This document shows, one piece after another, positions 1-58,550 of a stretch of DNA of 58,550 nucleotides (position 1 is its first letter; each line of letters starts with the position of its first letter). The DNA is from a virus. The stretch is from the IMG/VR virus record IMGVR_UViG_3300027875_000001. One strand, 5' to 3'. The notes under the pieces were generated by a model, which saw nothing but the letters and a program-made list of their open reading frames with translations, was not told where the DNA came from and did not search any database. Both the position numbers and the translations under genes were made by a program.

Positions 1-127
1 AGCGATACTGAAACCACGACCGCAACCCAACGATCCGCGGGTCCATCACTAGTCCTTGTGAGAACATATCCATCGGACTATTCGCGATGGGTGTCCCATT
101 CAGTAGCACCACACGCCCGCAGAGCCT
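1..127. repeat. Terminal overlap, exact copy of 58424..58550 (closure of a circular or circularly permuted genome)
   Basis: Read directly: agcgatactgaaaccacg...cgcccgcagagcct is present at both window ends, 127 nt with no mismatch. An ORF is in phase across the join. Unique length is 58550-127=58423 bp. Confidence 0.95.
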
Positions 128-616
128 TCGCAATTGAAGGCAGGCTTTGGTCTGTTCGGCTTTGGGATTTTTGATCGCGGAGGATTCATCGAGAATGAGG
201 AGTGTCTTGGATGTACAAAAGAGAAGAAGTTTGTCTAAACGAGATGATGCGCGGATGAACTCAAAATTCGTAATGAGCCAATGAAACGGTTTTCCTTCAC
301 CTGGTTGTTCCCAACCGTGTGTCCGCGCGTGATATTCCTGAATGACTGCGTGAATATCAGGAAAGAGATGCTTCTTGAGTTCACCAAGTTCTGGATCGAA
401 CCACACGCCACGAACAGAGGCCGGAGCAATAACGATGACGTTCTCAATGATACCGTGGAGAAAGAGGATCTGTGCGGCGACGATGGCTTGAAGAGATTTT
501 CCAGCGCCCATCTCGTCAGCAAGAAAGAACACTGGGTGTTCAACAAGTGATTTAATGCCAGTCACTTGGTGAACAAACGGTTTTACACGACATTGTGACA
601 GATCAATCTCTATCAT
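1..616 (-). CDS. SNF2-family helicase, N-terminal part (continues across the junction into 58423..57471)
   Basis: This frame is absent from the ORF track because it runs off base 1. The ATG at 616-614 overlaps the stop of 613..930 (ATGA). My translation: MIEIDLSQCRVKPFVHQVTGIKSLVEHPVFFLADEMGAGKSLQAI (motif I), TLLILDESSAIKN (motif II), VVLLNGTPIANSPMDMF (motif III). Base 1 and base 58424 are both codon position 1. Joined length is 616+953=1569 nt (522 aa). Confidence 0.9.
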   Translation of the reverse strand, partial: MIEIDLSQCRVKPFVHQVTGIKSLVEHPVFFLADEMGAGKSLQAIVAAQILFLHGIIENVIVIAPASVRGVWFDPELGELKKHLFPDIHAVIQEYHARTHGWEQPGEGKPFHWLITNFEFIRASSRLDKLLLFCTSKTLLILDESSAIKNPKAEQTKACLQLRRLCGRVVLLNGTPIANSPMDMFSQGLVMDPRIVGLRSWFQYR

Positions 617-930
617 GACTGATCTGTGCGATGGCCTTCAGCCTTAGCGATAGCAGCTTCGAGAGCGTGCTTCATGCATGTGCAGTCCTCTTCGCACTGG
701 CCGAGGATGTCGTGTAGATAGTCGAGCGCATTCGTGAGAGCGATATACAAATCAGGAGCTGCCGCGATCAGTGCGGCATTCGCATCGAGTTCAGCAGGTA
801 GATTCATTCTCGCGTCTCCGTGAGCCGTGGCGATAAGAGACTGCTGCTGTCCTGCGAAAACCCCTCGACTGTACTTCGTCGCTGTTTCAACCGTCCACGG
901 TCCAATGGTGAACAGCACGGTCCTAATCAT
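613..930 (-). CDS. Hypothetical protein (105 aa)
   Basis: ORF-track entry. Its start overlaps the stop of 923..1483 and its stop overlaps the SNF2 start. It contains NAALIAAAPDLYIALTNAL, a segment I have seen in many small phage proteins of unknown function. Confidence 0.6.
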   Translation of the reverse strand: MIRTVLFTIGPWTVETATKYSRGVFAGQQQSLIATAHGDARMNLPAELDANAALIAAAPDLYIALTNALDYLHDILGQCEEDCTCMKHALEAAIAKAEGHRTDQS

Positions 931-1483
931 ATAATTTCCGAAATTCTGCTAAAAAGATCTCTTCTGCTTCTTGCCACGACCACCACGTTTTCGGACCAAT
1001 TCGCTTTCGTTCTCGTGCAGAGAGTTCATGATAGTAGTGCGAAGGCAGTGACAGCAGCCAGTTCTCCCACGCGAACCGACCAAATCCTTGCTCACCTTCG
1101 AAGTACACCATCAACCGATCAGCGTGCTTGACTGAAGCATGGAGTGTCAGTGGGCAATGGAAGTGATGAAAAATCGTGCGCTGAATGTTACATTCAATCG
1201 TCCGATAAGCCTTCAACTCTGGGAGGGCTTTCAGCCATTTCAGCAGATCGCCGAGATACGTTTCGCTGGCATCGTGCAGAAGTCCCTGTAGAGCAAATTT
1301 CTTCTGGCATAACCGCGACACATAGACGGAGTGCTGCGCCACACTCATCGGCCGATGACACTGACCGGCGAATCGATTACAACAGGCGAGGGCGTGCGCA
1401 ATATCTTGAATGTCGATATCCTCTGCGCAAAAGTGCAGGAGATCGATATGTCGTCCAGTGCGCGTGAGGATCAGTGGTTTCAT
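923..1483 (-). CDS. HD-domain phosphohydrolase (YfbR-like 5-prime-deoxynucleotidase type)
   Basis: MSVAQHSVYVSRLC...LQGLLHDASETYLGDL gives the H...HD...E/D metal-binding pattern of HD hydrolases. ATGA-type overlap with 1480..1824. Confidence 0.75.
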   Translation of the reverse strand: MKPLILTRTGRHIDLLHFCAEDIDIQDIAHALACCNRFAGQCHRPMSVAQHSVYVSRLCQKKFALQGLLHDASETYLGDLLKWLKALPELKAYRTIECNIQRTIFHHFHCPLTLHASVKHADRLMVYFEGEQGFGRFAWENWLLSLPSHYYHELSARERKRIGPKTWWSWQEAEEIFLAEFRKLYD

Positions 1484-1824
1484 GTCCCTATCACTATACC
1501 AGCCGTTTCCAACTGGGTCTTGCTCAATAGTGTGCTGCGCGGGAGCCGTGCGATAGCTGCCACCTGATCGGCTGGACCCATTGTCGGATCGAATCCGAAT
1601 CCACGTATTTCGCCAGACGGACTCGGAACATCAAGGTGTTTTAAGTGCAACCGTGCGCCGACGAGGCCGCGACACTGATCCACGACAATAACGCCGATAA
1701 ACTGTTCACCCTTGGGCCGTGTCGTATCCGCGAAGGAAAGCCACCACGTCTGTAGAGGCTGTTCTGATTCCTTCTTCAAAACTTCAACGAGCCGCGCGTC
1801 AAAGAGATCTTGCGTCAATCTCAT
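1480..1824 (-). CDS. Hypothetical protein (114 aa)
   Basis: ORF track. Tightly packed in the leftward operon. No motif recognised. Confidence 0.55.
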   Translation of the reverse strand: MRLTQDLFDARLVEVLKKESEQPLQTWWLSFADTTRPKGEQFIGVIVVDQCRGLVGARLHLKHLDVPSPSGEIRGFGFDPTMGPADQVAAIARLPRSTLLSKTQLETAGIVIGT

Positions 1825-1857
1825 TCCCGCTCCACATCTACAAAAAGATCAGTCATA

Positions 1858-2000
1858 TTGTCACATTCCGCCGTGTGAGTTCAGCAATGATGGCCGCCGA
1901 AATAGAGGGCGTGGGCGATATCTTGAATGTCGAGATCCTCCGCGCGAAAATGCAGGAGATCGATGTGTCGTCCGGTGCGCGTGAGGATCAGCGGTTTCAT
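1858..2000 (-). pseudogene. Chimeric gene relic: 5-prime end of an HD-hydrolase paralog fused out of frame to the 3-prime end of an RHH-gene paralog
   Basis: Bases 1905-2000 match 1388-1483 at 87/96 nt; the frame reads MKPLILTRTGRHIDLLHFRAEDLDIQDIAHAL and then stops after 38 codons. Bases 1861-1904 match 2201-2244 at 38/44 nt. In the shifted frame both encode ISAAIIAELTRRNV, so all 6 differences are synonymous. Confidence 0.8.
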
Positions 2001-2001
2001 A

Positions 2002-2196
2002 TCAGTCTTCATCTTCGGCGCCAGTGTATGTCATCTCGGTCGATACAGGAGTACGATCGCAGCCGTACAAGAACATTTCCACCGCGCGATTGATCAATTC
2101 AGTACGTGTTATACCTAGATCAACAGCTCGATGCGAGGCGGCTTTCAGTAACTTCGGATCAAGCTGAACGCTGATGTGAACTCTCTGCGGTTTCAT
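2002..2196 (-). CDS. Ribbon-helix-helix (CopG/Arc-like) DNA-binding protein
   Basis: RVHISVQLDPKLLKAASHRAVDLGITRTELINRAVEMFL is a typical beta-strand/helix/helix RHH pattern. ATGA overlap with the upstream gene. Confidence 0.7.
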   Translation of the reverse strand: MKPQRVHISVQLDPKLLKAASHRAVDLGITRTELINRAVEMFLYGCDRTPVSTEMTYTGAEDED

Positions 2197-2513
2197 ATCG
2201 TCACATTCCGTCGCGTCAATTCCGCAATAATGGCCGCCGAAATAAACGCCGACATCGAAATCGCTTCCCGCTTCGCTTCATGCCTGAGCGCACGTTTCAC
2301 CGACTGCGCAAGGTGCACCCCAGTAAACACCGTTCGCTGCGATGGCGCTGTGAGCCGATCGGTTTTCTTAATCCCGAGCTGTGCCAAGATCTGCCCAATG
2401 CTGGCTTTGGTCAGCTTGAATTGCTGGGCGAGCACGTCTTGTGTCACGCCTTCCGTGTAGAGTTTCCCGATGGTCAAATTACGCTCGATACGCGCTCTGC
2501 GAGTGGCTTTCAT
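2193..2513 (-). CDS. DNA-binding protein, N-terminal HTH plus C-terminal RHH-like segment
   Basis: LYTEGVTQDVLAQQFKLTKASIGQILAQLGI is HTH-like. FTGVHLAQSVKRALRHEAKREAISMSAFISAAIIAEL is RHH-like. Confidence 0.6.
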   Translation of the reverse strand: MKATRRARIERNLTIGKLYTEGVTQDVLAQQFKLTKASIGQILAQLGIKKTDRLTAPSQRTVFTGVHLAQSVKRALRHEAKREAISMSAFISAAIIAELTRRNVTI

Positions 2514-2889
2514 GGGAGTGCACCGTCTTGATAAAGTCTGTCACTAACTGATGATCGAATCCTGTACACGCGGTATCTGGCTGTAACTCGGTGAGATGCC
2601 GCGGGTGGACAATAAGTGTGCGTTTGTTCCCTTTCAGTTCGTAATAGAGGATGTAATACGCGATTCCTGCGGCGGCTAATCGTTGCATCGTGAGATGTTG
2701 GATGCCGGTACTGCTAAATTTTGGCGTCGCGTGTTTCACTTCCCACCACGAAGTCTTTCCATAGCCGGTACAACTGAGATCGGGAATCCCATTCGTCCGC
2801 ACATCTTCATGCCTGAACACCACAAAGTTGTGGAGTTCTCGCTTGATGGTCGCCATGAGCGCAGATTTGAGGGACGATTCCTGTTTCAT
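2479..2889 (-). CDS. VRR-NUC domain nuclease
   Basis: RTNGIPDLSCTGYGKTSWWEVKHATPKFSSTGIQHLTMQRLAAAGIAYYILY fits the VRR-NUC core (G-x-PD ... E-V-K ... Q ... G). It overlaps neighbours at both ends. Confidence 0.75.
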   Translation of the reverse strand: MKQESSLKSALMATIKRELHNFVVFRHEDVRTNGIPDLSCTGYGKTSWWEVKHATPKFSSTGIQHLTMQRLAAAGIAYYILYYELKGNKRTLIVHPRHLTELQPDTACTGFDHQLVTDFIKTVHSHESHSQSAYRA

Positions 2890-4835
2890 GTGGTATCAGC
2901 CCAGTTCGGTCCAATCGTCGTGGTCCATGTGAGCGGCACGCGCAACGGGACACTCTGCCGATTCAATAGTTCATGCACCAGATTTGCGTGTTCTCGATCG
3001 GGAATATCACCAACCACCTCGTCATGGTTCGTAATGCGCAGCACCAATCCCGTTTGATGTCTCGCTTCATGCAATTCAACCAACTTTTGTTTCATCACAT
3101 CAGCTTCGGTACCTTGGTCAATACTATTGAAGGCTTTGTGAAGGCGCTCGCCAGTCGGAAAGCGCATCCGGCGACCAAGCAGGGTGCGGACATATCCTTT
3201 ATGTTCAAAGGTACGATGAAGCAGATCACCATGGTGACACCGGTCGTCACAGGTTGGTTTCGCGAGATGGGCCGCACGTGCCAGCAAAAGCGGCACTTCT
3301 GGGATCTCCCGATCATAGATGCGCTTCACTTCACGTGTTTGGGCGAGTTTCGGATGATTGTAGTAATTCTTCGTCTGGCGAATCTGTTGAAACTCAGCCG
3401 CCGTAATATGGCCGAGCATAAGAGCCATTTTCGCGAGTCCTGCACCGAATAGGATCGCGAAGTTCAGATTTTTCTGCGCGCCATACGTTAACGTCACATG
3501 CGGTTTCAAGCGGTCCTGCATGAACGTATGAAAACTTAATGAAGGATCGTGTTGATAGGCCTCAACCACCTGTGGATTATTCACATAATGCGCAAAGATC
3601 CGATATTGCGCCTGATCCATATCACTTGTGAATAGGAATCCACTCTTCGGAATATGGAGTGTGCGCACAAGAAAGATCTCGTCGTCGTGAGATGCGTCGT
3701 ATTCATCGTACCCAAACGACGCCCGTTGTTTCGTCGCTTTCATCCGTTGCTGAATATTGCATCCCACACCTAGCACGATCGCCGTCGAAGAGAACCTGCC
3801 TGTCACCGTCCCAGCTTCGCCCATATCGTCTCTGGTCGCGCGTAATTGATGCAGAGCATAGCGGAGCATACTGTCTGATCCCATCGCGTCGCGTGTAGCG
3901 ATCAAGAATTTACTGCGGAGACTCGCCAGTTTTCCTGCACGTCGCATGAGCTGAATCGTGGGATGATCGATATGCTGCAGCACGGTATCGGTAAAACTCG
4001 CACGGCCTGTCGAGGTTTGTTCAAGAGGGATATTTAATTGGCGGAAGACGCGCTCCTGATCAATGGGTGAATCGGGATTGACAGAGAATCCTACTTCGTG
4101 AGCAATCTGTAAGAGATATGTTTCAAGTTGCTTTTGTGACTCCTGAATCATTCTCTCAAGCAGTTCCACGTCAATGGGTGATCCATTTTTCTCCATCTCG
4201 CACACAACATAAATGACTTTGTCTTCGAGAGTTCTCACTCGTTGAAGATCTTGGGCATCCAAAAGCGGCCACATCACACGCTTGAGGCAGTTCACGGCCG
4301 TGACGTTGTATTGAGCACGTGGCGCCGCCTCGCTTGCATGGTAATCTGCCATGCGCGATTCATCGAGTCGCGGAATGGGCGTTTCGTGAAAATAGTCTTC
4401 GATGAGTGCATCAAGACTGAGATGTTGACGGTGATCGTCGAGAAGTGCCGCGTAATGACTCACATCGGACACCTCGTTGCCTTGCGCTTCGAGATCGATA
4501 CCCCAGACGCGCAGCATATGGACATCAAAGCGGGTGTTGATATTGGTAATCAACTTCCCGCGGAGCTCTCGCTGCGCCCAACGCTTCACCGTCTCTTCAC
4601 TGAGATTGCCACCTCCACGATGCCCCCACGGCAAATAGAAGCTTCGGCCACCAAGCAATCCCAGCGAGAGCGCAATTGGCCGATCATGATCAAACCAGCG
4701 CAACCCTGTCGTTTCACAGTTCAGGGTGATCTCGTGAATGCCATCGAGCGACGGCGGAATATCAGGTTCCCACGTTGAACGTGGAGTTGGCGCGATGTGC
4801 TGGAGCGTATCGTAAAGCGAGGGCTGTAAGTCCAT
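2886..4835 (-). CDS. Family A DNA polymerase with N-terminal 3-5 exonuclease-like domain
   Basis: Motif A FTSDMDQAQYRIFAHY. Motif B GAQKNLNFAILFGAG. Motif C ITNHDEVVGDI. Exo I-like LNCETTGL and Exo II-like NINTRFDVHML near the N-terminus. Confidence 0.9.
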   Translation of the reverse strand: MDLQPSLYDTLQHIAPTPRSTWEPDIPPSLDGIHEITLNCETTGLRWFDHDRPIALSLGLLGGRSFYLPWGHRGGGNLSEETVKRWAQRELRGKLITNINTRFDVHMLRVWGIDLEAQGNEVSDVSHYAALLDDHRQHLSLDALIEDYFHETPIPRLDESRMADYHASEAAPRAQYNVTAVNCLKRVMWPLLDAQDLQRVRTLEDKVIYVVCEMEKNGSPIDVELLERMIQESQKQLETYLLQIAHEVGFSVNPDSPIDQERVFRQLNIPLEQTSTGRASFTDTVLQHIDHPTIQLMRRAGKLASLRSKFLIATRDAMGSDSMLRYALHQLRATRDDMGEAGTVTGRFSSTAIVLGVGCNIQQRMKATKQRASFGYDEYDASHDDEIFLVRTLHIPKSGFLFTSDMDQAQYRIFAHYVNNPQVVEAYQHDPSLSFHTFMQDRLKPHVTLTYGAQKNLNFAILFGAGLAKMALMLGHITAAEFQQIRQTKNYYNHPKLAQTREVKRIYDREIPEVPLLLARAAHLAKPTCDDRCHHGDLLHRTFEHKGYVRTLLGRRMRFPTGERLHKAFNSIDQGTEADVMKQKLVELHEARHQTGLVLRITNHDEVVGDIPDREHANLVHELLNRQSVPLRVPLTWTTTIGPNWADTT

Positions 4836-4902
4836 TGAGACAACTCAGACACACCGAGAGCAAGCGCAAGTCCAGCTTCACGATAACTCAGAGATAAAGA
4901 AA

Positions 4903-4932
4903 AGTAAAGTTTCCTTTTAAAGAGACTGTACG
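4903..4932 (-). promoter_or_regulatory. Candidate leftward promoter upstream of the polymerase gene (shared CTTTACTTT element)
   Basis: Minus strand reads cgTACAgtctctttaaaaggaaacTTTACTtttc. About 35 nt are closely similar to the element at 55796-55823. -10-like TTTACT (4903-4908), weak -35 (4927-4932), 18-nt spacer. Confidence 0.4.
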
Positions 4933-4961
4933 GAGGGGAAAAGACAGTGAAAGAGGGGAGT

Positions 4962-4979
4962 TCCGCCACGCGAGGCGGA
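4962..4979 (-). terminator. Possible intrinsic terminator after gene 5177..5680
   Basis: Minus strand: TCCGCC-tcgcgt-GGCGGA hairpin (6-bp stem) followed by the pyrimidine/T-rich run actcccctctttcactgtctttt. The U-tract is weak. Confidence 0.3.
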
Positions 4980-5176
4980 CATGCACGCACTTCGCTCAAG
5001 ATGCCATTCTCGGCATCGCTCGTGTGTCTGGCGCCTCACTAGCAAGACGAACGAGCGCGGGGAGAGGTACAAGGCGGGAGCGACGATCGTCGTTCCTGGA
5101 GCCGTTCTGCGTGTTGGACACACGACGGCCGGAAGTCTGCAGCCCCTCCGGCCCCCGTGCGGCACACGACGACTGT

Positions 5177-5680
5177 CTAGACGGTCGCCGTTTCTGTGGA
5201 TGTCGTTGCAGCCGCTTCCGCAGCCAATTGCGCAAACCGTCGAGCCCGTGCCATGGCTCGATCAGCCTGCTGCTGCGCCTTTGCCGCCCTCTCTGCCGGC
5301 GTCAATGTCGACAGTGCGGCACGTGCCCCCTTCGCGTGGTGCGTCGCGAATCCCTCCCCTTCGAGGGTTAAGGTGTCTGGCACTGTGTCGAACGCGGATG
5401 GCGGAAACCGGATGTTGCCCCTGATGGTCGGTGTGGTGAAGATGATGGCCTTGGACTTCCTAGTGCGCGTGGAACGAGAGAGCGTGAGTGGCATAGAGAC
5501 TCCTTTCGACAGGGGAGGGGTATGAGGAGACGACGCCACGATGTTGGCGTGTCGGCGGTGCCTGATACTGCTGGCTCGCAGGGATTGGATCGCGGTGGCT
5601 TTTCGACGCAGCGGTGTGCCAAGAGGGATTGCGTGACCTGCCGGCATGATCGGTCCGACGCCAATCGCTTTGTACGCCAT
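5177..5680 (-). CDS. Hypothetical protein, GC-rich, Ala-rich C-terminus (start uncertain)
   Basis: This is the lower part of track ORF 5177..6061. The upstream 127 codons overlap the 5692..6951 gene out of frame, so I start at the first ATG after that gene's stop (5680, MAYKAIG...). An internal MPLTLSRS start is also possible. Confidence 0.4.
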   Translation of the reverse strand: MAYKAIGVGPIMPAGHAIPLGTPLRRKATAIQSLRASSIRHRRHANIVASSPHTPPLSKGVSMPLTLSRSTRTRKSKAIIFTTPTIRGNIRFPPSAFDTVPDTLTLEGEGFATHHAKGARAALSTLTPAERAAKAQQQADRAMARARRFAQLAAEAAATTSTETATV

Positions 5681-5691
5681 GCCCGAGCACT

Positions 5692-6951
5692 CTACTTCAA
5701 TTTCGCCTTCCAAGTAAATCGCTCCGCTGGCAGAAGGGTCATTGAGGGAATGGAAACGATCGCTGTTGTCATGCGGACGAAGAGCCATCCAAGCAACAGC
5801 ACTGAAATCTGGACTCGAATCAACAGGGCCGTTGGCACGAGCAGCGCGACAAACAGCCAATACACAGCAGGCCAGAAGATTCGCGCGAGGTCCTCCTGCC
5901 GTTCCTGCATAATCCACCCACCAAGCCAGACGATCGGCAATGCCAGAATGGTGGCATCGTACACGGTGAGGTGTGGACTGACGAGGACAGTTGCAATCAC
6001 GACAATGCCTATACGCACCGCAACAGGCACCGCTGATCGCCAGACACGAATCGTTTGCCAAAGGACGAACGCACTCGCAATGAGCCAGATCCCAGTCGAG
6101 AACGGTGTTGGCAGCACATTCGCCACAGCACGCAGAGAGTGAAGTTGATACGGCTTCGGTTCAAGCAGGTGTGAGAGATCAGGTAGTCGCATCAGAGTCT
6201 CAATGTATGCTGGCCAGACAGATGATCCTAGAACAATGGTGGCAGCAATACTCTGCACAGCAACCGACGTGAGCGCACCTATCAAGATGGGCCATTCACT
6301 GCATGCGAGGATCACAACAGCAATCGCTAACGTCAAAGGTGGTTTGATCGCCAATAACCCTAGCGCAAGTCCGGCGACAAACGGACGACTACGCTCCAAG
6401 GCCATCCAACCGAGCCAGAATGCCGCGAGTGGCCACACAGTCGTCTGACCGTGCAGGATAAGATTCCAGAAGGGTGGAAACCCAGCGGCTGCTGCAATGA
6501 CGAAGATACGATCAGGAATCGCGTCGGCAACTGATAGCCAAGCAGTCCAGATTACGAGCACGTAGACGACTGTCGAAACAAGCGCCCATACCAGCGCTGC
6601 TGTGCAATAGGGCAATCGCGCAAATGGCGCGAAGAGTAGCGCCGTTTGGGGGGGATACACCGGAATGAAGCCAACAAACGCCGAGTCTGGTACCAACTCG
6701 ACTTGTCGATTATGCAATGCCTGCGTGTCGTAGAGTAGTGCAGTGTCATGCGATAATCCGACATGCCCGAGGGTGTAAAAGTGGACGAAATCTGCGCCCT
6801 TTAAATGACCCAGCATGTCGCGGTCACCGGATCGCCAGAGGACAAGCACGACGGCTGCGATCCATAAGATGCTAGCGAGCATGATCGCATGACCACGACC
6901 CTCGCGATAGTGCATCACCAGCATCGTGGCATGCCGTTCGAGATATGTCAT
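5692..6951 (-). CDS. Polytopic membrane glycosyltransferase, GT-C fold, DUF2029/GT87-like
   Basis: 419 aa with at least 9 hydrophobic spans. The first loop carries GADFVHFYTLGHVGLSHDTALLYD, which resembles the D-F-x2-(F/Y)-Y...G...LY signature I remember for polyprenyl-phosphate-mannose-dependent GT87/DUF2029 enzymes. Confidence 0.55.
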   Translation of the reverse strand: MTYLERHATMLVMHYREGRGHAIMLASILWIAAVVLVLWRSGDRDMLGHLKGADFVHFYTLGHVGLSHDTALLYDTQALHNRQVELVPDSAFVGFIPVYPPQTALLFAPFARLPYCTAALVWALVSTVVYVLVIWTAWLSVADAIPDRIFVIAAAAGFPPFWNLILHGQTTVWPLAAFWLGWMALERSRPFVAGLALGLLAIKPPLTLAIAVVILACSEWPILIGALTSVAVQSIAATIVLGSSVWPAYIETLMRLPDLSHLLEPKPYQLHSLRAVANVLPTPFSTGIWLIASAFVLWQTIRVWRSAVPVAVRIGIVVIATVLVSPHLTVYDATILALPIVWLGGWIMQERQEDLARIFWPAVYWLFVALLVPTALLIRVQISVLLLGWLFVRMTTAIVSIPSMTLLPAERFTWKAKLK

Positions 6952-7066
6952 AGTGTTAACGGCACTGTGAGCATAAAGTGTGTCACAGCGCGATGTGCGA
7001 CGAATGCAAGTGTGAGCACGATACTCAGCACCAGCACAACTTGCAGATGCACGAGTTTCACGTATG

Positions 7067-7333
7067 TCACTGCGTCGGACCGATCCATGTCAACAGGTCC
7101 GATTTTCGTGAAACATAGCGAGTGTGCACTAGTACAGCAATTGCCGCATCGAATTCGGCAAGCGAGATGCCAGCTGGCATCGCAGACATTGCATAGAGAT
7201 GTCCAGCAGGAACACCGCCGAGCGAATTGGTTTTTGAGATGGTAGCAATCGCTTCAGCAAAGAGCATCGCAAGCGTGAGCGTACGGCGTGGAGAGGGATC
7301 GTCGCTGTTCCGGATGACGTTGTTGAGTGCCAT
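7067..7333 (-). CDS. Hypothetical protein (88 aa), first gene of the leftward arm
   Basis: ORF track. It lies directly downstream of a candidate promoter, and its 5-prime UTR holds one copy of the TGGTACGCTC motif. Possibly DNA-binding, but no firm motif. Confidence 0.55.
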   Translation of the reverse strand: MALNNVIRNSDDPSPRRTLTLAMLFAEAIATISKTNSLGGVPAGHLYAMSAMPAGISLAEFDAAIAVLVHTRYVSRKSDLLTWIGPTQ

Positions 7334-7362
7334 GCTGAGAGCGTACCATCGCTTAAAACAAA

Positions 7363-7392
7363 AGTAAAGCGTTATTTTCTGGCATCTGCAAA
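7363..7392 (-). promoter_or_regulatory. Candidate leftward promoter (shared CTTTACTTT element)
   Basis: Minus strand: TTTGCA-18 nt-TTTACT, then tggtacgctc (7348-7339), then the ATG at 7333. Confidence 0.4.
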
Positions 7393-7433
7393 ATATCCGC
7401 TAAGTTCTCTTAAATCAACAACTTAGCCGACTC

Positions 7434-7462
7434 TTGCCTTTCTCGCGCCGGTTCCCTATACT
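7434..7462 (+). promoter_or_regulatory. Candidate sigma70-type rightward promoter for the primase operon
   Basis: TTGCCT (7434-7439), 17-nt spacer, TATACT (7457-7462). Back-to-back with the leftward candidate about 40 bp away. Confidence 0.45.
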
Positions 7463-7645
7463 CCCTGCCGGCGGGGGCGCCACCGGTCCTGGCCTACTGT
7501 CTTCCGTTTGCTTATCCCAGACGTAAGAGCTCCCGCCGTTTCGTCGCCGCACGGAAGGATAAGCGACCCGTGCCCCAATCGATCCACTCTCGTTCCCGCC
7601 TGTTGCTCGCCTTTTCACTACTTCCGACATCATCGAGGCTCGTCT

Positions 7646-9754
7646 ATGCCGACCGCACACGAAATTGTCGAGTGGTATTTCGCCGCGAATTTCCGCCCGA
7701 TCTTCTGGCCCACCGTCGGCGACGAGAAAGGCCCCAAAGAAAAGGATTGGACGCAACGAACCTATACCATCAACGATTATAGCGACGGCTGGCGTGTTGG
7801 ATTACTGACTGGTACCGAAGTGACTCCAGGAAGATTTCTTCACGATGTTGATATTGATTGGTCGCATGGAAGTGCGATCGCACAAAAATTTCTGCCACCA
7901 ACAGGATTCTACTATGGACACTACAGTAAACCAGTGAGTCATTGTTTCTACCTCTTACCAGAAGCACTACCATCAGCACGTTATGAAGATATCGATCGAA
8001 CCTGTCTAATTGAACTTCGAGGGACGAAAAGTGATGGGTCGCTCGGATTTCAAACAATGGTTCCACCCTCGACATGGTCGAAGAACGGACAGCAAGAACC
8101 TCTCACATTTGTGAGTTTTGGCCCGCCAGCATTTTTCGATTCTCCAACAACATTTCGACAGCAGCTATGCCTCGCGGCGATTGGAATGCTCCTCGCGAAG
8201 CACTTAGGTCGGAACGGATTTGGACATGAACCGCGCCTCGCGTGGGCTGGCTTTCTTCTTCGAGCTGGTATTGCTGCTGAGGATCTCGTGAAAATGGGTG
8301 AGGTCATGTCAGAGGTGACGAATAATATCGAAGTGGTAGATGTTAAAACAGTGATTAGTACAACGGTCACGGGATTACTGGACCCCAAGAAGAAAATTAA
8401 AGGTGGCCCCGTTCTCGCGAAAATACTTGGTAAAAATGGCCGAGCAATTCTCGCGCGGATTAACGAGTGGCTTGGACGTGAAAGTGACTTTATCTACGGG
8501 CAAGATGGAAAAATTTTGAAGGACAACCAAGAGAATATCCAACGAGCGGTTCGCCTCCTTGATATCGATCTCGCCTATCAAGCTTTTTCTGAGAAGCTCC
8601 TCTTTGATGAAAATGGACATCAACGCATTTTAGATGATACGACGATGGATGACATCTGGCTACGAATTGATCGAGATTTTCGATTCCGTCCGACACAGAC
8701 ATTCTTCTATACCGTGTTACGGCATATCGCCAAGGAGCGCAGTTTCCATCCGGTACTTGATTATCTCTCAACGTTGACGTGGGATAGTATACCAAGAATA
8801 GACTACTGGCTAGAGATGTATGGCGGTGCGAAAGATAGCGACTATCTCCAAGCGATCTCATCGATTGTTTTGATAGCCGCTGTTCGGCGTGTCAGGCAAC
8901 CTGGCTGCAAATATGACGAAATGCTCGTACTCGAAAGCGAGCAGGGATTGAACAAGTCGTCTGCGTTACGTGCTCTTTGCCTTCATGATGAGTGGTTCTC
9001 AGATGATCTGCCACTCAATGTTGACGCCAAGCAGATCATCGAACGAACGTTGGGTAAGTGGATCATCGAAGCGAGTGATCTAGTAGGAGGTCGAAAAGCA
9101 GATCGCGATCATCTTAAGTCGATGCTCTCTCGACAGATTGATGGCCCAGCACGCATGGCGTATGCGCGCGTTCCAGTCGAGCGCCCTCGCCAATTCATCA
9201 TCATTGGCACAACCAATTCCTCCAGCTACCTCGCAGACCCAACTGGTGCTCGACGCTTCTGGCCCGTTGCGGTCAGAGGGTTCAATGTCGAATTGATTCT
9301 CCGCGATCGTGATCAACTCTGGGCTGAAGCCGCACAGCGGGAAGCGAGTGGAGTCTCCATTCGGTTGCCTGAGTCGCTTTGGGGGGATGCTGGAGCTGAA
9401 CAAGATCATCGGAGAGAGATCGATGCCTGGGAAAGTCCGATCATTGAGACTCTTGAAAACATTCAACCATCATCTACCGGGCGACGATCGATTGTGACGG
9501 ACCTCCTATGGAATGCACTCGGAGTTGAAATGAGTCGCCGTGATCGTGTCGGTGCGTTACGTCTGTCGGAAATCATGCAGCGACTCGGCTATACACGAAC
9601 ACGTATCCGAGTTGGAGAGAAAACACAAGTCGGTTATGTATCGGGTGAGAGTGACCACACGCTGAATTTTGAAGGAGAGAACAATGGTGAAGACACTCTA
9701 CGAAACGTTACATCCAGAAGCGGCCGAGGCAGAAGCGGAGAGGATGAGAATTGA
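7646..9754 (+). CDS. Bifunctional primase-polymerase (prim-pol) fused to a VirE/D5-type helicase-like domain
   Basis: Start chosen at ATG 7646, with GAGG 7 nt upstream. The track ORF from 7508 adds a Pro/Ser/Arg-rich extension. N-terminal KEKDW...LHDVDIDW (DxD) fits prim-pol. C-terminal KYDEMLVLESEQGLNKSSALRAL...IIEASDL...RQFIIIGTTN...GARRFWPV fits the VirE family. Confidence 0.8.
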   Translation: MPTAHEIVEWYFAANFRPIFWPTVGDEKGPKEKDWTQRTYTINDYSDGWRVGLLTGTEVTPGRFLHDVDIDWSHGSAIAQKFLPPTGFYYGHYSKPVSHCFYLLPEALPSARYEDIDRTCLIELRGTKSDGSLGFQTMVPPSTWSKNGQQEPLTFVSFGPPAFFDSPTTFRQQLCLAAIGMLLAKHLGRNGFGHEPRLAWAGFLLRAGIAAEDLVKMGEVMSEVTNNIEVVDVKTVISTTVTGLLDPKKKIKGGPVLAKILGKNGRAILARINEWLGRESDFIYGQDGKILKDNQENIQRAVRLLDIDLAYQAFSEKLLFDENGHQRILDDTTMDDIWLRIDRDFRFRPTQTFFYTVLRHIAKERSFHPVLDYLSTLTWDSIPRIDYWLEMYGGAKDSDYLQAISSIVLIAAVRRVRQPGCKYDEMLVLESEQGLNKSSALRALCLHDEWFSDDLPLNVDAKQIIERTLGKWIIEASDLVGGRKADRDHLKSMLSRQIDGPARMAYARVPVERPRQFIIIGTTNSSSYLADPTGARRFWPVAVRGFNVELILRDRDQLWAEAAQREASGVSIRLPESLWGDAGAEQDHRREIDAWESPIIETLENIQPSSTGRRSIVTDLLWNALGVEMSRRDRVGALRLSEIMQRLGYTRTRIRVGEKTQVGYVSGESDHTLNFEGENNGEDTLRNVTSRSGRGRSGEDEN

Positions 9755-10202
9755 TGCGCCTTGGCTTGAACAAGCGAAACAACGAAGATTAAGAGATGAG
9801 AGATTCAGAGAAGAGGCGCAAGAAGAAGTTGAACTCAGAAGAGAAGAAGCAAAAGAACAGGTACAAGAAAAAGCGAAGAAAGAAATTACAGCATGTCATG
9901 CCTGCCGACAAGAATTCACACGAGAATTTATCCAACGCGATCACCGCGTTCCAAGAAGTATAGGCGGCAATCAGCATAAAAACAATTTACAGTGGTTGTG
10001 TATGAAATGCCATCAAGAAAAATCGCGCCTCGAGAGAAATCTCTTTCAGTTCTACACGAAAACGTCAACTATTAAACGATGGTACTCTCTGGCTTTTCAA
10101 AATGATCCAGAGAAAATTCGCAGTTGGACGCAAGAAATGGAGATAAAGGTCGTACATCTGAGAGAGGTGCTTGCAACTGTGGAGGCTGAACGACTACTGT
10201 GA
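9684..10202 (+). CDS. HNH endonuclease located next to the packaging region
   Basis: CHACRQEF...DHRVPRSIGGNQHKNNLQWLCMKCHQEK is an HNH core. Start chosen at ATG 9684, with AGGAG 6 nt upstream; the track begins at TTG 9669. Confidence 0.85.
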   Translation: MVKTLYETLHPEAAEAEAERMRIDAPWLEQAKQRRLRDERFREEAQEEVELRREEAKEQVQEKAKKEITACHACRQEFTREFIQRDHRVPRSIGGNQHKNNLQWLCMKCHQEKSRLERNLFQFYTKTSTIKRWYSLAFQNDPEKIRSWTQEMEIKVVHLREVLATVEAERLL

Positions 10203-10252
10203 GTGGATTGAATCCTGCACTTTTGTGTTTCCTTCGGCTCTCGGCGCGGCCG

Positions 10253-10592
10253 AGACACGGCCAAGACACGGCCGTTACCGAAAGCTACCGTTCCCGTTCG
10301 TTACCGGTATTTCCTAGGACCTCTAGGAATATATAGCGTTCAGGCGCAAACACGCGATTTCAATTTGTAATCCTCTCTCTTAAAATAAGAGTAACTAAGG
10401 TAACTAAGGGATCCTATAGGAAGTTTCGCGTTACTTTTGCCGTTCCCCTCGTTACCGTTCTTTTGCGCGTTACTGTTGTTACCGTTCTTTTAGGAAGATT
10501 CTTTTAACTAATATTTCGCTTGACTTTACGTGAGAAAGGAGTATGAGATTTCACTCGACTTTACTTTACGTCGCAAAGCGTGTTCTATAGGA
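10253..10592. repeat. Repeat-dense intergenic region (candidate cos/pac site and late promoter region)
   Basis: AGACACGGCC x2 tandem (10253, 10264). GTAACTAAG x2 tandem (10391, 10400). GTTACCGTTCTTTT x2 exact (10451, 10478), plus further GTTACCG/CCGTTCCC copies. Palindromic TCCTA(TA)GGA-type sites at 10311-10329, 10412-10421 and 10584-10592. GACTTTAC x2. Confidence 0.7.
10559..10567 (+). promoter_or_regulatory. Fourth copy of the CTTTACTTT element, oriented toward the structural genes
   Basis: cgaCTTTACTTTacg lies 33 nt upstream of the ATG at 10600. It is the same 9-mer, in gene-proximal orientation, as at the three leftward intergenic sites. Confidence 0.3.
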
Positions 10593-10599
10593 CCGCGTC

Positions 10600-10950
10600 A
10601 TGTCCTCACTCTACGATCAACTGCATCCTTCCTCTCCAGCTCTACCTTCTTCCTCTCCTACTCAGCCATCCTCTCCATGTGATGAAATTGACGCACGTGC
10701 CTTCTGTTTGCGTGTTCTTCAATCACCAGAGTTTCGGGCCTATATCACGAATGGAATCGTGTTGGGCGATCTTCCTGCTGCGGTGATTTGCCGGCTCATG
10801 GATTACGCCTGGGGGGCGTCGCCGAAGCGTGTGGAAGTGGTGGGCCGAGATGGCGGGCCAATCGAGACCGTGTCGCGCATCGAGCGGGTCATTATCGATG
10901 CGCGTGACAAGCTTGACAAGTCAGACGAGTTACCCGTTACGACACACTGA
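10600..10950 (+). CDS. Hypothetical protein; small terminase subunit candidate by position only
   Basis: A 116-aa ORF immediately upstream of the large terminase and downstream of the repeat region. Pro/Ser-rich N-terminus. No motif recognised. Confidence 0.35.
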   Translation: MSSLYDQLHPSSPALPSSSPTQPSSPCDEIDARAFCLRVLQSPEFRAYITNGIVLGDLPAAVICRLMDYAWGASPKRVEVVGRDGGPIETVSRIERVIIDARDKLDKSDELPVTTH

Positions 10951-10959
10951 GTTCCGCAC

Positions 10960-12243
10960 GTGGGGCGCACGCTGACCTGGCAGATTCCGAGCGTGTTTGC
11001 TCCTCTCTTACAGCCGAGTCGGTACAAAGGCGCGTATGGCGGACGAGGCTCTGGAAAGTCGCACGTCTTTGCCGAGCTCTTGTTGGAGCGGTGCCTGCTC
11101 CGTCCTACCCGCGCTGTCTGTGTCCGCGAAGTCCAGCGAAGCCTTGAACAATCCGTTAAACGCTTACTGGAAGACAAGATCCAGGCGAATGACCTTGGGC
11201 GTGAGTTCACCATTATGAACACGCACATCGAGACGCCTGGTGATGGGATCATCATTTTTCAAGGGATGCAGAATCACACAGCTGAGTCGATCAAGTCTCT
11301 CGAGGGTTACGACATCGCGTGGGTGGAAGAAGCACAGGCACTGTCGCAGCGGTCGTTAACACTCCTCCGTCCGACGATTCGCGTGCCGGATTCTGAACTC
11401 TGGTTTTCGTGGAATCCACGCTATCGGTCAGATCCTGTCGATGCGCTCTTTCGAAATGGTCAACCACCACCTAATTCGATTGTGGTGACTACGACGTTTC
11501 GCGATAATCCGTGGTTTCCTGATGTACTGCGTACGGAGATGCTGTGGGATCGGCAGCATGACTTTGAAAAATATGGGCATATTTGGCTCGGGGAGTACGA
11601 AAAGCACAGCGACTCGCGTGTCTTTCGGAATTGGACTGTCGAAGAGTTTGAAGTGCCTGAGGATACCGTCTTTTATCATGGTGGTGATTGGGGTTTTAGC
11701 GCCGATCCGACAGTGCTGATTCGCTGTTTTGAGCAACAGCCAACAGCAGCTGAACTCGCAGTCAATTCGCTCGCTCGCAAGAAGCTGTTTATTGATCACG
11801 AGGTGTATCAGATCGGGTGCGAGATTGACCAGACGGCGTCGCTCTTTGATCGGCTGGTGTGTGAGTGCGAGCCGCCGCGTCCATGCCTCGCTCCATATGT
11901 CCACGGCAGTGCTCGGCAGTGGGAGATTCTAGCGGACAGTGCGCGGCCTGAGACGATTTCCTATCTCCAGCGGCACGGCTATCCGCGTATTGCACCGGCC
12001 ATTAAAGGGCCAAATAGTGTCAAGGAAGGCGTCATTTTTCTCCAGGGTTATGACATTGTGATTCATCCGCGGTGTGTCCATACCCTTGATGAGTTTACGA
12101 TGTATAGCTACAAGACTGATCCGCTGACGAGTGTGGTCGTGCCGATCTTGGAAGATAAGAAAAACCACGTGATTGATGCGGTGCGGTATGCGATTGAGCG
12201 GTTGCGGCATCATGTGGAGGAGCCGGATTTTGTGACGTGGTAA
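10960..12243 (+). CDS. terL: Terminase large subunit (PBSX/Terminase_3-like)
   Basis: Walker A YKGAYGGRGSGKSHVFAE near the N-terminus. Walker B-like DIAWVEEA. The C-terminal nuclease half contains HGGDWGFSADPT and NHVIDAVRYA. GTG start. Confidence 0.9.
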   Translation: MGRTLTWQIPSVFAPLLQPSRYKGAYGGRGSGKSHVFAELLLERCLLRPTRAVCVREVQRSLEQSVKRLLEDKIQANDLGREFTIMNTHIETPGDGIIIFQGMQNHTAESIKSLEGYDIAWVEEAQALSQRSLTLLRPTIRVPDSELWFSWNPRYRSDPVDALFRNGQPPPNSIVVTTTFRDNPWFPDVLRTEMLWDRQHDFEKYGHIWLGEYEKHSDSRVFRNWTVEEFEVPEDTVFYHGGDWGFSADPTVLIRCFEQQPTAAELAVNSLARKKLFIDHEVYQIGCEIDQTASLFDRLVCECEPPRPCLAPYVHGSARQWEILADSARPETISYLQRHGYPRIAPAIKGPNSVKEGVIFLQGYDIVIHPRCVHTLDEFTMYSYKTDPLTSVVVPILEDKKNHVIDAVRYAIERLRHHVEEPDFVTW

Positions 12244-12530
12244 AAGTGGAGTGTATTCTAACGGCATTGGAAGATATGGTTTACCAATTTGGCTATGACA
12301 CCGTTGTAGATGGATATCCTGCACTTACCACTGGTGGATTGTCAGCATTGGAAGAGGCATTTGAAGTTCTTGGTTGGACCGACCCCTATGTCGTGCCTAA
12401 TCCGATCTGGTGTGATGCTCCGGTTGTTCCGCGTTGTCCGAATCGAACGACTAGCGGCACGCCGACACCGAATGGTTATAAGCGGTATTGTCGAGAGCAC
12501 ATGCAGTTCTGGCGTGAGGCACAGCAATGA
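12237..12530 (+). CDS. Hypothetical protein (start uncertain)
   Basis: ORF track with a GTG start overlapping the terL stop. Alternative starts are 12246 (GTG) and 12276 (ATG). Confidence 0.45.
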   Translation: MVKVECILTALEDMVYQFGYDTVVDGYPALTTGGLSALEEAFEVLGWTDPYVVPNPIWCDAPVVPRCPNRTTSGTPTPNGYKRYCREHMQFWREAQQ

Positions 12531-12566
12531 AACGTGCTGTAAGAAAAAGTCGGATATCGGCTTCTT

Positions 12567-12881
12567 ATGAGCATCGACCATCGAAATCGTGAGACTACTA
12601 CTAGCGGCCGACCTCTAGGAGCGCAGCAGGTCGTCGATCCGCGTACCGGGATGCTCACTGACTATGTGATTCTCAAAGAACGGTCGAAGTGGGTCCGCTC
12701 ATATCGCGATACGTACAAGCACCGTACCTGCGGCGCGATTACGATGATGAGTAAAGTGATTGCAGAAACCTTTGCATGCGATCCGCAGTTCTACTCGCAC
12801 ACATTCTGCATCTATTGTAAAGGGCACTACCCTCTCAGCGAGTTTACATGGGTCGCGGATGGGTCGGTGGTTGGGTCATGA
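12567..12881 (+). CDS. Hypothetical Cys-containing protein (104 aa)
   Basis: ORF track. C-x..-C...CIYCKGH pattern suggests zinc binding. Its stop overlaps the next start (ATGA). Confidence 0.5.
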   Translation: MSIDHRNRETTTSGRPLGAQQVVDPRTGMLTDYVILKERSKWVRSYRDTYKHRTCGAITMMSKVIAETFACDPQFYSHTFCIYCKGHYPLSEFTWVADGSVVGS

Positions 12882-13081
12882 GCCGTTTGCAATTCGAACG
12901 AAATCTCTTGATGGACAATGCGCGACGTGAGCGGAACCGCAAACGTCGTGTGCATTATCGCAGAAAGACACAGCACACGCAACGATTGTGTACTCTCAAT
13001 CAGCAACAGTTGACGATGCGCAGTTATTGCCCTGGAGTTATTGCATTCGCGTTGCTCTACGGAGAACGCAGTCTACGATGA
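12878..13081 (+). CDS. Hypothetical basic protein (67 aa)
   Basis: The ATG at 12878 overlaps the preceding stop and its TGA overlaps the next ATG at 13078. It is the in-frame sub-ORF of track entry 12848..13081. Arg/Lys-rich (RRERNRKRRVHYRRK). Confidence 0.45.
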   Translation: MSRLQFERNLLMDNARRERNRKRRVHYRRKTQHTQRLCTLNQQQLTMRSYCPGVIAFALLYGERSLR

Positions 13082-13449
13082 CCGAGTCTACTCAGTGCAT
13101 CTTCTGTCAAGGGGCCAATGGTATTCACGCCACAGGATGTCGTCTGATTGCTTCATGCGACCACGATTGGGTACCAGAACCACTCGTAGTACTGATGGAA
13201 CGGTGTGTGTTGTGCTCTGTGCGTCGACCAATTGAATCGAGAGAACGACGAGCCATGCGATTGTTGACAGAAGTGGCTGGTGTGTTACACCCAGAAATGC
13301 CTGTTTCAACTCCTCGAGCCTCGCTGTATGACGATCTGATGCAGTTGAGCCGTGAGATGGCGCATCGAGCAGAAGTATTGGAGACGAGACGAGTTGAAGC
13401 GCATAAGACATTAGATCATTTGGGGGATGAAGATGAGAGTGCGACATGA
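13078..13449 (+). CDS. Hypothetical zinc-ribbon-like protein (123 aa)
   Basis: In-frame ATG at 13078 within track ORF 12988..13449. CIFCQG...HATGC...CVLC motif pairs. ATGA coupling at both ends. Confidence 0.5.
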   Translation: MTESTQCIFCQGANGIHATGCRLIASCDHDWVPEPLVVLMERCVLCSVRRPIESRERRAMRLLTEVAGVLHPEMPVSTPRASLYDDLMQLSREMAHRAEVLETRRVEAHKTLDHLGDEDESAT

Positions 13450-14018
13450 CCATTGAACGAGTGAAATTGACGCCGCTCGGTTCGGAAGTGTATCGAGATG
13501 GCGTGCTGTATGAGACACGCCGAAACACAGTGGAAGGCTCTGAGTCTAATATAGTTGGGAGTGTTGGCGGTGGTCTGTTGCAATCGGCCACTGTCACGTT
13601 AAACGATGCGCAGATCAAGGCCCTCCCGACTATGTCACAGGCCATTCTTGCGGCACAGGTGGTCGGTAAGGTAGTTCTGTTCATTGCTGGCTATATCCTA
13701 CTCGATCATACGGCTGGTGATTATGCGAATGTCGACTCGACTGCGATCTTGGAAATCAAGGATCAGTGTGGGAGTGTGGGATCAACTGCATCGGTGAACT
13801 TCACGCAATTGGGCATTTTTAATTTGGTGCAGGAAGCGCCACTGATTGTCGACCCGGCAAGTTGGATTGTTAGCGGTAAGATTGTTCCCATCGGCGGTCC
13901 GTGTGACAATTCGCCGATCACGGTGTCGGCTCACAATGGTGTCTTGGGAGATTTCACTGGAGGCAATAGCGCCAATACTCTCAAGATCGCACTGTACTAT
14001 GTTGTCGTTAGTATCTAG
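13446..14018 (+). CDS. Hypothetical protein (190 aa)
   Basis: ORF track, translationally coupled to the upstream gene. No motif recognised. Confidence 0.55.
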   Translation: MTIERVKLTPLGSEVYRDGVLYETRRNTVEGSESNIVGSVGGGLLQSATVTLNDAQIKALPTMSQAILAAQVVGKVVLFIAGYILLDHTAGDYANVDSTAILEIKDQCGSVGSTASVNFTQLGIFNLVQEAPLIVDPASWIVSGKIVPIGGPCDNSPITVSAHNGVLGDFTGGNSANTLKIALYYVVVSI

Positions 14019-14076
14019 AGAGCTGGTAATGCTAGTAACTTTCTACACCATTGGTAAAGTTATTTGTGAGTGACAC

Positions 14077-15840
14077 ATGATTGAGTCCACTTCACAAGCT
14101 GCCGAGATCCGGGCCGCGGCGTCGATCCTCCTAGAGCGTCTCCAGTTCATGCGGCAGGCGGGGATCTCGTTTAAAGGGGCACGCGATCTCTATGAAGTCC
14201 TTGGCTATGACCGAGTCATCACGACGCGGCAGTATCGCGATCGTTATGCACGTGGGGGGATTGCTGGACGGGTGGTTGATGCGCTACCGAATGCGACATG
14301 GCGCGGGGATATGGAGCTCATTGAGGATGACGATCCAAAGGTCAGCACACCGTTTGAACAAGCATGGTGTGATCTCAATACCAAGCATCAGGTCATCTCA
14401 AAGTTTTTGCGTGTTGATAAACTGGCTGGACTCAGTACGTATGCCGTGCTGCTGATTGGGGCGCCTGGTGATTTAAGCACTGAGATGCCACGTGGGAAAG
14501 AGCTGCTCTACCTTGTACCGTTTCTTGGGGGTGGTGGACCTGGCGGCGATTCGAACAGTCGAGCGTTGGCGATTGATGCGGATTGCACGATCCAAGAGTT
14601 CGATACCGATACACAGAGTGTGCGGTTTGGTCTGCCGAAGACATATCAACTCAAACGCACTGATCTCTCCTCGCCGGCGTTTCAACGTCCTGTGCATTGG
14701 ACGCGCATTGTGCATGTTGCGGAGAATTGTTTGTCTGATGAGGTATATGGGCAGCCAGCGCTTGAGCGTGTGTGGAATCTGCTTGATGACCTCGATAAAG
14801 TAACAGGTGGTGGAGCAGAGGCGTTCTGGTTGCGCGCGAATCAAGGACTGCATCTTGATATTGACAAAGATATGTCGTTGCCTGATACCAAGGACGCGAT
14901 TGAGAAACTGAAGGAGCAGGCAGAAGACTATCGACATCATTTGACGCGGTGGTTACGCACACGTGGGGTGAGTGTTGATGTACTTGGGAGTGATGTCGCG
15001 AACTTTTCGAATCCGGCTGATGCGATCCTAACGCAGATTGCTGGCGCGAAGTCCATTCCCAAGCGCATTCTGACTGGCTCTGAGATGGGTGAGTTGGCGT
15101 CATCGCAGGACCGTGACAATTGGAAGGACCAAGTCAATGGGCGACAAACCAGCTACGCTGGGCCGTATATCGTTCGGCAGCTTGTCGATCGGCTTGTGGC
15201 TTATGGGTATCTCCCCACGCCGAGTAAGGGTCCACTCGCCTATGAAGTGCGCTGGCCGCATATTCAGACACTGACTGAGCAGGAGAAGGCTGATGGAGCG
15301 ACGAAGTGGGCTGCTGTGAATTCCACGGCAAAGATGACAGTCTTTACGGCAGAGGAGATTCGGGATAAATGGTACAGCATGGCTCCGGCGGACGAATCTG
15401 ATACGGAGTCATATAAAGCCGATGGTGCTAATGCGTGGGCGCTGACGAACAAGACGCAGGGTACGACGATCTTTACTCCTGATGAAATTCGGAAGACGTG
15501 GTATGGCTATCAGCCACTCACACCAGAGCAACAGGTGCCGATTGCGGCGCCAGAACGGATCTCTGGTACGACTGCGAATGAACCACGTACTGCACAGGAA
15601 GATGAGTTGTTGCATGTGTTGGAGACAGCGATTACCTCAAATAACGTGGAGGTGATTGATAAGATCCTTGGTGTGCATCATCAGGCGCAGATTGCGCCAC
15701 GTGTACCAGATCTCCGTGATGTTGAAGCACCAACTGTGATAGTCAATCCTCCTGCCGTCCGTCGAGTCAAGAAGACGTTTACCTATAGTGAGATTGAGGG
15801 GCGAATGCGTCCAACTGGTGTGATCGAAGAGGAGCTGTAG
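14077..15840 (+). CDS. Portal protein
   Basis: 587 aa in the terminase-proximal position. The N-terminal region (YRDRYARGGIAGRVVDALPNATW) resembles DUF1073-type portals as I remember them. The C-terminus carries two tandem 35-43-aa repeats. Confidence 0.7.
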   Translation: MIESTSQAAEIRAAASILLERLQFMRQAGISFKGARDLYEVLGYDRVITTRQYRDRYARGGIAGRVVDALPNATWRGDMELIEDDDPKVSTPFEQAWCDLNTKHQVISKFLRVDKLAGLSTYAVLLIGAPGDLSTEMPRGKELLYLVPFLGGGGPGGDSNSRALAIDADCTIQEFDTDTQSVRFGLPKTYQLKRTDLSSPAFQRPVHWTRIVHVAENCLSDEVYGQPALERVWNLLDDLDKVTGGGAEAFWLRANQGLHLDIDKDMSLPDTKDAIEKLKEQAEDYRHHLTRWLRTRGVSVDVLGSDVANFSNPADAILTQIAGAKSIPKRILTGSEMGELASSQDRDNWKDQVNGRQTSYAGPYIVRQLVDRLVAYGYLPTPSKGPLAYEVRWPHIQTLTEQEKADGATKWAAVNSTAKMTVFTAEEIRDKWYSMAPADESDTESYKADGANAWALTNKTQGTTIFTPDEIRKTWYGYQPLTPEQQVPIAAPERISGTTANEPRTAQEDELLHVLETAITSNNVEVIDKILGVHHQAQIAPRVPDLRDVEAPTVIVNPPAVRRVKKTFTYSEIEGRMRPTGVIEEEL

Positions 15841-15878
15841 ATCTCAGTTCATGAACCGAATCTGGGCTGATAGAAGGG

Positions 15879-16316
15879 TTGTGTAAATTGGCCTCATTTT
15901 CTAAATTCAACCAGTTCGTCGAAGACGTTGCAAAGAAAGTTCACAACCTGAACGCTGACACGTTGAAGGTAATGTTAACTAATACGGCACCTGTGGCGAC
16001 GAATGCCGTGAAGGCGGATCTGACGGAGATTGCCGCTGGCAATGGGTATACGGCTGGTGGCAATACGGCAGCGTTCACGTCAGGCGCACAGACGAGTGGC
16101 ACATATAAACTGGTGGTGGCTGACCCGGCCGTATGGACGGCGGCAGGTGGGACCATTGGTCCACTCCGCTACGCGGCACTGTACAACGATACCCCGACTT
16201 CTCCAGCGAAGCCGCTCATTGGCTGGTGGGACTATGGATCGTCGATTACGTTGCAGGTCGGGGAGACGTTCACGGTGGATCTGGATCAAACGAACGGTGT
16301 GTTGACGTTGGCGTAG
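15879..16316 (+). CDS. Conserved-looking phage protein of unknown function (145 aa)
   Basis: ORF track (TTG start). The pattern EIAAGNGYTAGGNTAAF...RYAALYNDT...PLIGWWDYG recalls a family of small virion-associated phage proteins that I cannot name. Confidence 0.5.
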   Translation: MCKLASFSKFNQFVEDVAKKVHNLNADTLKVMLTNTAPVATNAVKADLTEIAAGNGYTAGGNTAAFTSGAQTSGTYKLVVADPAVWTAAGGTIGPLRYAALYNDTPTSPAKPLIGWWDYGSSITLQVGETFTVDLDQTNGVLTLA

Positions 16317-16318
16317 TC

Positions 16319-16609
16319 ATGGCACAAGAATCTTATGTCGCTGTAGCTCCAGATTCGACAGGCAAGAAAATTCGAAATCTGCAACTTGATGTTCTGCAAC
16401 CTGATGGAACGATTGCGACGGTGCAGATGCAGGTTGTTTCAATTGTTGATCTCGATGGACGTGCGACAAATTTCGGTGCGAATGAAACAATCGACTTGTT
16501 GCGCTCACTGCTACGAGAGCTAACGACACTTCGACAGATGTATGGGCGGGCGACTGGACTCCAGGTGATGGCGTTGGACGGTGCAATGTGGGATGACATT
16601 ATCGGATAG
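16319..16609 (+). CDS. Hypothetical protein (96 aa)
   Basis: In-frame ATG at 16319 (MAQESYVAVAPD...) within track ORF 16133..16609. The upstream part overlaps the previous gene. Confidence 0.5.
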   Translation: MAQESYVAVAPDSTGKKIRNLQLDVLQPDGTIATVQMQVVSIVDLDGRATNFGANETIDLLRSLLRELTTLRQMYGRATGLQVMALDGAMWDDIIG

Positions 16610-16618
16610 GAGAACGAT

Positions 16619-17398
16619 ATGCTTGCTCCATCAGCCCTTGTGAAGGGGATTGTTTCTCGTTTACTGCCAACCGCCTTCGTTGATGATCGTGATGCTGATA
16701 AACCGGTTCGCCTTGCGCGCTATGCGGAACAAGTGGCGCAAGTGCTTCACGGGCCAACACGTTATAGTATTGTCGAAGAGGGGACTTACATCCTCGCGAC
16801 GAATCCCACTATTTCCACCGGCTTGACGTGGGTGGCGGCGCAAACCGCGTTCTCTGACACCGCTCCGAACTTCTACATTTTCAATCCGGAGAGTACGAGT
16901 AATCCCGCCGCGAAGTCGATCTACATGGATTACTTGAAGTTGATTGCGACGACGGCTGCGACGGCTGCGACGGCGTTTCACTATGCGTGGATTCTCGACG
17001 CGGTGAGTCGTGCGATTACGACTGACAATACCTTGACGATCACGCCGGTGAATCCGAATGGTGGTGCATCTGTCGTGATCACGCCGGTGATTAAAGTGCA
17101 GAACTCAGCCACGGTGAGTGTGATCACTGCATCATCATCCGCCAAGCGCTTGGTGGGCCGTGGCACGCTGGGTGGGTTGAACGTCGCTGGAGATGAACTC
17201 GAAATCGTCTTCGGCTCGACGGATGTGGGGGCCAATGCAGGGTTGACAGCAGCGCAAGCCGCAGCTGTTGGTCATCGTGTGAGTAACTCACCAGGGATCA
17301 TTATTCCGCCAGGCTGGAGTTTGACGGGACATATGTGGATGCCGAGTTCTACGGCGTCACCAGCGCCTGAATTTGAACTCGGGATGTTTGCGCGGTAG
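16619..17398 (+). CDS. Hypothetical protein (259 aa), probably structural
   Basis: ORF track. Ala/Thr/Ser-rich with beta-rich character. No motif recognised. Confidence 0.55.
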   Translation: MLAPSALVKGIVSRLLPTAFVDDRDADKPVRLARYAEQVAQVLHGPTRYSIVEEGTYILATNPTISTGLTWVAAQTAFSDTAPNFYIFNPESTSNPAAKSIYMDYLKLIATTAATAATAFHYAWILDAVSRAITTDNTLTITPVNPNGGASVVITPVIKVQNSATVSVITASSSAKRLVGRGTLGGLNVAGDELEIVFGSTDVGANAGLTAAQAAAVGHRVSNSPGIIIPPGWSLTGHMWMPSSTASPAPEFELGMFAR

Positions 17399-17403
17399 GT
17401 GGG

Positions 17404-19080
17404 ATGTCCTTACTCGACCTGCGGTCGTTAGAGACGAACTATTTTCTGACGGCTGCGGTTGGTTCCTTCCTCAAAGCGAGTCCTTCCTCCAATCTGCTGA
17501 AGGGTAGTTATCTCTCTGCTTCTGTGGGGTCGTTTGTTGAAGTCGGCAACGCGACGACTCTGCTTAAAACCAATATTCTTGTCTCTTCTGTTGGTAGTTT
17601 CCTCGAAGTTGGCAATGCTGCACCGTTACTCGAAGGGCACCGTCTCACGTCGGCAGTCGGGAGTTTTGTCGAGACAGGGATAGCTGCGTCGTTGTTAGAA
17701 GGCCATCTCCTGACGGCGGCTGTTGGGAGTTTTGTTGAGACTGGAAATGCCGCGCCACTATTGGAAGGCCATCGACTGACGGCAGCTGTTGGGAGCTTTG
17801 TTGAATCTGGTCTAGCAATCACTCTCCTCAAGACAAGCATTCTGGCTTCTTCTGTTGGGTCATTTGTTGAGACTGGCAACATCGCGAATCTCAATAAGGG
17901 CTACTACCTCTCTGCCACGACAGGATCATTCACAGAAACTGGCCTCGCGATTGTCCTCACTAAAACGAGCATTCTTGTATCGGCTGTTGGAAATTTTGTA
18001 GAGACCGGTGCGAGTGCTCCGTTACTCGAAGGCCATCTGCTTACGGCGGCGACTGGTGCGTACACGGAGACAGGCAGTGCCGCGTCACTTCTGACTGGCT
18101 ACGTGCTGTCGAGCGTTGCTGGCACTCTCATAGAGACTGGTTCTGCTGCATCGCTCCTTGAAGGCCATCGTCTGGTTGCAGCGACAGGAACCTACATCGA
18201 GACTGGTGTTGATACCGCGTTCCTGCGGGGCTACGCGTTAACGTGTGCAGCAGGTGCTTTTGTAGAAGTAGGAAATGTCGCAGCACTACTTGAAGGCCAT
18301 CTCCTCTCAGCGGCACTCGGTGTGTATGTCGAGAGTGGGAGTGCGGCTGGTTTGTTCGAAGGCGAGGGCCTGTTTGGGTTGGTTGGGAATTTCATTGAAA
18401 CAGGGATTGCTGTTTCGCTCCGTGCTGATCGTGACCTGATTGGACTTTCTGCTGCGTATGTCGAGACTGGTGCGGATGCTTCTCTGTTAACTGGTTATTC
18501 TCTCTCTGCTACTGGGGCGATTTTCAACGAGATTGGTATCGATGCTTCGCTACTGTTCGATCGGGTACTCTCTGCAGCCGTTGGAAATTTTGTTGAGTTA
18601 GGACAGGATGCGTTCCTCGGTGCGTTCCGCATTCTGAATGCTGAGCGTGGAATCTTTGTCGAAGTTGGGCAGGGCGCACAGTTTAAACAGACGGTTGTGC
18701 AGGCGGTTGGTGGAAGACGAGCACGACGAGAACGAAAGAAACCGCTTGCCGCGCAGTATACGCTGACTGCACAGAGCGGAACGTTCTTCTCGCAAGGGTA
18801 TTCCATTTCTCTCACGAGATCCTTGGTTCTACGCGCTGGATTGTCTAGCGTAGATGTCGCTGAGATCTCTTCGGGTGTGTTCAGGACCGCTTTTAGACTT
18901 CGCGGTACTGGAACTGAGTTTAATGCTGTTCCGCACGCGGCGGATCTCTCACGATGTGCATACCTTGCGTGTCAGAGTGGTGAGTTCAGTGTGGTCAATC
19001 TACCGAGTGTGTTGATGAAGACTGACATCGATCTGTTTCTTGATGATGATGAGTGGCTGTTCTTACAGGAGGCGGCGTAA
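17404..19080 (+). CDS. Tandem-repeat protein: about 19 consecutive 22-aa units, then a basic stretch and an acidic tail
   Basis: The unit consensus, read from the translation, is LLEGHxLTAAVGSFVETGNAAP. It is followed by GGRRARRERKKP, three degenerate units and DIDLFLDDDEWLFLQEAA. Confidence 0.75.
   Translation: MSLLDLRSLETNYFLTAAVGSFLKASPSSNLLKGSYLSASVGSFVEVGNATTLLKTNILVSSVGSFLEVGNAAPLLEGHRLTSAVGSFVETGIAASLLEGHLLTAAVGSFVETGNAAPLLEGHRLTAAVGSFVESGLAITLLKTSILASSVGSFVETGNIANLNKGYYLSATTGSFTETGLAIVLTKTSILVSAVGNFVETGASAPLLEGHLLTAATGAYTETGSAASLLTGYVLSSVAGTLIETGSAASLLEGHRLVAATGTYIETGVDTAFLRGYALTCAAGAFVEVGNVAALLEGHLLSAALGVYVESGSAAGLFEGEGLFGLVGNFIETGIAVSLRADRDLIGLSAAYVETGADASLLTGYSLSATGAIFNEIGIDASLLFDRVLSAAVGNFVELGQDAFLGAFRILNAERGIFVEVGQGAQFKQTVVQAVGGRRARRERKKPLAAQYTLTAQSGTFFSQGYSISLTRSLVLRAGLSSVDVAEISSGVFRTAFRLRGTGTEFNAVPHAADLSRCAYLACQSGEFSVVNLPSVLMKTDIDLFLDDDEWLFLQEAA
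17431..18684 (+). repeat. 66-bp in-frame tandem repeat array (about 19 copies, diverged)
   Basis: Periodicity is visible at protein level over residues about 10-427 of the 17404..19080 ORF. Neighbouring copies such as LLEGHRLTSAVGSFVETGIAAS and LLEGHLLTAAVGSFVETGNAAP are near-identical. Confidence 0.8.
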
Positions 19081-20754
19081 GTGCCTTCTTTTCCGCTCCA
19101 ATCAGCAGCCGCAGCGAGAATCCTCGAGCGGCTGGTCAGACGCAGAATCAGAAATGAGGTGTCACATCGCACTGCTGTGTCGCGGGAGAATGAGCTCCAC
19201 ACTGTCGCGGAGGAGTTCTTTCCAAAGTTTCGCGCTGTTGTTCGAGCGGCCTTTGCACGAGGACGTTTTGCGGTGGATCATGCTGCACTTCGCAAAGCCA
19301 CCACGATACATGACGCGCAGGTGGCGATATCTCCTGCTGCGTTTGCGACACAACGATACTTACAGCGTGAGTTGCCGAAGTTGTTGCTCAACCTGGTGAA
19401 AGCTGGCGGGAACGCTGGGTTGAAACGGCTCGGCTCAGTGCGCGGCCTTCGTGCTGCGGCTGATGATGATCTCTACTCGATGCGATTCGATGTGACGAAT
19501 CCCGATGTTCTTGAATGGATCAAGGAGCACACAGCCGAACTCATAGATGGGATTACAGAAACAACTCGACAGAATATTACCGATGCGATTGTGGCAGCGT
19601 TTGAAAGTGGGACTTTGCGTGAAGCCTATGATGACATTCTTGAATTGGTTGGAGACGAAAGCCGCGCCGAGTTGATCACTCGCACTGAGTGCATGATGGC
19701 AGCGAATGAGGGGCAACGCGAATCGTGGTCGCAAGCCGAAGAGGCGGGTCTGCTGACGGGGGATGAGAAACGAGTCTGGATCGCGACGGATGACGCTTGT
19801 CCTAAATGTGAAGAATTAGACGGACAGGAAGCGGATCTCGATGGAGTGTATCTCGGTGATGGTGAAAATGGTCCGCCCCTCCATCCGAACTCAATTGTCG
19901 CTGGTGTTTTGGTTGAGGGTAACACGATTGCGGCCACACGGATGTTATATGCGGGACAAGTCAGGGAAATCGTAATGATCAGCGGTCGAACGTTGACCAT
20001 CACACCGCACCACTCGGTAGCAACCCTTCGAGGATTCATTCCTGCTCACGATGTCGAGAAAGGCGAGTATTTGTTCTCTTACAATGAGCGGATCGAACGT
20101 AGTGACCCATCTGCCGAGTCCTTTTATCCTGCGGTGTCTGTTTTCTTTTCTCCACAAGAGAATCAGGACGGACCAACCACTATCGAGCAGGTCTTTCATT
20201 CGTTGAAACTCACTGGGAAACTTGTCGTTGCCGAGCGGTTTGGCGACGAGTTCCACGGCGACGCGGCGTATGGGAATGGCGATATCGACATTGTATATGC
20301 CGATGTCGAATTGGGGAATCGCGTCGAGGCCACAGTTGAGGATCAGCGCGAGGGTCTCGTGCTCGAATCCTCCGACCTTCTTGTTTCTGGATTGCGCAAC
20401 GCGCTCCTTGTGCAACTGGCTGCTCGATTGACCAAGCCTGCCAGCGTTATAGGCTTGCGGCCCGTCACGCAGCCAACGAAGACGTCCCGCATCGGATATA
20501 CCGCGTATCTCGATGCCGTGCTGTTCGAAATGGCTCGTCATTTTAACGCGAGAGATGCCAGCTTCTGCCGCGAGCTTGTAGAGCGGCTCGCCGGCTTTAT
20601 AACGCAAGACGAAGTGATCGAAGTTCGGAATCGGGACTATTTTGAACATGTCTATGATCTTAACACGATTAGCGGGGTTATTGTCGCGAACGGTTTCATA
20701 ATTTCGAACTGTCGCTGTACTGAAGGTATCGTGGCCGGACCGCCAGAGGACTGA
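19081..20754 (+). CDS. Head morphogenesis protein (Phage Mu F / SPP1 gp7 family) containing an intein
   Basis: RAELITRTECMMAANEGQRESW...WIATDDACPKCEELDGQ...GPPLHPN, then a 273-aa insert, then CRCTEG. In family members the hallmark is a contiguous PPxHPNCRC. Confidence 0.85.
   Translation: MPSFPLQSAAAARILERLVRRRIRNEVSHRTAVSRENELHTVAEEFFPKFRAVVRAAFARGRFAVDHAALRKATTIHDAQVAISPAAFATQRYLQRELPKLLLNLVKAGGNAGLKRLGSVRGLRAAADDDLYSMRFDVTNPDVLEWIKEHTAELIDGITETTRQNITDAIVAAFESGTLREAYDDILELVGDESRAELITRTECMMAANEGQRESWSQAEEAGLLTGDEKRVWIATDDACPKCEELDGQEADLDGVYLGDGENGPPLHPNSIVAGVLVEGNTIAATRMLYAGQVREIVMISGRTLTITPHHSVATLRGFIPAHDVEKGEYLFSYNERIERSDPSAESFYPAVSVFFSPQENQDGPTTIEQVFHSLKLTGKLVVAERFGDEFHGDAAYGNGDIDIVYADVELGNRVEATVEDQREGLVLESSDLLVSGLRNALLVQLAARLTKPASVIGLRPVTQPTKTSRIGYTAYLDAVLFEMARHFNARDASFCRELVERLAGFITQDEVIEVRNRDYFEHVYDLNTISGVIVANGFIISNCRCTEGIVAGPPED
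19891..20709 (+). mobile_element. Intein (273 codons) inserted between HPN and CRC of the MuF motif
   Basis: The N-terminal splicing region SIVAGVLVEG...GRTLTITPHHSVATLRGFIPAHDVEKGEYLF has a block A/B character (TxxH). The C-terminal region EVIEVRNRDYFEHVYDLNTISGVIVANGFIISN is followed by Cys+1. The penultimate residue is Ser rather than His. Confidence 0.75.
19945..20649 (-). CDS. Antisense ORF inside the intein: HTH plus DUF559/Vsr-like (PD-(D/E)xK) endonuclease candidate
   Basis: 234 codons, codon-aligned antisense to the MuF frame. YKAGEPLYKLAAEAGISRVKMTSHFEQHGIEIRG is HTH-like. QFDIGIYNVDIAIPIRRVAVEL and FQRMKDLLDSGWSVLILLW match my memory of the DUF559 core. Its composition is unlike the other long antisense ORFs in the window. 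Confidence 0.5.
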   Translation of the reverse strand: MFKIVPIPNFDHFVLRYKAGEPLYKLAAEAGISRVKMTSHFEQHGIEIRGISDAGRLRWLRDGPQAYNAGRLGQSSSQLHKERVAQSRNKKVGGFEHETLALILNCGLDAIPQFDIGIYNVDIAIPIRRVAVELVAKPLGNDKFPSEFQRMKDLLDSGWSVLILLWRKENRHRRIKGLGRWVTTFDPLIVREQILAFLDIVSRNESSKGCYRVVRCDGQRSTADHYDFPDLSRI

Positions 20755-20796
20755 TCGTGCTGAATCCCATCATTATCCAATAGGGATGTAAACTTA

Positions 20797-21666
20797 ATGT
20801 CACTTCTTCGAGCTGACGCACGTGCGATCCCGTTGTGTGATGGTTGTGTGCAGACTGTTGTAACGAGTCCTCCGTATTGGGGGCTTAGAGACTATGAACT
20901 TGGTGCGGCAGGAATTGGAATGGAGCCGACATTAGAGGTATATGTCGCTGCATTGGTTAATGCTTTTCGTGAGATCTGGCGAGTGCTCCGTGATGATGGA
21001 ACTGTGTGGGTGAATCTCGGTGATTGTTATGCAACTTGTATTGACAAAGTTGGCAAGTTGAAGCCTAAAAATTTAGTTGGTCTGCCTTGGCGCGTTGCCC
21101 TCGCGTTACAAACTGATGGCTGGTATCTTCGTTCCGACATTATTTGGGCGAAACTTACATGTATGCCGGAGCCAGTCACGGATCGGCCGACGAAGAGTCA
21201 TGAGTATATATTCTTAATGGCGAAGTCTGAACGGTATTACTACGATGGCGATGCGATTGCCGAAACAACGACAGAAACAAGTGGCTGGTCGAGACAGCGG
21301 ATGCGTGGTTTAAACACATGGGAATACAACAATACAGCCGCGCGAATTGCCGCAACAGGACAGAGAGTTGAATCCAGTACATTTGGTACATTTGGAAAGC
21401 GCAACAAGCGCAGTGTTTGGACGATCAATACTGAGTTCAACCGTGGCGCGCACTTCGCAGTTTTTCCCGAGGCGCTCGTTGAACCGTGCATTCTCGCTGG
21501 CGCTCCGGTTGGCGGCCTCGTGTTCGATCCCTTTATCGGCTCTGGTACGGTGGGCGCAGTTGCCGAACGTCTCAGTCGTCGATGGGTCGGCATCGACCTG
21601 AGTTATCAGGATCTTGCTATTGAGCGTACAGCGCAACGCGGTTTTATGTTTGATACAGCTGTTTAG
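20797..21666 (+). CDS. DNA methyltransferase, N4/N6 type (beta class, N6_N4_Mtase-like)
   Basis: Catalytic motif VVTSPPYWGLRDY near the N-terminus. SAM-binding motif VFDPFIGSGTVGAVAE near the C-terminus. No cognate restriction gene is seen. Confidence 0.85.
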   Translation: MSLLRADARAIPLCDGCVQTVVTSPPYWGLRDYELGAAGIGMEPTLEVYVAALVNAFREIWRVLRDDGTVWVNLGDCYATCIDKVGKLKPKNLVGLPWRVALALQTDGWYLRSDIIWAKLTCMPEPVTDRPTKSHEYIFLMAKSERYYYDGDAIAETTTETSGWSRQRMRGLNTWEYNNTAARIAATGQRVESSTFGTFGKRNKRSVWTINTEFNRGAHFAVFPEALVEPCILAGAPVGGLVFDPFIGSGTVGAVAERLSRRWVGIDLSYQDLAIERTAQRGFMFDTAV

Positions 21667-21677
21667 TTGTGTGAGAT

Positions 21678-21938
21678 ATGACCTTAAATCCAGTTATCAT
21701 TCAGTCGCTCATCGTGCGGGTGAAGTCACTCATTACGACGTTGGCGTTGGTCTCAACAATTATCATCACGCACCTCGGTCTAATCCATCTTTCTGATACC
21801 TGGAAGGATTTTATCCAGTTAGTGTGTCTCATCCTCATTGGGCTGAGTAATTCGCCAGTCGGGAAGTTTGTGGAGCCGCGTGTTGATATTCGGCGAAGGA
21901 GTGATAGTGAGCTTTCCCACGTTCCTGATAGCCACTAA
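21678..21938 (+). CDS. Small membrane protein (2 predicted TM segments)
   Basis: LITTLALVSTIIITHLGLI and FIQLVCLILIGLS are hydrophobic spans. Confidence 0.5.
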   Translation: MTLNPVIIQSLIVRVKSLITTLALVSTIIITHLGLIHLSDTWKDFIQLVCLILIGLSNSPVGKFVEPRVDIRRRSDSELSHVPDSH

Positions 21939-22128
21939 TGTCTGTCTCGGTGCCTTTTGTGTCTTCTTACTGGTGCAGCTTCGTGAGCAGATCGAATTTA
22001 TCCAGCATCAAGTCAGTGAATTTGATGTGCGATTCACGACTGGGTTGCGAGAACTGGAGATGCAACTCACGGCCGGATTAGATCAGATCAACGCCGAAAT
22101 GCATACGATGCCGAAAGGAGACGCCTAA
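21907..22128 (+). CDS. Small membrane-anchored coiled-coil protein (start uncertain)
   Basis: In-frame GTG at 21907, with AAGGAG 5 nt upstream, inside track ORF 21868..22128. TM segment FLIATNVCLGAFCVFLLV followed by a heptad-like segment. Confidence 0.45.
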   Translation: MSFPTFLIATNVCLGAFCVFLLVQLREQIEFIQHQVSEFDVRFTTGLRELEMQLTAGLDQINAEMHTMPKGDA

Positions 22129-22129
22129 A

Positions 22130-24097
22130 ATGCTCTTTCATGTGCTGGCGAACTCCATTGGACGAACTCGTTTTCAGGTGTTCAATGGACGTGGACATCT
22201 AGTCGTGCCGGTTGTGGCGCTGGTCGAAGGCGTGATCCATGCCGTGAATGCTACTGTCCCAGAATTTGTGAGTGCGGAAGCGCTCGCCATTATGCCGCAG
22301 GCGTGGAATGGCCGACCGTTGGTGCTGGGCCATCCGATGCGTGACGGGAAACAGATCTCCGCGAACGATGCGACGGTGCTTGAGAAGCAAAGCTTCGGCA
22401 CGATTTTCAACGCACGGGTGGAGAACAAACGCCTGTTAATGGACGCCTACATCGATCCGTTGAAGGCTGAACAGGTTGGTGGAAAGAAGATGCTGGAGGC
22501 CTTACAACACGGTGAGATGGTGGAAGTCTCCGTGGGGGCTTTTGTCACAACACTGTCTGAACCTGGCGAATATAAGGGCAAGAAGTTCGAAGCGAAGTGG
22601 CAGACGATTGCACCTGATCACCTTGCCTTTCTGCCTGACGGACGCGGCGCGTGCAGTATCGATATGGGGTGCGGTGTCCCGCGTGCAGCGGTAGCACGGG
22701 ACTCGACGTTTCGCGCACTTCTCCAAGGCGTGCCACCTCGTGTGTTGGCTGGTGGTGGGGATCATCCCTTTACCTATTGCATGGAGACGATTGTTCCGGC
22801 GATTGAAGAGAAGCACGGGGCAATTGATGATCCGAATGCCTTCTGTGGATTCTGGAAAGCGGAACGTGCCGCGCAACAATTTGAACAGCAGAAGAAAGGA
22901 GGACGGCCGATGGACAAGCGCACGCTTCGTGCTCGTGTGAAATCATTGTTGGGGTTAAGAGCGTTAGATGATACGGCTAGTGAAGCGGCATCTGAAGAGG
23001 CGGCTGAACTGATTGGCTATAAGGCGATTCAATCACTCCTTGATAGTGTGGCGATGTGCCATGCGGAAGCCAGCATGTTGGTGAGCGATCTGATTGCGGA
23101 TGAAGTGGAAAATCCAACTGAGACGCCAGAGGATGAAGACGCCGAAGAGGAGGTTGAAGCGGCACGACTTGAAGCGATCCAGATGCAGTGTTATACGATG
23201 ACGAGTGCTCTGAGCAATGTGTTGTCCATGACGTACAAACTGCTCATGCCTGAGCCGATAGAAGCATCCGATCCGCGTTACATGGAGGCGCTGCGTGCTG
23301 CAGTGGGGGCACGGAACAGTGCGAAGGATTTGAAGACGTTGCAGAACGCGCATGATGCGACGCATGAGATGCACGGACATACCGTTGCGCTGGGTGCTGA
23401 GTGCAATGGGATGAAACTCTTGGAGAGAGGACACGACTGTGGATGCCAAGGAGGCGAGACGATGACAAAGGAGCAACGCGCGGCCACGATCAAGGCGCTC
23501 GTGGAACACACAGACAGCGGACTGATGACGGACGATACGAAGTGGCTGGAGCACATGCCTGACGCACGGCTCGAAGCGTTGGACGTGCAAGTGAAAGGCG
23601 GACTGCGCACGGCGGCGACGAAAGCGGAAGCTGAGAAAGTCATCAAGGACAAGCACACTGCGGACACGGCGCTCGCGGACCACGCGATGATGCTGAAGAA
23701 GAAGGGTGATGCGAAGGACGGTGCGAAAGATGGTGGAGATGATGGGATGAAGGGAGCAGAAGCGAAGCCACTCACGGAAGAGGATTTTTTGAAGCTGGCG
23801 CCCCCCTCGCTCAAGGCGCTTATCGAACGGACACAGGCGCGGGATGCCGCGCGGAAGATCGACCTCATTGAGAAACTGAAGACCGCACAAAGTGCCTACA
23901 CCGAGAAGGAGCTCGCCGAGCAGTCGTTGGATGTGTTAGAGCGCCTCGCGCTCGTGGCGAAGCTGGATCTGCCGCAGGCTGATTTTAGTGGACGGGGTAT
24001 GCCGCGTGCGGCGGCGAGTGAACCCGACGTGTTCTCGCATCCGCCGAATCCGTACAGTGATGAGGCGTTGAAAGCGTATCGGGCGAAGACGAACTGA
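22130..24097 (+). CDS. Scaffold-like protein with DUF2213-like N-terminal domain (possible prohead protease/scaffold fusion)
   Basis: It lies upstream of the decoration and capsid genes. The N-terminal 180 aa (PQAWNGRPLVLGHP...GEMVEVSVGAFV) resemble DUF2213 as I remember it. The remainder is acidic, Ala/Glu/Lys-rich and coiled-coil-like. Confidence 0.5.
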   Translation: MLFHVLANSIGRTRFQVFNGRGHLVVPVVALVEGVIHAVNATVPEFVSAEALAIMPQAWNGRPLVLGHPMRDGKQISANDATVLEKQSFGTIFNARVENKRLLMDAYIDPLKAEQVGGKKMLEALQHGEMVEVSVGAFVTTLSEPGEYKGKKFEAKWQTIAPDHLAFLPDGRGACSIDMGCGVPRAAVARDSTFRALLQGVPPRVLAGGGDHPFTYCMETIVPAIEEKHGAIDDPNAFCGFWKAERAAQQFEQQKKGGRPMDKRTLRARVKSLLGLRALDDTASEAASEEAAELIGYKAIQSLLDSVAMCHAEASMLVSDLIADEVENPTETPEDEDAEEEVEAARLEAIQMQCYTMTSALSNVLSMTYKLLMPEPIEASDPRYMEALRAAVGARNSAKDLKTLQNAHDATHEMHGHTVALGAECNGMKLLERGHDCGCQGGETMTKEQRAATIKALVEHTDSGLMTDDTKWLEHMPDARLEALDVQVKGGLRTAATKAEAEKVIKDKHTADTALADHAMMLKKKGDAKDGAKDGGDDGMKGAEAKPLTEEDFLKLAPPSLKALIERTQARDAARKIDLIEKLKTAQSAYTEKELAEQSLDVLERLALVAKLDLPQADFSGRGMPRAAASEPDVFSHPPNPYSDEALKAYRAKTN

Positions 24098-24111
24098 AGG
24101 GAGGAATCAAC

Positions 24112-24552
24112 ATGGCTGTGACAGTACTCGCGCCAGGTACCATTTGGTTGGGTGGTCCGCGCACGGAAGAGAACACGCTTGCAGCGAGCGAATCTATTAC
24201 CCCAGGGCATCTCGTGGAACGGTTCAACAGCACGGGTGTGTGGCGTCTGCGGAAGCATGCAACCGCAGCGGCGGCAACTGCCCAGATGGTCGCGACGGAG
24301 AAGTCGATGAGCAACGGTAGTATCGCGGACACGTATGCCGCGAACGATCTGGTCGAGGCTTCGATTGGGGCAGGAGGCTCGTCATTCCTGATGTTCATTG
24401 CAAGTGGACAGAACATCGTCTTCGGACAGACGTTAGAGTCAGCTGGCGACGGCACACTGCGAGCTCTTGCGTCCGGTGTGGCGTTGTTCTCGGCATTGGA
24501 GACCAAGGTGTCAGTTACAGTGTTGACGCGCATTCGCGTCGAAGTCGTCTGA
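24112..24552 (+). CDS. Head decoration protein candidate
   Basis: A 146-aa ORF between the scaffold and major capsid genes. The call rests on position and size only. Confidence 0.4.
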   Translation: MAVTVLAPGTIWLGGPRTEENTLAASESITPGHLVERFNSTGVWRLRKHATAAAATAQMVATEKSMSNGSIADTYAANDLVEASIGAGGSSFLMFIASGQNIVFGQTLESAGDGTLRALASGVALFSALETKVSVTVLTRIRVEVV

Positions 24553-24565
24553 AAGGAGGGATGAG

Positions 24566-25612
24566 ATGTTCGAGAACATGCGATTTACGGCCAGCAATGG
24601 GAAGAGTCCGATTGCCGGCGCACTGTTGCGCAGTCTCGCTGAAAGTGGCGAGTTGTCGATTCCAGGGTTGCGTGCTCTGTCACCGTTGAGTGACAAGGCA
24701 CAGGTCATAGTCGATAAAGCGGTGGTCGAGGTGGGGCTTGAGCGGCTCGTCTTCGCTGCCGATCTGATGGCGGAAGGACTCACCTACAGTCTGCCTGACC
24801 CGTTGAGTGTGACGCAGCTTGAATGGGACACCGAGAACAAGGTTGGAACCGCGCAGCGGACGATGTCGCCATCGGCGCGTGGAGAGAATCAACTCTCCGA
24901 CCGGTCGCACAACCGTTTGCCGATCTACCTCACAACGGACGATTTCAGCATCGGGATTCGTACGCTGAAGATGTCTGAGCGTGTGGGACAGCCTCTCGAT
25001 ACGTCTCTTATCAAACAGGCGACGCGCCGTGTGAACGAGAGTATCGAGGATGCCGCGGTCAACGGGGCGACGACCCTCGATGGGCAGGCGTTGGTGGTTG
25101 GTGGTTATGGGGCGCCGGGTCTGCTCAATGCGCCGAATGCCAATTCGAACACGTTGAGTGTCGATTGGACGGCGGCGAACATCGTGGGCACGACGGGGCC
25201 GGCGATATTGAACGACGTGCTGGCGATGATCGGCAAGGAGCAAGCGGATAAGAAGTTTGGCCCTTACAATCTTTACGTCGGTACGCTCGCTGGGAACACG
25301 ATCGAGGGTGACTTCAAGACGAACACGACAGATACCATCCGTGAGCGTTTGCAGCGGATCACAGCTGGTGGCCGAATGTTGCAGATTCGTGTCGCGGATC
25401 GGATGCCTGGTGCGGCGACGGGCACGCAGTGCGCGCTTGTGCAGATGACATCTGACGTTGTAGAGATTGTCAACGGGCAACCGCCAACGGTGATTCCGTG
25501 GACCTCGCTCGATGGGTTCACGTTGTATTGGCTGATCATGGCAATTCAGGTACCGCGTGTGCGCAGTGACTACGACGGAAACAGCGGAGTGTGCATTGGT
25601 ACGAAGTCATAG
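24566..25612 (+). CDS. Major capsid protein (HK97 fold, encapsulin-like family)
   Basis: 348 aa. LSPLSDKAQVIVDKAVVEVGLERLV..., LPIYLTTDDFSIGIRTL..., ESIEDAAVNG and GPYNLYVG follow the layout of encapsulin/HK97-type shell proteins. Position is canonical. Confidence 0.75.
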   Translation: MFENMRFTASNGKSPIAGALLRSLAESGELSIPGLRALSPLSDKAQVIVDKAVVEVGLERLVFAADLMAEGLTYSLPDPLSVTQLEWDTENKVGTAQRTMSPSARGENQLSDRSHNRLPIYLTTDDFSIGIRTLKMSERVGQPLDTSLIKQATRRVNESIEDAAVNGATTLDGQALVVGGYGAPGLLNAPNANSNTLSVDWTAANIVGTTGPAILNDVLAMIGKEQADKKFGPYNLYVGTLAGNTIEGDFKTNTTDTIRERLQRITAGGRMLQIRVADRMPGAATGTQCALVQMTSDVVEIVNGQPPTVIPWTSLDGFTLYWLIMAIQVPRVRSDYDGNSGVCIGTKS

Positions 25613-25693
25613 AACATTCTCGGCTCCCTGGCAAGGGCGTAAGCGAGGGATCGGCAGTGAACTCGGGCCGGGACGACTTCGCAGGAGTGGGTC

Positions 25694-25975
25694 ATGTCTG
25701 TCGAGTACTTACAACGCACGGTGGACGGGTATCAGCTTTTCAGAAATGACGGTACCCTTGTAGAGACGCGCAATCGTACTGGGAACGGTTGGTCGTGTAC
25801 TTACGAGATAGGTGCAATACCAGTGCGTGGTAGTGGGTTTCAAGTCGGGACGCCGAGCACACTTGTGGATGGTCAAGTCTGGGTCGAAGTTGAAGGAACG
25901 TCACCGAGTCGAACGATTACGCTCAAGGTGCGCGACAACGGAAGTACTGTGACACTGTTTACCGCGACGTATTAA
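25694..25975 (+). CDS. Hypothetical protein (93 aa)
   Basis: ORF track. AGGAG 6 nt upstream of the ATG. Confidence 0.55.
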   Translation: MSVEYLQRTVDGYQLFRNDGTLVETRNRTGNGWSCTYEIGAIPVRGSGFQVGTPSTLVDGQVWVEVEGTSPSRTITLKVRDNGSTVTLFTATY

Positions 25976-25989
25976 GGGAAGACGAGTTC

Positions 25990-27561
25990 ATGGTGAAATG
26001 GTTTAGTGGCGTTGCGATTGTACTTTATCTTAGCACAACAGTTTCAGCGCAGGTTCGATTTCGTGCTCCAAGTGTAGCGACATTACCAGCTGTGTGTCTT
26101 GTCGGTGATTTAGCAGTGAAGATAACTGCGGTTGCAGGACTGTATGTTTGTACTGCTGTTAATACGTGGATATTAGTTGGTAGTAGTGTTACAGATGCGA
26201 CGATCACTGTGAGCGATATTACTACCAACAATGCTAGTGCGAATAAGCATGGTTGGCTACCAAAATTACCAAGCAATACTACGACATTCCTTCGTGGCGA
26301 TGGAACATTCACTGCAGCAAGCACCGCACCTAGTGGAAGTGATACACAGGTGCAGTTCAATGACGGTAGTGCGTTCGGTGGCAGCGCCTTTACGTATAAT
26401 AAGACGGCGCAGACCTACACGTTCACGTCCAAGCTGCCGAACATCGACGCATCTGCGCTCTTACCCGCACCAGCGCTGGCCGGGCTCGGTGCTGGCAACC
26501 TGTCCAATGGCGTGTACTCCTACAAGTTTACGCAGCTCGATAACGATGGAAATGAAACTGCGGCAGGTACTGCAACGGCAAGCGTGACGGTCGTTGATGC
26601 AACGATGAATGGTCAGGTCACGGTAACGCAACCGTTCAGTTGTAGTGGTACTTACTCACCCGTTTACAATTTATATCGTACTGTTGCCGGTGGTTCAGTC
26701 TACAAGTATGTGGATCAGTTGAATTATACTTGTAGCTTGACATACACTGATAACATGGCTGATGCGTTATTAGGAGCGAATGCACCAAGTGCGAACGCAA
26801 CGAGTGTAGCGTCGTCATGGAATGGTGTGTCGTTCGCTGGACCAAATGATTCGACCAGTAACAATGGGCTTACTCAAGAATTTGGTGATGGGACGCAGAA
26901 TATTACATTTGCCGTAAGCCCTTCCCCGGTCGGCGCGAAAAGCTTTAACATTATTGGACAAGATGGAGGCCAGGCAGGCGGAGGTATTTCTATTGCAGGC
27001 GGACAAGGCAACAGTTCAAGTGGTGGAGGTATTTCTATTGCTGGTGGAAGAAGCTATGGTTCAAGTGGAGGAAATTTTACTAGTACTGGTGGCAGAGGAA
27101 TTACAACTGGAGGGAATTGGACGAGTGAAGCAGGAATAGGAGGTGTAACTGGTGGTGATTGGAAAGGATACGCAGGGTACGGCGCAACGACGAATGGCGT
27201 CTGGCGTGCTGGCACCTATACAGGGAACACCTCGGTTGATCATATCGTTATCACTGGTACCAATACTAACATCACGCCAACGTTGTCCGTTGGCGGTGCG
27301 TCAATGTTACCAATTCTTAGCGGTACCTCATCAGCTATCGGTGGCGGCTCGTTAACGGCAGGTACGTGTGCATCTGGCACGGCGGCCGTCACGGGTGCTA
27401 CAACGGCTATGGCAGTCGTCGCTACTCCAGTGACATATCCAGGAGATGGCACTGACTGGTCGGCTTACGTCAGTGCGGCTGATACGGTGACGGTGAAAGT
27501 CTGTGCACTCGTCGTCGTGACTCCAGTCAGCTCAAACTATAACGTGCGTGTGCTTCAATGA
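25990..27561 (+). CDS. Fibre-like protein with hydrophobic N-terminus and Gly-rich repeats
   Basis: KHGWLPKLPSNTTTFLRGDGTFT and DTQVQFNDGSAFGGSAFTYNKT are motifs I associate with phage tail-fibre-like proteins. GGGISIAGGQGNSSSGGGISIAGG Gly repeats. The N-terminus VKWFSGVAIVLYLSTTVSAQ looks like a signal peptide. Confidence 0.55.
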   Translation: MVKWFSGVAIVLYLSTTVSAQVRFRAPSVATLPAVCLVGDLAVKITAVAGLYVCTAVNTWILVGSSVTDATITVSDITTNNASANKHGWLPKLPSNTTTFLRGDGTFTAASTAPSGSDTQVQFNDGSAFGGSAFTYNKTAQTYTFTSKLPNIDASALLPAPALAGLGAGNLSNGVYSYKFTQLDNDGNETAAGTATASVTVVDATMNGQVTVTQPFSCSGTYSPVYNLYRTVAGGSVYKYVDQLNYTCSLTYTDNMADALLGANAPSANATSVASSWNGVSFAGPNDSTSNNGLTQEFGDGTQNITFAVSPSPVGAKSFNIIGQDGGQAGGGISIAGGQGNSSSGGGISIAGGRSYGSSGGNFTSTGGRGITTGGNWTSEAGIGGVTGGDWKGYAGYGATTNGVWRAGTYTGNTSVDHIVITGTNTNITPTLSVGGASMLPILSGTSSAIGGGSLTAGTCASGTAAVTGATTAMAVVATPVTYPGDGTDWSAYVSAADTVTVKVCALVVVTPVSSNYNVRVLQ

Positions 27562-27905
27562 AGATGTGCGCGTTGCATTGGGAGGACTTGCAGCAAGGGC
27601 TGAAGGACCGTGATCTGTGGCCACTTGTGTCGTCGTCTGATCATGCCGCGGTTGATACTTACTTTGCCGAAGCCGATGATCCACGTATGTTTGATCCATT
27701 GATGGCGGCGTACTGGCAGATTCAATCGGTGGCATTAGAAGTATGTGGCATGGAGTTACGAGGCGGCTCGAATGTACGTGAGCGTGATTGTCCTTTATGC
27801 GAAGTGATTGAGCATGGTGAGGATGCCGAAGAGTGGATTCGCGGGTGTTTGGATGTGCAGTTAGCACAGGCTAGGAAGCTGGGTCTGATGCCGCGTGTCC
27901 AGTAA
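27558..27905 (+). CDS. Hypothetical protein (115 aa)
   Basis: ORF track. ATGA-type overlap with the fibre-like gene. CPLC motif. Confidence 0.5.
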   Translation: MKMCALHWEDLQQGLKDRDLWPLVSSSDHAAVDTYFAEADDPRMFDPLMAAYWQIQSVALEVCGMELRGGSNVRERDCPLCEVIEHGEDAEEWIRGCLDVQLAQARKLGLMPRVQ

Positions 27906-27993
27906 CGACTGGTTGTTTGCGCTCGTGGTCGAGATATTGCTGACGGGTATGGTTCTCGGTTGGTTTCTTCATGGTGTTCTCTGGTGTGCGTGA
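27895..27993 (+). CDS. Tiny hydrophobic ORF (32 aa), speculative
   Basis: My translation from GTG 27895: VSSNDWLFALVVEILLTGMVLGWFLHGVLWCA. It fills the gap between annotated genes. Below the ORF-track cutoff. Confidence 0.25.
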   Translation: MSSNDWLFALVVEILLTGMVLGWFLHGVLWCA

Positions 27994-28002
27994 AGGGATG
28001 AA

Positions 28003-28221
28003 ATGAAAGGATTGGCGAGTACTGTGGCGAACAAGAAAAAGAAAAAGACGACGGCGAAGTTGAAGAAGGAACTGCTCAAGAAGTTCGACAAGTTCGTTGA
28101 GAAGTTGCCGAATGATGCGCGTGAGGAACTGCTGGACGAGATGCAGGACCACATTCAACAGGCCTTAGATGAGGCGGCGGAGAAGAGTGAGGAAGACGAG
28201 GAAGATGATGGAGCGGCGTAG
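28003..28221 (+). CDS. Small highly charged protein (72 aa)
   Basis: ORF track. Lys-rich N-terminus and Glu/Asp-rich C-terminus. Confidence 0.5.
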   Translation: MKGLASTVANKKKKKTTAKLKKELLKKFDKFVEKLPNDAREELLDEMQDHIQQALDEAAEKSEEDEEDDGAA

Positions 28222-28803
28222 ATGAGTGTGATCATTGCGACGCCAGGTGCAGCTGACGCGAATAGTTACGCGACACTGCTCGAAGCAGCAGCCTATTTTA
28301 CCGATCGTCTGCCGCTTGTGCCGTCGTGGAGTGCGGTGGCGGATCAAACGGCGGCGTTGATTATGGCGACGCGCGTGCTGGACTTGATGTCCGTGGCACG
28401 CCGGACGCTGCGCATCTCGAAGGATGGAACGAAGTACTTCTATACCAGTCGTGCGTGGACCGGTGCACCAGCGACCACGACGCAGGCGCTCGCGTGGCCA
28501 CGCATCGGCATGTATGACCTGAACGGGAATTTGATTGCTTCGACGGTCATTCCGCAGATGTTGAAAAATGCGGAGTGTGAACTTGCTGGACAATTGAATG
28601 CTGCTGATACCACGTTAGACAACCCAATCATTGTGGGTGGGATTACGTCTGTGAAGGCAGGGAGTGTCGCAGTCACGTTCAAGGAAGATATCGCAGCACA
28701 GGTCTTGCCAATGACTGTGCTGAACCTTATGCCCCCCTCGTGGTTTACAGACGAGATCATTACGTCAGCTATCAGTGCACTGTTCGACGTGATCGGGTTA
28801 TGA
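28222..28803 (+). CDS. Head-tail adaptor/connector protein candidate (gp6-like)
   Basis: The N-terminal ANSYATLLEAAAYF pattern is typical of head-tail connector (Phage_connect_1-like) proteins. It lies downstream of the capsid genes. Confidence 0.5.
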   Translation: MSVIIATPGAADANSYATLLEAAAYFTDRLPLVPSWSAVADQTAALIMATRVLDLMSVARRTLRISKDGTKYFYTSRAWTGAPATTTQALAWPRIGMYDLNGNLIASTVIPQMLKNAECELAGQLNAADTTLDNPIIVGGITSVKAGSVAVTFKEDIAAQVLPMTVLNLMPPSWFTDEIITSAISALFDVIGL

Positions 28804-28812
28804 GGTGTTGAT

Positions 28813-29049
28813 ATGCAGACAGGTGTATATCGCAAGACCGAAGGTCGTACCGGAGTTGGAGAGTTGTACGAGTTCGATTGTTTATGTCGTCATCATACAA
28901 CTGGTGAAGAAATGATCGTGTATGTCCCGTTGCGCATCGAGATAGAGTGGGCTGGTACGGTACGACATTGCGTGTTAGAGCGTAAGGAGTTTGAACGAAA
29001 ATTCGAGTTTGTTGCTGAAGGTTTGCCGATGCGAATAGGTCTATTGTGA
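28813..29049 (+). CDS. DUF1653-like small protein
   Basis: GVYRKTEG...LYEFDCLCRHHTTGEEMIVYVPL...RKEFERKFEFV follows the DUF1653 pattern (YRHYKG..Y.v...a.hsete..VVY) as I remember it. Confidence 0.4.
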   Translation: MQTGVYRKTEGRTGVGELYEFDCLCRHHTTGEEMIVYVPLRIEIEWAGTVRHCVLERKEFERKFEFVAEGLPMRIGLL

Positions 29050-29426
29050 GTCTGCTTGACGTTGTCCGTAGTGCTGTGAAGATTGCAGATAAAGTCACGA
29101 AACCTTTGCAGGGCCTTGTCTCATTTGAGCGCTATTTGAGTCAGGATGGTTTCGGGACGAAGACCTATGCCACTCCCGCGACGTTGCGCGCGATTGTCGA
29201 ACTGAAACAGCAACAGGTGCGTTCGACTTCTGGTGAATTGAGTGTGAGCCGTGCCAGTGTGTTGTTCCTCGACGTGGCCGGTTTGAAAGCTGTTGCACCG
29301 AGCGGGGTGAGTGTGAACGATCGCGTGACATTACCAGATGGAACGACTGGGCCGATTCTCAATCTTAGTGGGTTTGTGGATGCTGGGACGACACACGCCG
29401 TCGCGACGCAGGTCTTTCTAGGCTAG
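29046..29426 (+). CDS. Hypothetical head-tail joining protein candidate (126 aa)
   Basis: GTG start overlapping the preceding stop (GTGA). The call is by position only. Confidence 0.45.
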   Translation: MSLLDVVRSAVKIADKVTKPLQGLVSFERYLSQDGFGTKTYATPATLRAIVELKQQQVRSTSGELSVSRASVLFLDVAGLKAVAPSGVSVNDRVTLPDGTTGPILNLSGFVDAGTTHAVATQVFLG

Positions 29427-29454
29427 TCATTTTGTGAGGTCATTTTTGACTGGG

Positions 29455-29523
29455 ATGCTGTGGGTGCTTGTCGTGATCGTATTGGCCTTCTTACTCATTA
29501 TTGTCGCGTTACGTGTGATGTAA
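29455..29523 (+). CDS. Tiny hydrophobic ORF (22 aa), speculative
   Basis: My translation: MLWVLVVIVLAFLLIIVALRVM. Its TAA overlaps the ATG of the glycosyltransferase gene (TAATG). Confidence 0.25.
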   Translation: MLWVLVVIVLAFLLIIVALRVM

Positions 29524-30743
29524 TGTCAGAGAAAAAGAAATTGCTTTGGGTGGGCGATGCGGCGTGTCCAAGTGGATTTGCTCTCGTGACGCATCGTGTA
29601 CTTGACGTGCTGTGTACGACGTTTGATGTCACGGTGTTGGGGATTAACTACCGTGGTGATCCACACACCTATCCCTATCCGATCTATGCGGCAGCGCCTG
29701 GTGGAGAACTGCTCGGTGTGGGACGTTTGATCTGGATGTGTGATGTGTGTAAGCCTGATGTCATTGTCTTGCAGAATGATGGCTGGAACATTCCACATTA
29801 CATGAGACAATTGGCGAGGTTTGCTGAATATGCGCGTATTCCGGTGATTGTGATTGTCGCGGTAGACGGCAAGAATTTTCAAGGGCCGTGGTTAGATAGG
29901 GTGTCGCTCGCGATCTTCTGGACGCACTTTGCATTAGACGAGGCACGGAAAGGTGGCTACACTGGACCGGCGGAGGTTATCCCGCTTGGTGTGGATCTGG
30001 ACATTTATTATCCATTGGATACACTCGACGCGCGCGGGCGTCGGCTTCCACGTGAGCTAGACTTCGCCTTTATCGTCGGCAATGTGAATCGGAATCAACC
30101 GCGGAAGCGGCTTGACCTGACGATCCAGTACTTTGCTGAGTGGGTTCATCGAGAGAACGTCGCAGATGCCTATCTCTACCTCCACGTCGCGCCGACTGGT
30201 GATATTGGGATTGATGTCAAACAACTCTCTGAATATTACGGGGTGCTCGACAGATTGATTCTGATGCAGCCGTCTGCTTGGTATGGCATTCCTGAACATG
30301 AGATGCGCGACACCTACAATTGTTTTGATCTCCAGATTACGACGACACAAGGTGAGGGGAATGGATTTTCGACCTTCGAAGGGATGGCCTGTGGGATTCC
30401 GCAAATCGTGCCGGCGTGGTCAGCGCTTGGTGAACTGACGCGGGATGTGGCATGGCAGGTCTCGTGTCGTTCAACGGTGGTTGGCCCGCCGTATGTGAAT
30501 GTGTTGGGTGGTGTGCCAGATCGTGAAGGCTTTGTGCAAGCACTTCATACGTTCTATACCGACTCCGCGCGTCGTATGGTTTATCGCCAACGTGGCCTTG
30601 ACTATGTGTCACAGCCTCACTTCCGGTGGTCCTTCATTGCACAACAATTTGATCGTGTGATTCAGGAGCGACTCGATGGCATCAGGGATGAATCCGAGCG
30701 AGATGATCGCGAAACTGAAAGCGTTCACAGCGAAGTTTCCTGA
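29523..30743 (+). CDS. Glycosyltransferase, GT-B fold, GT4/GT1-like
   Basis: Start at ATG 29523 (MSEKKKLLWVGD). The C-terminal half contains TTTQGEGNGFSTFEGMACGIPQIV, which is the E-x7-E signature region of retaining GT4 enzymes. Confidence 0.75.
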   Translation: MSEKKKLLWVGDAACPSGFALVTHRVLDVLCTTFDVTVLGINYRGDPHTYPYPIYAAAPGGELLGVGRLIWMCDVCKPDVIVLQNDGWNIPHYMRQLARFAEYARIPVIVIVAVDGKNFQGPWLDRVSLAIFWTHFALDEARKGGYTGPAEVIPLGVDLDIYYPLDTLDARGRRLPRELDFAFIVGNVNRNQPRKRLDLTIQYFAEWVHRENVADAYLYLHVAPTGDIGIDVKQLSEYYGVLDRLILMQPSAWYGIPEHEMRDTYNCFDLQITTTQGEGNGFSTFEGMACGIPQIVPAWSALGELTRDVAWQVSCRSTVVGPPYVNVLGGVPDREGFVQALHTFYTDSARRMVYRQRGLDYVSQPHFRWSFIAQQFDRVIQERLDGIRDESERDDRETESVHSEVS

Positions 30744-31107
30744 CCGCGTGCTCTCGGCGATCTATCTCGAAGGACAGATCGAGATGACGGAATCGAAAAA
30801 ACGCTGTCCGGTCTCGCCAACCAAAGCGCAGTTTAAAGCGATGGGACGCTCCATGCCAAAAGGGATTGCGCCAGGGACACTCCGTGCGAGTGGGTTGGTG
30901 CATCCTCCTGAGCGAACTGGTCGTCGCGTGACGTGTTTGCTCTCGTATGGTGGTGCTGCGGAGGCGTATGCCATTGTGCAGCATGAACGGCTCGATTTTC
31001 ATCACACGACTGGACAAAGTCGATATCTTGCGAGCGTGCTAGAAGAGTCGCGCGAACATATGGCCGCGCGGATTGCGAAACGCGTGGATCTGCGACAACG
31101 GTCGTGA
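30676..31107 (+). CDS. HK97 gp10-family head-tail/tail completion protein (start uncertain)
   Basis: KRCPVSPT...GTLRASG...EAYAIVQHE follows the gp10 family pattern (aP..tG.Lr.si...YA..vE). Alternative starts are 30688 and 30703. Confidence 0.55.
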   Translation: MASGMNPSEMIAKLKAFTAKFPDRVLSAIYLEGQIEMTESKKRCPVSPTKAQFKAMGRSMPKGIAPGTLRASGLVHPPERTGRRVTCLLSYGGAAEAYAIVQHERLDFHHTTGQSRYLASVLEESREHMAARIAKRVDLRQRS

Positions 31108-31110
31108 TGG

Positions 31111-31521
31111 ATGTCGTTCCTGTCAGAGATGAAAGATCAGTTGGTGGCTTCGAGCGTCGGGACGTTCGGCACCACTATCTTTATTGGCTCTTCGGCCATT
31201 ATCCCGATTGGTGACGGGCCGTATCTCTCATTGATTGAAACGGGGGGGAGTGGTGCGGTGCGCTCGCAGAACGGGACGCCACTTGAACAACCGTCCGCAC
31301 AACTCTCGGCTCGAGCCAAGCAACCATTGGCAGCGCGCACGATGCTCATTGCTGCGTATACCGCGTTAGGTGGTGCGAATGGGTTGCATAATGTAACTTT
31401 GAGTGGGGTGTGGTATGTGAGTCTTACCTTTCGTCAGAGTAGCCCAACTGATGTTGGGTTGGATGACGCCGGACGTGCATTGTTGGTGATCAACGTTGAC
31501 GCAGAAAAAGCCCCTTCATAG
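31111..31521 (+). CDS. Tail terminator/completion protein candidate
   Basis: 136 aa immediately upstream of the major tail gene. IFIGSSAIIPIGDGPYLSLIETGG resembles neck/terminator proteins. Confidence 0.4.
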   Translation: MSFLSEMKDQLVASSVGTFGTTIFIGSSAIIPIGDGPYLSLIETGGSGAVRSQNGTPLEQPSAQLSARAKQPLAARTMLIAAYTALGGANGLHNVTLSGVWYVSLTFRQSSPTDVGLDDAGRALLVINVDAEKAPS

Positions 31522-31533
31522 GAGGACGAGAAC

Positions 31534-31968
31534 ATGACACTGGCTATTAGCTCACACGGAACGATTGTGTCACGAGCCAAGGCGGCGACGCCGACAGTGT
31601 TTGAGGCCATCGCCGAACTCGGTGACGTGACACCGCCGGAAATGATGCGCAACGAGTTCGACGCGACGACGCAGGACAAAAACATTGATGCGTATGTGCT
31701 TGGGGTCTTACGTCGTGGGGCGTTCACGACGCCATTGAATTTCCTGCCGACGAACGGAACACAGGACCATTTGACGGGTCTCTACAAAGCGATCATCGAC
31801 AATTCGATTGATGGCTACAAGATTACGTTTCCTGATGCAGTGGAGTGGGTGTTGAGCGGGCAGGTGCAGCACATTGCACCGAAGGCGCCTGTTGACGGAA
31901 AACTCTCTGCCGATGTAACGATTCGCTTCTCTGGTGGGATGACAATTGGTGGCGTGGTGATCATCTAG
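31534..31968 (+). CDS. Major tail (tube) protein
   Basis: 144 aa. FEAIAELGDVTPPEMMRNEFDATTQDKNIDAYVLGVLRRGAFTTPLNF matches the layout of siphovirus major tail proteins. It is followed by the chaperone pair and the tape measure. Confidence 0.75.
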   Translation: MTLAISSHGTIVSRAKAATPTVFEAIAELGDVTPPEMMRNEFDATTQDKNIDAYVLGVLRRGAFTTPLNFLPTNGTQDHLTGLYKAIIDNSIDGYKITFPDAVEWVLSGQVQHIAPKAPVDGKLSADVTIRFSGGMTIGGVVII

Positions 31969-31981
31969 GAGGTAAGTTTCA

Positions 31982-32191
31982 ATGACTGCTCAGGATTGGA
32001 ACCAGACTGAAACGTTGTACGCTTTTATGGGCTGGTTGACTGCACGCTTCCCGCCAATCCTAATCGGTTCGACAGAGTTGACTCCGCCTGTTTTAGATTT
32101 GATTCAGCAGTTTGTTGAACGACATGACTTGCCGTTGGCGTGCCGTGACGGTTGGGATGCTGGAATCGTTCCAGAGTCTGAAATTTTATAG
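31982..32191 (+). CDS. Hypothetical protein (69 aa)
   Basis: ORF track; lies between the tube and chaperone genes. Confidence 0.45.
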   Translation: MTAQDWNQTETLYAFMGWLTARFPPILIGSTELTPPVLDLIQQFVERHDLPLACRDGWDAGIVPESEIL

Positions 32192-32199
32192 GGGGATAG

Positions 32200-32547
32200 A
32201 TGTCGGATGAGAAGATCCTCACGATGGATGAGATTACCCTGTCTGATGATGTGGAGTATGCCCTCGTACCTGGGTTCAAGACTGGCGAGGTGTTTCGCAT
32301 CGGGTCGTTGACAGCGGGTGACCTGATTGAATGGTCGGAAGCGAACGAAGGTGAGGCGAAGCGCACTGCAGGTCTCCGTCTCATCACCAAGAGCCTAGTG
32401 GACTCGGAAGGCAAGCGTATTGCGAACGATACGCACATTGCAGTCCTTCGCAAGAAAAGTCATAAGGTGACTGAGCGACTGGTGCGGGAGATTCTGCGAT
32501 TGAACGGCATGATGGTGAAGGATGCCAACGAGACAAAAAAAGACTGA
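32200..32547 (+). CDS. Tail assembly chaperone (gpG analogue)
   Basis: 115 aa directly upstream of the tape measure. It ends just after the slippery A AAA AAA G. Confidence 0.75.
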   Translation: MSDEKILTMDEITLSDDVEYALVPGFKTGEVFRIGSLTAGDLIEWSEANEGEAKRTAGLRLITKSLVDSEGKRIANDTHIAVLRKKSHKVTERLVREILRLNGMMVKDANETKKD

Positions 32548-32888
32548 AGCGATCGGCACGGCGTCGTTTCGCCTATCAGTTAGCCGTGCGATTAGGGTGC
32601 TGGAATGTCGATGCCTTGCTTCGCAGTCTGACAGCCAAGCAGTTTCACGAGTGGATGATCTACGCAGAACTTGAGCCGTTTGATGAGGTGCGTGGCGATC
32701 TGCGGAGTGCGCTGATTGCTGCCACGATTGCGAATGTGAATCGCGGGAAGGGGCAGACGGCGTATACGCTTCAGGATTTTCTGCTGTTCAAGGAAGAAGA
32801 GTCACCGCGTCATCAGACGTGGCAAGAGAAGAAGGCGATTGCGATGGCGATCTGTATGGCGTACTCCGTCCCAGCGTTAGATATGTAA
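32200..32888 (+). CDS. Tail assembly chaperone frameshift product (gpGT analogue; -1 shift at 32535-32541)
   Basis: After a -1 slip, the frame reads AGA CTG AAG CGA TCG... with no stop and runs into track ORF 32586..32888, ending 1 nt before the tape measure start. Confidence 0.7.
32535..32541 (+). promoter_or_regulatory. Programmed -1 ribosomal frameshift slippery heptamer A AAA AAA
   Basis: Seven consecutive A (32535-32541) in X XXY YYZ phase of the chaperone frame, 4 nt before its stop codon. Confidence 0.7.
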
Positions 32889-32889
32889 G

Positions 32890-35800
32890 ATGGATATCGG
32901 TTCACTCACTGGTCGGATCGAGCTCGAAGATAAGCTTACTGAAGGCCTCTCACTTGCTATGGGGCAGGTGAAGAAGTTTGCGGAGGAGTTTACTAGTGCG
33001 ATGGGGGTGACCTCGCTTGTGGCAGGTGCAGCGACGGCAGCGATTGGTTTGATCAGTGGGGCGATTGTCGGACTTGGCGAGAAAGGGTCCACTCTTATTG
33101 GTATACAGGAGGCATTCGATCGGTTGGCACAAAGTGCTGGGACAACAGGCGATGTACTCCGTGGAGCGCTCACTGAAGGGGTGAAGGGCACCGTTAGTGA
33201 GATGGATTTGATGCAATCGACGACACGATTGCTCTCGACTGGGATGAAATTGTCCGCGGAGCAAGCCACGTTGATGGGGGAGGCGGCACGTGCCCTAGGA
33301 AAAGCGACAGGGACTGATGCGGCAAGTGGGTTGGAAACACTCAGTGGGGCACTGACGACTGGCCGTGTACGTGGTCTCCAGCAACAGATTGGTTTGATTG
33401 ACTTAAAGAAGGGAGAGGAGGAGTTTGCAAAATCGATTCACACGACGGCGAGTGAATTGAATGAAGCGGGAAAGCTCGAAGGCAAGCGGATTGCGATTCT
33501 TGACGCGACACGCGCGTATGTGGAGCGTCTTGGTGTCTCGGAGGTGTCGTTTAAAGAGCGCATCTTACAAGGGCGTGTTGCTGTTGAGGAATGGATGAAG
33601 TCGATGGCGATGTCTGTCGCGTCATCGGCAGATGTGAATCAGGCGTTGAAGGATGTGTCTGACGCATTGTCCACGGCATTTGGCACGGCTAGTAAGACGT
33701 TTGGCGAGTTGATCTTGAGTGGGATCAATGCGTTTGCACGTGGGGTATCGGAGATTGTGCCGTATGTTGTCAAGCTAGCTGATGGTATTAAGGATCTGGT
33801 GAAGTTCTTCTGGTCATGGCGTGATGCGATCGAGGTGGTCGTTGCTGGCTTTATTGCCTATAAGGCCGAGTTGATTGCGATTGAACTGGCAACGTGGGCT
33901 GCGAATGTTGCGACTGTAGCGTACGAAGGGGTGATGACTCTTCTCGCTGGAGAGGCTGAAGGTCTAGGGATTGCGATGACTGGTGCGCTTGGGCCGATCA
34001 ATCTTATCGCCATTGCTATCGCAGGTATCTTCGCTGCGTATAAGATCGGGCAGTTACAGATGGTGAGTGATTACTTTGAGAATCTTGGCCTTGTCTTACA
34101 AGGCTGGTCTCAAAAAGAGATCGATGCTCAGATCGCTGGGGAACATGCTGCAGCGGCAGAACGTGAACGTACGAAGGGATTGACGGCTTTACAGCTCGCG
34201 CAGGAACGGGTTGGCAAAGTAGTTGGCGCTGTCGCTGGTGGCGAAGTGGATCTTACTGAGGAAGTGAAGCGCGGAACGAAAGGGTTTATTGATAATGGAA
34301 AGGCGATAGAAGAGCACGAGAAGAAGGTTAAGGAACTACTGAAGACGCTTAGTGGATCTGGAGAGGCGACATCTGTCATCATTGATGCGTTTAATCGTCT
34401 CACAACGCAACAAAAAGGAAACTACGACGTACAGGAATTGGTTATTAAGCAACTTGATATCTTGATTGAGCATCATAAACGATTAACATCTGAGCAGCTT
34501 AGAGTCTATACGGCAGGAGTGCAGATGCGTGCACAACTTGCCGACCAAGATGCGAGTATCCTTGGGCTTAAAGGCGTCTCGCTTGAGTATATCGAAGTAC
34601 TGAAGAGTCGCGGGTACACTGAGCAGAACGTCGCCGCCATCCTTGGTGTATCCGTAGCGGGACTAAAGCTCTATCAGGATAAGTTAAAGGAGACGAGCAC
34701 GCGGGTCGATGATTTCCGGCAAACAGGACAGGAAGGCGCTGCGGCGGTCGCGAAGAGTTTAGCTGGAATGCCTCTTGTCTTGGTTGGTCTTGCGCAGTCA
34801 ATGGGACCACCACTCGGAGAGGTTTTTGCTACGGTGCGGCTTGGTGCGCGAGACATTGCGACAACTGGTGCGTTGATTGGAACATCGTTCACAGAAGCGG
34901 AGAGGGTGATAGCAGATGCGACGACACAGTCTGCGAAAGACTTCATCCCGCTCAGTACAGAGCAGCTTGCGCTCGTTGAGCGGATGGACAAGATTGGTAT
35001 CTCATCAGAAGAGATGGCGCGTGTGCTTGGTGTGTCTCTGACTCAAGTTGAGGGGCATACCTTTGGGTATTTGAAAGCGATTACTGATAATTCAAATGCC
35101 ACGCTTCAGCGTATGGCGGATGAGTCGAAGAAGATCTATGAGTACATGGCGGCGCATCCAAAGGAGTTCTATGCAACGACCAGAGAGCAATTCCGCAAAA
35201 TTGCGCAAGCGGCACAGGATGCCGCAACTGGCAATACGCACGCGTGGACGACAAGTTTTACAGCCATCAGCGCGGCCATTCCGGGACTGATTCAGCAGGC
35301 GTTTACCGGTGGAGGTGGGGTACAGGGTGCGATGAAAGCAGCAGGTTCCTTGGTCGGGAATGAACTCAGTAAAGGACTGGTAAAACATTTAACTGAGGTA
35401 GCTCCGAAGTTGATGGGCAGTGCACTCGGACAGATGATCGCGTCAGCCATTCCGATTGTCGGAGCGATTGCCGGTCCATTGATGGAGAAACTCGCTGATA
35501 TCATCATGGGGAAACCCGCGTGGGCTAAAGCGATTGATGAAGTATCACGGGATTTTGGAACGAAGATCTCTGAGAACCTTGGGAAAGAAATTGCCAGTGC
35601 CGCGACAGACTTTGGTAAATCTTTTAAATTTGGTGGATTTAGCGTTGGAGGGAGTCGACAAGCAGCTGAGATTTCCCTTCTGGACAAGGTTATTAGTGAA
35701 GCCAAAGGGTTGAATCCAGAGAACATCAAACAGATGGCCGATCGGTTCCATGATGTGTTCTCGATGATTCAGACGGGTGCGATGACCGCATCACAAGGGA

Positions 35801-38223
35801 TGGCGGTGCTCGATAAGAACTTCCTGACGTTTACGGCGGCGGCGACGAGTCAGATGGGGGTCTTGAGTCAAAAGATCGTAGACATTATTAAACTTGATCA
35901 ACAGTTCGGCACACACTCAGTTGAGATCGCGAAGTACGTTTCTGGTCAGGTTACGGCGAATGTGTTTGGCGGGCTGACACGAGGGCTGACCGTTGGAACT
36001 GATGCGTTGAAATCGTACGACGAACTTAAGCAGAAGGAGATTGATCTGCGCGCGCAGATGGAGAAGACGAAGGATGTGCAGCAACTCGAAGGGTTGCGAA
36101 AAGACCTTGATGAGACCACTGGTAAATTGAGTAAGGCTGGTCTATTGATTGATGCGGTGAAGATTTCGTCGCAAGAGACGGCCTCAGCGATGGCGGGATC
36201 AATTATCGCGGGTATTGGTGAGCTACAACGTGGTGGGTTAGATTTTGTGTCAGCTCTACAGGCTGCAACGCCAGCTATCCAAGCTCTGCAAACGCAACTG
36301 GATCAAACCGGTCTTGATGGAGGTGAAGCGTTCTCGCAGTTGAAGGGATATGTCGATATAGCGAGTGATGCGATAGCTGGTCCAGCGTTAAAGAGTGTAG
36401 CTAGTTATGGCCAAGCGCTAACTGGACTACAGAACTCAGGGCTTTTGACGCAGAGTATGTTCGAAGGGTTAGCATCACAAATTGCTCATACCCATGATGA
36501 GTTGATTGCACAAGGGAAGGATAGCAATGCGATCAATCGGCTGATGGCACCGCAACTCCAGCAGATTTGGGAAATCCAACAACAGACTGGGGAGGTGTTG
36601 GATGATAATACGCAGAAATTAGTGGATGAAGCGATCGCGCAAGGGATCGTGGGCGAGAAGTTCAAAGGTCCACAACAACAGATGATTGATGCGTTGAGCA
36701 CGACCAACGACATTCTGACAGCGATCGCGAAGTCGTTGGGTGCTACGTTGCCTGAAGCAGCGCAACATGGCGCCAAGGGCGTGAAAGATGCGTTGGATGG
36801 GATTCCTGATACACACGATGTTCATGTACGATACACCTCTGATGAAGTCCCTGCACCGCCACACGCTCGGACGGAGGAACCGATAAGTGAGGCTGTTGGT
36901 GGAATTGTACCGGTCTACGCGCAGCGTGGGCGTGTCATTCCCTTTGTCCCACACGGTACAGATACGGTTCCGGCGATGCTGACACCTGGCGAGAGAGTGC
37001 TGAGCCTTGCACAGACTCGACAATATGATACACAGCAACAATCAGCGAGGCTAGTTCCTTCGCCTGGGAAGGCTTTTGTTGTATCAACTCCGGAACTGGA
37101 TACCTCTAAGATAGCTGTTCAAGTGAAAGGATTGGAAACAGTTTTACATAATGCTGTTAACCAGATTCACTTACCCACGATTGATCTTTCGCATGCTGTA
37201 ACTGGAACGACGACATTTGAGAAATTGTTTGTGACGGCTAGTAAGACTGCTACGGATAGCTTGGTGACGATGCACAACACGGCTGTAGGTGCTGCAACGG
37301 CCATGCAGAATACATCGGCGCACAGTGTGTCGGCCATTCAGGAGATGGCTCGCGCTGCTGTCACGACTCCGACTGGAGTGACGGATGCTTTTCATGCCGT
37401 TGATACCGCATCACTTATTAAGACGGTGAAGGCTGTGAAAGGTGAATTAGGGAGTATCCCTGATGCCTTTGATGTGGAGACGTTGCAAAGAAAGATTGCT
37501 CAGGCTGATAGTGTGATTGCTAGGACGGGAGAGTATATTAATGATGGATCTGATGAGTGGCGTACGTGGGTGCTGGAAGCTGAAAAAGCTGCTTCGAAGG
37601 CGCAGAAAGCAGTAGTTGGAACGAATGAGTATGTCAACGATGGATCTGATGAATGGAGAACATGGACGCAAGAGGCTGAAAAGGCGGCATCAAAAGCACA
37701 GAAGGCGCTGATTGGAACGAATGAGTATGTCAACGATGGAGCAAAGGAGTGGCAAATATGGAGGCATGAGGCGGATAATGCGGCTTTGGCGGTGGGACGT
37801 GTGACGAAGCAGGTCGAGCCGATCTCTGTTGCAGCTGGGCGCGCGACTCGGTTAATCGAGCCGACATCAAGTGAAGAACCGACGAGTTTTGCGGTTGGCG
37901 GAATTGTGCCAGCCTACGCCGCGCAAGGTCGAGTCATTAATTTTGTTCCACGTGGAACAGACACCGCGCCAGCGATGCTAACCCCAGGCGAGCGAGTGCT
38001 GAGCGTGCCGCAGAATCGGCAGTTTGAACAGCAACAAGAAGAACTTTCACAGCCACAGAAACAGACTGTGTTCTATATCACGAACAACATTGCGGCACTC
38101 GATGCGAAGAGTTTCAAGGAGATGCTGGATCGAGAGGGTATCCCGTATATCCTAGAGGAGGTGGCGGATAACCGACGTGGCTACCAAACGCGGTTGAATG
38201 CCCTGTTGAAGAGGCCTGCATAA
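32890..38223 (+). CDS. Tape measure protein (1777 aa)
   Basis: The largest ORF, directly after the G/GT pair. Long Ala/Gly/Leu-rich helical and hydrophobic stretches. Two copies of the C-terminal GGIVP...GTDT(V/A)PAMLTPGERVLS motif. Confidence 0.9.
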   Translation: MDIGSLTGRIELEDKLTEGLSLAMGQVKKFAEEFTSAMGVTSLVAGAATAAIGLISGAIVGLGEKGSTLIGIQEAFDRLAQSAGTTGDVLRGALTEGVKGTVSEMDLMQSTTRLLSTGMKLSAEQATLMGEAARALGKATGTDAASGLETLSGALTTGRVRGLQQQIGLIDLKKGEEEFAKSIHTTASELNEAGKLEGKRIAILDATRAYVERLGVSEVSFKERILQGRVAVEEWMKSMAMSVASSADVNQALKDVSDALSTAFGTASKTFGELILSGINAFARGVSEIVPYVVKLADGIKDLVKFFWSWRDAIEVVVAGFIAYKAELIAIELATWAANVATVAYEGVMTLLAGEAEGLGIAMTGALGPINLIAIAIAGIFAAYKIGQLQMVSDYFENLGLVLQGWSQKEIDAQIAGEHAAAAERERTKGLTALQLAQERVGKVVGAVAGGEVDLTEEVKRGTKGFIDNGKAIEEHEKKVKELLKTLSGSGEATSVIIDAFNRLTTQQKGNYDVQELVIKQLDILIEHHKRLTSEQLRVYTAGVQMRAQLADQDASILGLKGVSLEYIEVLKSRGYTEQNVAAILGVSVAGLKLYQDKLKETSTRVDDFRQTGQEGAAAVAKSLAGMPLVLVGLAQSMGPPLGEVFATVRLGARDIATTGALIGTSFTEAERVIADATTQSAKDFIPLSTEQLALVERMDKIGISSEEMARVLGVSLTQVEGHTFGYLKAITDNSNATLQRMADESKKIYEYMAAHPKEFYATTREQFRKIAQAAQDAATGNTHAWTTSFTAISAAIPGLIQQAFTGGGGVQGAMKAAGSLVGNELSKGLVKHLTEVAPKLMGSALGQMIASAIPIVGAIAGPLMEKLADIIMGKPAWAKAIDEVSRDFGTKISENLGKEIASAATDFGKSFKFGGFSVGGSRQAAEISLLDKVISEAKGLNPENIKQMADRFHDVFSMIQTGAMTASQGMAVLDKNFLTFTAAATSQMGVLSQKIVDIIKLDQQFGTHSVEIAKYVSGQVTANVFGGLTRGLTVGTDALKSYDELKQKEIDLRAQMEKTKDVQQLEGLRKDLDETTGKLSKAGLLIDAVKISSQETASAMAGSIIAGIGELQRGGLDFVSALQAATPAIQALQTQLDQTGLDGGEAFSQLKGYVDIASDAIAGPALKSVASYGQALTGLQNSGLLTQSMFEGLASQIAHTHDELIAQGKDSNAINRLMAPQLQQIWEIQQQTGEVLDDNTQKLVDEAIAQGIVGEKFKGPQQQMIDALSTTNDILTAIAKSLGATLPEAAQHGAKGVKDALDGIPDTHDVHVRYTSDEVPAPPHARTEEPISEAVGGIVPVYAQRGRVIPFVPHGTDTVPAMLTPGERVLSLAQTRQYDTQQQSARLVPSPGKAFVVSTPELDTSKIAVQVKGLETVLHNAVNQIHLPTIDLSHAVTGTTTFEKLFVTASKTATDSLVTMHNTAVGAATAMQNTSAHSVSAIQEMARAAVTTPTGVTDAFHAVDTASLIKTVKAVKGELGSIPDAFDVETLQRKIAQADSVIARTGEYINDGSDEWRTWVLEAEKAASKAQKAVVGTNEYVNDGSDEWRTWTQEAEKAASKAQKALIGTNEYVNDGAKEWQIWRHEADNAALAVGRVTKQVEPISVAAGRATRLIEPTSSEEPTSFAVGGIVPAYAAQGRVINFVPRGTDTAPAMLTPGERVLSVPQNRQFEQQQEELSQPQKQTVFYITNNIAALDAKSFKEMLDREGIPYILEEVADNRRGYQTRLNALLKRPA
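37531..37800 (+). repeat. In-frame 96-bp tandem repeat (2 full units plus 1 partial) inside the tape measure gene
   Basis: The units are EYINDGSDEWRTWVLEAEKAASKAQKAVVGTN, EYVNDGSDEWRTWTQEAEKAASKAQKALIGTN and the partial EYVNDGAKEWQIWRHEADNAALAVG. Confidence 0.85.
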
Positions 38224-38224
38224 C

Positions 38225-39046
38225 GTGGCCGATTCGCTGCTCTACACTCATCCAGAGGACAATATTGCTGGGCGTGTGGTGCCCACGCTGACGACTGGGA
38301 CCGTCGCGAGTGGTTATCAGATCGCGTACCTTTATGATAGTGATCCTTCGAATCCATTCAAAACGGTCGGGACGACGTTTCGATTAGTCTGGGATTTTGG
38401 TGTCGCGACACTTGTGAAAGGCGTCGCACTTATTCATCATAATTTTGTGGCTGGATTGTCCGGTGTGTTCTTTCAGATGCACACGGCGAATGTGTGGACA
38501 TCTCCCGCGTTTTCGCATGTGCTGGTGCCTCCGGCCTATCTGCTCGACCAGTTTCCTGTGAATGTCTTCGGTGACTTTCGCACGTTGCTTCCAACGTATC
38601 GCTATGCGAGTCTGGCTGTGACTGTCGCGAATGTGGTATCCTGCTCGATTGGCGAGTTTCTGATTCTGTCAGAATTGCGGTCGATCGATGGGTTCACGAT
38701 GTCGTCGAGTGATGATCAGGAAGATCATCCCATTGTAGAGCATAAAACCGATGTCGGTGTGTCCACGATCTTCCTCCACGGGACGCGCTTACGTTGGTTC
38801 CGAGGGAATGTATTGCAAGGGAAGACGACGGCAGACAACATCAGGAACTGGGGCCGAGCGACGTATGGAAGAGGGCTGCCGTTTCTGATTGTGCCGTTGA
38901 CGTACAGTGATGCGGAGCCGTGGTTGGTGCGGTGGGAAGATGGCAAGATCAATCGGCACTATCATGAATCGAAAGGGTATAGTACGTATAGCTTAGCGTT
39001 CGAGGAGATTTCACGTGGTCTCAAGCCAACACCGAGCGCGGTGTAG
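38225..39046 (+). CDS. Minor tail protein (distal tail candidate)
   Basis: 273 aa, GTG start 1 nt after the tape measure stop. The call is by position. Confidence 0.5.
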   Translation: MADSLLYTHPEDNIAGRVVPTLTTGTVASGYQIAYLYDSDPSNPFKTVGTTFRLVWDFGVATLVKGVALIHHNFVAGLSGVFFQMHTANVWTSPAFSHVLVPPAYLLDQFPVNVFGDFRTLLPTYRYASLAVTVANVVSCSIGEFLILSELRSIDGFTMSSSDDQEDHPIVEHKTDVGVSTIFLHGTRLRWFRGNVLQGKTTADNIRNWGRATYGRGLPFLIVPLTYSDAEPWLVRWEDGKINRHYHESKGYSTYSLAFEEISRGLKPTPSAV

Positions 39047-39049
39047 GAG

Positions 39050-39160
39050 ATGATGTCAACATATTCGTCCGGTGTGTTCGCCATGATCATTGGTCTCGGT
39101 GTGTTGTTGGTGTGCTTTGCGTGGCTCTCAGGGAGTAGTTGCGATGTTTCTCTTCGGTGA
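39050..39160 (+). CDS. Tiny hydrophobic ORF (36 aa), speculative
   Basis: My translation: MMSTYSSGVFAMIIGLGVLLVCFAWLSGSSCDVSLR. It fills the gap between two tail genes and overlaps the next start. Confidence 0.25.
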   Translation: MMSTYSSGVFAMIIGLGVLLVCFAWLSGSSCDVSLR

Positions 39161-40214
39161 TACCTTTGATAGTTATGTCACGGCGCAATTAAGCCGCCGC
39201 TATCAGCGGGTGGGTCAGCCGTCGCTTCCTGGCAATGGTGTTGAAATTAGCGCAGGGAATGGTCGCGGTGGCAGTCAATCATTACGCTGTACCAATGGTA
39301 ATGGGCTTGTTGGGCGTGGGATTACGTTGAGTACGGCCACGCACTTTGTTCACTTTGCGATTCGTCCTACAGTGCTTACAACACAAGGGTTGATCGCGTT
39401 CTGGAACAGTGTGTATCAGCGGCAGCATGTGGTGATTTCGCTGAATGATAACGGCTCGTTATCGGTGAGGAAGGAAACCACCAATACCGGTGCACTCACT
39501 ATTATCACAGCGACTGTGCTTGGTACGACACCAGCTGGGCTGGTGACACCGAATGCTTGGGTGCATGTTGGCTGCGCGGTGAAAGTACACGCTTCTACTG
39601 GTACCGCCACGCTGTATGTGAACGGCGCAGTGGTGCTGACACTGACTGGACTCAATACTTATAACGCGACGTGTGCGACGACAGAAGTGGATGAGATCGT
39701 TATTGGGTATTTTGGCGGCGACGTGTGCGACTTCGATGATTTCATCATTTCTGATGATGTCGCTGGCGATGGGCGAACAACGTTTCTGGGCGATCAGATC
39801 GGCGAAGTGGTCTCAGTGCTTGCTGATGGGAGTAGCACGCAATGGACGCGTAATACCGGGGCAACGAATGCGAGCTGTGTGGATGATACTGTTCCAGATG
39901 ACGATACCACGACGGTGGCAGCGGCGACAGTGGGGTTCACCGACCTCTATACACTGGTCGGCGCACCAGTGCGTGTGACTGATCCTGTAAGTTGTCTTCA
40001 GCTCGTGACTGTCGCGAAGAAGTCTGAAGGTGGGACAAGAGCACTAGCGCATGTCGTGCGGAGTGCTGGCACCAACTATCCGCAGGGTGATCAGTATCTG
40101 GGCAGCACGTATGTGACCCAGCAGACGCCAGTGACCAAGAATCCGGCCACGAGTGCGGATTGGTTAGTCGCTGCGGTCAGTGCGTTGGAGATTGGGCAAA
40201 AGGTCACGGTGTAA
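39144..40214 (+). CDS. Minor tail protein
   Basis: Start at ATG 39144 with GGGAG 8 nt upstream (MFLFGDTFDSY...). Beta-rich. The call is by position in the tail-tip module. Confidence 0.5.
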   Translation: MFLFGDTFDSYVTAQLSRRYQRVGQPSLPGNGVEISAGNGRGGSQSLRCTNGNGLVGRGITLSTATHFVHFAIRPTVLTTQGLIAFWNSVYQRQHVVISLNDNGSLSVRKETTNTGALTIITATVLGTTPAGLVTPNAWVHVGCAVKVHASTGTATLYVNGAVVLTLTGLNTYNATCATTEVDEIVIGYFGGDVCDFDDFIISDDVAGDGRTTFLGDQIGEVVSVLADGSSTQWTRNTGATNASCVDDTVPDDDTTTVAAATVGFTDLYTLVGAPVRVTDPVSCLQLVTVAKKSEGGTRALAHVVRSAGTNYPQGDQYLGSTYVTQQTPVTKNPATSADWLVAAVSALEIGQKVTV

Positions 40215-40217
40215 GTT

Positions 40218-40817
40218 ATGGCCACAGTTTGGTCAAAGACAGTTGGCTCCTCACTCCTCACACTGCAATCGGTCGCCTCAAATACGGTGGTGCTTGGCAG
40301 TGCGATTGATGTCTCGACGAAGTATGCGGCCTTTATTGGGATGCACTTTGGGCGGCGCACAGCATCAGTGCTGACGACTGGTGCGAAGATCCGAGTTGAA
40401 GGTTCGACCAAATCGTCTGGCGATGGATTTTGGTTTCCGCTGGTGGAGTTTCAGTCACTTATCGCGGCGGCGGAATCAGAAGCGGTGAGCGGCACAGTTG
40501 GTAGTGGTACGAATGTGATCACAGTAGCCTCGACGACCAATCTGACTGTTGGCGATATGATTTATATTGACAATAGCACTATTGCTAATTCGGAGTGGGG
40601 ACGGATCATCGCTGTCAGCACGAATGTGTCCGTCACGATCGAAGATAATCTGGTGAATGCTCAGACAGGTTCGACGTTGTACGACCAAGCTGAAATGTAT
40701 TCGGCGTCGTTGGATTTGAGTGCGATTGGACGTATTCGTCTCGTGGCGGACTTCTCTGGAACAGGGCAAGCGTGTGCGATTGAGGCCGTGATGAATACTG
40801 CGGATTCGCTTGGATGA
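40218..40817 (+). CDS. Hypothetical tail-module protein (199 aa)
   Basis: ORF track. Overlaps the next gene by 4 nt. Confidence 0.5.
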   Translation: MATVWSKTVGSSLLTLQSVASNTVVLGSAIDVSTKYAAFIGMHFGRRTASVLTTGAKIRVEGSTKSSGDGFWFPLVEFQSLIAAAESEAVSGTVGSGTNVITVASTTNLTVGDMIYIDNSTIANSEWGRIIAVSTNVSVTIEDNLVNAQTGSTLYDQAEMYSASLDLSAIGRIRLVADFSGTGQACAIEAVMNTADSLG

Positions 40818-41608
40818 CGACCAAGCCACTGGCAGGTGCGCGACCGAGGGAGGGCCATCCCTTCACTTTTGGTCTACGTCATGCATTTCTTTTCAACGAG
40901 CGTGCTGGACGCATGATCACAGACTGTGTGACAAGCATGCACGGCTTTTTCCGTACTGGTGAAGCGAATCTGCAGTGGTTTGGAACTGCGATAGCGACTG
41001 GCTGGTCGAACACGATTCATGGCTGTTCAGTACTGTTCAGTGGCGCGGAAGACATCGGCAACTTTGACAAAGCCGTGTTTGCTCGTACGGCAGGCGAAGG
41101 CTCGTTTTCCATTGTGATGGGGTGCGCAATCGGTAATACTGCTAGTTGGCAGACGTTATGGGGAGCTGGTGCGAATGACGGCTTGTACGTTAACCCGAGC
41201 GGTCAAATCATCTACTACCCATTTGGTGCAGGTCATACGCTCACAAGTGCGGAGTTCAATCTTCCGCACGTCGTCAGCGTGACATGGAAGAATGATGTCC
41301 TATCCTATATGTTCGACGGCGTAGACGACATCGGGGTCGTATCTGCTGTTAACGCTAAACTCGTGGCAACCAACACCATCGGTGGACACACCGCAGAGTT
41401 TTTATACGGACAGGTCTCTTTCCTTTATATTTACGACCGATTCATCGCGCCGTCGCTTATGGCGCAAATCCATCGTGATCCATTCGCGGCGTTTACCCCG
41501 CTGAGAGTTTACGTGCCAGGAGCAGCCGCAGCGAGTGGTACGGCGAAGCACCGACGTTCGCTTTCCGCGTTGGGCACACGGATGGGTGTGCGGCAGGTGC
41601 AGCCATGA
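40814..41608 (+). CDS. LamG/concanavalin-like domain tail protein candidate
   Basis: The layout ...SFSIVMGCAI...WQTLWGAG...VSVTWKNDVLSYMFDGV...GQVSFLYIYDRFI resembles Laminin_G_3-type jelly-roll proteins found in phage tails. Confidence 0.45.
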   Translation: MTTKPLAGARPREGHPFTFGLRHAFLFNERAGRMITDCVTSMHGFFRTGEANLQWFGTAIATGWSNTIHGCSVLFSGAEDIGNFDKAVFARTAGEGSFSIVMGCAIGNTASWQTLWGAGANDGLYVNPSGQIIYYPFGAGHTLTSAEFNLPHVVSVTWKNDVLSYMFDGVDDIGVVSAVNAKLVATNTIGGHTAEFLYGQVSFLYIYDRFIAPSLMAQIHRDPFAAFTPLRVYVPGAAAASGTAKHRRSLSALGTRMGVRQVQP

Positions 41609-42069
41609 CTTTCAAGGTGACCATTACCGACTCCATAACAGGCCAGCCCATTCAGGGTGCGCTTGTTGGTGCAAACGACGAAATTACGGGCCAGAGTTTC
41701 TTGCGCTCGACTGACGGCGAAGGCTATGCGGACGTTGCCATGCTGGGGGCGGTCCATATCGGGGATCGCGTCACGCTCTTTGTACTGAAAGATGGTTACC
41801 AACAGCATATCAAGGGCGACGCACTCATAGTGACTTCAGGCGATCAGACTCTCACAGTCGCGCTGGTCGCGCTACGCCCTTTTGAACCGGCCTTCCAGGC
41901 GGCTCCGCGTGTCTGGAAGGGAAACATGTGTGGGGTACGTATACTGGGATTGCCACCAGTACCAGGTGGAGCTACTAATCCGTCATTGGTGCTCTCTTGG
42001 CTCTATCCTCGTTATAACGATGTCGATCGTGCGAAGATCCGGGTCGCATGGAAAGGCGAAACGACGTGA
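41605..42069 (+). CDS. Tail-module protein: Ig/carboxypeptidase-regulatory-like N-terminus; the C-terminus looks like the start of a larger domain
   Basis: MTFKVTITDSITGQPIQGALVGAND...DGYADV resembles a CarboxypepD_reg-like beta sandwich. The ORF ends where the HNH gene begins. Confidence 0.45.
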   Translation: MTFKVTITDSITGQPIQGALVGANDEITGQSFLRSTDGEGYADVAMLGAVHIGDRVTLFVLKDGYQQHIKGDALIVTSGDQTLTVALVALRPFEPAFQAAPRVWKGNMCGVRILGLPPVPGGATNPSLVLSWLYPRYNDVDRAKIRVAWKGETT

Positions 42070-42530
42070 CTATTCAAGAGATCATCCGCGATCGTTCGCT
42101 CCCGGAGCCCAACACTGGCTGTTGGCTCTGGACGGCTGGTCTCGACAATCACGGCTATGGCCAACTCACGCATCGCCACGGTCACAACGGCAAAGCGTAT
42201 CGAGTGTCCTACGAAGCCTTCGTAGGATCGATTCCGAAAGGGCTCACTCTCGATCATCGGTGCCGCACGAGATGTTGTGTCAACCCGGATCATCTCGAAC
42301 CAGTGACGTTGGCTGAGAATAAGCGTCGAGGAATGAGTTTCGCTGCTATTCACGCGCGGAAGATCGTTTGCCCTCAAGGGCATTCTCTGTCGCCGGAGAG
42401 TGGCAATGTACGAATATACAGGACATCGCGCGTGTGTAAGACATGCCATCGCCTTCACGAAGCCGCGCGTCAGCAGCGAAGGCGTGCTGGCTTTCTGCCA
42501 TTGAAACCAGGATTTCAAAAAACGCGATGA
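42048..42530 (+). CDS. HNH homing-type endonuclease (HNH_3-like)
   Basis: GCWLWTAGLDNHGYGQL...AYRVSYEAFVGSIPKGLTLDHRCRTRCCVNPDHLEPVTLAENKRRG is the classic phage HNH_3 pattern. It overlaps both neighbours. Confidence 0.85.
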   Translation: MERRNDVTIQEIIRDRSLPEPNTGCWLWTAGLDNHGYGQLTHRHGHNGKAYRVSYEAFVGSIPKGLTLDHRCRTRCCVNPDHLEPVTLAENKRRGMSFAAIHARKIVCPQGHSLSPESGNVRIYRTSRVCKTCHRLHEAARQQRRRAGFLPLKPGFQKTR

Positions 42531-43213
42531 GATATCCGGATGTTCTCCTTAGTTGGCCAGACGATCGAGCCTTCGGTCGAACGCCGGCACAATTCTTAGC
42601 AACGTGCCACGAGCTGATTGCGGATGGTTTCTACCCGTGCCCGATGCTCTGTTCGAAGGACTTCGATCCGGCGGATGTGCCTGCGATCCTCGCTGCGCTT
42701 GAACCCGTCTTGCCACTCCTCATTGGCGTCGTGCCACGGGTATGTATCGGCTGGGAGCTGTCCCTCTGGCTCAGCCCGACGCAGGTCCAAGACTTGATCG
42801 ACCGACTCGCGCCGATGTTCGTCGCCTATGGCTGCAAGGTGTACGTTCACTTCCAGCAGGGGTATCTTTCCTTTCCGCAGCCTGACCACGACAATGCATC
42901 CTTTTGGTTGAAGCAGATGGGGAAGTTGACGGGCGTGCTCCATCAGCGATCGCTCGACTGGGATCCACCGATGTATCAAGCGCGCCTCGTGGATTGCCTG
43001 CAACGTTTTGCGGGGCAATTCAATATGCCGTCGGATAGCGGATTCGGTCATCCGTTTGATCTCGTAGCGTTAGAAATCACGGCACAGACACAATTCAATG
43101 GCTCCATGACCGAGGCGGATGGTGACGCGTGGGGCCGGGTCGCTCTTGATACGCCCGGTGTGACTGGTCCATTCGGTCTCGTGCGAGTCATGGGATCAGG
43201 GAATGGGGCATAA
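42527..43213 (+). CDS. Hypothetical protein; possible C-terminal part of a TIM-barrel-like hydrolase split by the HNH gene
   Basis: The ATG at 42527 overlaps the HNH stop (ATGA), inside track ORF 42443..43213. Contains the beta-strand/Glu motifs CIGWELSLW and DLVALEITAQ. Confidence 0.45.
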   Translation: MRYPDVLLSWPDDRAFGRTPAQFLATCHELIADGFYPCPMLCSKDFDPADVPAILAALEPVLPLLIGVVPRVCIGWELSLWLSPTQVQDLIDRLAPMFVAYGCKVYVHFQQGYLSFPQPDHDNASFWLKQMGKLTGVLHQRSLDWDPPMYQARLVDCLQRFAGQFNMPSDSGFGHPFDLVALEITAQTQFNGSMTEADGDAWGRVALDTPGVTGPFGLVRVMGSGNGA

Positions 43214-43253
43214 ACCTAGGCACCATGCGTAGTCTGATGCATGTGTAGCCGTT

Positions 43254-43337
43254 ATGGCGTGGTCTGATGCCGTAGTCACTGTTGTCTGTCTCATGGTGAT
43301 CTGTGCGATTTTTTGGGCTGTGAACCGGTGGATGTAA
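43254..43337 (+). CDS. Tiny hydrophobic ORF (27 aa), speculative
   Basis: My translation: MAWSDAVVTVVCLMVICAIFWAVNRWM. It lies in an otherwise unassigned 130-bp gap. Confidence 0.25.
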   Translation: MAWSDAVVTVVCLMVICAIFWAVNRWM

Positions 43338-43344
43338 ATCCGTT

Positions 43345-43932
43345 ATGCTCCTCAAACTGAGCACTGCGCGCAATCGCCCAATCCTCATGGTGGATTCGGC
43401 CGATCATGTGACTGGGAAGACTGGACTGACGCTCACAATCACCGTGTCGAAGGACGGTGCAGCCTTCGCCACGATTACCCCAACAGTCACAGAGCTCTCG
43501 AGTGGCTGGTATAATCTTGCCCTCACGACGACCCATACCAATACGCTTGGCGCACTGGCACTCCATATCACCTCCACTGGCGCTGACCCAACTGATCTGG
43601 CTGATGAAGTGCTGACGGCACTGCCAGGTGACGCTGATGCCAACGTCGCAGCCATCAAAGCGAAGACCGATAACTTACCCGCTTCGCCAGCGGCCGTCTC
43701 CGATATTCCCACGGCGATTCAAAATGCTGATGCGCTCCTCAAGCGCGACATGAGCGCCGTGACGGGGGAAGCGGCGCGTTCACCGCTCAATGCGCTGAGG
43801 TGGTTGCGTAACCGCTGGTCTGTTGTGACAGGTACACTCAATGTGTATAAGGAAGATGATGTGAGTGTGGCGTGGAGTGGGCCTGTGACGACAACACCGG
43901 GTGATCCAACAACAGGTGTTGATCCGGCTTAG
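43345..43932 (+). CDS. Tail fibre-associated protein candidate (195 aa)
   Basis: ILMVDSADHVTGKTGLTLTITVSKDGAAFATITPTVTELSSGWYNLALT resembles N-terminal domains seen in phage fibre/tail proteins. This is recollection only. Confidence 0.4.
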   Translation: MLLKLSTARNRPILMVDSADHVTGKTGLTLTITVSKDGAAFATITPTVTELSSGWYNLALTTTHTNTLGALALHITSTGADPTDLADEVLTALPGDADANVAAIKAKTDNLPASPAAVSDIPTAIQNADALLKRDMSAVTGEAARSPLNALRWLRNRWSVVTGTLNVYKEDDVSVAWSGPVTTTPGDPTTGVDPA

Positions 43933-43998
43933 ATCAGATGACGCCAAGTGAGATGGCGACGCACCAGACGGACTGTCGATGCGGCCGAGCATTTTAGC

Positions 43999-46389
43999 AT
44001 GAGTCTGCCGTTTCTTCTCCTCCTCGGTGGCACGTCTGGGACTGTTACCGTTACCCAGACGCAAGCCGAGATCTTTGCGACTGGCGATCCCTCTGCGATC
44101 GCCACACAGACCTCGGTTGAAGCCTTCGGACTCTCCACACCGAGCGCCTTCGGCACCCAGACCTACGCGGAAGTCTTTGGCAGTCCTCCGCCGAGCGCCA
44201 TCGAGACGCAGATCTATGCGGAGATCTTCGGTGAAGTACGTCAAGCCGTTTTCACCAATGCCGATATCTTTATCGGCATTGTGTGGATGGAGCTCACCAC
44301 GCGTTCCGGCGTCCAATATGTCTGGTCCGATCGGCGCCTTCCAGATCCCAGTTCCTATTACCTCGGGAATAAAGAACCGCGCGTGATCGAATGGCAGCGC
44401 ATTCGGCGAGCGTTCAGTGGGATGAATGGGGAGTATGAAACCTCGGACTTCGGTGTCACTCTCTCCGATACCGATCGCTTGCTGCGCGAGCTGGACAAGG
44501 AGAACGAACTCGTCAATGCGACGGTGATTGTGCGCATGATCACCGATCCCGGTCGGCGGCGGCTTGAACGGCCGCGTGTGATCTATCGCGGGATGGTCCG
44601 TCACGCAGCCCCAAAGGGCACACTCGAATACATCCTGACCATTAAAGATCCCTTCGCCGAGCAATTCTCGCTGTCCACGCAGAGTAGTCTCTTGCCCCAT
44701 CGCACGGTGACACGAACGGATTTTCCCAATTGCACCGTCGACAAAATTCGTTCGTCAGCAGAAGGCTACACGACGAATGGGACTGGTGCAATTGGCGTCG
44801 GAACGATCAACGTCCATGCGGGCGTGGGGCAATTTGCCCCAGGGGACATCTTCAGGTTCTCTGGACATACCACCGTCTATACTGCCTCTGATGGCTCTGG
44901 GACAGACCCAGAAACGAGTCTGACGTTTACACCGAACCTGACGAATGCCGTGATTGTCGGTGAGACGATTACGCAAGACCCCTCGCACAGCGTGCCGACC
45001 TCGATGGGCTTTCGTGTGCCGATTGTGTATGGCTACATCACGGACCGGAAGATCATTAGCGGAGAGGATGCTGGCGACGGACAGGGACCGGTACTCTATG
45101 TCGGGGATCGGGTGCTCAGTGATGGAAAGACCTATGCGGAGTTTCTTTGGGCTGGACATGCGTGCTATTCACCGAGCGATCGCCCGTTCACGATGCTGTA
45201 TTTCTTCAACAATGCCCTCGATGATATGGCGGTTGGAACGTTCTATCATAATGCGCTGATTTTGCATGTCGCGAATCTGGCGACTGAAGCCGGAGCGGGC
45301 GGACGAGCGGCTGTGCCAGGGTATGGGAACTGGACGGCACTGGGTTTCACGACGCCGTATGTGGACTACGGTGGGCGTCGCTACACCGTGTTCTTTCTAC
45401 GAGGCTTGCTCCGCGATTGGGCGCTCGGCGTGATGCCAGCGCCCTTTGCCCTCGGGGGCATCCCGATGTGCGTCAACGCTTATGGGGTAGAGACACATGG
45501 TGACGGCAGCGGAGCACTCATCAGTAATGGATTGCTGCAATATCAGCATGCCGTCGTGAACTGGTTCCCGCCGATTGGGAATGGCTATCAATCCGGCGCG
45601 TGGTTGACGGCGCCAGTCTTCCCTGATGGCACCTCGATGATTGAGGAAAATAGTTTTCTCGTGGCCAATGCGCAATCAAAGGTCTATGTCAATCCGCTCG
45701 GATTTCGAGGGGATTTTATCATCGGGGCAGGGAATGAAACCGTCACCGCTCGAGAACTGATTGCTCGGTTCAATGTCTCCTTCGGGGTGAATGCCGGATT
45801 CAATTTGAATACACAGTTTTTCATTCGATTGGTGAATACCAACTTGGCGACAACGGCGTTGGCGAACCCCCTCGGCTATGTGCGGGATATCTTTGCCGGC
45901 ACCTTCGAAATCGAGCCGCTCGACCGGGAACTGTATACCGCGTTGGATTACCGGCATACGCAGGACTATTTGAAACGTGCACCGGACGGTTGGCGGTCGT
46001 CGCTCGGTGGTGTTGTCGAGGTGGAGAATAGTGGAGCCACCTCAACGTTCGGAAGTAAGACCACGTTTTCGCAGTTCAAGATGTTCATGATTCGTGGGAA
46101 GAACCGTGCAGAGGACGCTGATGAGTATGTGGCTGGAACGGATACCGCTAATGCTGTGCTGGCGCTAGCCCTCGCACGCTATTCGGCGATCCAGCACTTA
46201 CCGAAATTACAGACAGGTCCAGCGGGGTATAATTACGAGTTGGGCGACGTGGCGTTGATCTCGCACTATGAAGGGTTGAGCAGTATTGGATGGACCGATG
46301 CGCCGTGCAGGTTAGAACGCACGGAATATGACCCGTCGCAGTTCACGGCGTTTTTGGAGTGGTATTATTTACCACCGGTGTTAGTGTAG
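43999..46389 (+). CDS. Large tail-tip/host-specificity-like protein
   Basis: About 796 aa from ATG 43999; the track ORF starts at 43948. It is the last large gene of the tail module. The N-terminus has 3.5 copies of a 17-aa repeat (TQxxAExFG...PSAI). Confidence 0.5.
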   Translation: MSLPFLLLLGGTSGTVTVTQTQAEIFATGDPSAIATQTSVEAFGLSTPSAFGTQTYAEVFGSPPPSAIETQIYAEIFGEVRQAVFTNADIFIGIVWMELTTRSGVQYVWSDRRLPDPSSYYLGNKEPRVIEWQRIRRAFSGMNGEYETSDFGVTLSDTDRLLRELDKENELVNATVIVRMITDPGRRRLERPRVIYRGMVRHAAPKGTLEYILTIKDPFAEQFSLSTQSSLLPHRTVTRTDFPNCTVDKIRSSAEGYTTNGTGAIGVGTINVHAGVGQFAPGDIFRFSGHTTVYTASDGSGTDPETSLTFTPNLTNAVIVGETITQDPSHSVPTSMGFRVPIVYGYITDRKIISGEDAGDGQGPVLYVGDRVLSDGKTYAEFLWAGHACYSPSDRPFTMLYFFNNALDDMAVGTFYHNALILHVANLATEAGAGGRAAVPGYGNWTALGFTTPYVDYGGRRYTVFFLRGLLRDWALGVMPAPFALGGIPMCVNAYGVETHGDGSGALISNGLLQYQHAVVNWFPPIGNGYQSGAWLTAPVFPDGTSMIEENSFLVANAQSKVYVNPLGFRGDFIIGAGNETVTARELIARFNVSFGVNAGFNLNTQFFIRLVNTNLATTALANPLGYVRDIFAGTFEIEPLDRELYTALDYRHTQDYLKRAPDGWRSSLGGVVEVENSGATSTFGSKTTFSQFKMFMIRGKNRAEDADEYVAGTDTANAVLALALARYSAIQHLPKLQTGPAGYNYELGDVALISHYEGLSSIGWTDAPCRLERTEYDPSQFTAFLEWYYLPPVLV

Positions 46390-46467
46390 AGAATTGCTGG
46401 GCCGCATGAGTGCGTCTTCTGTGACGAAGGCGATCATCACCAATGTGAACCGATCATTGAGAAAGCC

Positions 46468-46731
46468 GTGTTAAATCGACGAGCACCGGACGCCATCAAA
46501 CAAGAGCGGTCGGATTTGCTGGCGTGGCTGAATATCGAACAGCGCAAAGCGGCGCGCTGGTCTCGGAATGCAGGGGGCCTGTATGAATTCAATCTGACTG
46601 GGCCAGAATTGATGCGAATTCGACTGGCTTTGACCGCGATCTCAGATGGTGAGTGGCAGTGTCGGTTTGTGGCTGATGACAAACGCTGCTGTCAACTTCC
46701 GACGGATCACGATGGGGATCACGCGTTCTGA
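46468..46731 (+). CDS. Hypothetical protein (87 aa)
   Basis: ORF track, GTG start. Confidence 0.4.
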   Translation: MLNRRAPDAIKQERSDLLAWLNIEQRKAARWSRNAGGLYEFNLTGPELMRIRLALTAISDGEWQCRFVADDKRCCQLPTDHDGDHAF

Positions 46732-46740
46732 GATACTGCC

Positions 46741-47268
46741 ATGACAGAAGACCAGTTTCTTGACAATCTGGGCAAAATCGAAGGGCTCAAGTATAGCGAG
46801 CCGCCTGACGTAGATCAACCGACTGCGAGTTATGGGATCACGCTTCCTGTGTTACATGACTATCGTGGCCATGACTGCACTGTAGCTGACCTTAAAGTTT
46901 TGTCGGTCCAAGAAGCGCGCGAGATTGCCCGATGGGAGATGCGCCGTGCACTGGCGGTGTACCGATTCAGTGAACTGGCCGACGAGCATCTGCGTGTGCA
47001 ACTCGTGGATTTTGCCTACAACAGCGGACCGGAACGCGCCATCCGGTGGCTGCAACGCGCGCTGGGGATTCCTCTGGCACAGGCAACCAATCACTTGACT
47101 GATGAGTTAATTAACCTTGTGAATGTGACCTCTGGCGTAGTGGTGAATAACGCCTTGGTCGCAGCGCGGTTGCGCATGCTCGATGATGTCACGGATACCG
47201 GTGTGGTGAACAAGCGCTATGAAGAAGGCTTGGCATCGCGTGCGTTGTCCTTTGGGGTGTTTGATTGA
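46741..47268 (+). CDS. Endolysin candidate, glycoside hydrolase family 108-like
   Basis: KIEGLKYSE...ASYGITL...LSVQEAREIARWE...QLVDFAYNSGPERAIRWLQRALG follows the GH108 pattern (EGG..., YGIT, ...D.a.N.G...a...LQ) as I remember it. Confidence 0.6.
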   Translation: MTEDQFLDNLGKIEGLKYSEPPDVDQPTASYGITLPVLHDYRGHDCTVADLKVLSVQEAREIARWEMRRALAVYRFSELADEHLRVQLVDFAYNSGPERAIRWLQRALGIPLAQATNHLTDELINLVNVTSGVVVNNALVAARLRMLDDVTDTGVVNKRYEEGLASRALSFGVFD

Positions 47269-47388
47269 GCGGTGATCTTGATTTGCGACGCGGGGATGCC
47301 TTCGAACTAAGCCAATTCCGGACGAATCAGAGGGTGATGAGTTTCAGCATCGGTCCACCCTCCCCGCTTCGCTTCAAAAAGGAAAGAC

Positions 47389-47835
47389 ATGCGCGCTTTA
47401 TTGTGTATCATTTTAGTACTCTCACTCAGTTGCGCGAAGCCTCGCCATGTGGCTGTCACGGTGGATGCTGCGCTGTACGGGGCATTGGAAGAGATCCACA
47501 GTACGGAACAGATGGCGCTCTGCGGTGCGCCGTCGTGTGCTAATCGAGTGGACATGCCGATCGCTGGCTGGTCACACGGTCAGAGTGTGGCATTCAATCG
47601 CGCCTTACTTCCGCTTGCAGAATCGGGACGGCAACTGAATGTTCGTTTAGTGGGGTGGCAACCGGGCCAACCGGCTCCAGCCGAAGTTGTCACACTTGTG
47701 AATGGGTTGGGCCAATCGCTCACCGCAGTTCTGATGTCATTTCCGGCTGGTTCGACGAAGGAGAGATTGCTGGTGTCCATTGCGACGATTCAGCAAATTG
47801 TGCTGTCGCTGTTGAATCAATTGCTGTCGAAGTGA
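47389..47835 (+). CDS. Putative lipoprotein (spanin-like by position)
   Basis: MRALLCIILVLSLSC AKP is a signal peptide ending in a lipobox-like LSLSC. It lies immediately downstream of the endolysin candidate. Confidence 0.4.
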   Translation: MRALLCIILVLSLSCAKPRHVAVTVDAALYGALEEIHSTEQMALCGAPSCANRVDMPIAGWSHGQSVAFNRALLPLAESGRQLNVRLVGWQPGQPAPAEVVTLVNGLGQSLTAVLMSFPAGSTKERLLVSIATIQQIVLSLLNQLLSK

Positions 47836-47839
47836 TCAG

Positions 47840-48028
47840 ATGGATATAAACACATTTTTGCAGTGGCAAGCGCTGATCACGCAAGCGGTGGGTCTGGGTG
47901 TCCAATCGTGGAAGGCGATTCATTTGCTGCTTCAAGATGCTGGGCATGATGATGTCGAGATCGCCACGCTGAAACCGAAGTGGGATCTGCTCGTGGAGGA
48001 CATCCGTCGCGCCGCGGAAGAGCCATGA
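47840..48028 (+). CDS. Hypothetical protein (62 aa)
   Basis: ORF track. Its stop overlaps an ATG (ATGA). Confidence 0.45.
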   Translation: MDINTFLQWQALITQAVGLGVQSWKAIHLLLQDAGHDDVEIATLKPKWDLLVEDIRRAAEEP

Positions 48029-48117
48029 CCCTACGCATCGGCCTGAGTTGCTTTCACGTCGAAAGGCTGGACGCGGCGCCGCTCGCGACGAATCAACCGC
48101 TGTTTGAGGCGACGTGA
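48025..48117 (+). CDS. Tiny coupled ORF (30 aa), speculative
   Basis: My translation: MTLRIGLSCFHVERLDAAPLATNQPLFEAT. ATGA overlap upstream and GTGATGA overlap downstream. Confidence 0.2.
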   Translation: MTLRIGLSCFHVERLDAAPLATNQPLFEAT

Positions 48118-48635
48118 TGACGTCGTGGTGCCTGTCGTATCGGGCAGACCCGCATGCCTTGCCCCTTGCCGACCGGCACTACAACCGGCAAGCGGTCGGC
48201 AGCAATCAGTTCGTACCACCTGGCCGCTGTCTCGTGCTCTTGACAGCGGCGGCTGATGCCTTATGGGTGACGTCGTGGCCCTTGGCGGCCTACGTCAAGC
48301 ACGCGTGGGCGGGCGCGTGGCTGTGCAGCTGCTTCCGCAATGAAAGCGCCGTGCTGTCGAGCGACCTAATTCGGGCCGCTGTCGCGCTTACGCGAGCAAA
48401 GTGGCCCGTGCCGGCGCTCGGGATGATTACCTTCGTGGACCCGACGAAGACGCGACCAAAGCGCGATCCGGGGCGCTGTTTTCTGCGAGCGGGTTTTCGC
48501 CCAGCTGGCCGCACTCAAAGCGGCCTCCATGCCCTGCAACTGCTACCGGCTGAGATGCCGGCCGCTGATTATTCGCTCACGCAGCCAACCCTTTTTGGCG
48601 ATGCGCTAGCACACACGGAGCCGTTGCAGCCATGA
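48114..48635 (+). CDS. Hypothetical protein in the GC-rich island (possible acyltransferase-like fold)
   Basis: The pattern LCSCFRNESAVLSSDLIRAAV...GMITFVDPTK...GRCFLRAGFRPAGRT recalls a conserved prophage protein family whose name I cannot give with confidence. Confidence 0.5.
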   Translation: MMTSWCLSYRADPHALPLADRHYNRQAVGSNQFVPPGRCLVLLTAAADALWVTSWPLAAYVKHAWAGAWLCSCFRNESAVLSSDLIRAAVALTRAKWPVPALGMITFVDPTKTRPKRDPGRCFLRAGFRPAGRTQSGLHALQLLPAEMPAADYSLTQPTLFGDALAHTEPLQP

Positions 48636-48719
48636 TCACGACGAACGCCATCAAAGTCGCGCACACCTTTCTCGGACTGCAACAGGAGGTATTGCCTCTA
48701 GAGGCGAGTTGATGTTCCT

Positions 48720-48995
48720 ATGCGCACCTGCCTCAGTTGCGGTCGCGAGATCGCCAAGAACTGGCGCTGCCACACGTGTGTCAAGGCAGGATTGGGAACC
48801 CCCCCTCCACGTGGCCCGATCCGCGTGCAATTATGTGCCCTGCGCCCTAGCGGCGTCGGCTACGTGATGTCCGCGCGCAGTCTGCCGGCCGTTTGGCAAT
48901 GGTTAAGCGTGCACGTCCGTCGTCGGGCTGGACGGGGACGCCAGTGGGTAGAACGGACCGGTGAGCCAGCGACTCGGCCAGAGTTCAAGCGGTAG
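48720..48995 (+). CDS. Hypothetical zinc-ribbon protein (91 aa)
   Basis: CLSCGREIAKNWRCHTC. The GC-rich context makes spurious ORFs likely. Confidence 0.3.
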   Translation: MRTCLSCGREIAKNWRCHTCVKAGLGTPPPRGPIRVQLCALRPSGVGYVMSARSLPAVWQWLSVHVRRRAGRGRQWVERTGEPATRPEFKR

Positions 48996-49105
48996 CGCCT
49001 TCGCTGGGGTTGACGAGGATGGTCTAGGTGGGGCGATCGGCGGACGACCGATAGGGAAGGCAGGCAGCCACTCTGGACGGTCCTGAGCGATTCCGGTCGG
49101 CCACC

Positions 49106-49870
49106 ATGCTCGAAACCTCCACCATCGTCCGCGCCCGTGACTTCCGCACCCGCTGGCTCCATCGCCGGGCAACTGAGCTCGGCGAACCATGGCGGATGCA
49201 CCGCAAACTTTGGGAATTCGCCCAAATTGCCCAAGTCTATGCCGAGCGTCTCGTCTTTGGTGGGCGTGTGCTCGGCTTCGGTGTGGGCCGGGAGCCGCTG
49301 CCGGCGTGGTTTGCCTGCCGCGGCGCGGACGTGGTCGCCACGGACCGGCCGGATGCGGCGCCCGAGTGGGCGGACACTGGGCAGTGGGCACGCGGACTCG
49401 ACGACCTGCGTCGACCGTGGTGCCCGGACGCGGTGTTCACCAATCGTGTGCGGTTCGAACCGGTGGACATGAACGCTATTCCGTTTCACCTGCGAGATTT
49501 CGATCTGACGTGGTCCTGCGGGTCGTTTGAGCACATCGGGGGATTTGATCAGAGTATCGAGTTTTTTTCGCGGCAGATGCAGTGCTTGTGTCGTGGAGGG
49601 CTCGCCGTGCATACCACGGAATATGCACCACAGAATGATCAACCGACGTTGAATGCACCGACACTCGTGTCGTTCAGGCTGCAAGAACTCCAGCGACTTA
49701 TCGATCGCGTAACGGCAGACGGCGGAGAGTTCTTCCCACTCGATGTGGTGCCAGGTGATGAGCCAGAAGATTTGCGAATTGATGTCGAGCCGTACACACC
49801 TGAGCACTTGTCGCTACGTATTGGCCACTGTGTGACCACGTCGATTGTGCTCATTGCGCAGAAGATTTAG
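49106..49870 (+). CDS. Class I SAM-dependent methyltransferase
   Basis: RVLGFGVGREPLPAWFACRGADVVATD (motif I plus an acidic residue), DLTWSCGSFEHIG and LCRGGLAVHTTE follow the Rossmann-fold methyltransferase order. Confidence 0.65.
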   Translation: MLETSTIVRARDFRTRWLHRRATELGEPWRMHRKLWEFAQIAQVYAERLVFGGRVLGFGVGREPLPAWFACRGADVVATDRPDAAPEWADTGQWARGLDDLRRPWCPDAVFTNRVRFEPVDMNAIPFHLRDFDLTWSCGSFEHIGGFDQSIEFFSRQMQCLCRGGLAVHTTEYAPQNDQPTLNAPTLVSFRLQELQRLIDRVTADGGEFFPLDVVPGDEPEDLRIDVEPYTPEHLSLRIGHCVTTSIVLIAQKI

Positions 49871-49888
49871 AACCACTAAGGAGTGTGC

Positions 49889-50014
49889 ATGGGGTGGATC
49901 ATTCGCCTGTTACGGCGATTGCTTGAGCGAAGAAAACCAGCCATCGACTTGGCCGTGAGTCGGCAGTGGTTGATCGAGCATAAAGTGCGGACGGATAAGA
50001 AAGAGGATGAATGA
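49889..50014 (+). CDS. Small basic protein (41 aa), last rightward gene
   Basis: ATG 49889 is preceded by AAGGAG at 5-nt spacing. My translation: MGWIIRLLRRLLERRKPAIDLAVSRQWLIEHKVRTDKKEDE. Confidence 0.4.
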   Translation: MGWIIRLLRRLLERRKPAIDLAVSRQWLIEHKVRTDKKEDE

Positions 50015-50025
50015 CTTGAAGGTGA

Positions 50026-50259
50026 TTATTTTATGCTTTCCTCTTTTAGGATAACACGCGCTTCATCGAGTGCGGCACTAACGCCAGTATGAAACTGTTG
50101 CATCATCATGTTAAAAGCTAATTCGCAGAATTCGTGCTCCGTTGTGGTGTAACGCACACGATAGAGTTCTTTGGCGTCATAACGTGCATCAGCCTCTATT
50201 TTTAATTTTTCAATCATTGCGCGCATCCTTTTTGCATGGAAAGTGTTCTGTACTATCAT
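50026..50259 (-). CDS. Hypothetical protein (77 aa), last leftward gene
   Basis: ORF track. Convergent with the rightward arm. Confidence 0.5.
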   Translation of the reverse strand: MIVQNTFHAKRMRAMIEKLKIEADARYDAKELYRVRYTTTEHEFCELAFNMMMQQFHTGVSAALDEARVILKEESIK

Positions 50260-50399
50260 TCTTGGCTAATTGTAGTGACAGCCGTAATGGCCCAGCGTAG
50301 CCGCATGAACACCGCATACACCACATGTTGATTGTGGGGAAATGCTCGATCGTCATGACATGTAGGGGCGTACTTTATTTCCTTTTACAGGATACGTGC

Positions 50400-50483
50400 T
50401 GGGCGGCGGCTGTTCTCGAATCTCTCCAAGAGACCCGACTCTCTCGAAGGACTACGCAGTCGAGCTGCGTCAGCCACCGCCCA
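50400..50483 (-). other. Candidate structured RNA element (13-bp closing stem plus internal hairpins)
   Basis: tgggcggcggctg (50400-50412) pairs with cagccaccgccca (50471-50483). The single mismatch is C.A on the plus strand but G.U on the minus strand. Internal hairpins are TCTCT-cca-AGAGA and ACGCAG-tcgag-CTGCGT. Confidence 0.3.
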
Positions 50484-50491
50484 ACTTGGTA

Positions 50492-50725
50492 CTAGCCTTG
50501 TACGTTTGGTGAAATTGGATAGATGAGTCCTGTTCCAAATAGCCATTCCGCGTTGATACAATCACCACCGTCAGTTATGATGACGCGTGCGGTCGTACCA
50601 ATTTGAGCACCGACTGATGTTGTATAGCGATTGAACACTGTCATCGCTTCTTGAGCGGAGACGAAACGACAGACATATTCATACTGGTCATCAGCGAAAA
50701 ACTGACAGACAGAGAATTCGTTCAT
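50492..50725 (-). CDS. Hypothetical protein (77 aa)
   Basis: ORF track. Abuts the next gene with no gap. Confidence 0.5.
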   Translation of the reverse strand: MNEFSVCQFFADDQYEYVCRFVSAQEAMTVFNRYTTSVGAQIGTTARVIITDGGDCINAEWLFGTGLIYPISPNVQG

Positions 50726-51067
50726 TTATTTCTCTTCTGTTTCTGCAACACCTTGCATCACTTGCCACGCACGGTACTCAGCGTCATATCCGGCTTCATG
50801 CATCCACTCATGCATCTGCATGAGTGCCTGTTTGAGACGAATGTTTTCTTTGGCAAGCCGGCTATTCTCCTCAGCTAAATCATCACACTCACTGATGAGT
50901 CCTTGAACACGCCGCTTGGTTGATACTTCGGCTCGTTCATTCTCTTTACGCACTCGGTCTGCTTCGTCTTCGGCATCACTAAGCTGGTCTTGATGCTCCT
51001 GTTCGTTCGCTTCCCACTCGCGTTGCTGGTCGTGTGTCAGGTCGTACCAATCAGTTGGTCTGGTCAT
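50726..51067 (-). CDS. Hypothetical coiled-coil protein (113 aa)
   Basis: ORF track. Glu/Arg/Leu-rich heptad-like sequence. Confidence 0.55.
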   Translation of the reverse strand: MTRPTDWYDLTHDQQREWEANEQEHQDQLSDAEDEADRVRKENERAEVSTKRRVQGLISECDDLAEENSRLAKENIRLKQALMQMHEWMHEAGYDAEYRAWQVMQGVAETEEK

Positions 51068-51243
51068 GGCTCGTTTCTCCGTGACAGCACCGCTTCACAC
51101 GCGGTACAGCGCTCTTCCATTAAGCGGATCTCTTTCCGTAGATGCACCAGCATTTCCACCAATTGCGTCGTGGAAAAGGTCTTATAGCTCTGTGTCAAAA
51201 GATGCAGGCGCGTTGGTTCGGATTCTTCTTTCTTCGGAGTCAT
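51064..51243 (-). CDS. Hypothetical protein (59 aa)
   Basis: In-frame ATG at 51243 overlapping the upstream stop (ATGA), inside track ORF 51064..51282. Confidence 0.45.
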   Translation of the reverse strand: MTPKKEESEPTRLHLLTQSYKTFSTTQLVEMLVHLRKEIRLMEERCTACEAVLSRRNEP

Positions 51244-51440
51244 TGATGTTTCAACTTGGCGAGTGCGGCGTACTTCGCCCAATATTCTGGGAAGGCGGTT
51301 TTGAGCCGTTGCTTGTTGTCAGCATCGGCGGAGTACCAGAGTTTTCCTAACCCAGAGACAAATCCTCCACCGTAGCGCCACATCGCGTTCACGATTTCGT
51401 TGTCGTCAACAGGATCATGTGTTATCAGACGTTTAGTCAT
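51240..51440 (-). CDS. Conserved small phage protein of unknown function (66 aa)
   Basis: WRYGGGFVSGLGKLWYSADADNKQRLKTAFPEYW resembles a small protein family I have seen repeatedly in phage genomes. Confidence 0.55.
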   Translation of the reverse strand: MTKRLITHDPVDDNEIVNAMWRYGGGFVSGLGKLWYSADADNKQRLKTAFPEYWAKYAALAKLKHQ

Positions 51441-51443
51441 TCT

Positions 51444-51665
51444 TCAACTCGGTTTCTGCCGGCGCTCGATACCGTCCCAATGCGCGGACTGCGCCTCAGC
51501 GGACAAATTCGCGAGCAGTTGTCGCAGGGCATGAAACCGCTGTTCGAATTCTTTGATGATCGCCTTATCCTGCGGCGAGAGGTGTTCATCGTGGAGGAGT
51601 TGTATGAGCGCGATACTAATGCGCTCCAATTGCGCATAGGTATCATAGAGGGTTTTAGCGTTCAT
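51444..51665 (-). CDS. Hypothetical protein (73 aa)
   Basis: ORF track. It is the first gene downstream of the 18-bp-phased motif array. Confidence 0.5.
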   Translation of the reverse strand: MNAKTLYDTYAQLERISIALIQLLHDEHLSPQDKAIIKEFEQRFHALRQLLANLSAEAQSAHWDGIERRQKPS

Positions 51666-51675
51666 TGATCCTCAC

Positions 51676-51812
51676 ATTCTCGCTCCCTTATCTTGGTACT
51701 CTCAACAAGGATGGCTCGCTCGTCGTGCCTGATACTTTACATCGGTGATGGCTCACTCATTCATCTTGGTACGCTCAACATCAGTGGCTCGCTCTCCTAC
51801 TATGGTACACTC
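51676..51812. repeat. Array of eight 10-bp motifs TGG(TA/CT)CNCTC phased every 18 bp (iteron/operator-like)
   Basis: Motif starts are 51676 (degenerate), 51694, 51712, 51730 (degenerate), 51749, 51767, 51785 and 51803. TGGTAC-type and TGGCTC-type copies alternate, so the true unit is about 36 bp. Confidence 0.8.
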
Positions 51813-51846
51813 CCGTCCGTGTGACGACTTCGATGGCGTTAGCCCT

Positions 51847-52659
51847 TTACATCTCCGAGGCGTATTTGATACGATTCTCTTCGCGTTCCAATACCTCCGG
51901 ATCGAATTCATCCGTTGTGCTTGTATCGCGCTCCACGACAATCTGTTTCCCTTCAAGCGACCTCGCAAAGTCCGCCGCGAATTCAAACAGCGCGCGGCCA
52001 GCTGGGGTATCCGTCGGGACAAAACCAGCGTTTCGCACAATGTACACGCCGAATGTGCCCTTATCGTTCTTTTCGCTCTTGCTGGCGATAGTGTAAAGCC
52101 CGGCATAGATAGCTGCGTGACGCATCTTGATATAGGTGTTGAGATTTGAAGCCGCCTTTCGCATGAACTTGTTGGTGCCTTTGATGGAGAGCACTACCGG
52201 TTCCGGCGTCTTGCCTGCCAATAGCAGCAAGATCACATACTCCTCAAATGATGTCGCCTTTGGTGGAATCCGCCGACCATTGTCCACTGTCCACTGAAGG
52301 CGGACATCGCCGATTGGGACATCAAGATCGACAATCCCGCCACCAAGCTCGAGTGGATTGAACTCAATCCGGCGTACATCGCGGCGAATTGGCACAAACG
52401 TGATTGGCCCATTGCCGTATTTGTCGCCGGTGAGATCGTTGAACAAGCTGAACAGCGTGAGGCCTGGAATGTAGGTGCTGTCATCTGGCATCATCTGCGG
52501 AGAGAGCCCCTGCGCAATCGCGAGGCGAGGGAGTCGGACATCTTCGACGCCGATGTTTTCGGTGCCAGTCAAATCGTGTGGATCGAGTGACTTCGGTCGG
52601 TCAAGTGTGCCAGTAAATGTTGTAGGGATAATCAGGTCGGTGCGTTCGTTTTCAGTCAT
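51847..52659 (-). CDS. Hypothetical protein (270 aa), acidic C-terminal region
   Basis: ORF track. Contains VRLPRLAIAQGLSP... and, near the C-terminus, TTDEFDPEVLEREE. No family recognised with confidence. Confidence 0.55.
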   Translation of the reverse strand: MTENERTDLIIPTTFTGTLDRPKSLDPHDLTGTENIGVEDVRLPRLAIAQGLSPQMMPDDSTYIPGLTLFSLFNDLTGDKYGNGPITFVPIRRDVRRIEFNPLELGGGIVDLDVPIGDVRLQWTVDNGRRIPPKATSFEEYVILLLLAGKTPEPVVLSIKGTNKFMRKAASNLNTYIKMRHAAIYAGLYTIASKSEKNDKGTFGVYIVRNAGFVPTDTPAGRALFEFAADFARSLEGKQIVVERDTSTTDEFDPEVLEREENRIKYASEM

Positions 52660-52683
52660 GGTGTCACCTCTTCGAAATTATCT

Positions 52684-52896
52684 TTAGGAACGATCCGTCT
52701 TTGCGCGTGTGCTCAGCAGTGCATCGGCGTAGCGGTAGGCAGCGACCGCGACGTTCAGTGGTGCGCCTTCAAGGCGAGCGGGATTTGCACACAGGCCACT
52801 CAGCGCTTGCCCCGCGAAGTAATCGCGTAGACTCATTCCAAGTGCGGCAAATTCAGCAGATGGGAACGCTGGTCCACCGTCATGCTCACTCATCAC
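52684..52896 (-). CDS. Conserved small phage protein of unknown function (70 aa)
   Basis: GGPAFPS...GMSLRDYFAGQALSGL...AAYRYADALL is a pattern common in small phage early proteins. AAGGAG lies upstream. Confidence 0.55.
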   Translation of the reverse strand: MMSEHDGGPAFPSAEFAALGMSLRDYFAGQALSGLCANPARLEGAPLNVAVAAYRYADALLSTRAKTDRS

Positions 52897-53048
52897 TGCT
52901 CCTTTTATCGCACGTCTTCAATGGTTGCTGTCCATTCCGAACCACGCAGCCCCCATTCTCATGCCAGACACCAGGGAGTATGATAAGAACGCGATTCGGA
53001 TTGACATACGATCCATGTAAGCGACCCAGCGATGCAGGATGTACGTCA

Positions 53049-53318
53049 TTATTCCTTCTCGATTCGTCTCATTCGTGCTTCGTTCATCTTAATCCAATGA
53101 TTTTTCTTTTTAACTGTACGTCCAAGAATATAACCTGAAAGATCTTCTATTGTAATCCAAGGAAAGCTAGGACCTTCACGCACTTCAAGGACCGTTCGAG
53201 AAAAGTCGGCTCTATTCTGCCCAACAGAAGTCTGCAGGTTCTTCTGAGATTCTCGATTACTCGAGACGTGCTGTTTCAGGGAGAGAGCCTTTTTCATCGA
53301 ACGGTCTTTGAAAGACAT
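53049..53318 (-). CDS. Hypothetical protein (89 aa) in an AT-rich patch
   Basis: ORF track. A hand count of 53041-53100 gives 23/60 G+C, clearly below its neighbours. Confidence 0.45.
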   Translation of the reverse strand: MSFKDRSMKKALSLKQHVSSNRESQKNLQTSVGQNRADFSRTVLEVREGPSFPWITIEDLSGYILGRTVKKKNHWIKMNEARMRRIEKE

Positions 53319-53332
53319 GAAGGCCTCATCAT

Positions 53333-53932
53333 TTACTCATTCCTCAATACAATTTTGGTTTTCGCGTAGCACGTCACGCCTGGCGGCTCTGCCTCGCCTT
53401 GCAGCAACAGATCCTTGACCATCGCATTCGTCGTCTGCCACGGCAGGACCATCGATCGCTCCATCCCGTGCTGCATACACCACAGACGAAACGCTTCTTT
53501 ATCGAGCACCTGTGCGTAGGGTTCAGCGTAGATCGAAATGAGTTGACCGGTGGCCAGTCGCAAATTAGAAATTCCTTCTTCTTCGAAGTGTTCAGTCATC
53601 AATGCGACGTAAGTTTCAAGCAACAGCCCGAATGTTTTGGCCCATTGCTCCTGATACTCCAGAATCTTGCGGATTTCCGCATAGACACGCGCGAATTCTG
53701 ACGCCCAGTGTTTACCACCAGTTGCGGAGAGCTCGATGTTGTAGAGCGATCGCATCGTGCTGCCGAGGTCTGTCAGCAACTGTTCGACGTGCTTGGCATC
53801 ATGCGAGGTGTCTCGTGATGGTGGCTTGAGGATGTCCTGTTTTAGCGATTCCACTAGATCGCGTCGTTCTGGTTCGACGACTTGGAATTTGGGCAGAGTG
53901 TCGATGACGCCGGCGTATTTGCGTTTGGCCAT
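53333..53932 (-). CDS. Hypothetical protein, possibly Gp157-like
   Basis: 199 aa. The C-terminal part (VLDKEAFRLW...AMVKDLLLQGEAEPPGVTCYAKTKIVL) resembles the siphovirus Gp157 family layout as I remember it. Confidence 0.35.
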   Translation of the reverse strand: MAKRKYAGVIDTLPKFQVVEPERRDLVESLKQDILKPPSRDTSHDAKHVEQLLTDLGSTMRSLYNIELSATGGKHWASEFARVYAEIRKILEYQEQWAKTFGLLLETYVALMTEHFEEEGISNLRLATGQLISIYAEPYAQVLDKEAFRLWCMQHGMERSMVLPWQTTNAMVKDLLLQGEAEPPGVTCYAKTKIVLRNE

Positions 53933-54147
53933 GTTAGTCTTTCTGGGCTACGTGTTTCGTTCTAGAAATTTCTCGATGATAGATTTTCGCGGCTTCTCTA
54001 AGAGAGCTAATTGCTACCATCAGTTGTCTTGTAATTGCCTCATCCGCTCAATTTCTAAATGAATCGAAGTAGTCGCGAATTTCTTCAATCATTCCCTCAG
54101 CTTCTCTTGCTACTGTCAACGCATCTTGTTTTGAGGTAAAAGCCATG

Positions 54148-54648
54148 TTAGTTCACCGCTCTCTGTTCCGGCCAGACCTCTCCATAGACATCGAGGCCAT
54201 CCTTCATGGGAAGTGTCACTGGTTCTAGTGCTGAGCACCGCTGTTCTTGAATACGATAGGGATAATAGATTGTTTCGGAATATCCCCATTTCGTGCGGAC
54301 ATTCGAAAAGATGGCTTCTTGTGATCCGCGGTGAAGATGCCCAGTGTGACGGCATTCATCACAACCGCGTCCATGGCAAGACTGATGGATTTTTGTACTA
54401 TCAAATAGACGAAGATAGCCATCGCCAACGAGCGTAAATCCGACGCCGTGCTGTCGTTGACAGATCGTGCGCAATGCGTCAACACGGGAGCGAGAATCAG
54501 GAATGCCAACAACGTGGATATCACCGCGCTGTGACACGACTAAAGCCACCATCAGTACGTGGTCAGTAACCGAGCGAAGTTCTAGCGCTTGATGTACGAA
54601 TATTTCTGCGGCGTCACGGAGCAAGTTCTCGATATATGAATTGGTCAT
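54148..54648 (-). CDS. Hypothetical protein (166 aa)
   Basis: ORF track. Cys/His cluster CHGRGCDECRHTGH. Confidence 0.5.
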   Translation of the reverse strand: MTNSYIENLLRDAAEIFVHQALELRSVTDHVLMVALVVSQRGDIHVVGIPDSRSRVDALRTICQRQHGVGFTLVGDGYLRLFDSTKIHQSCHGRGCDECRHTGHLHRGSQEAIFSNVRTKWGYSETIYYPYRIQEQRCSALEPVTLPMKDGLDVYGEVWPEQRAVN

Positions 54649-54887
54649 GCCGGACCGATTGGTAACGTGAGTTGCGCATCAAGTTGATTGGCGGCAGTGG
54701 TAAGGGCAGCGGCGAGCATACGTGCCGTCACAGCAGCCTCGGCATCCGTGCCGCGCAAATAGATCATGATGTCGTCACCGAATCTCATAGTAATCCAAGC
54801 GCCCTGTTGAAGTCCGTGCCCGTTGATCGTCACGGTGATAGGATCGTTAGTGCCTTGGTGGATGTTGACAGAGGCCATTAGCGGCAC
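54645..54887 (-). CDS. Hypothetical protein (80 aa)
   Basis: ORF track. 4-nt overlaps with both neighbours. Confidence 0.5.
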   Translation of the reverse strand: MPLMASVNIHQGTNDPITVTINGHGLQQGAWITMRFGDDIMIYLRGTDAEAAVTARMLAAALTTAANQLDAQLTLPIGPA

Positions 54888-55132
54888 CTCCTGAGCGCGA
54901 TCAACAATGCGCGTTGCGCGAGCAGGGATGCCAAGACGCGGGCACTGGACCAGCCACGAGCAAGAAGGACCAGACCGGCAGCTACTTCGCGAGCCGTCAG
55001 GTGCGGCTTGACAGGCACAGGGAGAGCGGTACGCTGCGCTGTTGCCGCCAGCAGAGTTCTATTGATGTGCGCGTCCTTGGCATCCATGCGCCGCTGAATG
55101 GTCCGAAAGTCCACAAAGCCACGATACCTCAT
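54878..55132 (-). CDS. Hypothetical protein (84 aa)
   Basis: In-frame ATG at 55132 (MRYRGFVDF...). The longer track ORF to 55228 overlaps the upstream gene. Confidence 0.4.
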   Translation of the reverse strand: MRYRGFVDFRTIQRRMDAKDAHINRTLLAATAQRTALPVPVKPHLTAREVAAGLVLLARGWSSARVLASLLAQRALLIALRRCR

Positions 55133-55169
55133 GATAAACAGTTCCTTTCGGGTCACGTTTGGTGAATTT

Positions 55170-55451
55170 CTAACCTGAGCTGTCCCACCGATATTTCCAC
55201 ACCTCGGCCATGCCGTCTGCGTCGGCACGGAAAATCGTCGTGCACCACGGCGGAGAGTAGGATTCGTCCACCTCGAGCAGTTGCGGTGTTTTCCTACCGA
55301 TCGAAGCTACACGTTCGCTGAGCACTTCCTTCGCGAGTTGCTCGAAATTTGTTGGGTGCTGTTGGAGCCAGTATGGAGAAAGACCGCAGAACTGATCGAC
55401 AACTAAAATACGCATAGGCACCTCACGGTAAATTGAATAGAGCGTATTCAC
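55170..55451 (-). CDS. Hypothetical protein (93 aa; alternative start at 55415)
   Basis: ORF track. Confidence 0.45.
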   Translation of the reverse strand: MNTLYSIYREVPMRILVVDQFCGLSPYWLQQHPTNFEQLAKEVLSERVASIGRKTPQLLEVDESYSPPWCTTIFRADADGMAEVWKYRWDSSG

Positions 55452-55457
55452 TTGGGA

Positions 55458-55721
55458 TCACACGAGCAAGCCATCTGCCTCATTGAATTCAATTCCCTCA
55501 GCACGCGCTATCGCGAAGTACTCCGGTAGCACGCCGTAGGTGATCGCAGACCCTCCCTGTCCGGCATCGTCGCGTTCTGCCATCAGCAACGCTTCGCCGA
55601 GTGCGGTGGCTTCGTAAGCCCGCACGGTCTCAATGTGGACAGGTTCGAATTGGACAGCGAGGACGCGATAGGTTTGGATGGGAGTGTCAGCGGAGTTCCT
55701 GTCGAGCTGCTCGGTGGTCAT
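55458..55721 (-). CDS. Hypothetical protein (87 aa), first gene after a candidate promoter
   Basis: ORF track. Confidence 0.5.
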   Translation of the reverse strand: MTTEQLDRNSADTPIQTYRVLAVQFEPVHIETVRAYEATALGEALLMAERDDAGQGGSAITYGVLPEYFAIARAEGIEFNEADGLLV

Positions 55722-55795
55722 CTGTTGGACCTTTCGAGACCGTCGCGATGTATGACGCGATCGGACACCCAGAGTCTACTGAACCGACAAACGAA

Positions 55796-55823
55796 AGTAA
55801 AGTGAATTTTTAAAGACTGTAAA
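55796..55823 (-). promoter_or_regulatory. Candidate leftward promoter (shared CTTTACTTT element)
   Basis: Minus strand: TTTACA (55823-55818), 16-nt spacer, TTTACT (55801-55796). The stretch tacagtctttaaaaattcactttactttcgttt closely parallels the element upstream of the polymerase gene. Confidence 0.45.
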
Positions 55824-55885
55824 TCCTTGATAATCAACAAGTTATAGCTAAGGCCTGAATTGCCTCACGGTGCCTGGTTGTCGGC

Positions 55886-56101
55886 TCACCACTTAAAACC
55901 GCGTTGCGCGGTGCGTTCAGCGGCAAGATCCTGATAACTCAGATCGGTGCTTACCCAACGACGGCCGAGCCGCTCTGCCACGGCACCAACCAAGTACTGA
56001 CTGAAATGGAGGCGCTCTGGCTGCAAGTCAAGGAACGCAATCGACCGGCTGCGTGACTGTCCCTTCGCCAACAGGAACACGTACTCGTGTGCATTAAGTT
56101 T
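55886..56101 (-). pseudogene. Decayed, internally deleted paralog of the 20797..21666 DNA methyltransferase
   Basis: AHEYVFLLAKGQ compares with SHEYIFLMAKSE. GAVAERLGRRWVSTDLSYQDLAAERTAQRGF compares with GAVAERLSRRWVGIDLSYQDLAIERTAQRGF. 77/99 nt are identical over 55889-55987 vs 21553-21651 (inverted). The SPPY and DPFxGSGT motifs are missing. Confidence 0.8.
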
Positions 56102-56112
56102 TATTACGTGCG

Positions 56113-56325
56113 ATGATGACTCATATGAAGAATGACTGCGTGCAATCTGATCGCTACTTGTGTGACTGTGGGCATCTTGCCGTGGTGACACAACGAACGC
56201 TGTACGAATTTCAGTGGACATGCGCATGTGGTTGTCATGGCGTGATTTCCTGGGCGCATGTGAACCCACCACCTCAGTTTCAGCAGTTTGAAGTTGAAAC
56301 AGTCCAGAAGTTGTTGTTCGATTGA
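56113..56325 (+). CDS. Cys-rich small ORF of uncertain strand (70 aa on plus; a 52-codon mirror ORF exists on minus)
   Basis: YLCDCGH...WTCACGCHG on the plus strand. It sits between the methyltransferase relic and the SNF2-end relic, in opposite orientation to all its neighbours. Confidence 0.3.
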   Translation: MMTHMKNDCVQSDRYLCDCGHLAVVTQRTLYEFQWTCACGCHGVISWAHVNPPPQFQQFEVETVQKLLFD

Positions 56326-56331
56326 TTCATT

Positions 56332-56355
56332 CTACTCTTCCGTCAGCGCCTTGAT
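56332..56355 (-). pseudogene. Short relic duplicating the SNF2 3-prime end (IKALTEE-stop)
   Basis: 19/24 nt are identical to 57471-57494, and all five differences are synonymous (including TAA vs TAG). The match is only 8 codons long, so it is weak on its own. Confidence 0.4.
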
Positions 56356-56486
56356 CGCGCAATTTAATGGCGATGAGGATTACATCGAGCGCGGTCCGAA
56401 AGTGCCGCACACGTGGAAGAGGAAATCGAGGCGTCGGCCTGAAGAAGTGGAATGTGACACAGAACTTAAGTAAACTGCGACCGCGA

Positions 56487-56816
56487 TCACTTTGGTTGTT
56501 CTGCCGTCTTCCACTGGCGCATGCGTTCCTGTGCCTCTGAAAGGAGTATTGTCCCTGCACAGACAGCACGATGAAGACGATTTTCTTCACGATCTTTGAG
56601 ACGCGCCTCCGCTCGCGATTGCACCCAGAGATTAGAAAGCGTATCAGCTCCGCCAAGTTCTCGCGGCACGCGATGATCAATAATCAGTTTTGTGTGTTCC
56701 GCCCAGAGAACTTTGTCGCGGATGAAGACCGCATGGCGCATCGCGAGTGTGACGTGCCGCGTGTCGCGTCCCCACTTAGTCGTACAAACAGTTGTCAGAT
56801 TGATGCCTGGCCTCAC
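56487..56816 (-). CDS. HNH endonuclease domain protein (start uncertain)
   Basis: TRHVTLAMRHAVFIRD...IIDHRVPRELGGADTLSNLWVQSRAEARLKDREENRLHRAVCAGTILLSEAQ. The candidate GTG at 56816 overlaps the LAGLIDADG stop (GTGA). The same frame is open up to 57470. Confidence 0.7.
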   Translation of the reverse strand: MRPGINLTTVCTTKWGRDTRHVTLAMRHAVFIRDKVLWAEHTKLIIDHRVPRELGGADTLSNLWVQSRAEARLKDREENRLHRAVCAGTILLSEAQERMRQWKTAEQPK

Positions 56817-57346
56817 GTCTTGAAGCGCTTGATCGTTTCGATGTCGAGTGGGGTCAGTGGTTGCCCTTGTTGAACCCGCTGTTTGGCCCGAAATCGTCGC
56901 TGATCGTCTCGCCTGCATACCTGACAGATCCGCTGTGTACACGTCTTGGTCGTGATCGTCTTGGTGTAGGGATGTCCGTAGGGGCAATGAAACCGCTCGC
57001 GTAACTCCCATCCATGGCCTGGCGCTTTGCGCCAGGCTGTTAGTGTGGACAGGATCTGTTCGCGTCTCCGGGGCGACATTAAGCGGTAGATTGTCATCAT
57101 CAAGCCAACGGCCTGAGCTCTGCCAAGATTCCAGGCATAACAGGTCTGCCACTTGGCACAGCCTGGTCGTTGAATGAGAACATTGCCACCGAGATACCGT
57201 GCAAGCCGTTCGAGTGGCTCCCGTTGCACTTGACTCGCACTGACGTGAACTCTGCCACCTCGCCCACGACCATTCGCCTGCCACCTGAAGCAGCCTTCGC
57301 CCTCCAGAAATCCCGCAATCCAATGAATCGCTGAGATTGATATCAT
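56813..57346 (-). CDS. LAGLIDADG homing endonuclease (single-motif type) with C-terminal Cys-rich segment
   Basis: HWIAGFLEGEGCF is a textbook LAGLIDADG motif, followed by QREPLERLARYLGGNV. C-terminal HCPYGHPY...CTQRICQVCRR. Confidence 0.85.
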   Translation of the reverse strand: MISISAIHWIAGFLEGEGCFRWQANGRGRGGRVHVSASQVQREPLERLARYLGGNVLIQRPGCAKWQTCYAWNLGRAQAVGLMMTIYRLMSPRRREQILSTLTAWRKAPGHGWELRERFHCPYGHPYTKTITTKTCTQRICQVCRRDDQRRFRAKQRVQQGQPLTPLDIETIKRFKT

Positions 57347-57470
57347 ACGTTATTCCAATGCATTCAACAGACCACTGCGTGCCGCACACCTGCGCGAGTG
57401 AGAGCGGTCGAACATCATTCAGTAGTGCGAGGAGGAGAGAGATGAGAAGTAAGGTCGTGCTCATGGTCAT

Positions 57471-58550
57471 TTATTCCTCCGTCAGTGCTTTGATCCACGC
57501 TTTCGTCGTCCACACCGACACATCTTCTTTCTGCCGCTTCGCTTTGATAATGGCGTGGTCCAGTGTCTTCTGCCCTTGTGGACCTGTCGCCACGATATCA
57601 AAGTAACTCACTGCATGCACTTGACCAGGACGATCCACACGCGCTGCGGCTTGCAGGGCTTTGAACAGCGAATAATCATAACTCATGTTCACCACGGTAT
57701 GACACGCCGAGAGATTCAGTCCGAGGCTTCCCGTTCCATACGTACCAGCAAAAAACACCGGCCCCCTCGGTGCGGTCCGCGGATCAAGCAATCGCAACGC
57801 GGTGTCTCGCTCGGCTTTCGTCTGTCCACCAAAGATGTGCCCAATCGCCAAGCCGTTGTTTGACGCAACTGCGGCGATCATGCGCGACAACTCAAACCGG
57901 AATCGGCACCAGACCAGCAGCTTGAGATTGGGATCTTCAATGAGCCGATCGCGGAACCACTTCAACACGAAATCCAATTTTTCGCGACTCAACTCTTGAA
58001 TGGCTGGTTGTGGAATCACAGAGCGATTGATATGAACAGGCATCCCCTTCGATTGCGGCAGGTCGAGACTTTCGAGCAATCCTGGTTCGATCAACGGCTC
58101 GTCATTTGGACTTTCCAACCCCCCGATAAATCCACTTGTGATCTGTGCGAGTCGGAGACTCTTGACGACGGCTTGCTGTGTGACGGCGACGGTCGATTCC
58201 GAAAGCCACACCACCATCTCATCGCGCATCATTTTGTAGACCTTCCACGTCGTTTCAGAGAGTGGAACAGAGAGTGTCACAGGTGGCATAGTTGGTGGAA
58301 GATCTAAACAGTCGCGTTTGAGCCGGCGCAGGACATACGGCTTGAATCGCCGTTGCAGATCATCAAGGTTCTGCCAGCCAACGATCTGTTTCTGTTGCCA
58401 CCCGCCCATGATGGCGTATTTCGAGCGATACTGAAACCACGACCGCAACCCAACGATCCGCGGGTCCATCACTAGTCCTTGTGAGAACATATCCATCGGA
58501 CTATTCGCGATGGGTGTCCCATTCAGTAGCACCACACGCCCGCAGAGCCT
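57471..58550 (-). CDS. SNF2-family helicase, C-terminal part (58424..58550 duplicates 1..127)
   Basis: Track ORF 57471..58535 is in phase with the frame leaving base 1. The helicase C-terminal lobe contains KLLVWCRFRFE, GGQTKAERDTALRLL, FFAGTYGTGSLGLNLSACHTVVNMSYDYS and LQAAARVDRPGQ (motifs IV-VI). Confidence 0.9.
   Translation of the reverse strand, partial: RLCGRVVLLNGTPIANSPMDMFSQGLVMDPRIVGLRSWFQYRSKYAIMGGWQQKQIVGWQNLDDLQRRFKPYVLRRLKRDCLDLPPTMPPVTLSVPLSETTWKVYKMMRDEMVVWLSESTVAVTQQAVVKSLRLAQITSGFIGGLESPNDEPLIEPGLLESLDLPQSKGMPVHINRSVIPQPAIQELSREKLDFVLKWFRDRLIEDPNLKLLVWCRFRFELSRMIAAVASNNGLAIGHIFGGQTKAERDTALRLLDPRTAPRGPVFFAGTYGTGSLGLNLSACHTVVNMSYDYSLFKALQAAARVDRPGQVHAVSYFDIVATGPQGQKTLDHAIIKAKRQKEDVSVWTTKAWIKALTEE
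58424..58550. repeat. Terminal overlap, exact copy of 1..127
   Basis: See the first feature. Confidence 0.95.

Follow-up and report, generated by a model that had tools for sequence, protein, structure and literature searches.

Intein insertion in a MuF-like head protein gene

The locus lies in a 58,550-nucleotide stretch of viral DNA (IMG/VR record IMGVR_UViG_3300027875_000001), referred to here as the window. An open reading frame (ORF) of 557 amino acids at 19081..20754 on the plus strand encodes a MuF-like minor head protein precursor with an intein. Pfam analysis of this sense protein revealed that Phage_Mu_F covers amino acids 164 to 270; PHROG head-protein families also match, and P0151 in the JGI collection is identical to it. 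Three intein-less homologues (P0158, P0159, and P0162) read uninterrupted (...GPPLHPNCRCTEG...) across the insertion site. Alignment with these proteins divides the precursor into an N-extein (19081..19893, plus strand; amino acids 1 to 271, ending in ...GPPLHPN), an intein of 273 amino acids (19894..20712, plus strand; S272 to N544, followed by Cys545), and a C-extein, CRCTEGIVAGPPED, with its stop codon (20713..20754, plus strand). The intein blocks were read from the sequence, and the codon map additionally was used to place the C-extein. Where P0158, P0159, and P0162 have PPLHPNCRCTEG, the window has PPLHPN-[273 aa]-CRCTEG. Exactly 273 codons are inserted at HPN/CRC (the slash marks the junction), and a conserved host motif is split in frame by an insert that is absent from the homologues. 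The initial annotation, made from the window sequence, had proposed this same 273-codon interruption, and the alignment bears it out. The MuF head-morphogenesis gene therefore appears, at the sequence level, to carry a genuine intein at a conserved HPN/CRC site.

The intein is comprised of three parts. The Hint N-terminal splicing region (19894..20082, plus strand), delimited by sense residues that are near invariant across 76 loci, contains block A (SIVAG...) and block B (TPHH at 20002..20013). It is followed by an in-frame, stop-free linker (20083..20616, plus strand) and by a Hint C-terminal region with blocks F and G (20617..20712, plus strand; ...EHVYDLNTISGVIVANGFIISN), for which the family consensus is (E/Q)VVE(I/V)R.F.FSGHVYDLQ...SN/CRC. 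At the splicing positions of a class 1 intein, the window has Ser272 (position 1), T308-P-H-H311 (block B), Asn544, and the +1 residue Cys545, whereas most related inteins have Cys1 and TPNH rather than Ser1 and TPHH. The penultimate His of block G is absent from the window and from most relatives, which read SN/C; a minority read HN/C. Active inteins without a penultimate His exist, and its absence is not disqualifying.

The Pfam family Intein_splicing matched the window at E=2e-5 with 24.8 bits, under its gathering cut-off of 35.8 bits, and matched 42 of 42 related sense inteins (best, 3.9e-11). No endonuclease domain was found in the window sense protein, for which Phage_Mu_F and Intein_splicing were the sole Pfam matches, and none of the 42 related sense inteins matched a Pfam nuclease family. 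The earlier observation that the sense-frame middle holds no recognizable endonuclease thus extends to the relatives.

An antisense ORF within the intein

The opposite strand of the intein contains a 234-codon ORF (19945..20649, minus strand; ATG at 20649..20647 and TAA at 19947..19945). We assign it as an antisense homing-endonuclease gene on the basis of the ORF itself, its homologues, Pfam analysis of its family, an AF2 model, and the conserved layout of the locus. The ORF list and codon map agree with the initial annotation that it lies within the intein and is codon aligned with the intein frame: its ATG faces His523 (CAT) of EHVYDL, and its TAA faces Leu289 (TTA). The three codons that place a stop on the opposite strand in this register (TTA, CTA, and TCA) account for 6 of 271 codons in the N-extein versus 1 of 273 in the intein, and this single codon is the stop of the endonuclease itself.

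At the window usage of 2.3% for these three codons, the probability of 234 codons without any of them is about 0.0045 per placement. Antisense stop-free, codon-aligned runs of 269 to 308 codons are present in three other window genes. Length by itself thus does not set this ORF apart from the other antisense frames of the window, a caveat to the reasoning of the initial annotation. It is homology and cross-locus conservation that lift the ORF above chance, and on both grounds we rejected the view that it is a chance ORF.

The antisense product is a predicted HTH-nuclease protein

An exhaustive phmmer search with the antisense protein returned 830 cluster representatives at E<=1e-3 and 224 at E<=1e-10. 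The best match (E=1e-47) was full length, and many homologues are full length at 225 to 250 amino acids. Only this search exposed the family; word-indexed protein, PDB sequence, PHROG, and NCBIfam searches with the window protein gave no match. In Pfam, the window protein alone matched MTES_1575 weakly over amino acids 95 to 162 (E=0.013; 16 bits against a cut-off of 38.2). Among the members of a 32-sequence family alignment, 24 matched MTES_1575 (best, 1.2e-10), 17 matched DUF559 (best, 1e-6), and 19 matched an HTH family (HTH_58, HTH_7, or HTH_38). The Vsr/DUF559-like identity that the initial annotation had proposed from conserved-core motifs is therefore upheld at the level of the family, the match of the window protein by itself being weak.

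The N-terminal helix-turn-helix (HTH) DNA-binding module spans amino acids 9 to 62 (20464..20625, minus strand). The HTH-like segment noted earlier is corroborated here by the model helices (H10-18, H23-30, H34-43, and H51-62) and by the HTH Pfam matches in 19 of the 32 members; relatives carry from one to several copies of the module. The Vsr/DUF559-like PD-(D/E)xK nuclease core (amino acids 95 to 170; 20140..20367, minus strand) was delimited from conserved columns, the MTES_1575 match, Foldseek, and third-position variation. In family alignment A1, E96, D122 (codon at 20284..20286), and E133 (codon at 20251..20253) of the core are invariant, and Q113, R150, and W159 are conserved. The window endonuclease retains M1, G20, R49, E96, Q113, D122, E133, and Y211, the invariant residues of the family. 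Two relatives (L006 and L007) have E-x-Y-G-G-x-W-H where the window has ELVAKPL. A C-terminal tail (amino acids 186 to 234; 19948..20094, minus strand), placed by the codon map and family columns, lies over the Hint N-domain, and its YRVVRCDG is the reverse complement of TITPHH at block B.

The AF2 model of the antisense protein, built from the 32-sequence alignment, had a pLDDT of 88.3 and a pTM of 0.70, with the core elements in the order H96-105, E111-116, E119-125, E130-135, H145-156, and E160-165. The nearest nuclease folds are those of I-Bth0305I, Vsr, and a DUF559 protein. Foldseek gave a probability of 1.00 for 3r3p (TM to target, 0.6) and 0.99 for 1cw0 and 1vsr, and a TM of 0.75 for 3hrl, all with weak E values (0.012 to 1.5). 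Taken from sequence and model, the antisense ORF is predicted to encode an HTH module joined to a Vsr/DUF559-like PD-(D/E)xK nuclease that would cleave DNA.

Conservation of the two-strand layout

The layout was followed through 100 loci, comprising the window and 99 related loci, with three cultured phages considered separately. Because peptide patterns taken from this same family were used to find the related loci, "all loci" here means the sampled family, not every relative. At every locus that retains the relevant part of the host gene, the intein lies in a MuF-like protein. The codon-aligned frame opposite the endonuclease contained no stops in 100 of 100 loci, compared with up to 58 in the other two opposite frames, and the overlap open on both strands measured 700 to 1150 nt in every sampled locus. 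Across 76 nonredundant loci, no stop-shadow codon was present in 18,601 overlap codons, against 247 expected at the extein rate of 1.33% (log10 P of about -133).

The endonuclease ORF covers the family model in 96 of the 100 loci, and so homologous inteins do keep the antisense frame open, a point on which the initial annotation had staked its proposal. Two of the remaining loci carry damage to the endonuclease (a stop in L006 and a frameshift in L009), one is truncated by a contig end, and one fell narrowly under the coverage cut-off. In at least L006, a decayed endonuclease lies opposite an intein frame that is still open.

The same layout was present in the three cultured phages that were checked, which infect Gordonia, Salmonella, and Pseudomonas. 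Family member P0010 had an antisense match in 112 GenBank phage records (among them 62 Salmonella and 15 Pseudomonas records), and most GenBank phage carriers infect Proteobacteria. P0010 also matched Gordonia phage MuF genes (e.g., Fosterous and Vivi2) on their antisense strand at E=5e-26, and Fosterous has the same layout. Cultured carriers include Salmonella phage vB_SenS_SE1 (MK479295), Gordonia phage Fosterous (MH976510), and Pseudomonas phage vB_Pae_BR313c (MK511015).

Selection on each strand

In order to compare constraint on the two frames, variation was assigned to codon positions on each strand. In the nuclease core, 19 endonuclease columns reach at least 0.8 identity versus 4 sense columns, and entropy peaks at the endonuclease third position. 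Core residue identities in the 76-locus alignment were 1.00 for G20 and R49, 0.97 for D132 and R160, and 0.95 for E143. Over the linker, pairwise identity was 0.23 in the sense frame versus 0.34 in the endonuclease, with the entropy peak at sense position 1. Single-base changes in five independent close pairs gave the same picture: 83 were silent only in the endonuclease frame versus 29 only in the sense frame. In family columns 195 to 233, which cover the Hint N-domain, the pattern is reversed; here the sense frame is conserved, and variation falls at sense third codon positions. Endonuclease column 212, for example, holds nothing but Val or Met, since it faces a sense His. The question raised by the initial annotation, namely, which strand's synonymous sites are free to vary, is thus answered for the intein middle in favor of the endonuclease frame, by codon positions and close pairs alike. 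These comparisons show that purifying selection acts on the endonuclease frame in the middle of the intein and on the intein frame in the Hint N-domain.

In the sense frame, the linker is for the most part a passenger translation of the endonuclease gene. Its AF2 pLDDT was below 50, but the sense model was built from 7 sequences, versus 32 for the antisense model, and so is weak evidence of disorder. Small islands in the linker (FHGDA at 20251..20265 and P..IE.VF) are more conserved than the endonuclease requires, and the linker is therefore not purely a passenger.

Translation signals of the antisense gene

The endonuclease start codon, together with the Shine-Dalgarno sequence of most relatives, lies antisense to intein block F (GHVYDLQ). 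A His codon CAT is opposite the antisense ATG in 51 of 72 loci. The Leu of block F YDL is encoded by CTC in 50 of 53 relatives, which gives an antisense GAG within a GGAG Shine-Dalgarno sequence; CTC makes up 35% of extein Leu codons. The family Shine-Dalgarno position, 8 to 9 nt upstream of the ATG (20659..20663, minus strand), is degenerate in the window, reading TTAAG and not TGGAG. The block F Leu codon in the window is CTT, and the family's GGAG is absent. A consensus scan of the window around the antisense gene found neither a sigma-70-like promoter nor a terminator.

An intein with a probable opposite-strand homing endonuclease

We consider the best explanation of the locus to be an intein whose homing endonuclease is a separate antisense gene for an HTH and Vsr-like protein, with a read-through linker, protein splicing, and homing, and we place the probability of this reading at roughly 80%. 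It builds on the two ORFs, the exact insertion, the family membership of both products, the conserved layout, and the strand-wise purifying selection described above. The endonuclease gene would occupy the space between blocks B and F and extend slightly into both splicing regions. A ribosome on the MuF mRNA would pass through a largely meaningless, stop-free linker, after which protein splicing would excise the linker along with the Hint domain and restore HPNCRC. From an antisense mRNA, the HTH and Vsr-like PD-(D/E)xK endonuclease would be made; it presumably cleaves intein-less MuF alleles of coinfecting phages or prophages, and repair of the cut allele would then copy the whole element in. 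TTA, CTA, and TCA alone create opposite-strand stops and all have synonyms, so the endonuclease gene can leave the intein frame free of stops without altering its own protein, and the reverse also applies. The initial proposal of a free-standing antisense endonuclease gene with the sense frame kept open gains support from the 100-locus conservation and from the selection analysis. Antisense transcription and translation, a cleavage specificity, splicing activity, and a regulatory gain from the opposite orientation are what we infer from this arrangement.

A different view would be that the antisense ORF is a noncoding shadow, with its apparent family mirroring a conserved, sense-coded intein domain. 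Were this so, core variation would not be expected to sit at antisense third positions with the antisense residues as the conserved ones, nor would members match nuclease and HTH Pfam families (up to 1e-10), the antisense model reach a pLDDT of 88 with a Vsr-like fold, or the start codon and Shine-Dalgarno sequence be kept through biased sense codon choice; the sense middle, moreover, has no domain match to be mirrored. It is true that codon-aligned antisense frames often are open (as in the 269- to 308-codon runs of other window genes), that the endonuclease C-terminal motif does mirror Hint block B, and that the window protein had no match in word-based, PDB-sequence, PHROG, and NCBIfam searches. 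Considering the family Pfam matches, third-position variation, close-pair changes, and translation signals, we rejected the mirror image and give it next to no credence. We also consider a fractured gene or split intein very improbable; in that case, two MuF polypeptides would be trans-spliced, the endonuclease gene would lie between the two halves, and the open sense frame would be incidental. The endonuclease does share its Vsr-like superfamily with the free-standing enzymes found in fractured genes. In fractured genes, however, the endonuclease gene sits between two separate ORFs, described as keeping their original orientation, and the overlaps are short and on the same strand, whereas here a single sense ORF is uninterrupted in the window and in 100 of 100 loci despite some 247 expected stop-shadow codons, which is sensible only if read-through translation is required. 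This reading was rejected on that basis.

That the antisense gene is real and yet inactive in homing here, as a decaying relic or after domestication (e.g., to bind DNA or act as a regulator, to serve in phage-phage competition, or to control MuF expression in antisense), is unlikely but carries some weight. In the window, the family Shine-Dalgarno sequence is missing and no promoter is recognizable, the endonuclease has decayed in two of 100 loci while the intein frame is open in at least L006, and mostly vertical inheritance is described for some VSR-like groups in bioRxiv 10.1101/2025.01.02.630785. Set against this, the window ORF is intact and keeps all invariant family residues, and purifying selection on the nuclease core throughout the family implies that an enzymatic function has been maintained. 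A further, rather doubtful possibility goes beyond an antisense endonuclease opposite a passenger linker: an ancient module functional on both strands, in which the linker would have its own function and the orientation would have been selected for uncoupling endonuclease expression from a head gene that is expressed late and at a high level. Dual-use codons would then tentatively include those shared by block B and the endonuclease tail, by block F and the start codon and Shine-Dalgarno sequence, and by FHGDA and the catalytic RVAVE strand. If true, the family would rank among the largest and most ancient examples, in bacteria and phages, of full-length antisense dual coding that has been conserved, and it could be tested in cultured Salmonella, Pseudomonas, and Gordonia phages.

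Relation to known systems

Claims of long, conserved genes that overlap in full antisense are controversial for bacteria and phages, and most reported cases come from a single genome. For the overlap studied here, the case can be made from open frames, strand-wise selection, and embedded translation signals, all of which can be read from sequence.

The initial annotation took an antisense-nested endonuclease to be undescribed, which is not so. Antisense VSR-like homing endonucleases (HENs) in actinobacteriophage minor-capsid inteins are described by Gosselin, Arsenault, and Gogarten (bioRxiv 10.1101/2025.01.02.630785), and knowledge of intein-borne antisense LAGLIDADG HENs goes back to 1998 (the preprint cites Gorbalenya 1998 and Gogarten et al. 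2002 for these). The window is a further example of the architecture first described in the 2025 preprint; new here are the wide extent of the family and the evidence that both strands are under selection. The cases in the preprint share with the window a MuF-like minor capsid host, a contiguous intein, and an antisense HEN ORF, and the fold matches given there to 1CW0 and 3R3P also were found for the window model. Unlike those actinophage cases, the window is not an actinobacteriophage record. Its family comprises hundreds of 50%-identity clusters, and the two ends of its ORF overlap blocks B and F, respectively. The main-text sections of the preprint do not cover codon register, strand-specific selection, or an embedded ATG and Shine-Dalgarno sequence. 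The window family is probably the same as the VSR-like clusters of the preprint, whose main text does not name the phages behind its VSR-like cases.

As in the Synechocystis DnaX and Chloroflexus SpoVR-like inteins cited in the preprint, the homing endonuclease lies opposite a contiguous intein; compared through that citation, the antisense-LAGLIDADG inteins differ in host gene and in enzyme, which here is a Vsr-like PD-(D/E)xK nuclease with an HTH. In fractured genes, a free-standing endonuclease gene of the Vsr-like or GIY-YIG type is flanked by split-intein halves (Dassa et al. 2009, PMC2677866). The window resembles these and I-Bth0305I (PMC3239194; PDB 3R3P) in having a predicted Vsr-like nuclease (of the EDxHD type in those systems) that is a stand-alone, intein-associated product separate from the splicing protein. 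However, the host of a fractured gene is in two ORFs with 6- to 69-bp same-strand overlaps, whereas in the window the host ORF is unbroken and the endonuclease gene is nested within it, wholly in antisense. Canonical LAGLIDADG/HNH inteins likewise have endonuclease coding between Hint blocks B and F and a presumed homing life cycle; unlike in these bifunctional inteins, the endonuclease here is outside the intein polypeptide, and the in-frame segment matches no nuclease family. Fourteen inteins have been recorded in COG2369 MuF/gp6-type prophage proteins (Novikova et al. 2016).

Intein surveys that rely on in-frame endonuclease domains would probably call inteins of this kind endonuclease-less. 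The presence of the element in cultured phages makes antisense expression, homing, and splicing directly testable. In the three GenBank phage records inspected, only the MuF gene is annotated, and metagenome gene callers evidently choose one strand or the other.

Antisense ORF and intein insert in the MuF gene

The + strand ORF 19081..20754 (557 codons) encodes a head morphogenesis protein of the MuF/SPP1 gp7 type, with a Pfam Phage_Mu_F match at amino acids 164 to 270 and matches to PHROG head-protein families. Three intein-less homologues end ...GPPLHPNCRCTEG..., and the window reads ...GPPLHPN-[273 residues]-CRCTEG.... The insert therefore spans exactly S272..N544 (19894..20712), as the initial annotation had proposed for a 273-codon insert at HPN|CRC. 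The intein has Ser at position 1, T-P-H-H as block B, and Cys as the +1 residue, and blocks F and G read ...HVYDLNTISGVIVANGFIISN. The sole deviation from the intein hallmarks is the presence of Ser, not His, ahead of the terminal Asn, and this is common to most relatives.

Nested within the intein is an antisense ORF of 234 codons with an ATG start (20649..19945, - strand), and the sense frame stays open across it, as first reported. A codon map of the window revealed that the two ORFs share codon boundaries: the CAT codon of sense His523 (in 'EHVYDL') is the complement of the antisense ATG, and the TTA codon of sense Leu289 is the complement of the antisense stop, TAA.

Because of the shared register, the sense codons TTA, CTA, and TCA are the sole source of codon-aligned antisense stops, and the window's long genes use these three for 2.3% of their codons. 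Three other genes (22130..24097, 24566..25612, and 43948..46389) have an antisense frame in this register that is free of stops for 300, 308, and 269 codons, respectively; these correspond to the other long antisense ORFs of the initial annotation. ORF length by itself is uninformative for antisense coding in this genome. The count of these three codons, 6 in the 271-codon N-extein versus 1 in the 273-codon intein (the endonuclease's own stop), is a suggestive contrast. Homology, not length, is the evidence that we regard as decisive in indicating that the antisense ORF exceeds chance.

The antisense protein family

A word-indexed fast protein search with the antisense protein gave no match. 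An exhaustive phmmer search over 1.84 billion cluster representatives returned 830 matches at E ≤ 1e-3 and 224 at E ≤ 1e-10 (best, 1e-47), many of them 225 to 250 residues long and aligned end to end with the antisense endonuclease; part of the 830 may be owed to the helix-turn-helix (HTH) module only. In an alignment of 32 members, M1, G20, R49, E96, Q113, D122, E133, and Y211 are invariant, and the motifs pointed out in the initial annotation (QFDIGIYNVD..., VAVEL, and DLLDSGWSVL) proved to be the conserved family core. A Pfam scan made member by member matched MTES_1575 (restriction-endonuclease-like) in 24 of the 32 (best, 1.2e-10), DUF559 in 17 (best, 1e-6), and an HTH family in 19. The window endonuclease alone matches MTES_1575 weakly (E = 0.013).

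The AlphaFold2 model, with the 32-member alignment as input, has a mean pLDDT of 88.3 and a pTM of 0.70 and comprises an N-terminal helical module followed by an alpha-beta-beta-beta-alpha-beta core. Among nucleases, Foldseek places the catalytic domain of I-Bth0305I, a homing endonuclease, nearest (3r3p, probability 1.00); the Vsr structures 1cw0 and 1vsr (probability 0.99) and the DUF559 protein 3hrl are also near, all with weak E-values (0.012 or worse). These results support the proposed DUF559/Vsr-type assignment and HTH-like segment, and the antisense product belongs to a real protein family. The HTH unit is present in one to several copies in relatives. One protein (P0094, 563 aa) carries seven or more HTH repeats of the endonuclease-family type followed by a GIY-YIG-like C terminus (…APDGRFYFGST…), and the module may be common to different homing-endonuclease families.

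Conservation of the layout

Ninety-nine loci were collected with family alignments, 90 on viral contigs and 9 on bacterial genome contigs, the bacterial carriers including Pseudomonas paraeruginosa ATCC 9027 and Atlantibacter subterraneus. In all 100 loci (these and the window), the frame codon-aligned opposite the endonuclease has no stops over the endonuclease region, and up to 58 stops were counted in the other opposite frames. Wherever the contig reaches far enough, the open frame encodes an intein-interrupted MuF-like protein, with sense stretches of up to 1583 aa. Nearly all loci share the intein site xN|C...SN|CRC, with the consensus C(F/L)LPGT...VTPNHP(I/V)LT...GHVYDLQ...SN. In one locus (L010:198-2006) the intein occupies another MuF site (...STTC|F...VKN|CRSLDG), with an intact HPNCRS downstream of it; the locus's endonuclease has four or more HTH repeats and 382 open codons, and both frames are open for ~1.15 kb.

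Stop avoidance was assessed in 76 nonredundant loci with 18,601 overlapping codons. Given an extein TTA/CTA/TCA rate of 1.33%, ~247 stop-shadow codons were expected, and none was observed in either frame (log10 P ~ -133). Homologous inteins keep the antisense frame open. Two individual loci are decaying: L006:2674-3363 has one in-frame endonuclease stop with the intein frame still open (932 aa), and in L009:2935-3635 a frameshift hits both frames.

The codon-aligned register is a consequence of the genetic code, since TTA, CTA, and TCA alone give opposite-strand stops and each is synonymously replaceable, so that an inverted gene in this register can leave the host frame open with its own protein unchanged. 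The other two registers would constrain the amino acid sequence, because their stops straddle two codons.

The layout also is found in the cultured phages Gordonia phage Fosterous (MH976510, 8095..11325), Salmonella phage vB_SenS_SE1 (MK479295, 34269..36128), and Pseudomonas phage vB_Pae_BR313c (MK511015, 11750..13408). Antisense matches were obtained in 112 GenBank phage records (62 Salmonella, 15 Pseudomonas aeruginosa, 15 Gordonia, and others), in which a single product is annotated at the match; where this product has a name, it is a structural protein of the MuF, head-morphogenesis, or a similar type. The three cultured-phage records, which were inspected, annotate MuF on the opposite strand and give no annotation for the antisense ORF.

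Selection on the two strands

With both frames in codon register, a single codon alignment covers both strands. Over the HTH and nuclease core (family columns 9 to 185), the endonuclease translation has a mean pairwise identity of 0.34 versus 0.23 for the sense translation, and 19 versus 4 columns reach 0.8 identity. Nucleotide entropy here peaks at the third endonuclease position (sense position 1); Gly20, for example, is GGN, with entropies of 0, 0, and 1.72. In columns 195 to 233, in which the endonuclease tail and the Hint N-domain overlap, the pattern is reversed: the sense frame has invariant residues (the block B His, for example), 0.8 identity is reached in 10 sense columns versus 1 endonuclease column, and entropy is maximal at sense position 3. 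Single-base changes in five independent closely related pairs gave 83 changes silent in the endonuclease frame only and 29 silent in the sense frame only in the core, and 5 and 10, respectively, in the Hint N-domain. Synonymous variation, the test proposed in the initial annotation, points to the endonuclease frame as the conserved one in the core and to the sense frame over the Hint N-domain.

As the initial annotation had noted for the window, the middle of the sense intein has no endonuclease signature: no nuclease family was matched among the sense inteins of 42 relatives. This region was modeled at a pLDDT of <50, the model resting on 7 sequences only. By the segment-by-segment selection pattern, the middle of the intein polypeptide is largely passenger translation. 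It is not purely so, because a few islands in the linker are nearly fixed at all three codon positions across the 76 loci (family columns 139 to 144 and 159 to 169). One (20251..20265) is CGC-GTC/ATC-GCC-GTG-GAA/GAG, read as R-V-A-V-E in the endonuclease and F-H-G-D-A in the sense frame, with GCC in 69/76 loci and GTG in 57/76; another reads R..EYLLD.GW in the endonuclease and P..IE.VF..L in the sense frame. The endonuclease C-terminal motif (Y-G/R-V/M-I/V-x-G-D/N-G) mirrors Hint block B, and sense 'TITPHH' in the window reverse-complements exactly to 'VVRCDG'.

Translation signals in block F

The residue preceding V-Y-D in block F is His CAT, the antisense ATG, in 51 of 72 loci; ten further loci have CAC at this position, giving an antisense GTG. 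CTC makes up 50 of the 53 codons for the Leu of 'YDL' but only 35% of extein Leu codons, and this choice yields a Shine-Dalgarno sequence, TGGAG(G/A)TC, 8 to 9 nt upstream of the antisense start. This is strong, if indirect, evidence for translation of the antisense ORF. Block F of the window has 'DLN' with Leu as CTT, which gives TTAAGATC, a poor Shine-Dalgarno sequence. A consensus scan found no sigma-70-type promoter or terminator near the window's antisense gene.

Proposed mechanism and relation to prior work

In the best-supported reading, the element is a bipartite selfish element. The ribosome would read the MuF mRNA straight across the stop-free linker. We infer that the intein would be removed by protein splicing, that the homing endonuclease (HEN) would be produced separately, off the opposite strand, and would cleave intein-less alleles, and that the antisense layout may have the benefit of uncoupling endonuclease expression from the late head gene.

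The initial annotation knew of no antisense-nested precedent and took the fractured gene as the nearest arrangement. In fractured genes, the host gene is split into two ORFs in their original orientation, with an endonuclease gene between them that has short overlaps onto the downstream gene (PMC2677866), whereas the sense ORF of the window is continuous. Nearer, and the closest prior art, is work posted by the Gogarten laboratory as a preprint (bioRxiv 10.1101/2025.01.02.630785). It reports full inteins with antisense VSR-like HENs in the minor capsid proteins of actinobacteriophages and matches these HENs to 1CW0 and 3R3P. According to the same text, Gorbalenya (1998) and Gogarten et al. (2002) had earlier noted inteins whose LAGLIDADG HENs are antisense. 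For prophage proteins of the MuF/gp6 type, inteins were listed by Novikova et al. in 2016 (PMC4760082). The initial annotation's reading is thus supported except on the lack of a precedent. The window's feature joins an architecture that is already known and recently described; the phenomenon is striking and, on sequence evidence, well backed. Relative to the preprint's main text, our analysis adds the family size and host range (the family is anything but rare, and most of it lies outside the actinophages), the constancy of the codon register, a quantified shift of selection from one strand to the other, the extension of the endonuclease ORF into blocks B and F, and the antisense start codon and Shine-Dalgarno sequence carried by block F.

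Genes adjacent to MuF

The MuF gene belongs to a head module, transcribed throughout in the + direction, that also has genes for the portal, a DNA methyltransferase, and the major head protein. The methyltransferase gene (20797..21666, +; PHROG 67, E = 2e-57; SPPY motif) lies directly 3' of MuF, and a promoter of the antisense endonuclease, if any, would have to sit inside or before it. Between the portal and MuF genes lies a 558-aa ORF (17404..19080, +) for which a PHROG search gave no family match. It consists nearly entirely of degenerate ~22-aa repeats (LLEGHRLTAAVGSFVETGxAAx), and TRF detected a 66-nt period within it at 17632..17801.
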